Assembly: GCA_044892505.1 (NCBI GenBank)
Contig: CM097882.1
Span: forward strand, 111,538,001 to 111,602,000
Origin: Schmidtea nova
Lineage: Eukaryota
DNA length: 64,000 bases
Reading direction: 5' to 3'
Below the pieces are notes generated by a model. That model searched no databases. It was not told the origin of the DNA and was given only the letters and a program-made list of their open reading frames with translations. Made by a program: the position numbers and the translations under genes. Shown here piece after piece: positions 1-64,000 of the stretch (position 1 is its first letter; the number at the start of each line of letters is the position of its first letter).

Positions 1-85
1 AATTTTAAAAGTAATTATAAAACCTTTATTTTTTCAACAAAAGACCTTTATTTCAAAATATTTTTTTCAGCTAAAAAATCAGAAT

Positions 86-1642
86 TCATATTTGAAGCGA
101 CAGTTTCACATCAATTGTGGCCTCCTCCTCGAAGCTTTTAAGAATAAAAACATGGAAATGATTTTCATGGTGATATGAATAACTAATAAGTTTGTTTTGA
201 TCATTTGACTGGCGTAATATCTCTTGAGCTTTTGCGTCCTCTGAAACAACTAGTAGGTGACCTTGTTGTCCAATAAAAACTGGTGGAAAAATATCACTCT
301 CATTAAATTTTGTCAAAAATATTCGCTCTTTCATTAACGTTACTCCAATAAGATTTTCGCTAACTTTTACTTCCAATCTCGGCAGCGGGCATGAACTTGA
401 TTCTTCAATTTTCTTAAAAACGAACGTCAAATTATTTTCCGATGCCTTTTTTGTGGAGTTTATTAGGTTTATTAAAGGGCTGGCATTTCGCAATTTCAGA
501 ATCTCCATTGCTAAGTAACTTTTAATGAAGTTTTCCAAAGCTCGATTAGAACAAAATTCAACATTATTTTTATACGACAGTTCGATCCTATCAGAATTCT
601 TTAAAATTGGACTGATCTTTGTTAAAAGAATTTTCAAAAGCTGTGTTTGTTTTAAATTTGAAATTTCAATTGAGTGCCCGTTGACGGATCCCGAAATAGA
701 TTCGCCTTTCGATATAGATATGAGATTCTCTGCTATTTCCATAGCAACACGAAATTGAGCTTCTACAGTGCTGGCTCCTAAATGAGGTGTGACAATCAAT
801 TTTGGATGTTTGATTAACTCATTGCAAGTCGGGGGCTCATCAATGAATACATCCAATGCTGCTCCACTGCAAAGATTCATTTCGAGAGATTTCAATAAAT
901 CGCCTTCATTGATGATTCCACCTCTGGCACAGTTAATAAATTTAACATTTGGCTTACATTTTTCAATGGTTTTCAAATTTATCAGGTTTTCTGTTTGTGG
1001 AATCAACGGAACGTGGACAGTTATATAATCAGCGACAGGCCAAATGTCATTCAACTCCATCCAATTTACATTGAATGATTTTGCTTCTTCTTTTCCAATG
1101 ATCGGATCAAAACCAATAGTTGTCATTCCGAAAGCTTGAGCTCTCAGTGCAACTTCCTTTCCGATTTTACCCAATCCGATTATTGCCAAAGTTTTGCTCA
1201 TTAACTCAGTCCCCATAAATAGTTTTCTATCCCATTTCCCTTGCTTCATACTTGAGTGAGCTTGTGGAATCTGTCGACTGAGACTACACATCAACGCTAC
1301 AGTGTGCTCAGCGGCAGAAATAGTATTCGCCGCCGGTGTATTAATTACCAACAAACCTTTCTCCGTTGCTACTTCCATGTCAATGTTATCAACTCCTGTT
1401 CCCGCTCTTGCTATTACTTTTAATCGGTTTCCATCTTTGTCGGCAACAGCTCGAATTATTTCCGCATCTATTGTTGTAGCCGATCTGATTATAATGGCAT
1501 CGAAGTTGACCAACTGCTTGATCAGTTCAGATTTGGAAAATTTCTGTTCCACAACCTCAAACCCGAAATCTCTGAGAGCTTGGACTCCATTTTTGTCCAA
1601 TCCATCTGTGGATAAAATCCTTGACAATTTGAATTCGTTCAT
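86..1642 (-). CDS. PHGDH: D-3-phosphoglycerate dehydrogenase, intronless, 518 aa; C-terminal regulatory region divergent
   Basis: Motifs IIIRSAT, ARAGTGVDNID, NTPAANTISAAEHT, NAD-binding GLGKIG, NCARGG, AALDVF and TPHLGAST; ends in TGA. Confidence 0.97.
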   Translation of the reverse strand: MNEFKLSRILSTDGLDKNGVQALRDFGFEVVEQKFSKSELIKQLVNFDAIIIRSATTIDAEIIRAVADKDGNRLKVIARAGTGVDNIDMEVATEKGLLVINTPAANTISAAEHTVALMCSLSRQIPQAHSSMKQGKWDRKLFMGTELMSKTLAIIGLGKIGKEVALRAQAFGMTTIGFDPIIGKEEAKSFNVNWMELNDIWPVADYITVHVPLIPQTENLINLKTIEKCKPNVKFINCARGGIINEGDLLKSLEMNLCSGAALDVFIDEPPTCNELIKHPKLIVTPHLGASTVEAQFRVAMEIAENLISISKGESISGSVNGHSIEISNLKQTQLLKILLTKISPILKNSDRIELSYKNNVEFCSNRALENFIKSYLAMEILKLRNASPLINLINSTKKASENNLTFVFKKIEESSSCPLPRLEVKVSENLIGVTLMKERIFLTKFNESDIFPPVFIGQQGHLLVVSEDAKAQEILRQSNDQNKLISYSYHHENHFHVFILKSFEEEATIDVKLSLQI

Positions 1643-2731
1643 TTTAAAATATAATTAAATTAATTTTTAAAATAATTTAAATAATACTTTTTTCAACCAA
1701 TGAAAATTGTTTAATTTTAATCAAAACACATAAAAAAATTTTGTATTGCACTTTGATAAATGCACACTTAGATTATTATTTTTATAATTATTATTGTTAT
1801 AATTATTATTGTTAACGGTATATTTGGAGTTTTGGGTTTTATTTGTCTTGAATATCTCATTAACAAATTTAAGGTAGACCTTGACGGTGAAATGTGAAAA
1901 ACATGAATACACAAATCACCTGTCAATGAGGCTTCATTTGTTTCATTTCAAAGTGCACTGAAGTCCAAATCGTGAATCCAAAGTTTCAATAAAGTCTAAA
2001 ATAATAATTGGCATGATGGAAATTACTATTCGCCGCCGATTATGTAACGCGCATGCAAATCTGATCTGATATGATTATCATATAAAGATCATGTAATGTT
2101 AACGCTTTATCTAATCGGGACCGAATTTCACATTGAATCTATGAAGAAATCCAAGAATTATATTATTTTTGTCTTTTTCTACTTCGGCCTATTAATTGTT
2201 CCAGTCGTTCCTGTATACTTTTAATGAAACGCGTATGTAACATTAAAACATAATTTGTTACGAATGTTACTGGCATACAATATTGGCCATGGCCATTTTA
2301 TGCGTATATACCAACTGTGATTTGTTTAACAAAAAATAAAATTATGACATACTAATAAAAGTCATGCATAAGATTAAGTTAATTAAGAACGCAAAAATCA
2401 CAATTTTTGTTCATATGAAGAAATTAATTACGTCACGCAAAATTTACATTTGTTTTTCCATATAGACCCCTTCGACTGTCATACGCACCGGTAGGCAAAA
2501 TCTCTCAAACTAACAACTCTTCATCTTCTCTCTTTCTTTTAATTAATTAATTATTTAATTAATTATTAATTATTTAAACAAATAAAAAATTTTTTTAATG
2601 CATAAACAAAGTAAAAGTACAGAAAGACACTGTAAAATTGCTAGACGATGAATGAGAAAAGAGATTATTATTCATGGAAGACTATTTGCTAATAGTAGGG
2701 GATAGTGAGGACTCGTCACCACTTTTTTCAA

Positions 2732-3460
2732 CTAGCAACGGTTGCTAGGGTAAATACACACATCAAGATATTCCTCGAGTCATGTATTGCTAAGGTAAGC
2801 ACACACATTACTATATAATTACCGGGGAAGAAGTTGCTAAGGTAAAAACACACATCAAGATATTCCTCAATGCAGGTGTTGCCAGGGTGAACGTGCACAC
2901 ACATCAGTATATATTCCCCGAGGATCCTGTTGCCAGGGTAAACACACACATCAATATATTCCTCGAGGCAGGTATTGCTAAGGTAAGCACACACATTAAT
3001 ATATAATTACCGGGAAGATATTGCTAGGGTAAATACGCACATTAAAGTGTAGTGCATTGGAATTTGTTGTTAAGATAAACACGCGCGTATAAGGAGTCCC
3101 CAAGGAACCTGTAGTTAAGGTAAACACACACACATCATTATATATTCACTGAGGAACCTGTTTCCAGGGTAAACACACACATCAATATATATTCATATAG
3201 TCAGATGTTGCTAAAGTTAACACATACATATCAATATATAGTCCTGGGGAAGATATAGTTAAGGTAAACACACAGATCAATATATAGTCCCGAGGAACCT
3301 GTTGCTGGGTAAATACACACATTAAAGTATGGTCCCCCTGTAACTATTGCTAAGGTAACCACACATGTTAATATTTAAGTCCTGAAGTAACTATTGCTAA
3401 GATAAACACACCATTGTGTAACCCCATGACTACTGTTGGTAACGTCAAAATACACAACAT
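2732..3460. repeat. Degenerate tandem array of about 15-16 units of 42-51 bp, headed by a palindrome
   Basis: Units start TTGCTA(A/G)GGTAAA(C/T)ACACACAT at 2742, 2787, 2834, 2879, 2930, 2975, 3021, 3067, 3112, 3161, 3208, 3256, 3302, 3347, 3394; palindrome CTAGCAAC-G-GTTGCTAG at 2732-2748. Confidence 0.92.
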
Positions 3461-3936
3461 ATTAATTATTATCCGTACCACAAACGAAAAAATGTTCTTT
3501 ACTTAATTAAATGAAATTTTTGTTTGAATGTAGTGGCTATCATTTTGAGTAATTGTTTTTTTTTTTTAACTGATAACTTTAGAAAATCGAATGTGGGAAC
3601 TATGAAAACAGATGGAATTAATTCGAGAATTGTGACAATAGTCAAAATTTTACAGACGATTCAACAGAGTGCAACTGCAAGAACAGATGAAATTTATTAA
3701 TATTTGTAAACAGAAACAATTATTTTTACAATAAATAAAAACGAATTACACAAATCCTTAAAATATTACACTAATCAGGTGAAAACCCGAACGATAAAAC
3801 CGATTCAAATCTGGACAACACATAAAACTTTTAAAAAACAATTAAACATAACAGTCTAAAGAAATATAAAACTAAATATAATGAAACCAATTATTTTTTA
3901 ACAAAGTTTTATTCAATACAAATCTGAATTGGATAT

Positions 3937-6900
3937 TTAATTTGAATTGAGAGCTGGATCTGAAACTGGAACACTAACCTGATCTTTTGATTGGTCTATA
4001 AACGAACCACATCCTTTATCATGTCCGTATGCAAGACTTTTATTTTTATCAACCCAAAGTCTTTTATCATCAAGATTAGTCAAGGCAATTTTCGAATATT
4101 TATTAGTAAAGAGTTGATGATTCTTACTAACAATTCTCGACTGATCAACAGAAACTATTGAATTATTATTATAACAATCCAGATACGACTGATGATTCAG
4201 TTTAGTATCCTTCAATGTTACACCCTTAGCCCTAATGCACTCTTCATCACCTAAAAGACTGTAACACGTTGGCCTAAGGAATACCCACTCATCATACTTG
4301 AATCCTTTATTCTCGTCTTTGAATTTACCAATGACGGAATCTAGGTTCCTACTGTATTATGGGTGATTCGGATCATAATTAGAAGTGTCAAGTAAGTTAT
4401 CTATTATCATGGCAGGTAAAAGAATATCAAGCTTACAATTTCTAATCTCAAGAAAAAATGAATCGGTGTCACCAGCAACGATGTTAATTTCGCAGTTGAA
4501 TTCGTTACGATATTTTTGTAACTCTTCATACTGCAGCTGGTACATCCTAAGTTTAGATAAATCCAGTACAGTTTGACCAATGTAGCTGGGTCTATCTTAA
4601 CACACAGAGTCCTTATTAAGCAAGACAGAAACTAGGTCATCGTCAATCCTATAAGTTTTTCTAAAGGTAGGTTTTGAAGTATATGTAATCAGTTTTGATT
4701 CTGAATTACATAGTCGTAAATTGAGTTGTTTTTTAAGATTTTCCACGGTTTTCCCATAAAGACTGTTATTCAAGAGTTTGTAATAGTTTTTATCTAAAGC
4801 CGTAGAAGAAGCTGCTTTAAGTTCAGTGTTCGTATCTATATATTTTTTAAAGATGGGTTTCTGTTTGTACTGAACAGCCCGATGAACTCGTGTTAGTTTA
4901 ACACCCAAAGAAACAAAAAGATTGAGCAGTCTCCAATGAACAACATAGTTGAACTTTGGATAATGCGTAAGCATTAACTTCTCAACTTTTGAACCCGGAG
5001 CACACATTTTCTCTGCTGCAACCGGGAAATCATTTAATTTATCGTGAATTTCTGAAGGGATTTCAAGATCCACTTCAAAAGTCACGCCATAAGTCAAAAT
5101 AGCCAAATCAGCATCCATTAATTTAATTAATTAATTAAATTTATTTTGATCGGTGATCCAACTAAATTCACCGTAAGGTAAGTTTTGACTTAGAGCCCAC
5201 CCGTATAAATTATTTATGTCAATATATAAAAGTTCAGTCGTTTCGGAGGATACTACATGATGCTTGTTGACAAATGTCAAACCACCACGGATCCCCCCTT
5301 CGAAGAAATTATAAATCTCCATATCCTGGAGCAATTCAATAGGTTCATCCAAGGTAATAAGCGCAGAAGCCCACGACATACCTGGAATCCCCAAGAAATT
5401 CAAAGGCTCAAGTCTATTGTGAGCTATAGATTTAGCCCTAAACTGTTGAAAGAAATCAGCAAGAAGAAAAACATCCAGTTTAAGGTAGACCATCATATAG
5501 TCACAAAGAGTTTGACACTGAGATTCCATCCAAATCACCAATGCCTTGTCATATTCGTCTTGTTTAACACCTTTCCAGATCGGTGGCAACTCATAAGTGT
5601 TGTTAAGTATTTCTAAAGATGTTGCAAAATCATAAGGAAAAATACCCTTACAATCAACAATAGTCCCGGTGAATTCAGATCTAGTCAAAGGCAAACAAGT
5701 AAGAGTCTTAACAGCGTCATTTAAACTAGAATTTACAAACTGACAAGAATCGATGAATTTAATGGTTAAATCACCAACTCTTGCAGACAATGTCAAGAAT
5801 TTTTCACTAGTTGTTGGAATGCAAGAAATTTTCCAAGTTTTAAAATTAGCCAAACCATATTTAAGAATATTGTGCAAGTTATAACCCTTTAAATTATGAA
5901 AAATAACGGGTAAAAACTTGTATAAACGACGGGATTGATTACAAGAATTACAAGCAGCTCCCAAAAATTCACCAGTGTAGTGATCATGGTCTCTGACTGG
6001 TTGTACTAAAGTTTTCTTACAAAGATAACAAATAGTAGCAGAATCAAAAGATTGTTGATTAGCCGCTGTCATAAAAAGAGGTTTCTTGAAATTAGTTCTA
6101 TAAAAGGGATAAACAATAGTTTCAGAAATATCACTAATTTCAGTAAGAAAATTAGTAACGCAATCAAGACCTAAGAAACTCTTGTAAATCTTTTCTTCAG
6201 TGAAATTATTTACAAGTAAAAGACCGGCAGATATTGGGACATGTCTTTGAAAATATTTTTCATCAGTAGGTAAGATTGCCTCAAAATCGGCGTAAACAAC
6301 AAAAGGTGGGGTAATTGTTTTACCCCAATTACTAAATTGTAAATTTTTATTTCTAGGTAGAGTATAAAGATTTGTACCCAATTGATTTTTAGCACACAAC
6401 TGTTGATGACAATCGAATGCTTCCTGTTTTCTAAATCCATTCAAGCATCGATGACACCAAATACTTTGTACTCGAGTATCTGAAAAATGGTGATTGCGAT
6501 AATTCAAAAGCCTATCAAGATCGGTGACTGCAATATAATGATATGCATCACCACTTTCCAACAAAATCAAGTTAATAGGAGTACCACCAACAACTTTCGA
6601 CCTATGAATTATATCAACACAAGGGTGTTTAAAAACTTCAGGGTTTTCTAAGTTATCAAGCAAAGCATCTTCATTATAAGAAAGAACATTAATAGCAAGT
6701 CCAGGGTTTTTAGCTTCAAATTTTGGAATATTACAAAGTCGCATGGGCATTTCAGAAGGGTCAAAGTCAAGATCAGAAAGATTATAATTAATGGCCCTAT
6801 ATCTATGAAAACGATCAGCTACATCATATTTCAAAATAGCTAAAATGCTATAAATGAAACATAAATCATCGGAATTTCTTATGTTCACAGTACAATTTTT

Positions 6901-7557
6901 TAATTGTAAAGATTGAGGGGTTTCAATATGACCTCTGCCACTCAATCGAGATATTTGGGCAAATTTGGTTACAACGAAATGGATTTCATTAACTTTGTTA
7001 ATAACCCAATTACTCCCTTTTTCGTTAATTAATGCTATTTTTTCATTTAAAAGAGTGATACCCTCATCAAAAAAGGTATCACTCATAGGTCTCGCAGAAT
7101 TTGAAATGATGAAGGATTGAAATTCTCCATCTTTTTCAAACTCTTCATCAATACAAAATTGTATTTTCACTGAACCCATCTCATTAAAAACATTATTTAA
7201 TTTATTAATTAAAATATCAGGTAAAATTAAAGTTTTCAAAACCAAGTGAGAAACATCCATTTTTACAACGGCGTGAGATTTTCTCAAATCAAATTTAACG
7301 TTAGGAAGAAGGGACTCACCATATTGAACATCTATGGTGTTAATATCATTATTAGAACTTGTGTCAGAGTCGGAAAGAATTTTCATATCGGACATTACCT
7401 CGTCAACTATATTACTTAATTTTCTAACTTTTGTAGGTAGTGGATTATCGATAAGGATTTTTCTTTTATTATTAATAATACTGTTATCACTATCACTACT
7501 ATTTATTGTTAAATTAAAAAGAGATTTTTTCGAAGTTCTAAATTTAAAAAAAAGCAT
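3937..7557 (-). pseudogene. Polinton/Maverick (adintovirus-like) protein-primed family B DNA polymerase; one frame broken only by three in-frame TAA codons
   Basis: YADFEA (ExoI), RDHDHYTGEFLGAACNSCN, FHNLKGY (ExoII), KGIFPY, YLKLDVFLL (ExoIII), IRGG, YIDINNLYG, KLLNNSLYGK, GDTDS, GKFKDE, AKGV, DDKR; stops at 5131, 4597 and 4357 all read through in the same frame. Confidence 0.93.
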
Positions 7558-8974
7558 TAAAAATAAATTGAAAAAGTATGGTCCAAAAATTAAACAAATA
7601 TTTTAGTAAGACTAGAACCGATATTTTGCGTCTTGCTAGTCTACGTTGCCTTCACCATAGGGTTCTTTTTTGTGGAACATCCCACTATTAGGCATGCTTT
7701 ATTTCTTAACTCAAATTGTTTTCTTTTTTCGGTTTACTCTAAGTTCTTTAAAAAATAATAGATTACTCGAAAATGCATTCAAATACAGATTATTACAACA
7801 GTGCCAGTTCTTGGTTCCTCAAAGCTTTCTTACCTATCTTAATTATTAAAATTGTTATCAATTATTTTAATGAGATTTAGGAGCAAAAGACGAAGATGAC
7901 TTATTTTTTTGGGCAAAACCTGGGATAAATAGAATTTTGTTTAACTGTAGAAATAAAAAAACTGAGAGGAAATCGCAAGTGACCTTTAAAAAACTCAAGG
8001 TAACACAAAGTAAAACAAATAAATTCAAAAAAATATTTAAAAAAAATAAAACAAAATTTAACCACGTAAAAACATAAAAAATAACAAACGAATAAATTAA
8101 TTTAAGACAAAAATAACAATTAAAAATTTTTATGTTAAATTATAAATTAATTCGCATGAAAAGAAAACAATTAAAATAGCAATGTTTATTTCGAATAAAT
8201 ATTTCGATCAAAAAAACAACGTCATCACTCAAATATGAAATTCGTGAGAAAGAAAATACTCAGAAAGAAGTAGTTAGTCTAATTGAAATAATTTCGTATT
8301 GGAGTGGTTAGGATCTTTTTAATGTTGGGCAAAAACTGAGCTAAACTAATTTTGTTTAAGGTGGCGATAAGATACCAAATAGAGGCCGCGCAAGAAGTTT
8401 ATTTAAATTAATTGAGTAAGACATCAATTAAACAAAAGTACTAAAAAATACATAGAAAAATATTAATTACAATAAAAATCAAGAAATGAACACAAAGAAA
8501 CATAAAAACAAAGATTAACAAACCATTGAGAAAATTCGCAAATTAGAAAAATTCAAAAAATATTTTAATTGTTGGGCTGGCGAAATCGAAAAATAAATTT
8601 TGTTTAAATTCATCAAAAATTAAATGCATACAAAAAGAAACGGATTCAAAACGCACAATAAAACGTTAGGTAGTAAAATAAAGCAAAAGAAAATAAATCA
8701 GTAAAGTACAATAGTAGAAACTGTGAAATGTAATTTTGTATTGTGTTGTTATTGTGAATGTAGTATGTAGTTAAATATGTGTTGTAAAAGAAGATTGTAG
8801 AGCCCAACAGAGTCTCAGGTAAAAAAACGTGTCGGGACTGTTGGGGTGAGTGCTTTGTACTGTTGTGTGAATGCATGCGTGTGTATGTCATTATGTAGTA
8901 ACAACAAATGAACCAAGAACAGAAAATTATTTAACAACTTTTATTATTTATTAACAATAATGAAGAGAACCTGT

Positions 8975-9175
8975 ACTCACGTGATCTTCTATATAGAAAT
9001 TTAATTTGCCCAATGGTTTCTTTATTAATTTTCTTCATTTTGGTTATCGCAGTTTCTTTATTAAATTTTTCTGTATTCACGTATTCTTCTCTATCGAAAT
9101 TTTATTTTGCCCAATAGCTTCTTTATTAATTTTCTTCACTTGGGTTATTGCAGTTTCTTTTTCGAATTTTTCTTT
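8975..9175. repeat. Diverged tandem duplication, period about 100 bp
   Basis: GAAATTTA(A/T)TTTGCCCAAT...TTCTTTATTAATTTTCTTCA...GGTTAT(C/T)GCAGTTTCTTT occurs twice. Confidence 0.7.
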
Positions 9176-9868
9176 GTTCCTGTGAGGATATTTAGACATG
9201 ATTATTAAAGAGTATCGTGACTGAACAAATAATCATCGATGACAACAAAATTTTATTGGAAAGAAAATATATTGGTGCTGCGTTTTTCTTCTGTTGTTCG
9301 AACTCCAACTTGAATTGCATTGCTTTTCGAATTATGTGCCAGTGCGTTTTTTGTTGATTCTAAATTGTGGCAGTACCTTACGTGATTCAAACAACTCTGG
9401 TTTTTCTATATATATATATCAATATTTTTATACTAGGTAATTGTAAGGCGCCCGTTGACAAATAATAAAATAAATGAACAATTTGATGTACGAAATTTTT
9501 ATTAAAAATTTAATTTCTTTTATTCTTAAGCAATTGAAAATTATTTCTGTTATATATATGGAATGGCAAACAAAATGGTTTTTATTGAAGAACGTCTTGA
9601 AAAACTACATTCCGTGTGAATTGTCTTTGATCATTCAAAAACTTTCCTTGCTGTGGATTCGATTCAATAAGCACCTTCACTTGACTTGCAACTCTTGATT
9701 AATTTTTCATTTTTATTTTGCAAAATAAACTTAGAAAGCGCTGTTTAAAACTTGTTAATCGTGTAAAAGGTCTATGTTAGGATTAGTAATTCAAAAAAAA
9801 TTATGATAGTGTTAGAATCAAGCAATCCGCGAAAATTATAGAATCAGTGAATCAGCGAATCAGTGAAT

Positions 9869-10001
9869 NNNNNNNNNNNNNNNNNNNNNNNNNNNNNNNN
9901 NNNNNNNNNNNNNNNNNNNNNNNNNNNNNNNNNNNNNNNNNNNNNNNNNNNNNNNNNNNNNNNNNNNNNNNNNNNNNNNNNNNNNNNNNNNNNNNNNNNN
10001 N
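9869..10001. other. Assembly gap (N run) preceded by GAATCAG(T/C) 8-mer repeats
   Basis: Run of N in the sequence. Confidence 1.
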
Positions 10002-10417
10002 CCTTTGATCTTTTTTTATTATTATTATCAATAATTCTCATAATGACTATAGATCAAAATTTTTTTTTATAAACAATAACACAATATTTCGGCACAGCCT
10101 TTATCAAGTGTGTATTTCTATCGTTATATTTACTTAATCCTAAATAGTAGCCTTAATTATTTTTTTAATATTTTATAATGATTTTATTGGATGAAAAAAT
10201 TTATTTTATTTTAATTTTTTTGTGCGAATTGAATGTTGATGGACGGTTTGTATTTTTTTATGAAAAAAGTCTCGGAAGCTAATCTTTGTAATGAATTTTT
10301 GAATCCCTCTTGTAGGATCTGGCATTTTGTTTCTTCTATAGATGGAGTTGTTTTATGTACTTTTTCCCAGTGTTCGTAATAATTACTGGTTTTGATTTTA
10401 TTTTTATCTATAGTCAT
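10002..10417 (-). mobile_element. 3' end of a Penelope-like retroelement (GIY-YIG endonuclease C-terminus plus 3' tail)
   Basis: QILQEGFKNSLQRLASETFFIKKYKPSINIQ resembles the Penelope GIY-YIG C-terminal RL..E.LFIK..KP.LN.Q motif; 10002-10114 recurs at 37870-37982. Confidence 0.72.
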
Positions 10418-10563
10418 NNNNNNNNNNNNNNNNNNNNNNNNNNNNNNNNNNNNNNNNNNNNNNNNNNNNNNNNNNNNNNNNNNNNNNNNNNNNNNNNNNN
10501 NNNNNNNNNNNNNNNNNNNNNNNNNNNNNNNNNNNNNNNNNNNNNNNNNNNNNNNNNNNNNNN
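10418..10563. other. Assembly gap (N run); hides the outer end of the Gypsy-1 3' LTR
   Basis: Run of N in the sequence. Confidence 1.
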
Positions 10564-11584
10564 ATTTATTTATTATGTATATTATTACGTTGTGTATTAT
10601 TATGTCGAGAATAAAGGTGTGTTGAGGGAGAAGTTGTAGAACCCGAGAGAGTCTTACAATATCGGTGTGCAGACATTCGGGGTGTATGCTGTGTAATTAG
10701 GTGCCTGTATGTGTTGCACGAATTTACAATAATTCAAAATAAAGAGTGAAAACAAATAAACAACTTCCAACAATCAACTATATTTTATAAACATACAGTT
10801 ACTCATGTATCCAACTTTCAAGGGAATCCTTGTAAATGAAAATTGCCTGAGATAACAATATTTGATAGAGAAAAGGTAAATTGATGTATGGCTGTTTCTG
10901 TTATTGGGATTGATAAAATAAATTATTATTTGGACCAAGTACTGTTTGAAAATTGATCAAACTGTTGTATGGCCGATTCTGCTATTGGGACTGATAAAAC
11001 AGATTGATAAAGTAAATGGATGTATGGCCTTTTTCGACGTCTATTTCCCACTTTCCAATTTCGCCATTTAAACAATTTCGCATATATTTAATTTCTGCAT
11101 TCTTCCCAAATTTTCAAATCAATATTCTTAATTTGTGTAGCTTACTATAGTTATTTACTATAGTAAACTTTATGTTCAAAATTCGAAATTTGAATTTTGA
11201 TTATAATATTTTAATTATTATAATACTGTAAAAATTAACCAAAAAGAGGGCGGGGTACCTCACCTTTACAATAGAAATCGCAATCACATATAATAATGAA
11301 ATAATAAAGACAATAATAAACAATAATAAAAATAACCTAAACAGTAAAATACGACATTAACATAACTTCCCCCTTTAAAACCGGAGGTTAACATTTAAAC
11401 GAAATTTACAGATTACCAACGTTATTAACCTATTTTTGTTGTTTTGTTTTGTTTTGTTTTGTTTTTGTTTTGTTATGTTTTACAACAATTTAACACAATA
11501 AGTTACATATTTACAAAAATGTCAAAAACTATACAATTAGCTATGTTGTGCATGTGTTTTGCTTGTGTGTATTTGTGTTTTTAT

Positions 11585-14500
11585 TTAAAGCATTCGCTGT
11601 ATCGTTTTATGTATAGGGGTGTGATTATTGTATCTTTGTCGAAAAGTTTTATTGTGTTTTTGTGGTTGAATGTGATGTGTTTGTGGTTTGATTGTGTTTT
11701 TGTTTGCGTCGGTGCTTTTTCTTTTGTGGGGTTGTTTGAGATGTTTTGATTGTTGTGATACGTTTTTATTCGTCTTAGATTGATTCTTGTTTTGATGTTG
11801 TCTTTTATTATTGTTGCCACATTTTTTGTTAATTTCCAGCAGTTTGAATGGGCCTTCGTATTTTGGTTCGAAACCTTTAGTGAAGGGCTTTTTAATTAAG
11901 ATGTATAATGTCGTCAGAACTACTTTTCCGTCCATTTCAGAGTTCGCTCTCTTTTTTAGGATTCCTTTTAATTTAATTTCTACTCTTTCGTTGTTTGTGT
12001 TGGTTGTTTGTTTGTTTGTTTCTGCGTTTTCTGCTGTATTGTTTTTAAGTGTTGGGAGATTTGATTCTCTGACAAAGAGTTTGTACGAAAAGCTTTCGTT
12101 GTCGATCGATTTGGGAGTGTTTTTTAATCCTAGTAAAATTGTCGGTAGTTCAGACAACCAATTTCTGTCGTTCGCTTTGGTTCTGATGCATTGTTTAAGT
12201 GTTCTATGCAGTCTTTCAACTTTTCCATTCGCTTGTGGGTTGTAAACGGTTGTTCGGTTCCGTTTTATTTCGTATTTTTTACATAGAGCACTAAATATTT
12301 CTGATTCAAATTGCCTCCCTTGATCTGTTATTAGTATCTTGGGTTGTCCGTAGCGAGCTATCCAATTTAGCTCAATGTTGTTACATATATTTTGTGCGGA
12401 TATTTATTTTAATGGGACGATTTCGAACCAGTTTGTCTTTCTGTCGATGATTTTTAGTAGGTAGTTGTACCCGTTGTTTGGTGGTAACGGTCCTACTATG
12501 TCAATGTAAATCATCTCGAAAGGTTGACTGCTTGGAAAGTTTACTTTTTGTGCTATTGGTTTTTTTGATATTTTACTGATTTGGCATTTTTTGCATGTTT
12601 TGACGAAATCTTTGATTTCTTTCCTCATGTTTGGCCATATGTATTTGTTGTGGATTATTTCATAGGTGGCTCTGCTTCCTGGATGACTAATGTCATGTAT
12701 TTTCGACATACACATTTTTCTAAACTCTTTTGGTAAAAGTATTCTTGGTGTAGTTTCGTTGCTGACATCGTACCAGAGGTCACTTCTTTTCTCTAGTTGC
12801 AGACTGTGTTTTATTGGAAGCTCTTTTAAGGTTTCTGATTGTTTGTTTTTGATTTGTTCATTTTCAATCAGTTAGTCAAATTCTAGTGCATTTATATCTG
12901 TTCCTATTCTTGTAAGGGTATCTACTGCAATGTTTGCGGCTCCGGCTATATAATTAATTGTGCAATTAAATTGTGATATATAATTTAATTGTCTTATTTG
13001 TCGTGGTGATGGGTTTTTCATTTGTATCGCGTTTAATAACGGTTTGTGGTCCGTATAGATTTTGAAGTTTCTTGCTTCCAGTAGGTGCTGGAAGGGTTTG
13101 ATGGATTCATGTATCGCGAGTAGTTCTCGATCAAAAGTTGAGTACCTTGTTTGATGTGTTTTTAGTTTTTTTGAGAAAACCCCGATCGGTTGTTTGCCGT
13201 ATTCGTTATCTTGATATAAGGTTGCGCCCATTGCATATCCAGAGCAGTCTGTTGCTAGGTTGTAGTCTAGTTCTGGATTTGGATATCCGAGTAATGTTGT
13301 TTGAGATGAGCTTGTTTTTGCTTTTTCAAACTGTTTGGTTGTTTGTTCGGTCCAGTTTATTTTAATATTTCTTCTTGTTTTGATCAGGTCGTTTAATGGA
13401 GCTAACAGTTTGCTGCAGTTTGGGATGTAAGCATGGTAAAAGTTTACCATTCCCAAAAATCGTCTAAAATCTCTGTTTGTGTTTGGCAATTTAAACTCTT
13501 GTATTGGGCTTATTTTCTTGTCTATTGGCTTTGTGCCTTTTTCATCCAGTGTGTGTCCAAGAAAATTAATTTCTTTTTTCAAAAATTCGCATTTTTGAAT
13601 GTTTATTTTGAGATTTGCTGAGTTCAGCGTTTCAAACACCTTTTCGATGTCTTTTAAATGAATAGTTTTGTTTGGACTTGCTATGAGTATGTCGTCCAAA
13701 TAAGCTATAGTGTTCTGGTTATTTTTCAGAGTCTTGTCCATAAATCGTTGAAATGTTGCAGCTGCATTTCGCAAGCCAAATGGCATTCTATTGTATTCGA
13801 ACATGCTGATTGGTGCAACGATTGCTGTTTTTTTAATGTCTTCGTTCCTGATGGGTATTTGGTGATAAGCCTTCTGTAAATCTATTTTCGAGAAGAGTCT
13901 TGCACCTTTTAGTATGTTTATTATGTCTCTGATGATAGGCAGTGGGTAGTTGTCTGGTTCTGTGATTTTGTTGAGCATTCGGTAGTCACCACAAGCTCTC
14001 CATTCCCCGTTTGCATTTTGTTTGAGAATGAGTGCAGAGGACTAATCTGAGTTCGAATGAGTTACTATTTTGTTTTTTAGTAACTCCTTGAAAATTTCGT
14101 TTGTAATTTTTGTTTTTTGTGGATCTAGTTGTCTCACCTTTGCATGCACTGGGTTTCCGTTTGTTATAATTGCATGTTCGGTTGAGTGATCCGCGTCTTT
14201 GTCGAAGGATACTGGTTTGATGAGTTTTTCAAATTTTCCCAGTAGTTTATTTATTTCTGGGTCATGATTCAATTTTTGTTTTTGTTTATTGTTAGGTGGA
14301 ACCGTTTGGATAACACCGATGTCAACTCTTGAATTGGTTGTCACCATGGTTTTGACAGTTTTTTTGTTTGTGCTTGTATTTTCAGTTAATGTTTTATTTC
14401 GGCAGTCTACTGTGAGGTTGTAATTTGTTAGGAAGTCTGCTCCTAGTATTGCTTGTTGGACCTCAGCTATGGTGAATGTCCAGTTGTAATTTTTTTTGTT

Positions 14501-14720
14501 TATGGTTAAATTTATTGTTTATTGCCCGAAAGTTTTTATGTTTGTGCCGTTAGCTGCTGTTAATGGTTTTTCTGTTTTGTTGGCATTTTTATACATAAAA
14601 TGGGGCAGTAATGAAATCACCAAGCCGGTGTCTATTAAAAGATCTATGTTATTTGTGTGCACCCAAAATGTGTTGTTTTTGTCACCTGATGTGGGTGCTA
14701 TCATTGGTGACCTTATTGGT
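11585..14720 (-). pseudogene. Gypsy-1 pol (PR-RT-RH-IN); four in-frame stops, no frameshift seen
   Basis: LIDTG (PR), WRACGDYRMLN, FSKIDLQKAYHQI, YLDDILI (RT), DCSG, ELLAI, TDHKPL (RH), HPG..C..C, IDIVGP, TDQGRQF, NGKVER (IN), KYEGPF; stops at 14519, 14042, 12872 and 12404. Confidence 0.95.
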
Positions 14721-14725
14721 TTCCC
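14719..14725 (-). promoter_or_regulatory. -1 ribosomal frameshift slippery heptamer G GGA AAC at the Gypsy-1 gag/pol junction
   Basis: X XXY YYZ in the gag frame; a -1 shift enters the frame encoding MIAPTSG..LIDTG; the preceding codon is TAG (probably mutated from CAG). Confidence 0.7.
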
Positions 14726-16782
14726 TACTCTGTTTTATTAAATTCGAAGGGTTGTACGCATTTGAATGCTTTTTCCCCAAATTTATTGTAAAAATAGCAG
14801 AGGTTTTTGTTTATATAATTGTTGAGGATACCTAAATTAAAAATAATATAATAAATAAACAAAATTACTTGGGGGAAAATCGTCATGGGGAATGACACGA
14901 TTGATTGGAGCCTCGGAAAGAAAACGGAAATAAAAAGGAATGAGAAATGAGAAGGGGAAACAAAAGAAAAGAAATCAGACAAGCAAAACGAAATAGAAGT
15001 CAGCAGTAATTAACTAGTGCAAATAGAAAGAAATTCTAAAGTTGGGAAAAACAAAAACAACAACAAGAATTTTATCTCGACAACCGGTCAGAGATAAAGT
15101 GGGCAAAAATCAAACAAGCCGGAGCGGCAGAAAGGAAAAAAACAGAGGTTATCTTGACAGCTGTCAAAGATAACTCCGTTGCTGAGAAGATGAATGGGAA
15201 ATCATGTTGGAAAAATGGAATAACAGCTGATAATTTAAGTGCTACAAAGTGAAGAAGTATAAAAGGAGGAAGCACCTCAGAAGACAACACAACATTGTAT
15301 ACAGAAGTTGTTAGAGAAACACTGTAGACAGAATATTTGAGAGACAACGTTTGAGACAGAACATTTGCGAGAACATATTTTGCGGAGAATATTTGCGTTT
15401 AAAGACTGACGTCAGAGGAAAACAGGAGAAATTTGAAGCAGAAAAACGTCCAGAGAAAGTTAAAGAAGAGTCAAAAGGAGAATCCAATAATTGAAACCAG
15501 AAACTAAGGGATAAGCAGCAGGAGCTTATTCAAGAGTTTGAGAAAATAAAGCTAGTAAAATTCAGCGGGTAAATCCAAGTCAAACTAAGAAAATAACCAG
15601 CCAAATTACCAATTGTTATACTCCCCAGCAGTGAGTGCTTTCAAATATCGATTATACACTAGTGCTATTCTTCACTATAGTGTCGTAATAAGCATTGTAT
15701 AATCAGCTGTAGTTTGAATTTGGTCAGTTCATTGTAAATTGAAGTTATTTGTGATATTCAATAAAATTTTCAATTAAGAGCACGTTTGGAGTCAGGGTAA
15801 TAATTTGTTAATTATAAAGTCACCAACAACCCAATAACCCAACATAATTATTTCTTGGATCTCTTTCTGGGCTTTTGTTACGGAAATTGTTGAATCGATT
15901 AGGGGAGTTTGACCGATTTCTGTAATCGTTGTTTGGTGATTGACTGCGGCTGTAGTTTTGTCTGTTGTATTCTGAAGGTTGATTGTAGCATTGTCTGTTT
16001 TGACCGTCTGATGGTTGGTCTCTGTTGTAGTTGTATCTGTTGTAACTATCGTATGATTGGTTTGAGTTAAGGTTTTGTTTGTTACATTGTTCTTTTATTT
16101 CGGCTAGTTCAGATTTTATTTGTTTGTTTTCGACTATTATTTCGTCGAATTTGCCGATTAGGGTGTTCATTAGTTTGTTCATGTTTTCGTTTTGTTCGGT
16201 ATTTTTGTTGTATGAAGGGTTATTGTAGTTTGTTTTATTTTTATTGTAGCTTTGAGTGCTACAGATTGATGGATAGATTTCCTGATTGATCTTGTCAGCT
16301 ATTGGAGGTATTTCAATTTTTTCTTGAGTTGTCGGAGAAAATCTGTTGGTTTGTTGTCGCCTAGTTGCGTGTTATTGAGGTATGACTCTAGCATTTGTCT
16401 CCTGTTGACTTTGTTTTTATTTGTTAATATGTTGCAGTGTTTGTCGAACGGGTTATCGTCTTTCGATATTTCTTCTATTTGATCTGCAATCTCATTTAAT
16501 TTGTTACTGGGGAGTGCGGCTATGATGTTGGAGCACAGGGTTTTTGTGGATTTTATTCCTGAAAGGGTTAGTGTTAGTTTGGCAAATTCCAGCCATTTTT
16601 ATGGAGTGCCATTTTCATCGGTAAAGTAGTTTGGTAGGTTAGGTTTCGGGTTAATTATAGAGTTTATGGTATGTGTTTTCGGGGTTGTAATAATAGCTGA
16701 TGTTTTCTTGAGTATGGGTGTTTTCAATGTTGTTGTTGGGTGTTTGGGTAATATTTGTTTGGTTTTGTTGGTTTGTTGCCAT
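14725..16782 (-). pseudogene. Gypsy-1 gag interrupted by a solo LTR
   Basis: LGDNKPTDFLRQ; removing 14820-15844 and one TSD copy rejoins PRNNYINKNLCYFYNKFGEKAFKC (degenerate Zn knuckle) in frame. Confidence 0.85.
14820..15844. mobile_element. Solo LTR, 1025 bp, 4-bp TSD TAAT
   Basis: Termini TGTTG...CAACA; TAAT at 14816-14819 and 15845-15848. Confidence 0.88.
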
Positions 16783-17234
16783 TGCTTTTATTTATGTGTT
16801 GCTTGTTGATATAAAAGAATGAGTGTATTTAAAAGATATAGCCTACTGTGTTCCGCTAAAAGTGACGTTAATCCTTATACCTCTATAGTAGGTATGCTAA
16901 AGGCGTTAACGTTTAAAAAAACGACGATTTGTGTGTGCTGTGTAGACTTCTGACACCTGTTTTTATGGTAATATGTTGTGATTTATTTATTATGTATATT
17001 ATTACGTTGTGTATTATTATGTCGAGAATAAAGGTGTGTTGAGGGAGAAGTTGTAGAACCCGAGAGAGTCTTACAATATCGGTGTGCAGACATTCGGGGT
17101 GTATGCTGTGTAATTAGGTGCCTGTATGTGTTGCACAAATTTACAATAATTCAAAATAAAGATTGAAAACAAATAAACAACTTCCAACAATCAACTATAT
17201 TTTATAAACAAACAGTTACTCACGTATCCAACTT

Positions 17235-17951
17235 TCAAGGGAATCCTTGTTGTAAAATCATCAATTGAACGGCCATATAATAATCTTTATTCGTTTCCAT
17301 AACAAAATAAACATCATTGATAATTCCATTCAACCCGTGTAACGCACAGTAGGTCAATATTTGTGCCGGTAATCCAACCAAAAGATTTGGCGGCTCAAGC
17401 AATTTTATGTTCGAATTTGAAATTCCACCAACAAATAAGCATCGAATTATCGGGAAAACATCATTGAGATCTTGTTTCAGATAACAGCTGAGTGATAATC
17501 GCGATAAAACATATATTTCACAACTATTATTATTCAATACAGAAAATATTTGTTTTACAACTTGGTGCACATATTCATTGGGAACATTTATTCTACATAA
17601 GCAATATATAATATCACTCTGGTTCGCTTTATACATTAATATGTTTTTATCTTTCAATACATTTTGATTCAAGGAATTCTTTATTTCAATCGAAGTTGGC
17701 AATTGAATTGATGCAACCATTCTCTCACCACAATTCAGTATCTGCTCTTGAACACAAAACGAAGACGTAATATCCGCTCCGACTATGAATTCATTCAATT
17801 CATCATCTCGAATTTCCTCACTAACACAAACAACAGAATTATAATCAACTGGAACCTCATTCTCAATGCCAAATTTCTCAAAATCACTAAGTTGAATTTC
17901 AGACCATGTTACCATTAATTTGACCGAAACTCCCTTTTGAAAGACCAACAT
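17235..17951 (-). CDS. PSMG1: Captured proteasome assembly chaperone 1 ORF in the 3' LTR; C-terminally truncated, reads into the flank to a TGA
   Basis: [20 protein letters not shown] and [18 protein letters not shown] resemble recalled PSMG1 motifs CQC.CYVAEDQ..QW..KVF and LEQPNIV..LPAAVLSYC. Confidence 0.8.
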   Translation of the reverse strand: MLVFQKGVSVKLMVTWSEIQLSDFEKFGIENEVPVDYNSVVCVSEEIRDDELNEFIVGADITSSFCVQEQILNCGERMVASIQLPTSIEIKNSLNQNVLKDKNILMYKANQSDIIYCLCRINVPNEYVHQVVKQIFSVLNNNSCEIYVLSRLSLSCYLKQDLNDVFPIIRCLFVGGISNSNIKLLEPPNLLVGLPAQILTYCALHGLNGIINDVYFVMETNKDYYMAVQLMILQQGFP

Positions 17952-18186
17952 GTTACTGATTATTCAAACAACTCACTTTAAAATCCAAATTCTCCTATTA
18001 ACTCTAAAATAAAAACATAAAAAAATCAATCTCACCAAAATTTCTCTCACCACCACCAATGCACACACATACGCACACAAGAATCCCCCAACAACCACAA
18101 CAACAAAAAACGAGTGCGCACACAGACGCCAGCTCGAAACCCATTGCGCACACAGACTACAAAGTCTGGTAGAGCACAGACGAACA
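17251..18186 (-). repeat. BEL/Pao 3' LTR (contains PSMG1 ORF)
   Basis: TGTTCG...TTTACA termini on the minus strand; directly follows the PPT; AATAAA at 17286-17291. Confidence 0.93.
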
Positions 18187-18199
18187 TTCCCCCCCTTTT

Positions 18200-21100
18200 G
18201 ACTCCTCGTCAACTCTCATCGTTAACTCCTTTTTTGCCAACCCCCTTTTTTCTCTAAAATTTTCTTGATTCTCTGCTTCTACTTCCAAGGGGCAAAGTTG
18301 AGATATTGGGCGAATCACCTCTTTCCATTTACTCCACATCTTTACTACTAAAATCCACACTAACTGACCTGCTGTTAACTCTTCTTGATATGATCTCCAC
18401 TTGGCTCTGCTTATCCATATCGGCACAAGTTCTCTCTTCCATCTATTCCATACTTGATTGGTTAACTCTACCGTCCTTTTCCATCGTCGCTGAATATTAG
18501 TTTTCTTATTAGTTTTTATTTCATTAGTCTCGATTTCTGACCATCTGGGCATTAAAAATGGTTAGGTGTCAGTACTTCAAGTCCTTTTTCATCCTCACTC
18601 TTTGTCGTCAACGGTCTGGCATTTAGAAATCCTTCAATCCGTGCTACTACTGTCAGCATCTCTTCATCTGTAATATCTGCATAGCTCTTTTCATCGATTT
18701 TATTAACGCCTCATAAACCTCTCCGAAATTTGGACCGGCTGGAGGATTAAACACCCATCTTCTTCTCCCGAGCTGTCAACTCCTTCGTTATCTTATAACC
18801 ATCGATTATCACATCTTTCAATTCCCCCGTTGCTCCCACGAAATTAGTACCGTTGTCTGATAACATCAACACTGGTTTTCCTCGTCGTCCAATGAATCTT
18901 ATTAAAGCTTGTATAAATGAATCCGTTGTTAATCCGTACACTAATTCCAGATGCACTGCTCTAGTTTGTAAACATGTAAACAAACACACATATCTCTTTA
19001 GCCTCGCTTTTCCTCGGCCTGGATTGTTAAGAATGGGCCCGCAAAATCAACCCCCACTTTTCCAAATGGTCTAAATGGTTCCGTCAATCGAAATGCAGGT
19101 AGTGGAGCCATCTTCTGGAACCGTCCAGAAGCTCGTCTCTTTTTACAGATTAGGCATTCAAATTCTACCTTCTTGATTTCTCTTTTGGGTTGCGTTATCC
19201 AAAACCTTTCCTGCAGATCGCTTAATAAATGATTTGTTCCGGCGCAGTGATCTCTGTCTTGATGATATTTTCTTATTATCAGTCTAGTCACCCATCGTTT
19301 GGCACTTAATATTATCGGGTATCTTGCTTCTAATGTCATGAACTCTGCATTTATGATTCGACTGTTACTCCTGAGTAATCCTTCTTCATCGAGCATTGGA
19401 TTCAAACTTAGTATTTTGCTTTTTTTATACAATGGTCTTCCGTTTTCTAACTCTCGTATCTCATCCTTAAAGATCTCATTTTGCTCCTCTCGAATTACTA
19501 TCGCTTCAATCTTTTTGATTTCGTCGGTTGTTAACTCCCCACTTCAGAGTTCCTTTTTGTTTCGACAATTATTTGCGAATCTATGCACCCATGCTCTTAC
19601 TCTGAGCAATCTTTTCCACGATGAATAGGTTTCAGGTTGCCAACAGTTTACTTGATATTTTTCAGGTTGCTCTTCTTCTAAATTTATGACAAATGTCACT
19701 TGCTTTCTTTCTCTATTTTCATTTACCTGTATATCTAATTTCGTCTTTGGCCAATTTCTTTCAAAGTGTTTTAAAAAAGGTGGTCCTTCCCACCACATAT
19801 TATCTCCTATATGATCTGACGCCGACATTCCCCGAGTGGCTATATCTGCTGGGTTGCTTTTGGTAGGAACGTAACGCCATTGTTCAGCATCTGTCTCGCT
19901 CTGAATGGTACTCACTCGGTTGGCAACAAACGTTTTCCATAGTCTTGAATGATGACGAATCCAGTGCAAGGTATCTTGACTATCAGTCCAAAACATGACA
20001 TTTTTCAATTCATATTGTAACGCCTTTCCAACTTTCTTAGCTAACTTTAGACCCAAACATGCGCCCATCAATTCCAATCGTGGAATGCTGATAACTTTAA
20101 CTGGAGCTACTTTTGCTCGTGCCGCAACAAATTTCATTTTAACCTTGGCGCTCTCTTCTTCCCTAAGCTAACAAACAGCTGCATAGGCAGTACTAGACGC
20201 ATCAACAAATATATGTAAGCGCCACGGATTGCTTTGCTTCCCCAATAATCTCCTTGGAATCATTACTCGATTCAATAACTCACACTCTTCCATCCAACAT
20301 CTCGCTCTTTTTTGTAATTCTGGGGGTAAAACATCATCCCACTTGCTTCCCATCATCCACGCTTCTTGCATTAGGCATTTGCCAACAATTGTGAATGCAC
20401 TAAGCATTCCCAAAGGGTCAAAGATAGGTGCTATCCAACTTAATAACATTCTTTTCGTGATTTTCACATTATCTGTCGTTCGTCCTACAAATCTCAATAA
20501 ATCGTCCGTTGAGAGCCAGTACATCCCCAATGTCTTCATCGTGACTGTTCTATTTTCTTCTATTGTTAACGACTTGGCTTGCTCTTCGATCGGAATTGTT
20601 TCCATTACTTTAATCGAGTTTGACATCCACTTTCTTGCCCTCATTCCTGCTTCTGCCCACAGTAACTTCAGATCCTCTTTAAGAATTAGCGCTTCTTCCT
20701 CCGTCTCTACTGAGTCAATGCTGTCATCCATGTATGTAGATTTTATTATGGTCTCTGCCGCTCTTGCGTAACTTTTTTCATATCTTCTCGCGTGTTGTTG
20801 GGTTACATATTGTGCAAGAAACGGGGACGTATTCAACCCGAAAACTAGTATTGAAAATTCAAATTGCACAATCTTCTCACCCTCTTTCCACAAAAATCGT
20901 AAGTAAGGTCTGTCCTCTTCCGCTATTCTTATTTGTAGATACATTTCGGCGATATCGCTTACTATGGCTACCTTAAACCGTCTGAATCTTAACAAAATTT
21001 CGAAAAGATCATTTTGCAATTTCGGTCCCGTTTCCAAAACATCATTTAAACACTTTCCATTACATTTTGCTGCAGCGTCAAATACAATCCGGACTTTCGA

Positions 21101-23020
21101 CGTTTCTTTTTCCTTTCTTACAACGGGAAAATGAGGTAATATCTACTTCGTTCCCGCCTTTTCTTGTTCACTTAACCTCCTAATGTAATTCTTACTTTCA
21201 TGATCCTTCAAAATTCTTTCATATTCCTTCTTCAGCTCTTGATTTTTATCTAATCTTTGCTTTAAACTTTCTAGGCGTTTCATCGCCATTTGTGTATTAT
21301 TTGATAACTCTTCTTTTCCAGATTTCCACGGCAAACTCACTTGGTAAAACATTCCTCTGTTAACCATCTTTTCTTCCGTAATTTTAATAACTTCACGATC
21401 CCCTTTGGTCAAGAGCACCGGGTTCTCCTTTAAGTTCTCGATTTCCCAGAACAACTTTACCTGTCCAACTAACTCCTCGTCCTTGGATAAATACGTTTGA
21501 ACAAAGTTGGTTTGGTGGGTCAGTGACACGCCCAACGTATTTCCACCTACACAGGTCCAACCAAGCGGAGTTAATCTAGCGATTGGTTCGTCCATCTTTC
21601 CATCCACTTCCTTCAGCGCTCTTTGTAAACCTAAATAATCAGCTCCAATAAGAACTTGCACCACTTGCCGTTCATCAAGCATTGGAAACCGTATATCCTT
21701 TAGATGTTCCCATTTCCATTTTTCCTTTGCCCAATTTATCACTCGCATTTCCCCGGTTACACTCTTCACCGCTGCAGCTGTAAACTTTTTCCTCATCTTC
21801 TGATCATAACTTATCAACGTCATCGTGACTATTCTTGTTGTCATATTTTGAATATGACCTCCGATGACGCTCACAGGAACTATTTCCTCTTTCCCCTTTA
21901 GACCCAACTCGTCTGCAATACTCTGACTTATGTAGCTAATGGAGCTTGCATCGTCTAACAGCGCATTTACTTTAATTTTCTTCGCTCCATGCTCAAGGTA
22001 GATTGGTATGGTCCTCAAGCTTAGATATTTTCGCTCTTTTGTTAATAATTCATCTTTAGTAGCCGACATCAATGTGTTTTCCTTCCTTTTGGACTCTAAC
22101 TGATCCACATGAAGTAGGTTACTGTGTTTCAGCTTACACCCCTCTCTAGTACAGAATGAAGCCTTTCGACATTCCGACGCTACATGATCAGACTTTAAAC
22201 AATTAAAGCATAACTTCCAGTCTCCTACTGCTTTACGTCGCATTGCGGGGTTCATTTCTTTAAATTCTCTGCATTGATCCAAGTAATGATTTTCCTTGCA
22301 TTTCCAACACTTCAACTTTGTGCTCAACAATCCGTCTCTTGGTATGTTTGTCTTGTCCTCCTTCCAATCTGCTACTTGCCCAACAAGTGTCCGGTTCCCT
22401 TGCCTTAGATTCACAAGTTCTCTTGACGGTCCATCCTGCCTCTTCCAATCGTTTCTTCTATTGCCATCACCGACTCCATAAAGGGTTTCTTTTGTTAATC
22501 TTAACAGCTCGACTTCATCTTGTAACCAATTTCTCAAATCTTGGATACATTCGGTTACCTTTTCCTCCTTAAAATCTTTCTTCCACTTGTATAGCAGCGA
22601 GCTGGGTAGCTTTTGCAGGCATCTCTTCAATAAGTAACTATTTTTCATTTCGCCCTCTCGTCTATTATTAATAATTCTAACTTCTAGCGTTTCCAATAGT
22701 CCAACAAATGCCTCTATTTCCAGCATTTCATTCTCACGAACGGGTCGGAATCTGTCGATATCTTCCAGAGCAGCTAAGTAATTTCGTTCTTCCCCGCCAT
22801 ATCTTTTATCGAGCTTTTCCTTTGCCATTTTGTAACCAGTTGCAGAAAATCCTAAATTTTCGATCAACCTTAGCGGTTCACCTTTCAGATAAGATCGAAG
22901 GTGTAACATCTTTTCATCATCATCTCCATGGGCACTATCAACACAAGTATGGAAGGCAGCTTTCCAACTTTCATATTCTTTCTGGTGTCCATCAAATATC
23001 TGGATCCATATCTTCTGCAT
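18200..23020 (-). pseudogene. BEL/Pao gag-pol (Gag, three Zn knuckles, PR, RT, RH, IN, C-terminal RRW domain); several stops and frameshifts
   Basis: FDGHQKEYESW, CWKCKENH..C, CFNCLKSDH..C, ALLDDAS, LPHFPV, RIVFDA, DIAEMYLQI, YMDD, FVDAS, IPRLEL, FVANRV, NPAD.ATRG, VDFAGP, SDNGTNF, RRW...W.RW; stops at 21143, 20168 and 19544; frameshifts near 19010 and 18760. Confidence 0.96.
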
Positions 23021-23089
23021 TTTATCTAGTCTTTTCTTCGTTTCATTCCCACCTACCTCTTTGGTTGTATTGCTGTCATCCGACCTAAC

Positions 23090-23386
23090 TCACTGATTGG
23101 CCTTTGACGAAATTAACTCTTCCACCTTCTCGTTCTTATTTTCTATCTCTTGTAAATCCGCTTCTAGCCCCGTTGTTGTATCTGACCTTCTTAATCTTTT
23201 ACTAATATCCACCAATCGTTCAAAATTCTCTATGGCACTTTCCATAGCTTCCTGATATTCATCAAGGACATGTGCTGCATCTTCTGCCAACATATCATTC
23301 ATCCATATATTCCTTAATTTTGTCAACCTGTACTTAATACTCCTCTTCTTTCTCAAGCCTTCTTCTAATTCCTCCGCTTCATCCTT
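23090..23386 (-). pseudogene. BEL Gag N-terminal helical region, in frame with the C-terminal half of the upstream ubiquitin
   Basis: [26 protein letters not shown] follows directly after LSLCGG; separated from the Gag core at 23020 by a stop and a frame change. Confidence 0.7.
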
Positions 23387-25241
23387 CCCTCCACACAAAC
23401 TCAGTGATAGATGAATAGTAGACCCCTTTTGAATGTCGTAATCTGACAGGATTCATTCTTTCGCCTACCAATTGTTTACCTGCAAATATCAATCTCTGTT
23501 GATCAGGGGGGATTCCCTCTTTGTCTATGATCTTTTCTTTTACTTTCGCAATAGAGTCCCTCGATTCAACTTCCAGTGTTATGGTTTTACCTGTTAAAGT
23601 CTTAACAAAAATCTGTATTCCGCCTCTCAATCGCAAAACAAAATGTAAAGTTGACTCCGTTTTATTTTCTTTCACTCGCGAACTATAATCTTTAAAACTT
23701 GTCCTTTCATCAGCACTTGACATTGAATAAAAACGAAATAATTTCCCTATTCTATTCATATTTACCCTGTCTTCATTAATACCCAATTTAATATTTTTAG
23801 CAACTTGATCATAGAGCTTTTTATAATTACCTTTATCTCCCATTATTCCTACAAAAAGTTCTAGGCTTTTCCCCACTAACTCTTTTCTGATTACTTTCAA
23901 AGTTTTATCTTGTTGCAACATTTCCCGTTTGATATTCAATAGGAAATCTTCACTATCGTAACCAGTGCGCCTACTAACATCTACACATTTGAATATCGAA
24001 ATATCTTTTTCTATACATATTGCTTCATAAGCAGGTGACACAATTTTATCTCTTTGTCTATTTAATTCAATAAATGATCTTTGTTTATTTTCAACTTTCA
24101 CGCCTTCAATTGTATCGTTGCATGCGACTTCTAAAGTGATGGGTTTTCCCGTTAAAGCTTTTAAAATTATCTGCCTTTCCTGTCTCGCTCGCCCCACCCT
24201 ATGCAGATACCTCTTACGAGCACCTTCCTTACCAATGTTTTCCCGGAATTTAAAAGAATGCTGGGGCCCAGAGCAGCCGTCTTTCACAATATCCGGTGGC
24301 CAAGCCATTCCAACTTTCACTTCCCTTTCAATAGTTACCTTCAACTTTCGCCTCTTATCCCTTAACCTCACTTCCCATTCAAAACGCGCTTGGGAGGGAA
24401 TGTTGGTCCATACCCCAATTACAAATTTAACCCATTTATAAAAATGTACAAAAAACATAAAAGAGTCTTTAATAAAAATGTATACTAACAGATTTCCAGA
24501 GTGTGCGTGGCCCCCCGGTGGAAACCACGCTCTGCTACCATGTAAAATCATCAATTGAACGGCCATATAATAATCTTTATTCGTTTCCATAACAAAATAA
24601 ACATCATTGATAATTCCATTCAACCCGTGTAACGCACAGTAGGTCAATATTTGTGCCGGTAATCCAACCAAAAGATTTGGCGGCTCAAGCAATTTTATGT
24701 TCGAATTTGAAATTCCACCAACAAATAAGCATCGAATTATCGGGAAAACATCATTGAGATCTTGTTTCAGATAACAGCTGAGTGATAATCGCGATAAAAC
24801 ATATATTTCACAACTATTATTATTCAATACAGAAAATATTTGTTTTACAACTTGGTGCACATATTCATTGGGAACATTTATTCTACATAAGCAATATATA
24901 ATATCACTCTGGTTCGCTTTATACATTAATATGTTTTTATCTTTCAATACATTTTGATTCAAGGAATTCTTTATTTCAATCGAAGTTGGCAATTGAATTG
25001 ATGCAACCATTCTCTCACCACCATTCAGTATCTGCTCTTGAACACAAAACGAAGACGTAATATCCACTCCGACTATGAATTCATTCAATTCATCATCTCG
25101 AATTTCATCACTAACACAAATAACAGAATTATAATCAACTGGAACCTCATTCTCAATGCCAAATTTCTCAAAATCACTAAGTTGAATTTCAGACCATGTT
25201 ACCATTAATTTGACCGAAACTCCCTTTTGAAAGACCAACAT
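23379..25241 (-). CDS. 620-aa chimeric ORF: PSMG1 (in the 5' LTR) - PBS/leader - Ub fragment - HSP90 fragment - Ub tail - Ub
   Basis: Single open frame in the ORF track; component motifs as listed in neighbouring features. Confidence 0.75.
23387..23618 (-). pseudogene. Captured full-length ubiquitin unit (58/76 identical to canonical after repair), broken by a 4-bp GAAT duplication
   Basis: [18 protein letters not shown]...[18 protein letters not shown] then [21 protein letters not shown]; unit length 232 nt = 228+4; ATTCATTC at 23451-23458. Confidence 0.95.
23661..23965 (-). pseudogene. HSP90: Captured HSP90 middle-domain fragment (about 100 aa) embedded in a ubiquitin unit
   Basis: [28 protein letters not shown]...[10 protein letters not shown]...L.RFYSM..DE.TS.KDY..RVKEN matches recalled HSP90 [28 protein letters not shown]...NIKLGIHED. 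Confidence 0.93.
24084..24173 (-). pseudogene. Ubiquitin N-terminal fragment (about residues 2-30); its C-terminal end ([13 protein letters not shown]) is at 23619-23660
   Basis: [26 protein letters not shown] versus [26 protein letters not shown]. Confidence 0.85.
24521..24540 (-). promoter_or_regulatory. Primer-binding site complementary to initiator tRNA-Met
   Basis: TGGTAGCAGAGCGTGGTTTC immediately after the LTR end (..TTTACA). Confidence 0.93.
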
Positions 25242-25476
25242 GTTACTGATTATTCAAACAACTCACTTTAAAATCCAAATTCTCCTATTAACTCTAAAAT
25301 AAAAACATAAAAAAATCAATCTCACCAAAATTTCTCTCACCACCACCAATGCACACACATACGCACACAAGAATCCCCCAACAACCACAACATCAAAAAA
25401 CGAGTGCGCACACAGACGCCAGCTCGAAACCAATTGCGCACACAGACTACAAAGTCTGGTACAGCACAGACGAAAA
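24541..25476 (-). repeat. BEL/Pao 5' LTR (contains PSMG1 ORF 24541-25241)
   Basis: Offset 7290 from the 3' LTR; 8 substitutions, no indels. Confidence 0.93.
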
Positions 25477-26000
25477 TTGAAAATTGCCTGAGATAACAAT
25501 ATTTGATAGAGAAAAGGTAAATTGATGTATGGCTGTTTCTGTTATTGGGATTGATAAAATAAATTATTATTTGGACCAAGTTCTGTTTGAAAATTGATCA
25601 AACTGTTGTATGGCCGATTCTGCTATTGGGACTGATAAAACAGATTGATAAAGTAAATGGATGTATGACCTCTTTTGAAGTCTATTTTCCACTTTCCAAT
25701 TTCGCCATTTAAACAATTTCGCATATAATTAATTTCTGCATTCTTCCCAAATTTTCAAATCAATATTCTTAATTTGTGTAGCTTACTATAGTTATTTACT
25801 ATAGTAAGCTTTATGTTCAAAATTCGAAATTTGAATTTTGATTATAGTATTTTAATTATTATAATACTGTAAAAATTAACCAAAAAGAGGGGGGTACCAC
25901 ACCTTTACAATAGAAATCGTAATCACGCATAATAATGAAATAATAAAGACAATAATAAACAATAATAAAATAACCTAAACAGTAAAATACGACATTAACA

Positions 26001-28471
26001 TATATATGACGGAGGCACAACAATAGCCCTCGCCGAAGTACTAGAAGTGTATGGGAAAAAGACAAAGTGTTATTCAATTGTCGGAGTAAAAAACTTGGAA
26101 GGCGAAACTCAATTGTTCTTGTACCGGAGAGCCGTATGTGTGTACCTTTCGCGGCTAGGATGGCGGATGAGCAAGGTGTGTCTGCGATGAAGGGTGTAGG
26201 TAGTATTGAGTATGCCGAGCCTGTTTCTATGCGTTGCTTGAGCTGGCCGTATTTTCCGGGAGTTCTTGGTGAAATTAGCGTAGTTAGGGTTGCCTTGTTT
26301 ATGGTGATGATGGGTGTTGGTGATAGTGGTGATGGAGATGCGGTTTGTGGCGGCTGTGGAAGGATATGTGTGTGTAGTCTGTGCGTGTTTCGTCGTCGGA
26401 AAAGGTGAGCGGTGCTTGTGGTATTGTTAGTGGTGTTTTTGATGGTATTTTGAATGCTGCTGCTGGTAGTGGTGTGGGTGGTGCTGCGTGCGGTGTGCTG
26501 CGTGATGTTTTTGTTGGTGCTGTTGCTAGTGTTGCGCGAGGTGTGCTGGTTGGATTTTTTTTCTGGTGTTGGTGCTTGTATCCGTATTGGTGATGGTGTT
26601 GTGTGAAAAAATAGTACTGTGGAGTAGGTAGCGATTGTTTCTGATATGGTGTTAGCTGACGGAGTTGATCGTGTGTGCGTTGGACATAATTAGCTGTGAG
26701 AAAGAGACTTCAATGACAGGGAGTCATTGGAGCGTCCAGAAATATCTGATCACTTGACTAGTATTTTGATGGAAAGTTGTTGATTGAGCGCTATGTGCAT
26801 CCGTCAAGGCACAATCTGGCATCGTTCTTGAAGAAGTGAAAATGGATGCATTCTGGTATGATTGAACTTTGATGGGAGCAAAATTCTGACATGCAACCGA
26901 TGCAGCATTTCTGTGCATACTGTCTAAATTTGCTATGATACAAGCAGATTAGTTGGGCGATATTATTGGATTGTATGTTTGTATGCGTGTTGCTGGTGGG
27001 TGATTGGGATGTTGTGCATTATGTGATGGAGATTTGTTGTTGGGATATCTTTCGACGTTCCGAGGGAAAGAGTGGTGAGGTGTATAGGTTGCGTTAACGG
27101 GGATGGGTAGTGGAGATGATGCGCAAATATCTGCTCGTGGTTTATGTGATTGGAGTGCGTGAATGTGGTCAGCGATATTAGCGAGGTGATATGGGTCTTC
27201 AGAGTCGACCAATGCCAGCGAAGTTTGTAGATGGTAAGGAGTGCAGAAAGGAATTGGTGGGTCAATAGAAGTGTGTTTTTAGAAAGACCGCGTACTGCCG
27301 CGTCGTTTGAACGAACTATCTCTCCCAAAAAGAGACTAGGCTGTTGGCCTGAGTAAATCTGTGGTGCCAATAGCTTTTGCAGAACTTGGGTCTGTGAAGA
27401 AGTATATTTGGTTGTAATTAGATTTTTTAAGCTTTCGTATTGATTTCCTGCGTCAAGAGCATCAGTGATTTTCGGGGCTAGTTTGGTTATCAATTCGGCA
27501 AGTAAACTGTCGAGGAGGTAATCTGGTCGTGATTTTGGAGAGGAAGACGTACACGCTTCAAATATCCGAAACCACGAAGAAGGTGTACCGTCCGTGTCCA
27601 GAAAAAACAGTATGGAGCGGATTCCGGATAAGGAAGACGGTTCTGTTGTGATTCAACCACATCCTAAGATGAGACATTGAATGTCTAAGATTGAATTAGA
27701 CTGCAACTGGGTGGAAGAAGAGCCTAAAAAACCATTGCACGACACGTAGAATGAGGTCTTGTCAATGCTAAGCGATATGGCAATGTCGGTGTGTAGATCG
27801 GAAGTATCAGTGATTACCCGTATTCTGTTGTTAAAACGCGTGAGGATATAGGCTGGTAGTATAGGTGTGGTTTTGGGGAAAGAATCGTTATCGTTGGTTG
27901 GATCTTGGTTATGATTATGGGTGCTGTTTGTTTTTAAAGGGCGGAAGAAAGGTGGGAAAGAAATATTGGGAAGGGTATTTTTATAAATATATTTATTAAA
28001 TAATATGTATAAAATTATGATAAATATGAATAAAATTTTATCAATATAAATATAATAAATAATAAGTATTGAAATGTCATTTGCATCAGGAAACACAATA
28101 TCATTCGATTGGTTGCTTGAAATTGACGTTGCTGTGATATAGTTAATTCCTGACATGTCGCTTTGGTGATTAGAAGCATCAGCACTCCTAGGACTAGTCG
28201 GTTGAGAAACTTGATGTTGTTATTGGATTTGCATTTGTGCATTAACATTTGATGCTGCTATATGTTGATAACTCATTTAGAGTTGTATAGGCTCGTTATT
28301 GTTAGTATTAATGGGCAAATGTTGCGTAGAATATGATTGATATTACGAAGCTACGATTAGAAAGTGGCCAGGCTGCTGAAAAAACATTGATTAAGGAGGC
28401 ATAGAATTTTGATGTGACTAAAACTTTGGACTGTAGTTATGCTTCTGAAAGTGGCCAGTTCTGATACCAAT
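26001..28471 (-). mobile_element. Gypsy-2: internally deleted element (gag and protease only), with its 3' LTR hit by Gypsy-1
   Basis: PBS TGGTATCAGAACTGG at 28455-28469; gag P..WF..FE...QYESLK...QQPSLFL; PR IETGSAYSILP; PPT at about 26023-26035, then LTR start TGTTGTGCC at 26022. Confidence 0.75.
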
Positions 28472-28852
28472 TGTGGGGCTCTGCTTGTCGGTACTCCATT
28501 CCGTGTTTGCCTTAATCAGGTAAAAGATAAAATAGAAATAAAATCCTATCGAAATATTTATTATCGAATAAATTTGTTTCTTCTCTTTAAATAATTTTTC
28601 AAAACTTCTGAGCTTGCGTTGCGTTTCTGCAGTAAGAGATTTCATATCTTTATTTTTATCCATTCTGTAAATGTGCGTAATTTTTTGTAATTCGAATTTC
28701 TGCAAGTACTTTTACTTTTTTAAAAAACTTTATTTAATTTGTAAATAGCTATATATTTATTTTATTTTATAATATAATATATTATATAATAAATATTATA
28801 TTTTCATTTATATTTTCATTTATAATATAAAATATATGACAAAAGCACTACA
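28472..28852 (-). repeat. 381-bp LTR with a PPT on one side and a PBS on the other (shared by tandem Gypsy-3 and Gypsy-2)
   Basis: TGTAGTG...CCCCACA termini; PPT at 28853-28865; start resembles the LTR start at 26022. Confidence 0.75.
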
Positions 28853-29961
28853 ATTGCCCCCGCTGAAGTACGCGAAGCGATTGGAAAAGGATAAAACGTG
28901 ATTCAAAAGTTGGAGTGAAAGTCGAGAAGGTAGTCTGCGAAGTACTATGGAGGACGGTGGATGCGGTTCTGTGAAGGAAGATTGCGGAACGGTTCGGCAT
29001 GCTAAATGGGTAGAGGGTGAGTGGTTTCGGAGCTCGTGTCGTATCGGGGGTCTTCGATTGAATCTTCGTCGGATGGAAGTTGAAGGAGAAACTGATTGTC
29101 CTGCTCACCTAGGACGAAAGCAGGCTTTAGGCGGTTCTGATTTATGATGTGTGGAATACCGTCTATGTCAAGTTGGGCCATGTTTTTGTACAGTTTTGTG
29201 ACGGGAAAGGGTCCTTTGTACCGGGGTTTCATGTTAGAGGAATCAATGTATTTTAACCAGGCGTGTGAAGCTGAGTTAAATGTGTTTGGCATGTATGGTT
29301 TGTAAGAGGTTGAGTATGTTAAGGATGGGTTGAGGTCTAAGGCAAGGAAGTGACTGTGGACCTGGTTAATTTGTTGTAATGGCGATTTAGAGTCTGTATC
29401 TATAAGCTCTGATGGCATGCGTGTGTTGGAACCGAACAATAATTGTGCTGGAGATACTCCACTTGAGTGATTGGGTGTGTTGTACAAATCGCAAGTAGTA
29501 CAAATCGCAGCGATTTGGTCCATCTTGAGGAAACTGTGAGGATGCGGAGTGAGGTTTTGATAGTGCGGTGCGCGCGTTCGACAAGGCCATTGGTCTGCGG
29601 ATAGTAGACAGAAGTTCGTAAGTGCTTGATGTTGAAGGCGTTTGTGATGTGCTTAAACAGTTATGATTCAAATTGGCGGTCTTGATCTGTTTTATGTTCG
29701 CTAATAAAGGAATTTGTTAATTTTGTGTGTGTTTTAAGATAAGTTAGAGCTACAGAGACTCTTCGAATATTATGTGGAGACAGTCGGGGTGCCTGTGTAT
29801 GTAATGGATGGTAATATAATAAAATACGCAAAATGTTGATAATGAATAAAAACAAATTAGTAATAAACAACGAAAATGAACTAGGTATATTAATCAAAAG
29901 TTACTTCTGAGGTAAATTAGTTATCCTTCTTAACTGAAAATCTTTCTATTCTGATTATCAG

Positions 29962-30140
29962 ACTTTCGGAATAATCTTTATAATCTGGGCTTTCTGTATT
30001 AGAAATATTATAATACTTTCGGAATAATCTTTATAATTTTGGGCTTTCTGTATTCAGAATATTATAGTACTTTCGGAATAATCTTTATAATTTTGGGCTT
30101 CTTTCGGAAGAATCCTTATAATTTTGGCTTTCGGAGTAAT
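29962..30140. repeat. Tandem repeat, unit about 53 bp, 2 full plus partial copies
   Basis: ACTTTCGGAATAATCTTTATAAT(C/T)TGGGCTTTCTGTATT repeated. Confidence 0.85.
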
Positions 30141-30280
30141 AAACGAAATTTATACAATGAAATTTATACACTCCAACAATATGTAGTTTTTTTTAAAAAT
30201 CAATTTCATTAATTTGTGATTTGGCTTACTATAGCAATTTGCTATAGCAAGCCAAATTCAAATTTACAAATAATAATTAT

Positions 30281-31672
30281 TAGGTTTGACCGGAAAGTTT
30301 CTGCAGTTAGAAAAATTAATGCCATTCAAGTTTCTGCAGTCACATTGATCAATGAATATATATTTAACAAAGACAAATAATTTTATGAACCAAATTAATC
30401 ATCCATATCATCGAGGAACTCAAAATAGTTTCCACCATGCTGGATGCAACGTTGCCAACGTGCAGGGAGCTTGTTAATGCCAACTGCGAAGAAATTTTCA
30501 TTTTATTCTCTAACCACGACTCTAGCTGCACTTGAACATCTTGTGCGCAGTTGAATGTCTTGCCATGTAGAGCTGATTTGAGTGGGAGAAGAGGTAGAAG
30601 TCTGATGGGACTAGATCAGGTGAGTATGGTGGATGTGGTACGACGTTGAGATGAAGTTCAGCCAGCTTCGCCTGAGTTATATGAGCGGTATGTGGCTTAG
30701 CATTGTCATGTTGAAGGTAATGGCATCAATCCAATATTCTTCTTTGTTTTTTATCCAGCAAAGCATCCTTCAAATTGTCAAGCAATGAGCAATAATGGTT
30801 GGCATTCATTGTTGCACCGCAAGGCAAAACATCCATTAAAATGACCCCCTTGCAGTCCCAAAAAATTGTTAACAAATGTTTCTTGCTGGTAAAATTGCCT
30901 CTCACCTCAGTATGTGGTTCGTCACCAGCTCCTCGCCATGATCGATGGTGTTTGCTCACACTTCCATGCCAGTAGACCCAACTTTCATAAATGGTGATCA
31001 TACAATGCAGGAAATTGTTTTTTTCATACATTTACAGAAGTATTCTGCACACATCCACTCTTTTTTCCTCTTATGCGTCCGTTAAGAACTGTGGAATCTA
31101 CACTGTTGAAAGATATCGCTTTCCCATCTTTAGTAGATGACTTCTCACTGTCTCTCTTCCAACTTGTAACTCAAAAGCAATTTCTCTAACAGAGGCAAGA
31201 GGATTCTCATCAAGAATTGCTTCAATCTGGTCATCTATGTCACAGGAAGGTCGTCCACTTCGTGCGTTGTCCTTTACGTCGAAATCTTCCGCCTTGATTT
31301 TGGTAACCCATTCATATCATGTTCGAATACTCACTGTTCCTTCCCCTAATGTGTTGTTGATTTCTTTTTCGATGTCTCTGTTGATAAGCCTCGTTTCCAG
31401 CAGTAGTAAATTAGTTTTCTAACGTCTTCGCGATTAAAATCAATGATGTTTTCAATTTAAAGCTAAATTCTGCATAAACGGAAAAAGACAATATAAACAA
31501 ATTAAACAGTTTCATTAAAATGACATTGATATTCTTAGTTTTTTTAAACCATATTTCGTTTATAACATCAAAATATATCCTTCTCTGTGTCCACAAAATT
31601 TGAAATATATGATTGCATAGATCTTGAATGGCATTAATTTTTCTAACTGCAGAAACTTTCCAGTCAAACCTG
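30281..31672 (-). mobile_element. Mariner (DD34D) DNA transposon, decayed
   Basis: About 50-bp TIRs GGTTTGAC(C/T)GGAAAGTTTCTGCAGTTAGAAAAATTAATGCCATTCAAG; LLTIFWDCKG, QHDNAKPH, HPPYSPDL. Confidence 0.93.
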
Positions 31673-32627
31673 TAAAAATTAAAATCACACTTCGCCCAAA
31701 TAAATGGGGGGAATCCGAACTGTCAATACTGACACCCACTATTCTAAAAACAAATAATTATACATGATTGGTGAGTACACCCTAATTTGTAATAATGGTT
31801 GTAGGAATGCCATAACGTGAGAACCAGATAGATGCTAGGTAATTTGCGACTGTATGTGATGTAATATTGGGTATAGGTACTGCCTCTAACCAACGCGTCT
31901 TACGATTTATCATGGTGAGAATGAAGGAAAAACCGTCATCTGCTGGAAGAGGTCCTACTAGGTCGATGTGCAGTATGTAGAAGCGAGAGCCGGGGGGAAA
32001 ATAGGTGAGCGGTGGTTTGATGTGCTTGTTCACTTTATCTTGTTGGCAGCCTTGGCAATCGTTTACCCATCGTTTAACGTCTTTGAATAGGGCGTACCAG
32101 GTAACCTTCTGGCGGAGTAGTATGTATGTGGATTTGATGCCGGAATGGTGACAGCGAGAAACGCTTCTTTGCGGAGTGATTCGTGTAGTATGGGGCGCAG
32201 AGTGTTGTTATAATATGTGTCGTAATGTACACCGTCGATGAGTTTGTGGGAGTCTTTGAATTTGGAGATGTCAGTCTCGGATGAGGGTGTGAAAGAGAGG
32301 ATATCCAATGAAAAGAAGAGAAGAAGGATATTGAATTTATGACTGCGCGCGAAAAGCAGTCTGCGATGACGTTATCTCCTCCTGCAATTTGCTTAATCTC
32401 GAAGTAGAATGAAGATAAAAATGCTAGCTGACGGAGCACTCTATTTGACGGATCCTTCATACTAAGACAGTGTAGAAGCGGTTTGTGGTTGCTGAAGACG
32501 GTGAAGTGTCTGCCATCAAGGAAGTGCCTGGAATGTTTAATGGAAAGCATCATTGCTAGTAGCTCTCTGTTGAAGGCGCTGTATTTTGTTTCTGTTTGCG
32601 AGAATTTGTATAAAGAATCTAAGGAGC

Positions 32628-33950
32628 TTTTTAGGGATATGTAACTATTATAGAAGGTTTATCAAAGACTATGCCAAAAAAAGCTAGAACGTTGAAAGAA
32701 CTATGTGGAAAAAACAATGTGAAATTAATGTGGACAGAAAACTGCGAAAAGGCGTTCAAAGATATGAAGAAAGAATTATTAGAATTCCCTGTTTTAGGAT
32801 ACCTATATTTTACAAGAGAGTTCAATTTAGATACAGACGCCAGTTTTGATACAATTTGGGCTGTATAATCACCAAGAAATAATAATGGTTACAAAAAGGT
32901 TATAGCATATGGGTCACACGCGATGAGAAGTCATGAAAAGGATATTGTTATACGAGAAAAGAGCTATTTGCAATTTACTACTTTTGTCATCATTTTAATC
33001 ACTACCTGTACAGCAAAAGATTTACGTTTAGAAAGGATCACAAAGCAATCACGTTCATGCTATCCACAAAAAAGCCAATAACTGCGCAATTTCAGACATG
33101 GATCAACCCTCTCAGTAGTCTAGACATTAAAATGGAATACAGAAAGGGAGTGAATCACACAAATGCCGATGCACTGTCAAGAAGTACATATGGGACTTGT
33201 ACACAGTGTCTCTTGAATCACGAGAATGCAAAGACCGAGAAAATGAAAACACGGCGTATAAACATGATAAAAAACTGAGAATTGTAAATGGCAAGAAGAT
33301 GATGAAGAGATAAAACAAATAAAGGAAGATATAGCACAAGGGTTATGCTGAAAAAAACATATTGAAAGAAGGAGTAGTAACGACCAAGGAAGGAAAAATA
33401 TGGGTTCCGAAGAATAAGAAACGGGAAATTATAAAAGAAATGCACGGATTACTATCACACGCAGGAGCTGAAAAAGTGAAAAAATATATAGCTGATCATT
33501 ATGATATAAAGGATATAAAAGAATCGATGAAAGAAACAATTTGAGCTTGTAAACCATGTCAAAGGATAAAGGTAGTTACGACAAAAACGAAGGAAGAGAC
33601 AATTAAACTTACCGCTGATGAACCACGTGGGTCATTCCAAGAGAAATTTAGAAAGAAAGATATATTATTGCAATAATTGATCAATATAGTAGATACATAT
33701 CGTTGACAGCCGTAAATGAGCAGGATGAGAACACGATAAATAAAACGATGAATAACAAATGGATTCTGAAATTTGGAGTACCAAATGAAATCCACGTAGA
33801 TCGTGGAAAAGCGTTTGAATTGAAGGTCATAATGGATTTCACAGAATCAATGGGAATCACACTATGTTTTTCGAGTCCGTATCATCATAATACAAATGGG
33901 AGTGCTGAAAGGCAATTAAGGACAATAAGAGATTATGTAAACGCGTGATA
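32628..33950 (+). mobile_element. Gypsy pol fragment (RT end-RH-IN) on the opposite strand, frameshifted
   Basis: GICNYYRRFIKDY, LDTDAS, DHKAIT, NADALSR, H..LSHAG, IHVDRG, SPYHHNTNGSAER. Confidence 0.88.
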
Positions 33951-36295
33951 AAAAGAAGGGAATCAAACAAATTGGTGAGATATATTGATGTGAATTTTGA
34001 TGGAGAGACCCTTCACTATATGGGAAAACTCCCATGATTCGATAAGATACTACGGGGAAGCAGTTAGTCAATTTCAACAGGAATCGACTACTCCAAAAAA
34101 TACGATAGACTGCTGATCCTCATCAAAGACAAACAACAAAGAACCCAACGAGAACCCCGCAAACGGAATTCCAAGAAATCGGGTTATTGGTGGTCACGTC
34201 CACTCGACCTCTTCGGATTTCCCAGGAGCAGCAGATGAGCCGATTTTCTATCACGGGCTTACAGAAAAATTCCATTACCGAGGGTCTGCAGATTCTCAAA
34301 GTTTTCGCACAGAATGCAACATTATGTTTTTAATTAAAAAGTGTCCTACATCAAATAAATGTTTGTTGCCTGAACTTGTGTTATACAATGAAATTTATGA
34401 TAGAATTTAACCCTACGAAGGTCATTTTTTACTAATTTTTATAAGTGATCAAACCTTTAATAGAAAGTTAACTACACGTTTAATAAAACAACTTTTGTTA
34501 TATATCTCTTCAGTATGTCCAAATGTCTGCAAACGTAAACCGACATCGACAAGGCTCAGAGGATTCGGAAGTGCCTTGAACGGGATATTGAGCACTGGAA
34601 AGCCCAAGCGGCTAAGCTGGAAATAAAAATCCAATACTTGCGGCAAACTCAAATGAAGGAGCAATTTGGACGTACCGAGCGTGCAGAGCGAGCCGTCTCC
34701 AATACGACATTAGATCTCGATGTAATGTCTCACAGCGTTGTTTTGAATTTAGTTTTAAGGACATAAAACAAAGAAATATAAGGTTTTAATTAACGAAATA
34801 ATTAAGAAAACTTACTTTTTGTATGGGTTTTCAGCAGGAATTAATTGAATCCCAAATTGAAAAGACGTCAACATGAATACATAAACAAGTTAAAGCGTAA
34901 GAACTTCTAACGGCCACTAGAACTCGATGAAGAGGGGGTAGCGGAGAGTAGTCATTGCAAAGGGGCTCACCTATCCACTTGCCTCTCACCGCCGTACACA
35001 GTTCCAACATGGTTACCTAGGAAATGGCCATGGGTGTAAGAATGGAACAGATAGATATTTATGTAGAGGTGGGGTTTGCATCCACCCCTTAAGTCACCAG
35101 TGAAAATATCGATGTCCACACTAGACACCAACAGTTATCTAAATAAATATGCACGATTAAAAATGAATCATTTTTCGTTTTGTTTTCATTCGGAACTTCC
35201 AAGTCGTAAACAAGCTGTAAATATCTTTAGCCTGTTTGCGATGTATATAAGTTCATGTGGGTTGTAAGGAGGAAGTGGATTATCCCACCAGCCTATTGTG
35301 AAACTATTGAATAAAGCGGTTAACGCATTCAAAAGTTTACATCTGTTTTTTCTATCTTTTTTTCTACGACATAGTAAATGAGACGATTAAGTAAAACAGC
35401 AATGAATAAGGAACAGGTAGGTGTGTATTTTTATATAGTATAAGTTATCTGATTATTAGGGGTGAGACACTTCAGTAAAACACGATGCATTGCCTCGGTA
35501 TTTATAATACCTACGATGCGTTGGTTGGTGATTTTCAGCCATACAGTTGTCATTAGATAAAGTATTTCATGTACATTTTGTTCAATTTTTAAAACTTAAA
35601 GTAAATAAATCTTATCATTTTTTAAAATTAAAGTTGTCCTTACTTTATATAATTAATAAAATATTGTATTAACCGCATCTTTAATATTTTGTTTTAAAAT
35701 ATGTTTCGTTTAAAAAGTAAATATCTATGGACGTCTTTTAAATTCAGTTAGTTTTGTGTATTATATTTTATTGATTTTATGCTTTACATTTAATAATTAT
35801 TTATTGTTGGTAATTCAAAATTAGTAATACAAATATCAGATGCCACGTCAGGTATTTATTATTAGTAGCAATTAAAACTATTATTATATGTATTGTTACT
35901 TTAGAAATGATTATAATTCAAAATCTAATTTTTAAAATTTATTTTGTAATAAGTTATTAATAATATGAAATTTATATTAACAATGTAAATAAAATTACGA
36001 AAGCAAAGTAAAAATGCAAAGGATTTTATTTGGCAAAAAACAAAAAGTACAAGGGTAAAACTAAAAAAAATTTAAACTTATTGAGAAAGACAAGTTTACT
36101 TATTTGAGCAAAGTAATTCTTACTGGATTTTGAAAAGCGCCGGTGTCAATCTATTCAATATTATTTATTTGAGTACGATGTTCTGATTTTATAAATAAAA
36201 AGTTGAAAAAGACCAGCTCAAATAAATACGTGATGGCGAATTACAAAATCTTATACATTACCTTGCTAGGCAGCACAGGGTATTCTTTTTAAATT

Positions 36296-36919
36296 GATAA
36301 CCAAAAACTATCAACTGCAAATTGAAAATGTAATTTTCAAAGTTGAATCAGTTTGCGAATTTGATTTATCGTGTGAATCATCAATTTATTTTATTCTAAG
36401 CTTCACATATCCATTGATTCATCAAGGAAATTATGTTAGGTTGAGTACCCGAAACAACTCGATAGCTCCTTTGTTGATTTTTTGATAGCTCAAGTAAACT
36501 TCCAAAATGAAAGTAGTCTTGTTTATTTTCTTTTGAATTTATTATTCTTGCTTTGTCGATATCTGAAATCCTATACAGATCTAATAACTTTTTAAATATA
36601 TATTATTTCAACTTATGATTTTCGAACATTTTTCGGGTATCGAACGTAGTGTAGTTGGTCGAGGTAACTGGAATATCTGAAAGGCTAAGAACATAGTAAA
36701 ATAAGTGATTCCATAATGTACTTACTTATTGGAACTTATTATAACCAAAAAACATTAACTGCAAATTGAAAATATAAAATTCAAAGTTGAATCAGTCTAC
36801 AAATTGGTAATTTTTGGTTTATTGTGGTGACTCGTCAATTTCTTTTATTCTATACTTCACATAGTCATTGCTTCATCAAAGAAATTAGCTTAGGTTGAGT
36901 ACCCAAAACAACCCGATAT
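36296..36919. repeat. Diverged direct duplication of about 170 bp (36296-36466 and 36741-36919)
   Basis: Shared AACTGCAAATTGAAAAT, TTCAAAGTTGAATCAGT and TAGGTTGAGTACCC. Confidence 0.8.
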
Positions 36920-37897
36920 CTGTTTTGTTGGTAATGTAATTAACGGAGTATAGTAGCCGAGCATGTGAGCTTTGTTTCCAAAATTACTCAAACCAACTCT
37001 GCTCTCCTGGTGTTGATTGCCGATGGAAGGATTTACGCCAATCCTCGCTCTTAGTTCTCTTTATGATTCACTGGGGTCTTAAATCAATCGTTTCTCATAA
37101 TTTTCATTTGACTCTAACGACTGGTAAATCATCCTTGAAATTAAAATCATAATTTACGACAGCTGAGAATGTTAACAAGAAACACTTATTATTGTACGAC
37201 ACAAATATACAATTTAGTTTAGTTATAACAGGAATATCTTGTCAATCAGTTTCTGATTAGAAGAGGTTCAGAAACCAATTTGCTTCTTCAATTGAGCTTT
37301 AAATTGGACCTCTCTCCGCTTCTTCTGGGTCATTTTTACTAGATATACGGATGGAAATATCTACTGATTTGAGTTTTATGGTAGCCTCATTCAACATTAC
37401 CAATTCTGAATCTTTACTTTTACAGATCAGATGGATCCATAAAGCCAATTCCTTATTGATGAAAGTACAATTCAGAGCATTTTGACAATATCGTAATTAG
37501 GGCATAACCGAGTAGATAATATCCCTTTGGCTTATCGACATCGGGCAAGTTTCTGATGAAGATCTTGGACATAGGAAGAGACAAAATATGACACCAACTC
37601 GGCTATGTGCTCTTCCGATTTTCTCTGAGCTCGCTAATCTCAAATTTTCTGCATCTTTAAACGTTTACAAGCAGTTATTTGTTTGGCGTTAATAAACTTG
37701 ATAATATCAATGAAATATAAAATTTAAAATATAATGTAAGATTCTGACCTTTTACGCCAACATTTTCCTTCTCTCTACTATCCTTTATAGTAATTTTTTT
37801 AAATTTAGTTAAGGTGCTAGTATTTCTACATTTACTCGACTTAAATATTAGCATAATTATCTTTTTTCACCTTTGATCTTTTTTTATTATTATTATC

Positions 37898-38080
37898 AAT
37901 AATTCTCATAATGACTATAGATCACAATTTTTTTTTATAAACAATAACACAATATTTCGGCACAGCCTTTATCAAGTGTGTATACACACTTGAAATACAC
38001 ACTTGATAAAGGCTGTGCCGAAATATTGTGTTATTGTTTATAAAAAAAAATTGTGATCTATAGTCATTATGAGAATTATT
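37898..38080. repeat. Perfect fold-back: 85-bp inverted arms (37898-37982 / 37996-38080) with a 13-nt spacer; made of Penelope-tail sequence
   Basis: Arm-by-arm complementarity including the T9/A9 run; the spacer begins with a copy of TACACACTTG. Confidence 0.95.
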
Positions 38081-38278
38081 TATTATTAAATATTAGCATC
38101 CTTAATTTTAAAAGATTACAGCCAAACGTAAATCAAGCCATTAAATCATCAACTTTTATTAAGAAATAAAACACAAATAACTAGAAAATCATGTTTCTTG
38201 AAATTTCATTTCTCGACCGTAGTCACCCAGCATGATATTTAGGTATAACGAATTTGCACATCACCAAATAGGCTTCCG

Positions 38279-38420
38279 ATGAGAATGAAATTTTGTCCGT
38301 GTTATAAAGTCGGCTATAAAAATTTTAATTAAATTTAAATAATATTTTGACCAATATCATTTTTATTTCAACATATCACAGCATGAGAATGAAATCTTGT
38401 CCGTGTTATAAAGTCGGCTA
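38279..38420. repeat. 38-bp direct repeat (38279-38316, 38383-38420), 1 mismatch
   Basis: ATGAGAATGAAAT(T/C)TTGTCCGTGTTATAAAGTCGGCTA. Confidence 0.85.
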
Positions 38421-39870
38421 GTTTTCAAAGCAATAGCTCACGTATGTTAAATCACGTCTCACATAGGGATATAGGGTATACGAACAGGAGAGTTATGCAT
38501 CCAGAGCTGCTCCTCGATCATACCCTGCTTTGCAGGTTCTTGTTGCTGATAGGTCTTACGTTTTGCTACACTATTCACATTCTATACATTTTACTTTTAA
38601 ACAACCAAAGAAAAAATTCTCACGCAGTCAAATAAACAAGACACTATATTATATTAGATAAAAAAAGTTTTAGTGCACGCATATCAAAATTAAGAATTTT
38701 CAAGTCTTCGATCAGCTCGTCGATTGTTGTACAATATTTTGCTTAATATTTAATTATATAAATTTGGCGCTATTAATTCCATGTTTCTAATTTCTTAAAA
38801 CACACTAAATATTTAAAACACACACCAAGATTTCCGAAAAGCTGAAGATTCCCAAAAGAATATTTTCATCCTAAACTTAGGACTTGCTAGTTTAACAATT
38901 GTTTTTAGAAAATAAATTGTTTATTAAAATATGTTTAAAATATGTTAATTAAAACATTGACATTCTTCATCGCCATAGTTAACATTTTCATCCGGTTCAT
39001 TATAAAATTTATCATCTTCAGGTGTATGATTGGTGTCATCTTGAAACTGTCAAGATCAAAAGATGGGGGTGCTGATCTTAACACAAATTGACTCCTATTA
39101 TATATCTATATATTTTTATATAACAAATAAATGAATGAATATAAATATAACAAAATTAATGTGGTTGCGTGTATTTTAAAAACAGGTAAAATCTGTAAAT
39201 GGCATATTCTACTATCAGTGAATGAATTCACGGAAATACTTCTTCATACGCCAAATTCAATTACCGCTTTTGGCGATACCTGATCAAATATGCATGTCAG
39301 GTTTTTCACAAATCATTTGTCAATAAAAGTCACATGCCCATAAATTGTTTTGTTTATTCGATATAACTAATCACAAATCATGATTCAGGAAAAATCACCG
39401 AGTTCAACTGACGCAATAGCGACATGTAAGACTAAAATTTGCAAGAGATTATCAATTATTAATATTGTTTCTTTTCTTAATGATTTCTTAAAATCTAACA
39501 ATGTTTTTCGGTATTAAATTGTCCAAACTGGAATTCCGTTTTTAATACAACTATTTTGAAAAAATAATAATATAAAAATGTATAGAAAATAAAAAAATCA
39601 CCTAAATACTATTATCAAATAAAATATATCTGCGAAATTCCAAGATTTTTTCTCAATTATTGCAAAAAATAGTATGATATTTGAAAATTCAATTGCTCAT
39701 AATATTGTTTTAAATGTTAGATATATTATTTTTAAGACAGTAATTTCTGTAGTCTTCGAGCTATAATTCTAGTAATTTCATTGTAACTAAATATTTTAAA
39801 TGACCAAAATTAAAAATGTTAAAGATAAGTAAATGCCGAATTATTAAATAACAGGTAAAACTCAAATTTA

Positions 39871-40827
39871 TTAATCGAAATTGAGCAATTCTTTTAAAAT
39901 ATCAACATTGTCGTTATTTTCTTTTTTTGTCATATTATTATTGATTGCACATTCCTGTTTTACAATATGTGATCCGTCATATACTGTGTAAATCAGTTTT
40001 GATTGTTTCTTTATTTTATGAGCTTCAGCCAACAATTTAGCCAATTGCCCCATCTCTGCCATTTCCTCCATATTAAGAGCTATTTAAGACATAAATTTAC
40101 GAATTCGTAAAAAAAGATTAACCAAAAATAATTATTTTTCCATTTCGCGTAAATTTAATTAATGACTTATAATTTTCTTTTTGGGTCTTGTAGTTCTTAT
40201 CTTTGTAAAAATAGCAAAAATGATCCTGTTCCAAGTCATACCTAAAATAATTATAAGTATGCTGGACAGTAATAAAATAAATATTTTACACGCAATTGTA
40301 TGGATGCTCTACTTTTAGCGAGTCTAAATCAATTTTGTATGGAACTTTGGTTTTGGCAAATATATTGAACACCTTGTACTTTTTTAATTGTACTGGATAA
40401 TTCAATTTGTTCAGTCTTCGAGCAATAATTCTAGCTCCTTTACGTGCTCCCTCGATACTATAACGATGAATAAAAATGTTATTCTATGTGCCATAAAAGT
40501 ACCTTCGTGCACCTAATACTACCATTTTCCCTGATGAATAGATTTTAATCATTTCTATTTCCGGTTGTCGTAATTGAATTTCCAATGTATCCTAAATTGA
40601 ATCATTTATATTATAAATTAAGCAGTTTTGTATACCATTTTTGACTCGATATAAGAAACATCGTGACTTTTCAAAACTATTTCTCTCAACGGAAGACAAA
40701 TTCCAAGATTCATCGTAGCTGATACATTAGTGATCTCGATACACAATTGAGAGTTTGTCATTTCTTCGATAGAAGAATTTTCTAATTTGCGAATTCTACT
40801 AGATCGTTGTAATCGTGCCTCTTCCAT
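39871..40827 (-). CDS. TBPL1: TBP-family factor, TRF2/TBPL1-like, 258 aa; exons 40827-40636, 40591-40503, 40457-40290, 40241-40123, 40079-39871
   Basis: Four GT-AG introns (44, 45, 48, 43 nt) give a 777-nt frame with ITNV, RQP...KIYSSGKMVVLGA, GARIIARRLNKLNY, KVFNIFA and F.RNGKIII; these are closer to recalled TRF2 (ITNVV, GARRLAR, KVVNVLA) than to TBP. Confidence 0.82.
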
Positions 40828-43761
40828 ATTATAAATTAAAATTTTTTTCGATTATTTAAACTAAGTTACCTTTTTTTAGAAATTAAATTTTTTTTATTTG
40901 AATTTAAAATTTTACGTTTAGTTTTTTAAATGAATAATTCATGTATTACATAAATTATGTCAATTTTCATACAATAGATATATTATATTGTATATGGTTA
41001 TAAAATTTGACACTTCAATTGCGAATAAATATGAATATTTATTAGTTTACGCTTATGTGGTCCTTATGCTATTAAATAATTTCGACAAAAAGAAATTGTA
41101 ATCTGACTCCTCCTGTTCTCTATATTAGTTAACAAGACTCATGACAAATAAGCTTTATTTTCAATACAGCAATTTCAAATATTCAAACTTTTAATTGTCA
41201 ATAATTACAAACACAGTTTGATTCTTCTTTTCTATTCTCGACAATAATAGTTTGGAATATTAGCAGTTTATTCTATGGAAAACAGCACTGAAAACATCAT
41301 TATGAAATTTTGATAATATTTTCTTCGACCATGAATGACAATTTTAATTAACTTTACCCTCATATTTATCGATGTAATTAAACAATAATCAATTCCAGCT
41401 AAAGTCAAATCTCCATTTCCTTAACTTTTCCATCATAAAAATAAAATAAATTAAAATTATTTGGTCACCTCTTGATTTCGAAATAATAACGTATGCTTTT
41501 ACAGTTTGCAAGTAAAATGCTTCTTGGAAACCAATTTCGATTCTTGCTCAATTACTAACATGATATTTTTTATCATCAATTATTCTTCTAGTTTAATTAA
41601 AAAATGATATATTTAAATTTTTTTGAAATTTTGAAGTTTTTTATTAAGTCAACAAAAATTTCAACAAATTGACTAACCAATTATTTCATTTATTTTCTAG
41701 TTTAAGTTCTAGTCATAAGACTGTTGTATTGCGATATAAGAACATAATAATTATAAACTACATATATTAAAATATTTATTAAACGTTTATAATTTTTCCA
41801 TAATTTAGTTAGCGTTACTGTGACTATTAGGCAAAAATATATACAAATAAACTAAATTTATTTTATTTATAATTTAAAATTTTAAAAAGATAAATTTTTA
41901 ATATTAAAGTTAGATTTAGAAATTAAAATATCACGTTGTCGATTAAAATTAAAAGTTATTGTAAAATTTGATGTTATGTCGATTAATTGCATAATAATTA
42001 TATAAATTTTAGGGTGTCCCATAAAAATAAAAGTTTAAAAAGTCCTGCTCTCGCCTGCTTAAAAGTTTCTCTTTGGCACTCTGATATCACAGGAAAATTT
42101 TCTTAATTTTTCAAAAATATTTAGGGGTCCCCCAAGCATGTCAAACAATTAATATGCATGTTTACTAGTTAAAAAATAATAAAAACGTTACTTTTTAAAG
42201 GCACATTCCAAAAATTTCTCATATTATTATCACGAGAACTACGCAGCAGTGTAGCACCATTTAAAAATAAAAGATTCAGTTAAAAACTTCATGTCTCTTC
42301 TCCAGATTCTACAATCTACATGTTCATAAGACTGTCATGATTGCAGCTGGGGAACTGTTTGCGAGTCTGCTCGATGACTTGCAGCAGATACTGCTTTTGA
42401 GTCTCATTTAGTTGTTGAATTGAACATCTGTATCAGTGCAACACCTCTCTCAGCAACATCGTTAACACAATCTACGTTGTGAATCATAACTGCAGCTTTC
42501 TGGTAGGATTCAAACTGTGACCATTCAGGAACGTGAATGTCAAGGAAACTGACATGATTGCCAGTTGGGCTGAAGAAACTGCGTGGTATTTTCAGTTCAG
42601 CAATGCTGCTTGGCAATGTCTTCAACAGATAAGAGCCACGCTCATAAACCATGCTAGAAATCAGCTGAGATTTCTCATCAGCTGATGGCAGCTGTGAGAA
42701 CACAACAAGTGTGGCAAGTTCTGGGCTCATATACCAAGAGTGGCGTATCATCATTTTGAATCCAATGTTCCGCAGACCGCTGTCATCGTATGAGTTCAAA
42801 CGTTGAATCAGAAGAATGTGAACCATGATATAATGTAGATGTTGATGACAAATCTATTGAAGCGCTGTATACCCTGCAGCTGACGACCAGTCGATTTCAG
42901 CACGGTCTCATTGCCGTCGTACAGCAACTCCATTTTCATGGAGTAAATGGCCTTTGCCATCCATCGTGCACTATGCAGAGCACCCGGCTTTTTAATTGTA
43001 GCTGTGACGTTAATACCAACCAGCAATCCGGCCAATATGAGAAATTCCTTGTAATCTTCTCTAGCACGAGTTTCATCGAGTTGCTGCGAAATGAATGCTT
43101 TCAGACTGTCAGATGCTGCTATGATAGGTGATTTCTGCAGCTTGTCAACATCGTATATCTGTTGATGTGTAAGATTGGATCAGCTTTCTTTGAATTTCTT
43201 GAACAGAAGTATGTCAGGTCCTGATGATGGTCCTAGACATTCACTAAATGCATCAGCCAGTAAAACTTCAGGCATGCGATGATGACACGCCAGCCAGAGA
43301 AGATCACGACCAAGTGACTGTTCTAAAAGCGCGCAAGCTCCATTCAGTCTGCCTGTGTTAGATCGTATCGAAGCACATGCCTATGACAAGTAATGCACAT
43401 TTCCATGACTCCAACTCTTGAAAAACGGCATATGCTGCTACTTTACCCAGACCCAGACGCAAGCTTTGGCACTGCTAGCAGTTTATTGCTTCCATACTCT
43501 AGAGATGAGAGCAATACTGGAAGTCTGTCCACCTGGTTATATTCTTCATTTGTCAAATCTGTCAATAACTTCTCATCGCAGTGCACAATAGACTTCACAT
43601 GATCTTCACTGTGATCTTTTCAGCACACTCTTTCCGGAAAAGCTGTCTTTGTCGGTGCACTGTGCTTCTCTTGAGAAAACTACAGATGAAGTGGATGAAC
43701 CTGCCTCATTGACAACAGATGCAAGAATCATTGCTGACTTCCGAATGCTAGAATTGGTTCT

Positions 43762-44618
43762 TGTAAAGGTTATATCTTGTTGTTATCTTTATTTTTATTA
43801 TTGTAATTATCATTATTATTATTGTTAACGCCGTCATGATTATGGTGGGTGTCCTTGCGGACACCGGATAACCACACATTTTTTATTTTGTAAAATAATC
43901 ATAAAAATAGTAAAATTTAAAATCAAAAAAAATCAATTCCTATAGTAATATAAATTCCTATAGGAATTTGACAATTAGAAAATTGATTATAAAATTAAAA
44001 AATTAGAAATAAGTAATTGACTAAAAAATTCTAAAAATTTAACCAGGACAAAAACGATAAACCCGAAAAGGAATCAAATTAAAAGAAACTAAGAAGCTAC
44101 CCAAAGAAAATTTAATGACTATTTATGATTTGTGATTTATCCAATCTATGACTAATTATCCACTGTGAGTACCGGTTATTCTTTATTTCTTTAATAAATA
44201 CAAGTTGTTATTATAAATATTGTTTTGGTTTTGTTATAATTTTTTATTGATATACACCCAAAAGCACGTACACAACAAGCACCAAGAGTGTCTCCACACA
44301 ATATTGGAAGACTCTCTCGGGCTCTACAAATCTCTCCTTCAATACACATCCTACACACAATGTTAACCAAAAACATTATTTCCACACAACACTAATCGAA
44401 AACTTTATTCACAATATAATTCACAATATAATTCACAATATAATTCACAACATAATTCACAACATAATTCACAACATAATTCACAACATAATCCACAACA
44501 TAATCCACAACATAATCCACAACATAATCCACAACATAATCCACAACCCACTAATTCTCAATATAGTTGGTGTCCTCAACTTAAATACTCATCAAAAACT
44601 TTATATTTCAACATAACA
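43762..44618 (+). mobile_element. Solo LTR, 857 bp, 5-bp TSD GTTCT; related to the Gypsy-1 LTR family
   Basis: TG...CA ends; GTTCT at 43757-43761 and 44619-44623; removal rejoins the transposase as VLDRTNSSIRKSAMIL; TTGTAGAGCCCGAGAGAGTCTT core shared. Confidence 0.9.
44410..44547. repeat. 12-bp minisatellite: 3x CACAATATAATT, 3x CACAACATAATT, 5x CACAACATAATC
   Basis: Counted directly from the sequence. Confidence 0.95.
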
Positions 44619-45344
44619 GTTCTATCCAATACTGCGGAAACTGTTGGATTGATGACAACGTTTATTGCAACTGATGTACTCATAAAGTCAGTATCAGACT
44701 CATCATCTGTCTCATCTCCATCAGTGCTACTATCTGCTTCATTGGAAGCACAATAGTCAACCGATGTGACTGTCGCTGATGCGGCCATGCAGTTGGTATG
44801 CATACACTGTGACAATCTCTCGTCGTTCAGCTGATCGCTTCTCTTTTGCTACAAGCTGTCTGTCAACTGATGTCATCGATCCAACGCGTGCTATGCGTTG
44901 TAGTCTTAGAAATTCTCTGTCTTCATCATTCTTTATTATCTGCTCTGCTCTGGTATGACTGATGTCAAACAGTGAATCGAGCTTCTTGGTGTACTTGTGT
45001 TGGTTCAGTTTGTCCGTGTTGTTGCTTCTGCTGCGGTGCTTCATAAGCCCTGAATAATCGTCATACAACTGTTTGACTTTCTGCACAACGTGATTTTGTG
45101 TCTTGTTGGAATTCTCGATTTCTCCCAAAACGGCATCACCTGAGCAAACACTTCTTGGGCACTAGCGTTCATTGTCAGTTTTTTAGATCGGTGGTAAAAG
45201 ACAAAGTTTCTCAACAAGTCACGACCAGACGGCAGACGTGCACCATTGATTGATTCAAGAGGATATCCTATGAGCCATTCTTGCTTGATTTTTGTATCGG
45301 GCATGGTAAATGTACACGTCAAGTTTTTTGCATGTCGGTAGTTT

Positions 45345-46096
45345 ATTTTGCCATTCGCAACCTATGTTACAAACTCTAGCGTCTTTTCTAAAATTTTAGG
45401 GAAAACGACAAAGTCGTTTATTTCTGTTGAACGAGTTGTTCCGGCTGGAACGGTTAGAGTTGTTTCGTGTATGTTTTCTACTGTAGATTGTCTAATTTCT
45501 GAGATAATTTCTCGATGGCGTTTACTATTAAGTTTTCATTAGTAATTTTGGTTCTTTTACTAATCGCGTTGACGGTTGGGTTATTGGTTTGTGTTATGTC
45601 GGCGATTCTATCTGCTACTTCTGCAAGTTCTTTCACATTTGCAGATGGCAATGATGCTAGTACGGTTTGTGTAGTTGCTGGAAGGGCCGATAAGAAAAAA
45701 CGCTTTTAAACTGTTTCGTCTGCGGTGATTCCTTTCTGTAAGGTTTCCAGGTCAGAGATCGCTTTGCTCAGAAACGTGGATGGTTTTTGATCGTCAATGT
45801 TCAAGCGTTTGAAATAACGATGAAAAACGTTTGACTGAGACTCGGAATAGTAATGGAGTACAGAGTCTTAGGATGGTGTATGGAGTTGGATGTGATGCAG
45901 CTAACACTATTGAGTAACTAATATGCGAAAGGATGTCATGGGGCAAGTTTTGCAATAGGTAATTGTATTGTTGCTTTTGTGTGGTTATGTTGTAGCTTTG
46001 GAAATAAGTTTCCATGATTATAAACCAGGCCGTAGGAGATCCCTGTTTGTTGAGGAAAAAATGACATGGTTTTTTAATTTGGTGTATTGTGTTCAA
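45345..46096 (-). pseudogene. Gypsy gag fragment inside the hAT element
   Basis: PTAWFIIMETYF, YLLQNLP, DQKPSTFL, FLSALP, LAEVADRI, C.F..NF...AR.C..GC.W. Confidence 0.8.
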
Positions 46097-48468
46097 GTGA
46101 CTGCTGTCGCCGTTTCCCTCATCATTATTGTCAGCGCCCCCCCTTTAAAAGGTAATAAATGTCAAGGAATGAATTGTTGCCCATTCCTAAAGTTTCTGGG
46201 GTGTCTGTTGTTAGAATAGTTGCGCTGTTATAAATGAGGGCGTACTCGTGTGTGTTGACTTTATATTCTTTGTTTAATTGATTGAATAGAATAGAAAATT
46301 TATCTCTAATGTTTAGTCGATATTTAAGTGTTCGTTTAGGAATGGTCCCCACAAACCCAGCATTTATCCATTAAGCAATGTAAGAACTCTTACCATTAAC
46401 CATACGGTTGGAACTCTGGTTCGCCATTGTAGAGCATTGATTAATGTTCGTCAATGATTTGTTAATAGGATTTCAATGCCCACAAGTATTTTGAAAAAAG
46501 TATTTTGCAACCAAAGTAGTGACAAGTCGCTCAATTTTCTAATATCATCAAACGGAATTCTTGATCAATTTATTAAATATATCGAATACAATTCAACTTC
46601 TGAGTTCCTTATTAAATGTATTCAGTGTTTTCAACCCAACGACGTCATTTCCTATATCAATTCGGGAAATGATGTATTAAAAATATGATTTCAGTATGAA
46701 TATAATGAAGTATTATATATGTATCATCATATAATCGTCATATATAATGAATATAATGAATATAATTGATTTCTTTAATTAATATTTTTTTGTGATTAGT
46801 TATCACTACATTTTCTTTTATACATTAAAACAAGAAAAAACGAAAACATATAAAATACAGTAACTACAAGAGTTACTTACAAGACTTTACAAAATGGACA
46901 GTTGGACACAGTAAACAGATATGTGACAGCAGGCTCGCAGTAAATGCAGCAAATATTAAAATAATTACAAATTAAAAAATATTAAAATACTTTCAATCTT
47001 CCAATCAACCAACTAGCAATATTATAATGCTAGTACAGATTGCCACTGATAATTGAACAGTTAAAAAGAAATTAACTAGAAGAGCATGATTTGAGCAATG
47101 GGCATACTCAGCATACTGGCAATTCTGGCATATGACGACATTGATGTTCCAAGCAATTGTATTTAGTAAGTAAATACACTAAATAGTAAATACTGCATAA
47201 TTGTGTTCAGAGAGTGGGTTTGAAATAATTTATTGTAGTTATCAGCTGGAGGAGAAATGATTAGCGGAATAAATTTTTTTGAAATAAAATACAAAATTTG
47301 ACATTTCTGGGGACCTCTAAATATTTTTTTTAATTATGAAATTTTTCCTATAACATAATACCACCACAGAAACTTTCTAGTTGGTGAGACCCAGAAAATG
47401 TTAACTTTGCATATTTTGTGGGACACCCTAATAAATCTATATAATTACGTCGATTATATTAACAAAATGAAGATAAAGGACAATTTAAAAATAGTTTTTT
47501 ATTAATATGAATATTGTTTAAAATAAACTATATATAAGCATTAAAAAAAAACAACGAAATCTTAATGGCTATAAATAGATATAATAAATTAGAACTTGCA
47601 AAATGTCAGGTATTTTAATATCCGCGAATATCGGTTTTCTTTCTTTGTAAACCGTGGTTAACAGTTGGATACGGATATTTTAAAAATAGTTAAATAAGAA
47701 AGAAAATAAAATAATATACTTAAAAAAGTTGTTGGATTAAGTTAAATTTTTTTTTATTCTTTTTCATTTTTGTAGAAATATTTTAGAAAAACTAAGGAAT
47801 TTAGAAAATAATTCGATTAATGGGTTCAAAGTTTACCGCAAAAGTGGAAGGAAACGGAGAACGTCCTTTCAGCTTCTGTCGATGATGGTTCAATGTTTTG
47901 AATTGGAAGTCGAACTCTGATTAGTTTTTCTAACATAGGATGAATAGAGTTCCACCTGTTTTTAATATCCAGTTGAAGTTGAAGTTCGTGCTCAATTTCA
48001 TTTACGATTTTCTTTTATCAAATCGAATTTCTAACACTATTTTCAAATACTTAATCAAAATCCCTACGTTCTTAGATTCTTTTGAATACCGACATCATCA
48101 TCGTCGTCAATAATATCAGAATCATGATTTCTCGATTTAGATAAAGTTTCAACTACTGCCAAATTCTATACTTAACCATCACACTAGCACAGGGTCGGCA
48201 ACCTGCGGCTCTTTCGATGCTAAGATGCCGCTCTCCAGTTCTATGCGCAAATATTAATAATTATATTATTTTATTTTCAAAACTCATAAAAAATATTATA
48301 CTGCAAAAAATATACTGTAAACCGAATAGAAACACTCAACAGAGACAGTGAGAATAGTTGGAGTAGAGATTAGACGGACAGATAGTAGTCGTTTAAGAAC
48401 CAGACCCAGCCCCATAGCCATGTTATGAACTGGCCGGCTGTATGATACCTAATTTATTATTGTATTAA

Positions 48469-50806
48469 CCCCTTAACGCACGTTTTTTTTTGATACGACG
48501 GCAAAAAAATCATTTTTTATTATTATTGATAATTAATATATAGACCTATATCAATGCAAAAACATTATTTTTAATAATAAAATAATCAAAAATAGTCAAA
48601 ATGAATATAAATTATTTTTATTCAAAACTCAAATATATACATATTTATACATACACGAAATATTATAGTAAGAAAATAAAAAGTGTTTAATTCAAATTAA
48701 AGTTAAAAATTTAATTCTATGTGATAGATTTTGGAACAAGGTACTGCACACAAGCCAATATTACATGGCTGGCCGTAATAACGAGTTTCCATCATCCTCC
48801 TCTTCCCTTTGCTGTCCCGTTGGTTGCAACAAACAGCACAGCATCTAGTTGGTGCAGCTTTTTTTCCTTTGGTGGAATATAATAAGGGAAATGTCTCTCT
48901 GCTAGTCTCAAGGGCCCAGGTTTCTTTGGTCGACCAAGTTTTGTTGTCCTAGATTCACTATGATAAGTCTCTATTAGACGTTCAACTAGAGTTAGCCGAA
49001 AATCTTTTTGATACAAAACAAAGACGTTATATATTGCAATATCAAGCAGATGAAAGAAATTTTTTTGTAATATTTTTTCCCTCTTTCTAGTTACTGAATA
49101 AACGATCAACACCTCCGATCGTATCATTGTAATCAACAACAACTTTAGGTTTCATAATATTATTACCCTCTTTTCCAGTTTTATTTGTTCTAACTTTCTC
49201 GGGATTGTGCACAGTTGATAATAAGCAAATATCCTTCTTATCCCTCCATTTCATTACCATTACCTTACCTCTCTGGAATGCAATAATTTCCCCTTTTTTC
49301 AATTTCGCCTTTTGTATTTCATTTGGTACTTCTTTTCTGTGTACCCGCATGGTTCCATAAATATCTGTTAAATATCTGTTTTATAAGCTCAAGAGACGTA
49401 TAAAAATTATCCGTTGTTATGCAGTAACATTGATTCAACAAATTGTCAGCTAATGATAGGACTACTTGCGAAGTCAGGGACATATTTTTGTATTTGTCAT
49501 TTAGGATCATACCTTTTCCTGTATAAATTAGGAACGAATAAACATAGCCAGATTTCGATTCGCATAAAAGGTATAATTTGATTCCAAAACGTGCACGTTT
49601 TGGTGGTAGATATTGCTTTAACCAAGTCTGCCTTTTTATAACATAAGGCTCTCGTCAACTGAAATGTCTCTTTCAGGTACGTATAAATTTGAACATTTTT
49701 CATTTATATTTTGATAAATAGCCCAAATTTTGTTCAATTTCGGGTTCGGATGAGTTTGGGGATCATAGTCGTTATGTAAATACTTTTTTATCTGCAGGTA
49801 TCTTCTTAGAGACATAAGTTTTGGAAAAAATAGAGTTGACAATATTTCATTTAAAGACCAATACATTCTCTCATCAGGTTTTTTTACAATTCCTTGCAGT
49901 ATGTTGATAGCCAAAAATACTCTTATACCATTCTGTGTAACAGATAGCCAGACATATTTGCAGTAGCACAAGTTCCTGCTCGGCGTATTTATTAGTTTCA
50001 GTTACTATTTTGTCTAGTAAATCTTTATCGAAAAACCTTCTAAAATATTCTAAAACATCAAATTCATTTGTTGTATTGAAAGTACTGCCAGAGATTGCCA
50101 GAAAAGGAAAACGTGGAGGTGGTGGATTGGCCTAATGTACGCTAAGTTTACACCAAGTTCTTACAAAACTAAGGTTGCCTCCATCTAATGAATCATCTGA
50201 TTATGTATCACTGTCGCTTATGTTGATTTCATCGGAACCGCTTTCAGATAACTCTGCATATTCAAAATCATCTGTATCCTCAGACATGTTTTTCAGTTAT
50301 TTTTCAAAATAAAGAACACGTTCTACAAGAAAAAAAATTTCTGAGAAATTACGAATATAATTATTTTTATATTTTCATTTACCTATAAATTGATAGTAAA
50401 AATTATAAAATATTATGCACGATATGTATTTTGAATAACGTCAAAAACCAAATTCAAATATAGGTAACTAAACTAACAAAATAAAAAAAAATCATAATAT
50501 GTAAAGCCTAAACACAATCATAACAAGCCGTCACTGACTAAACATTGAATATTATGATATTTGTTTTATTTGAAAAACATCTGGCGATGAATCATAATCC
50601 AAGATAATAACAACCCGCTCTTCAAGGTTACGTTACAAATTAACATCTTGGCTTCTTTTTCAAAAATTCATTACACTGCCCGAGATATAATCGTTAGTGA
50701 ATCTTAAACAAAACTTTATATTTCGTATACCCGAGTCTCTCTCGGGCATGCACAAATTTGCCAGTAACACTTACCCGAGTTACGCTCGGGCATGTGCGTT
50801 AAAGGG
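48469..50806 (-). mobile_element. piggyBac DNA transposon (PGBD4-like transposase, decayed)
   Basis: TTAA TSDs at 48465-48468 and 50807-50810; TIR CCC(C/T)TTAACGCAC; ISVDESL, TTDNFYTS, KWRDKK, DYN..GGVD and a Cys-rich C-terminus; subterminal CCCGAG..CTCGGG palindromes. Confidence 0.95.
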
Positions 50807-52175
50807 TTAATTAAGTGACATACAATGCCTGATCGAGTGAGTAACTTATATTTTTTGGTTAATTTTTGCAGCGTATATAATAAAAAACACTTTCGCGAGG
50901 GCTCTGTCTGCCACTGCCGCCGTTACTAGTCACTGCTATAACCCAGTGGACGGTAGTGTTCAGTTTTCCTCAGAACGCGGTTGCGTGTGATAATTTTATC
51001 GCTTGTTTTTTGAAAAATACGATATAGAAGCGAATTATCTTCTCAAAGGTATATAAGTATAATAATAAGCTAACAATAGTAAGCCTTCTCCGCAATGTTT
51101 ATTTAAATGAAATATTTCGATATTAAAAAGATTCTGATCACTCCAATGCGAAATTCTTTCCAATTGACTTTTCACTTCTTTCTGGATGTTTTCTTTCTCT
51201 CGAATTCTGATCTGGAATTTCAAAACATTTCGAGTACCAAAGGCTGCAGAGGAGCGGGCAATTACAATCAAACGTCTGGGTGTGATGGGTGCAGCGGATT
51301 TTTTAAATAATTTTTATTCATTATCAATTTTACTGCATTATAGATAAAAAATATTATATGAAATACACACACAATTTATTAAAAATGTAAAAGTAAAGAC
51401 ATGTTAATTTTTAAAAATTATTATGTCATCGACGTAAATATGAATCATGACTCTGTAATGATCTAATTCTAATCCACACACACTAATCTAATGGGATTTT
51501 TGTTGTATATTAGATGCTCATTATTTGATGTCCGGCTCATAACTTGTGTTTTTCAAAGAAACACATGCCGCATTCATTTCATCAGTTAATCTACTGCAAA
51601 TATCAGATTTTATGAAATTCATCGTAGAGAATACTCTTTCGCAGGAATAACTTGACGAAAAATAGAGAGAATTGACCAAGCAACTTTTTTAAATTATCAA
51701 ATGTATTTGGAAAACTATTCCATACTTTCAAAACTTATTTTTCTACTGATAGTCCATTTTCTTCTGATGGCGACATTGACAGTCGATTTCGTTCAATTTC
51801 TTCTAACTGCATTCTTAATTCAACAAATTTCAGTTTCAAGATTGAGCTTTATTGAAACTCAACTAATTGTATCTCAAATTTATTTAAATCCATCTAATTG
51901 AAAATTTCCAAATTTAGATTTTCAAGAATAATTGTATCTGGATATTTCAGAAATTTTAAAGTTTCTTCTAAGGATCTGAATTGAACAAAACGTGATGAAA
52001 ATTGATTAATTGTAACATCCAAGATTTGAACAAAAAATCGTCGATGTCTATCAAAATCAACTTTCTCTTGAATCTCCAAATCATTGAAAAACTAATTTTG
52101 TATATTTGAAATATTTCAGTTCTTGAGTTTCTACATCTCGTTTAAATATTTTAAGTTTAACCTCGAATGCTTTTA

Positions 52176-53457
52176 TTAGGTCATTAAGTATGAAATGTCG
52201 GATTTTTAATCAACGTTTTGATTTACAATATAAGAAGCAAAAACCATATATTTATACCAAATAATCACCAAAACTATCAACACAGTTCTGCCATCTTAAT
52301 GGTAACTTGTTTATTCCAGCAGCGAAGAAGTCTGGTGATAAAGTGGCGATGAAATCACGAAAGGCGTTTTTCGCAGCCGCATCTGTATTGAATATTTTTC
52401 CAACCAAGAAATGATCCAAAGCTCGGAAGAAATGATAGTCTGTTGGCGCAAGGTCTGGTGAATACGGTGGGTGGCAGAGTTTCCAGTTCCAACTCCTGCA
52501 GTTGGAGCAGCGTTGCTTTGGCAACATGTGGTCGAGCGTTGTCTTGCAAGAGAATTGGTTTGTCTCGATTGACCAATCTCGGCTGCTTGTTAGCGAGCAA
52601 CTTCATCATATCCTTTAATTGGGTACAGTATGTTTCTGCTGTAATAGATTTTCCTGGTTTTGAAAAGTTATAGTGGATAATACCAGCATAGGATCACCAG
52701 ACAGATACCATGATTTTCTTTTGGTGAACGTTTGGCTTTGGACAGAATCTAGGGGCTTCATCTTTATCCAACCATTGAGATGATCGCTTGCGATTATCGA
52801 ATCTAATTCATTTTTCGTCACACGTCACGATACGTTTAAGAAATGGTTCGGCTTTCTGTCGTAATAACAAAGAAAGACAAGCTTGAAGACGATTTGTTTT
52901 CTGATATTCGCATAATTCGTGAGGTACCCATCGGTCAAGCTTTTTAACCTTGTTAATTTTTTTCAAATGGTCAATTCTTGTAGGGATGGAGACATTGAAT
53001 GTCAACGCTAACTCCTGAGTACTTTGAGATGGATCCTTCTCCACTACAGCTTTCAGGTCAGCTTGATTCACCTTCGTCTCAGGTTTCCCACGTGGCATAT
53101 TTTGAAGACAGAAATCTCCTGCGCGGAACTTCTGAAAACATCTCTGCACCATTCGTTCATTGACGCCATTGCTCCCAAACACATCACTCATATTTCGTAC
53201 CGTTTGCCTTGCATTAGACCCACGACGGAACCTGTATTCAAAAATGACACGAATTTTCGAAATATCCATTGTTTAGAAAAGTTGCTCTACGAATGCTAAT
53301 TTATAATATAATCAGATATTTAAATATGCGCTATAAAAAGTAATTACCTATTTACGCACTAAAACAAAAACAAATAATTTTCGAGCTAAATTATTTAAAA
53401 TATCAAATGTCAAACTTTGGATTTTGAAAATCCGACATTTCATACTTAATGACCTAA
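52176..53457 (-). mobile_element. Mariner (DD34D), 1282 bp, inserted in the hAT transposase
   Basis: 30-bp TIR TTAGGTCATTAAGTATGAAATGTCGGATTT; TA TSD; WVPHEL, VTCDEK, LQDNARPH, PPYSPDLAPTDY; removal rejoins DLMFDII/KAFEVKL. Confidence 0.96.
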
Positions 53458-54789
53458 TATAATATCAAACATTAAATCAACAGTTTTTCCTGAACCTTGC
53501 AGCTTATTATTAATTTCATTCAGGTGTAAAGACAAATCAGAAAAAAGCATTAATGTACTCAGCCAGTCAAGATTTGTGAGCTCTGACTTGATGTTTATTG
53601 CTAACAAGAAACAATCTAATTTCGCCAATACATTCCACAAAACGTTCAAGCACACGTCCACGACTTAGTCATCTAAAGCTATTGTACATCAGTTAACCAG
53701 AGTAGACAGATTCTAATTCTTGCAATAATGATTGAAATTGTCTTTTATTCAAAGCACGTGCTGCTATAAAGTGTACAACTTTTGTAACAACTTTCATTAC
53801 ATCTTCAAGTTCTTTTAAACCTGTTTTTGCACATAAAATCTCTTGGTGTACAATGCAGTGAAACCCCAGCAATGAATGTCCAACTTCTATTGTAAATAAG
53901 TTTATAAACCCAGCATCTATACATATCATGCTCGGTGCACTATCAGTTGTAACAGATACAAATTTTTTAAATCAATGTTTTTATCAGAAAGTTCTTTTAG
54001 TACACAAATACATATGTCAGTTCCAGTAGTTGTTCCAGGAAGATTTACCAGAGAAATAAGTTCCTCTCGCATTTCTTCACCTCTGCGAAATTGAGCAATA
54101 ATAGCTCATCTATCAGAGGAAGTAACACCTGTCTTTCATCCAAGCAAATTGAGAATGTGTGGCATCCAGATAAATCGCTTTTTAATTGATCTTTAACATT
54201 AACATCTAATTTAACGATTCTTTCTTTATCAGTATTTCGACTTACTGTCATGTCTTTAATACACTGAATAATTTTATCTTTATTTGGGAAATCATCAAAC
54301 AGGAATGGTGCGCATTCTAACCACGATTTTTTTATGTAATCACCATCACTAAAAGGCTTACAATGCTTAGCGATATTTTTGGATTCTTTAAAACTGGCAG
54401 CTACAAGATTATATGCACTGTGTGCGAACTTAGTAAAACGGTTTGATTGTATCTTTTTAATTTTTATTTCTCTTGATATATATATTATTGCTGTTCTGCT
54501 TCACTTTTTTTAATAAGCCCTCCATGTTTTGTTTTATAATGACGGTTGACAGATGAAGTCCGACAGACAACACTTTCCGAGCATATAACACACCTGCCAC
54601 TGCCTTCATTTTTAAATTTCAGTTTTTTCAGTTTTGAGCAAGACATCCTGTAAAATCAATTTTTTTATTTAACAAAATAAATTTAAATACAAATTTTAAA
54701 ATGAGTTGAAATAATTAGAATAGTTTTTTTATTGTAAATTCATGAAAACTTTAATTTTGTAAATTTAAACCACAAAAAAACTTTTTGTT

Positions 54790-55170
54790 AATTATAATGA
54801 GCTTCAAAGACAAGCAAAAAAAAATTCAGAAAACATTCCAGACTCACCAGAAAATGGGTTATTTCATTGCAGCAGCAAATGGCTTCAAAATGTTTGTCGC
54901 AGAAACAAGATTACTTCCAGAAAAATAACTCACCAAAGTCAACAGGATAATTGTACGGCTACTGAATTATTCAATAAAGTTCAAAATTATTTAACAGCCG
55001 TAAATATGAAAACAATTAACTTTGCCAAAAACTGTATGATGAAACTGTTGATGAACATGTAACTGATAGTCTGAGTTCTTCCTCTGATGATGATGATGAT
55101 GATGAATATGTCAGCGAGACTTCCAGTGAAGTTGATACAGAGGAGCTATTAAAATTGGTTCAGATGAGTA
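54790..55170 (+). pseudogene. pogo/CENP-B HTH transposase remnant
   Basis: FHCSSKWLQNVCRRNKITSRKITHQSQ resembles F.AS.GW...F.RR...S.R..TH..Q. Confidence 0.6.
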
Positions 55171-55682
55171 ATAAATAACACTTTAAAAAATAATTAATAA
55201 ATTTGTATCGGACTATGTTCCTAGTTTTTCTATTATTATATACAGCTTTTTTTATTATTAATGAATAATCTTATTGTTTTTTGAAATTATAATATAGTTG
55301 TTTTGTTCGTTAATTATATACTAATTGGTTTTATTTTAATTTTACTTTAAAATCATTGATCAGAATCAAGCTAGACATGGGTGTGTTAGTTATAATGTTG
55401 GTAAAGCAGTGCTTACTCTGATTTTACATTTAACTTGCATAAATTAAGAACTGTTTCGCCATCTAATAAATGAAAAAAATTATTCCACAATGATTTTAAA
55501 ACGATTCAAAATTAAATTTAGTTACTTGTTACGGACCGTAACAATAAAACTAAAAAAAGTTGAAAAGGGCAAAAGTGTACTGCGTGCTATAGGTTCGCCA
55601 CCCCTGCAATATATTAACTTCAATTTCGCTTTAGACAACCTTTTTATTTATAAATATTTTATCACAAACTACTTATATTATT

Positions 55683-56930
55683 TTACATATCTCGTAATAC
55701 ATTGCGAGGAGTTTCAATTGCTTCCAAATTGCATGTGAATGTTTTTGGAAGTTGATTCTTTCTTCGCAATGCTTCTTTCCCAATATGTGCTAGTTGATAA
55801 TTATTGATCCCTCCAGCTAACATTGAACTTTCAAACTCTTTTTGAAGAGTCAAGAAAATATTTTCTAATTTTTCGACAACATTATTCTTCCAGGCACGTT
55901 TGACAACGGCAATAAAATCGTCAATATTTTTTGGAGAACTTTGATATTGAATAGACTGAAATGAATTGAAGTAACCTAAATCAAGTACACTGAAATTTGG
56001 ACTGTTAAGACGCTGACAAATTAAGTTAATATTCCATCCATCCGTATGTCCAGTTTTAATAATTTCAGGATCATCAACTTTAGCATGAGGACGAGCATTA
56101 TCTTGTTGTATTTTAATTGCCATAGATTTCTGATATTGCGGCCATTTCGTTTATTGCAGGAATAAATTTTTCTCTTATAAATTTTGTACAAATTTCTCGA
56201 TTTATTTCTATTGGTTTTCTCACAAATGCCCCTTTTTAGAATTTCGTTTCACAGGTTCATATTCAACAATCGGCCAAAGCCCAAGCTTTCCATCAAATTT
56301 AGTTTTCCGGTGATAATCCCACCGGGGTTTAGTCAAAAGCAGCGAGAAACATTACTTTAAATATAAATCGTTTACTTTGTACTTGACGATGGGGTACTTC
56401 TTCAAGGAGTAAATAGAAACTTATTTTATCTTTTGAAAAATAGAACCATTTTTCGTCCACATGTACGATATTCTCTATCCATTTGAAATCATTTGTGGTC
56501 TGGTCAATATGTGATAAGGCAAACTCCAAACGCCTTTTTTTGTTTTGCGGTGTTAACATTGGCTTCAGAGAGTTGCTGTGTCTCTTGATTACCTTTTCCT
56601 TTACCCAAGGAAATTGGGGTTTTTTATTTATTGTCCTGAAGTGCTAAAATTTTGTTCTGAAGTTCTTGTCGACATAACTTCTTGCGACCAGAATTTCCTT
56701 TAATTCTGGAACCAACGTTAGCAAATTTCAAGCCCTGGAGTGTACATTGGCCGACTCTCCCCCAAATTCTTGAAATTGTTTTCGGGGACTTTAAATTTTC
56801 CAGCAACATCTTTAATTGTTCCTTTTGGCAATTTCTAATTGTTAGATCGCGCAAGAAGTGTTTGCAGGATCGCATTTCTCTCCTCGTCACTTAAATTTTT
56901 GTAATTTACTCCAGAACGTTCGATTTCCAT
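55683..56930 (-). mobile_element. DD39D (plant-mariner/Soymar-type) transposase, frameshifted; termini not resolved
   Basis: VHVDEKWF, KVMFL, QQDNARPH and NSPNFSVLDLG; 39 residues counted between the second and third Asp. Confidence 0.88.
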
Positions 56931-57669
56931 GATTTAAGGTTTTTTTGCACTGCGAAGAAAATAGCAGCGGGTTATTTTGATACGCAGCCAAAAATTACAA
57001 ATTTCAGAAATTGCTTGTTATGAAACTATTATTATAAACTGATTCTATTGCTCATACACAAATGACATATTATAATCTTATATTGTTAAGTTGGCAACAA
57101 ATGTCATTTGAAACAATCATTTTTGAACAGAGGTAGTATAATTTTTTCAACGAAAAAAATACGTGATTAAATTTACTAATTAATTACCTTTGATTTTGTT
57201 CAATTCCTCGATTTAAAGGTTAGTATTTACAAAATAATGCTTCGATTTTTAATAAATAATGCTGATGGGAAAAGTTATGTTAAATTTAAAGCGACGTCTT
57301 CTCGACATAAAAAGAAAATTTTGCAATGCCTGTAAATTTCACGTAAAATACTTTACTTAGAATTTATTCAGCATACTAAGATTTATTTTGCCAAAAAATC
57401 ATTTTTTTGCCTTCGAATTTTTTTCTTCTAACAAAATTTTATTTTATTTAATTTTTTTCGTTTTAGCAAAAAAACGAAATGTTTCGCACGCGGGCCACGG
57501 GCTGCGGGTTGCTAATTCCTGATTTAAAGTATTATTAAAATTAATTGCTAGTGTTTTTCAAATTTTGAAATGGCACTCATTCATTTCATGTACGGAAAAT
57601 CAAATAACAATACTACTAAAACAAGACTATTATAATTAAAATATTTTCCAAATCGCAGATTTTAAGCTA

Positions 57670-58320
57670 ACGAATGTTTCGAAATATTCATCAACGTTTG
57701 CGCGATGCTGGAAAATTTGAGCCCCACGTTAGACCACGAACTGTTGGAATACATGAATTTGAAGAAATCATTTTACGAAAGTTTGAAGAAAATTCTGAAA
57801 CATACCGAAGGGGTACTTTGAAAAAACGTACATAAAGTCATCGCACCGTTTTAAAAATTTTGCACCAAGCCGACTGTCATCCATACAATATTTAATTTTT
57901 CAAGCACTTATGCCTTAGATTATAAAGCAAAGGTTAATATTTGTTAAATTTAGAATCCGCAGTTTATATCAAAATTTTTATTTACCAATGATGCGTTGTT
58001 TACTAAGGTTTGTATAAATATTTGTTACTATATTCATGTTTGGTCAGATGAGAATCCTTATGCAATTTCAAAATCGTCGCACAAGTATCGCTTTTCTATT
58101 AATGTTTATGCTGGAATCTTTTCGGATTATCTTATTTAATCTAATCGACTGATAGGAGCAATTTATCTTCATTTTCTCACAAATGACTTACCTGAACATA
58201 TAACCGATATTTCACTAATCTATTCACAACATATGTGGTTCACACATGATGATGTTCCTACACATTTTTAGTATTTAGACAAATTTTTTGAAAGAACATT
58301 GATAGGACTTGAGGCGGTTA
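57670..58320 (+). pseudogene. Tc1/IS630-like transposase remnant
   Basis: ILFTNDA.FT, H.WSDENP, RFSINVYAGI, MWFTHDDVP.HF. Confidence 0.7.
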
Positions 58321-58399
58321 CTTGAGAATAGATAAAAAGTATGAAGTGTAAAAACAGATTTAATGCAGAAATTTATATGAATTGAAAAAAAGAGACCCT

Positions 58400-58860
58400 C
58401 AGTCTTATGTTAAGAGCTTTAGGGTTAAATTTACAATTAAATATATACATCATCGTTATTTTCTTACCCAAATCAGTTAAAAATTTTTTTGGATACCCAT
58501 CTGCAAACATAGTTTTGATTGCTATTGTCATTTCATTAACAGACCTTGTTTTGACCAGAATTGAACGAGAATATTATTGGAAATCATCGATACATGTGAA
58601 AATATATTTATAACCTTTGTTAATTATGGAATATGAAATCATTTGCCAAAAATCAATAATACCATATATTATATATGCTATTATTAGAAATTGTTTCGAC
58701 ATCGGGCTGTTTAGACTATGTTAATTGACCCAATAACCAGTTTTGCGTGTTTTATGTTCGAGTTTTGGCCTCTTGTTTAGCTTTTCAACTCCACCAAAAC
58801 TGGATGGGTCTTTTCGGTTTGTCCATATCTTCATTATAAAAGAAGATTTAAAATTTAATT
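58400..58860 (-). pseudogene. Polinton-type retroviral-like integrase remnant
   Basis: DPSSFGGVEKL, NWLLGQ.. (Y)SLNSP...F, IDDF..Y, and P..F.TD.G, matching the recalled Polinton integrase N-terminus and core. Confidence 0.65.
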
Positions 58861-59799
58861 TGAGACTAGATAAATTAATTAAAAGTGTTTGGCCCATTGT
58901 TTATGATAATTGTCCCAATAATCCGACTATACTAACTTGTTTTCGATTTTTGGTCTTTACTAGTTAAAATAAGTGTTTTGTGTTTGTTCAAAATAATTTT
59001 GGATGATTTACTAACATTGATTTTATCTTTAAGAACTTTTAATGTGACTTCAAGTAAATCATGAATAATATATTTTGTAAATGATTATGATCTTCTAGTA
59101 TTTGGAAACAATCCGTTGAGAAATGGAAAATTACAATGATAATTTGGGGTTTTAATTTCTTTTTATACTTTCTTTGGCATTGGGTTAAATTGCTTGAAAA
59201 TAGCATAGTCACCTCTCTCACCGAACTTAAATTCGTTTTATTTTTATTTGTGGAGACATTTAAAAAGCATGAGCTTTATAGCTCATGACCATATAGGTCA
59301 ACAGCTACATAGTGTACCAACCTATTGAGAGTGCCGTTTGAACTCGAAAAAAATAATTTAGATTAAAGTCACAAACAAAATTTATAAAACGAAACATGAT
59401 TCAAAATGTCTAGAAAAAAATTAAAATAAATAAAATATAGATTTCTTATAGTTTATAAACTGAATTGTCAAAAAAAGGAACGAAAATAAAAATATTTCCA
59501 ATTATGAATTTTAAGTTTTAATTATTATACTTTTTATTATAAATAATTATATTTATATTATTTTCAAGCAATAATTTTTCTTTAAAAGTATATTTTCAAG
59601 GATAAAGATGATTTTCTAACTAATTTGGGTAATTAATATTATTTCGTTAACTTAAAATATCAAAAGAAATAATTTATATAAAATCAACAAAAAATGTTAA
59701 ATTTGCTAATAAAATTAAAAGAATTTATATTAAAATTGGATTGAAAGTAAAGCATTTTTTGAAATTGCGCTGTATTACTGCACAATCAAAAAACAAAAC

Positions 59800-60330
59800 T
59801 TATATCATATAAAAACTAAACAAAAGTAGCTTTAACTGCTCTAAAATCACAAGAAACATTTTTCTCACTCAGTTCTACAAACTTTATATTATTTATGTTT
59901 ATTTGATCAGCAATTTCATGCTCAATCGACAAAATGTTCAAACCATTAAGACTATTTTTAGTAGTAGTGGAACATAAGATCTTAATTAATTTTTTAATTT
60001 GGAGAAACTCCTTCCCCACATGCTACTGTTATTGTTATAGTAACTAATACTAAGGTTTGAGACAACATGTAACATTGATATTAAATCAAGTATATTATTT
60101 AGGCTTTCTGTTTGTACCCAAATGCGCAGAAAGCACATAAATTTCCTCTGTTAATTCTACACTATTTATGCCAACAGAAACAGTTAAAATAATTTCTAAA
60201 TCCTCGCAATGTTTTGAAAGTGTTTCCATAGGTAATGAAAGCACCACATAAAAGTTAAAATTTTTTTCAGTCATTCCTGTTGGTAAGTTTGGTGTGTGCC
60301 ACAACAATTGATTCTGTGGATAAATTGAGA
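59800..60330 (-). pseudogene. hAT transposase C-terminal (dimerisation domain) remnant
   Basis: TVA.GE.. F..LK.IK ... SLNGLNILSIEHEI. Confidence 0.7.
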
Positions 60331-60714
60331 CGGGATTTGAAATACGAAATACATATACTTAGAATGTGTTTTGATAATATGATTATAATTATTATAATAA
60401 CATTTTGATCAATGAAATTATTTACATTGTCAAAAATAAATTTTTCTCAAACATGATTAATAATATACAAAAGACGAAAATATGTATGTTTGTTGTATTT
60501 TACATATAAAAGAGAAGTTAAATTTTTAAAGATTTTTAATTTAGATTTTAATTCATATTTCAAATGGAAATAAATTTCCATGTTTCGAAAAATTGTAATT
60601 ATTTTTTTTACAATTTTCGTAAATAATATTTTTTACATTTTGCATAATTTTAGGATCAATGCTATAAATATACAAGTTTCGGCCGATGTGTGCGCGTGCT
60701 TTTTAGTTTTATAT

Positions 60715-60945
60715 GCGCTTGTGTGCGCATTCTTTGTTTTTTGCTTTATATCACGCCTGTGAGCGCATTTGTATTATGTGTCTCTATTTGCGTCTGTGAG
60801 CGCATTGATTTTCATTACTGTTGAGTCTGTGTGACCTTTTAATAATTTTTGTGAGCTCTCGCGTCTGTGCTCAGAGCTATTTCTTTTCGCGTCTCTGCGC
60901 ATATTTTTTAATTGTTATGTATCAGGTTTCGCGCCTGTGTGCGCA
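60715..60945 (+). promoter_or_regulatory. Cluster of 7 GCG(T/C)CTGTG(T/A)GCGCA-like motifs resembling those in the BEL LTR
   Basis: Copies at 60715, 60753, 60790, 60823, 60861, 60889 and 60931. Confidence 0.55.
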
Positions 60946-62935
60946 TTTGTGGTGAATTAGTTTTTTTTGGAATTTAATTCTCGATATTGATTATTCTGGG
61001 TTGTTGTTTTGTCGATCCAATTTGGATATTGGAATTTCGGGATTTTTCAAATCTTAGTGGGAACGAGTGAATTTTGGACACTTAGAGATTTATTTTGGAA
61101 ATTTTATTGGATTTCTGTGGATTTAAAAGAAGGATATTGTTCTCTATGATTCAAATGAATTCAGAGCTAATTGCATCACATTTTGATCATGTCGGCAACG
61201 TTCTCACACAAGAAGATTCTAATTCGATGGTTGATATTCAAACTGAAGACGATGCTTTGGAAACGAAATAGTGTATTTCTATAGATTGTGGAAATAATAC
61301 TATATTCCCAAGTGATATCAATCATACTTTTCAATTTAAGAAAGTTAATTATGATTCAAGGTCAATTTTAATATCGAGAATTGAAAAATCTGATTACATC
61401 AACAATCCAGTGCTTCTTTTGATGATTTCAGGTTAAACAGTGATATCTTTGACATTATGACAGACGAATTGTTTACTGATGAAAATAAAAATGCATTAAA
61501 AATGGTCTTGGCTCGATTCAATACATATAATAATAATATCTGGTGACTTCAATTTTTGTGTTCCCTAAACAAAATAATGTTTTTTATAACTCTTTGTTTG
61601 AGCCACAATATACCTTGTAATGAGCCGCGTGTTGAGCAGACCTGATTTAAATCATATTTTCAACTTAGAAAGGAAATAGAATTATCGTTAACAATGTTCA
61701 ATCCATATCCATTTGTTGTTGTTTGTTGTTTTTTGTCAAAGTCATCTGTAATAACTTTGCTTTAGTTTTTTTGCATATTTATGTTGGGTTACTTTACTTT
61801 GTTCAAGATCGGTTCAAAAACCTGACTCCTCGTGTCCTTTAATTATCGAAAATCAATGAAACCTAACACAGAACAATTTATTTGATTATCACTACAAATA
61901 CAATTTGTCTTTTATCTCAACTTGTTTTTATCAATATAATTTACACTTTCAGCAATTTGCACTTTCTCTTTTTCGGATTTGATTCTTACGTTAGACTTAA
62001 AACCCAACGGGTAATGACTTACTCTTGTATGTAATCTCGAATAACTGTTATTAAAATCTTTGCAAATGGGCATAGTAAAATTAATAATTTTATTTAAAAT
62101 TCCACTCAAATATTAGTAATACATTTGAAATAAAATGCATTTTTTTAAACTAAACCTTAGATATTTAAACAATAAACATGGATTTAAACTACATGATGAT
62201 GTCTGTTCAAATTGTATCAACTCTTTACTTTCACCAATCTAAAAGATCTACAAATGGACCTAAGACCATGACAATATATGCCAGCAGATTGTTCGTTAAA
62301 TAGTTATTGGAAATTGGTATTTTTTAGTATTATCAGCTGTTTGAAAATGTTCTCTAAAGTTACAAAAAGTTCTTTTTTCACTATCTTCAGGGAATCACAA
62401 AATTATCCAGATTCTTTGAAAAGGGCTGAGAAATGCAAATTGAAAGTCTTTTCTTGAATTTGAGGATATGAATAACTTTTTTTTGCAGCTGAGTAGCAAA
62501 TTGCTAGTTCTGTAAAATAAATATGACTGTAAGGGTTAAATAAATTTATTAAAAAATTGTAGATTTTAATCAGTTACAAAATCGAAGTATTTAACGTGTT
62601 TAGACCTATGATGAAATATGAATTTTAAATTGTAATTTAATTCTTTCTCTTCAGATGTAACATGTAAAAATTATGACGGTGTGTAATTATAAAAATGATG
62701 CGTGTATGATGTATGCATGATTGGAAATTTAATGTTATTTATCTCAACTTAAAAAATAATTAATAAAAAAAAATATTAATTAAAATTAATAATTACGAAT
62801 TAGCAAATTGGAATAAAAATTGGAGATAAAAATTGGAGATGGTCATATTGAATTGTGGCAAAATGAAAAAAATGGTCATTATATTGAAAATTTTGAAAAA
62901 TTTTAGAATTCAATAATATTTATTGATACATAATT

Positions 62936-64000
62936 ATGAATTTATGCTTATTTTATATAATTGCTGTCTATACTACTTTGCCTACTCAAAACAATGCTGT
63001 AATTAAAGATTGCCCACCAGAAAATGACCTTATCTCATCTAACGATTCAATTCCAATATCACCTGAAAACTGTCACAAAATGCTATTAGAAAACGCTAAA
63101 AAACGAAACACGTTTTATCTCCGACCATATGATTTCAGCGATTCAGTTACTATGCCATGTCTTTTGTGCGATTCTGGTCAAACCTTCAAATGGTTCTTTA
63201 TTAAAAGAAATAAATTACCAATTGTCAATTTTATGTATGAATCTGTTTATGGTAGTTATCTACAACTTATTCAAACTGGAAATCTGGTCACAGATGTCGA
63301 CACTTATTGTTTGACTCAGGAAAATGGGTTGCGAATCAAAAGTTTTGATCCGGAAAAGATTCTCGGAACATATTACTGTGAAACTGAGGTCAATATTACA
63401 AAATATATCTGGCATCATGTGGATACATTTTATTTACAAGACGATCCTAATCATGCAAGAATGGCTGTAAACATCTTTGCCAAATCAGAAAGGAAAATTA
63501 AGTCATCTTTAACTGATATTGAGGATGAACTGAATAGAAAGTTTCCAAATTTACTCTTTAAATCCAACCTAGTCAGAGTTTTTTATGAATTTTTACCGAA
63601 ACCTTCAGCAAAAGGTTTGTGTGGAGATGTGAAATTAAAATATATCAAACGATGCTACTTGCAGATTCCAAGAAACATAACCGAATCTCGACCATTGACA
63701 GCTAGTGAATATGGGAATTATTGGACAATTTTTTCTGCTGTTGCTTTCCTTTTCGAATATAAGAGTATGTCAGAAAATCGGAATGGCAGGTCATATTTAG
63801 CTCTAAAATCAAAATCACAAAACGTTGCAGCCGCGCTTGGATTTTCCATAAAAAATGATTCAAACGATATAATTATTCCGTGCCATTTTTCATTTTTAAG
63901 ACACTTAAAATCCGTTTCGCAAATGGGAAATCCATTTGATATCAGTAACCAATATGGTATGGTGACAATCCAAATAAACTGTCCACAAGTTAATCCTATG
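62936..64000 (+). CDS. Secreted or membrane Ig V-like domain protein (FAM187-like), at least 355 aa, incomplete at the window edge
   Basis: Open from ATG at 62936 to the end (absent from the ORF track because no stop); signal-like MNLCLFYIIAVYTTLP; Ig pattern MPCLLC..FKWFF..LRIKSFDPEKILGTYYC; VFYEF..GLCG..KRCYL resembles the FAM187 Cys region. Confidence 0.75.
   Translation, partial: MNLCLFYIIAVYTTLPTQNNAVIKDCPPENDLISSNDSIPISPENCHKMLLENAKKRNTFYLRPYDFSDSVTMPCLLCDSGQTFKWFFIKRNKLPIVNFMYESVYGSYLQLIQTGNLVTDVDTYCLTQENGLRIKSFDPEKILGTYYCETEVNITKYIWHHVDTFYLQDDPNHARMAVNIFAKSERKIKSSLTDIEDELNRKFPNLLFKSNLVRVFYEFLPKPSAKGLCGDVKLKYIKRCYLQIPRNITESRPLTASEYGNYWTIFSAVAFLFEYKSMSENRNGRSYLALKSKSQNVAAALGFSIKNDSNDIIIPCHFSFLRHLKSVSQMGNPFDISNQYGMVTIQINCPQVNPM

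Follow-up and report, generated by a model that had tools for sequence, protein, structure and literature searches.

The window analysed here, a stretch of 64,000 nucleotides of the Schmidtea nova genome, contains an 8.2-kb LTR retrotransposon (17251-25478, minus strand; all the features of this element lie on that strand) which carries a mosaic of captured pieces in front of its gag gene. Read in its own direction, the element comprises: a 5' LTR of about 938 bp (24541-25478), its ends checked against an uninterrupted target, with a captured piece of the spliced host PSMG1/PAC1 mRNA (24596-25274; PF16094, E 3e-11); a primer-binding site, TGGTAGCAGAGCGTGGTT (24523-24540), read through in frame as GSRAWF and presumably of the initiator-tRNA-Met type; an in-frame leader of 114 codons (24174-24521); residues 2-24 of ubiquitin, from unit 1 of the host tri-ubiquitin (24105-24173); a segment designated piece X (23961-24104); a fragment of the HSP90 middle domain, host residues 374-474 (23664-23960); the HSP90/ubiquitin junction (23655-23663); a ubiquitin tail, residues 64-76 of host unit 2 (23619-23657); a complete ubiquitin, its Met1 read as Ile, fused directly to Gag (23387-23618); gag-pol (18160-23386), with several stops in this copy; a polypurine tract, seen in the sequence directly before the 3' LTR (18189-18201); and the 3' LTR (17251-18188), of the TG...CA form and with a second PSMG1 piece. 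We classify the element as BEL/Pao on the Pfam domains of its gag-pol, which are, in order, DUF1759, a zinc knuckle, protease, RT, Peptidase_A17, an integrase zinc domain and DUF5641. The LTRs are 99.1% identical over 938 bp. The 5' LTR is damaged at its outer edge, where the terminal bases have been lost, and a target-site duplication is not readable there.

A single frame extends from 25253, within the 5' LTR, as far as 23382 and takes in PAC1/PSMG1, the primer-binding site, the chimera and the second ubiquitin; the break in the frame of the window copy falls near 23460, within the complete ubiquitin. There are at least 40 close copies, all of the 40 scored (of 1,736 candidates) matching the region at 87-100%. 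At C2:332.25-332.27 Mb, C1:485.05-485.07 Mb and C3:80.72-80.74 Mb of the same genome, 3 to 6 copies of the element follow one another head to tail, regularly spaced at about 5-6 kb and apparently sharing LTRs. The BEL element itself sits in one LTR of a decayed Gypsy-like element (10564-11331 and 16981-25970), which it splits at a position equal to 10833/10834 and whose RT and RNase H-like ORFs lie at 12872-14518. Other repeats in the window are: 49-nt terminal inverted repeats (30282-31671) flanking a remnant at 30726-31031 that we take to resemble a mariner transposase; a near-perfect hairpin with 92-nt arms (37892-38086), one arm of which recurs at 10002-10118; and tandem arrays of units of about 46 nt (2708-3411) and about 12 nt (44381-44548).

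The preliminary description of this locus was confined to 23619-24173 and read that interval as an in-frame chimera containing about 100 amino acids of the HSP90 middle domain. The chimera is indeed there (24173-23619: ubiquitin front, piece X, HSP90, ubiquitin tail), and the HSP90 assignment was confirmed (PF00183 positions 184-283, E 3.5e-30; residues 389-489 of human HSP90-alpha); the main part was missed, namely the second, complete ubiquitin that follows at 23618-23387. The host HSP90 loci (L032, L033) align to 23957-23655 without gaps at 85.5% nucleotide identity. The junction reported earlier, AAT AAA ACG GAG, is present in the window copy, and the microhomology proposed behind it is found in the host genes: HSP90 reads AAT CAA AAG GAG ATT at this point and unit 2 of the host tri-ubiquitin (L043) reads ATA CAA AAG GAG TCA ACT TTG CAT TTG, both sharing the exact 9-nt run CAAAAGGAG. 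This run occurs in 1 of the 14 host ubiquitin units examined, and an older copy of the element (L040) is one substitution away from it. Of the 458,280 in-frame breakpoints between the host HSP90 and ubiquitin sequences, 126 lie in an exact run of at least 9 nt, which puts the chance of such a match at 2.7e-4. The ubiquitin tail is also closest to unit 2 (36/39 nt; 39/39 in an older copy).

That real host genes agree exactly over 9 nt at this point supports an origin by microhomology-guided template switching of the reverse transcriptase, as had been suggested, and so does the loss of an intron from the PSMG1 piece; intron loss is uninformative for HSP90, whose host gene is intronless in this stretch. 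The partners of the switch had been given as two host mRNAs, and this part of the proposal may not hold. In one copy (L041) HSP90 continues 7 codons beyond the junction, to residue 482, without ubiquitin; the switch may therefore have joined an element RNA that already carried HSP90 to a ubiquitin mRNA. On a small contig, a host HSP90 copy (L035, 955-2760) turns BEL-like exactly after CAAAAGGAG, possibly another switch at the same run or an assembly join.

The front of the chimera has a separate history. Its ubiquitin part extends over residues 2-24, not 2-30 as previously given, and is closest to unit 1 of the host (62/78 nt; 55 for the next best unit). Front and tail derive from different units (1 and 2, respectively) and are not the two parts of a split ubiquitin, and the front is missing from older copies. 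HSP90 was accordingly not spliced into a single ubiquitin, contrary to the earlier reading. Split-ubiquitin complementation was considered and rejected, residues 25-63 being absent and the pieces coming from different units. The middle segment, previously put at about 40 amino acids, does exist, but its extent was underestimated: piece X corresponds to the 3'-terminal part of a segment that spans about 100 codons in related copies, and in some other copies this longer form stands in place of the front ubiquitin. Neither piece X nor the 114-codon leader matched Pfam. Searches for the donor of piece X yielded nothing but element-like copies in the own-genome protein search (150 of 640 candidates scored) and none of 127 candidates at E 0.01 in the protein-database search.

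Copy L088 carries residues 2-70 of unit 1 ubiquitin (85% identity, against 77-78% to the other units), followed by other pieces (one of them a further stretch of HSP90) and after these by piece X; the window form joins the L088-type front ubiquitin and piece X at a shared TTGAA. As judged from this sequence arrangement, the front ubiquitin appears to be the remnant of a separate, later capture of ubiquitin 2-70, cut short by a deletion at this TTGAA. The older copies L038-L040 have HSP90 residues 286-475, the same junction as the window and no front ubiquitin. The leader was thus built through several captures and deletions and not by one splice, and the HSP90 and junction would have preceded the front ubiquitin. 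The HSP90 tree, used as a hint with 9 of 22 inner branches well supported, fits a single capture that was later trimmed. A single-sequence AlphaFold prediction of 23466-24173 had low confidence (pLDDT 31.6), even across ubiquitin. Within the leader, a 37-nt stretch (24241-24277; GPQHSF codons) is shared at 86-89% with an otherwise different sister family and is possibly a packaging or dimerisation signal.

Selection along the frame is uneven. Compared with the host gene, the HSP90 piece has a dN/dS of 0.94 in the window copy (Fisher p 0.83), 0.85-1.34 in all 9 of the close copies tested and 0.45-0.80 in 4 older copies. Variants were counted in 29 copies (L006 was left out as the tandem twin of L005): dN/dS of the shared variants was 1.86 in the 114-codon leader, which is neutral in sequence and has no shared stop, 0.66 in HSP90 and 0.19-0.20 in Gag, the shared variants of HSP90 (10 synonymous, 29 nonsynonymous) differing from those of Gag (60 and 48; p 0.0015). 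From the primer site to the ubiquitin tail, all 9 stops and all 10 frameshifts in these copies are private and none is shared (p 0.0006); some of the private breaks may be assembly errors. HSP90 is also being eroded in frame: several copies have lost sequence within it (99 host residues over 261 nt; 89 over 240 nt), and its extent has shrunk from residues 286-475 to 374-474. A dN/dS of about 1 together with frequent frame breaks among copies had been named as the mark of a neutral passenger; the first was found, whereas the breaks are private and none is shared. HSP90 therefore rides along neutrally in a reading frame that is held open: what is protected is the frame and not the HSP90 residues. 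With neutral drift and in-frame erosion, the idea that the fragment acts as a protein decoy is not supported.

The complete ubiquitin behaves differently from the HSP90 piece. Its final GG, immediately before Gag, is kept in 61 of 63 copies counted, and the GG of the first tail in 47 of 74 (both counts drawn from 82 loci, a few of them overlapping). Between element lineages, dN/dS over the whole ubiquitin is 0.03-0.10 in 6 of 8 pairs, the other 2 being saturated at synonymous sites; among 16 copies of the sister family, shared-variant dN/dS is 0.12 in ubiquitin and 1.53 in the HSP70 piece that precedes it. Gag has no Met of its own in the window's family, and it begins directly after GG as NDEEE in two divergent families. 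Selection thus keeps the reading frame and a complete ubiquitin just before Gag. The C-terminal end of this ubiquitin is LRLRGG in 21, LRLCGG in 33 and LSLCGG in 4 of the 63 copies. Arg74 is important to many deubiquitinases, and the LRLCGG and LSLCGG ends may be cut poorly by them. Among outside relatives of the Gag, 6 of 152 have ubiquitin, or its end, directly before Gag, and one of these six (P0127) combines in one chain a GSRA motif like that of the primer site, HSP90 (profile positions 283-348), ubiquitin and a BEL Gag. A protein search with Gag only gave 2 matches, neither listed with a ubiquitin domain, and the matches of a search with ubiquitin plus Gag were swamped by polyubiquitins.

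The arrangement is widespread in the genome. A 22-nt primer-site pattern had 1,066 exact matches and its reversed control none. In the first 30 of these matches, along contig 1, at least 80 open codons precede the primer site in the read-through frame in 27 cases, against 0 and 1 for the remaining frames (medians 199, 7 and 10 open codons, respectively), and 14 of the 30 elements have a junction of the HSP90 type. The in-frame LTR cargo was scanned in 15 of them and had a Pfam match in 9; among 57 control ORFs from the other five frames there were 4 matches (2 sense off-frame cargoes, 1 probably belonging to a neighbouring element and 1 repeat artefact). The LTR cargo includes PSMG1, HECT, EF-hand, FKBP plus TPR, enolase, ThiF (UBA1-like), AdoMet decarboxylase, CCT, Dcc1, ANAPC2 and an ABC membrane piece. 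In the window, the PSMG1 cargo holds a 5' leader, what is probably the start codon of the host gene (ATG, 25205) and some 200 codons that share their frame with all the parts that follow; it is 91-93% identical to the host locus (L093), and the 46-nt GT-AG intron of the host gene is precisely absent from it, so it was captured from RNA.

FKBP plus TPR cargo is abundant (359 candidates; examples in the LTRs of L075-L078, L081 and L085). It is called FKBP6-like here on the basis of Pfam and of the best single-domain PDB match of its FKBP domain (human FKBP6, E 1.8e-16 over 134 amino acids). A host gene for it was not found, the two candidate loci being partial, deleted matches. FKBP6/Shutdown and HSP90 act in piRNA loading, and FKBP6 is an HSP90 co-chaperone.

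In the sister family one frame leads from the LTR through the HSP70 piece and ubiquitin into Gag-Pol, exceeding 2,200 codons in 2 of the 5 stretches examined. HSP70 is joined at the same ubiquitin site as HSP90 (Lys63/Glu64), through the near-match AAG(A/G)AATC. Gag-pol is retained downstream of the cargo in both families, some copies lacking RT. Three copies of the sister family (L061, L063, L065) have an extra in-frame leader stretch before HSP70, with no Pfam match, that we take to resemble glutathione reductase. Compared with their host genes, the PSMG1 and HSP70 cargoes have dN/dS values of 0.42-0.52 (p 0.005 and 0.035), which counts against pure neutrality; synonymous change on the host side could explain these values, or the cargo may be under weak constraint.

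The reading that we favour, at a probability of about two in three, is that translation starts in captured 5' pieces of host mRNAs, that the leader is a free cassette and that deubiquitinases cut after the last GG and so free Gag. The frame of the polyprotein begins upstream of Gag, usually within the LTR, in pieces of host mRNA that microhomology-guided template switching would have brought in, and it passes the primer-binding site and the mosaic leader into ubiquitin-Gag-Pol. By analogy with known ubiquitin fusions, host deubiquitinases would most likely cleave after the last GG, leaving the N-terminus of Gag fixed whatever the leader contains. Six Met codons stand in frame in the stretch that separates the primer site from ubiquitin, and a start within the LTR is therefore not strictly required. 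Some observations count against release of Gag by ubiquitin: Cys74 is frequent in the window lineage; the shared-variant dN/dS of ubiquitin there is 0.44, distinguishable neither from private variants (p 0.17) nor from Gag (p 0.19), and there is one shared stop in it; and in one older lineage a Met directly follows the GG.

The same ubiquitin could instead be retained as a domain of the mature protein: a folding aid, an interaction tag (ESCRT/particle assembly) or a degradation signal that tunes Gag. Purifying selection over the whole fold and the frequent change of Arg74 to Cys in the window's lineage agree with such a role, which we nevertheless consider unlikely, as the final GG is kept even in the Cys74 copies and an uncut Gag would bear a variable leader of 300-600 residues. 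Attention to the cargo leads to other explanations. The preliminary description suggested that the HSP90 fragment, or small RNAs made from it, could blunt silencing, HSP90 being needed for Argonaute/Piwi loading. For the protein version, a dominant-negative fragment that blunts this loading, the open frame and the frequency of the HSP90-type junction are in favour, and the dN/dS near 1, the shrinkage and partial in-frame losses of the piece and the equally neutral HSP70 found in its place in the sister family make it highly improbable. A conflict at the RNA level needs no constraint on protein and is compatible with release of Gag by ubiquitin: cargo from essential mRNAs would make silencing by piRNA or siRNA costly, since the small RNAs would hit host genes too, and the element would hold them hostage. 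Much of the cargo does come from essential genes (HSP90, FKBP6-like, UBA1-like, CCT, ubiquitin), FKBP6-like cargo is plentiful, HSP90 pieces recur (the second piece of L088 and that of the outside protein P0127), and a model of this kind is described for maize, in a paper whose abstract itself finds the advantage to the elements less obvious (10.1101/777037). The model leaves the strong bias towards in-frame, sense-only cargo and the conserved ubiquitin unexplained; HSP90 has drifted to 85% nucleotide identity with no sign of sequence conservation, and the presence of enolase and AdoMet decarboxylase is as expected of mRNAs that are simply abundant. We regard this as a rather unlikely explanation of the cargo.

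If Gag is released by deubiquitinases as we favour, the retrotransposon would amount to a naturally occurring system of expression by ubiquitin fusion and a case of convergence with the ubiquitin inserts of pestiviruses, and ubiquitin before Gag would explain how continual capture of host sequence at the 5' end is tolerated without harm to Gag. A broader and more tentative proposal is that the capture of ubiquitin turned this BEL/Pao clade into a standing platform for gene capture, in which in-frame host 5' pieces supply starts and regulation and are then cut off by deubiquitinases; host translational control could be swapped in this way, and hundreds of fragments of essential genes (HSP90, FKBP6-like) would have spread, perhaps holding silencing hostage. 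With more than 1,000 dated captures in frame, this one genome would serve as a data set for the rules of template switching, the co-packaging of mRNAs and a possible damping of piRNA silencing by captured essential genes. Such copies are prone to be mis-annotated as paralogues of HSP90, HSP70, ubiquitin or FKBP.

Several components have precedents in the available text of the works concerned: capture by template switching (PMC5131818), ubiquitin as a processing signal (PMC8310069) and conflict over captured genes (10.1101/777037). In its LTRs, primer-binding site and polypurine tract, and in having DUF1759 Gag, RT, Pao Peptidase_A17 and integrase in BEL order, the element resembles other BEL/Pao elements (Belpaoviridae; PMC3118150). 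A term search of the main text of that survey did not find the word ubiquitin, and in the passages covered no coding sequence carried by an LTR and in frame with Gag came up. Neither ubiquitin-Gag BEL elements nor in-frame LTR cargo was found described in the literature covered, which included PMC3118150 and PMC11410931 and left supplements, most subscription titles and Repbase Reports outside its scope. According to the portion available of Tan et al. 2016, LTR-mediated retroposition proceeds by template switching and has a Pao element (BATUMI) among its carriers (PMC5131818). Partial capture of mRNAs, multi-gene chimeras and a tendency to sense, in-frame insertion are common to those retrocopies and ours, and microsimilarity at the switch point has a median of 6 bp there and is 9 nt here. 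The retrocopies described there replace internal ORFs and give non-autonomous passengers, whereas here the cargo comes in addition to gag-pol, ahead of Gag and even within the two LTRs, belongs to the element's own polyprotein frame and is shielded off by a conserved ubiquitin. Burro/GYPSM1, giant Gypsy elements of planarians, have host-like polyprotein domains, including a Ubi2/SUMO-like motif, as reported in the part of PMC6431247 at hand; those accessory domains are stable and lie downstream of Gag, in contrast to the swappable, neutral cargo upstream of Gag and the near-canonical ubiquitin of the BEL/Pao element.

The closest likeness is to cytopathic pestiviruses (BVDV Osloss, CP1 and CP Rit), in which, as set out in the available sections of PMC8310069 and PMC13517609, a captured host ubiquitin stands directly before a viral protein, is often preceded by another host coding fragment and is cut by host ubiquitin hydrolases to give an authentic N-terminus. 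Cleavage has been demonstrated in BVDV and would take place by analogy in the retrotransposon. As far as those same sections describe it, the pestivirus insert is an evolutionary dead end, whereas the ubiquitin of the retrotransposon is old, inherited and under purifying selection.
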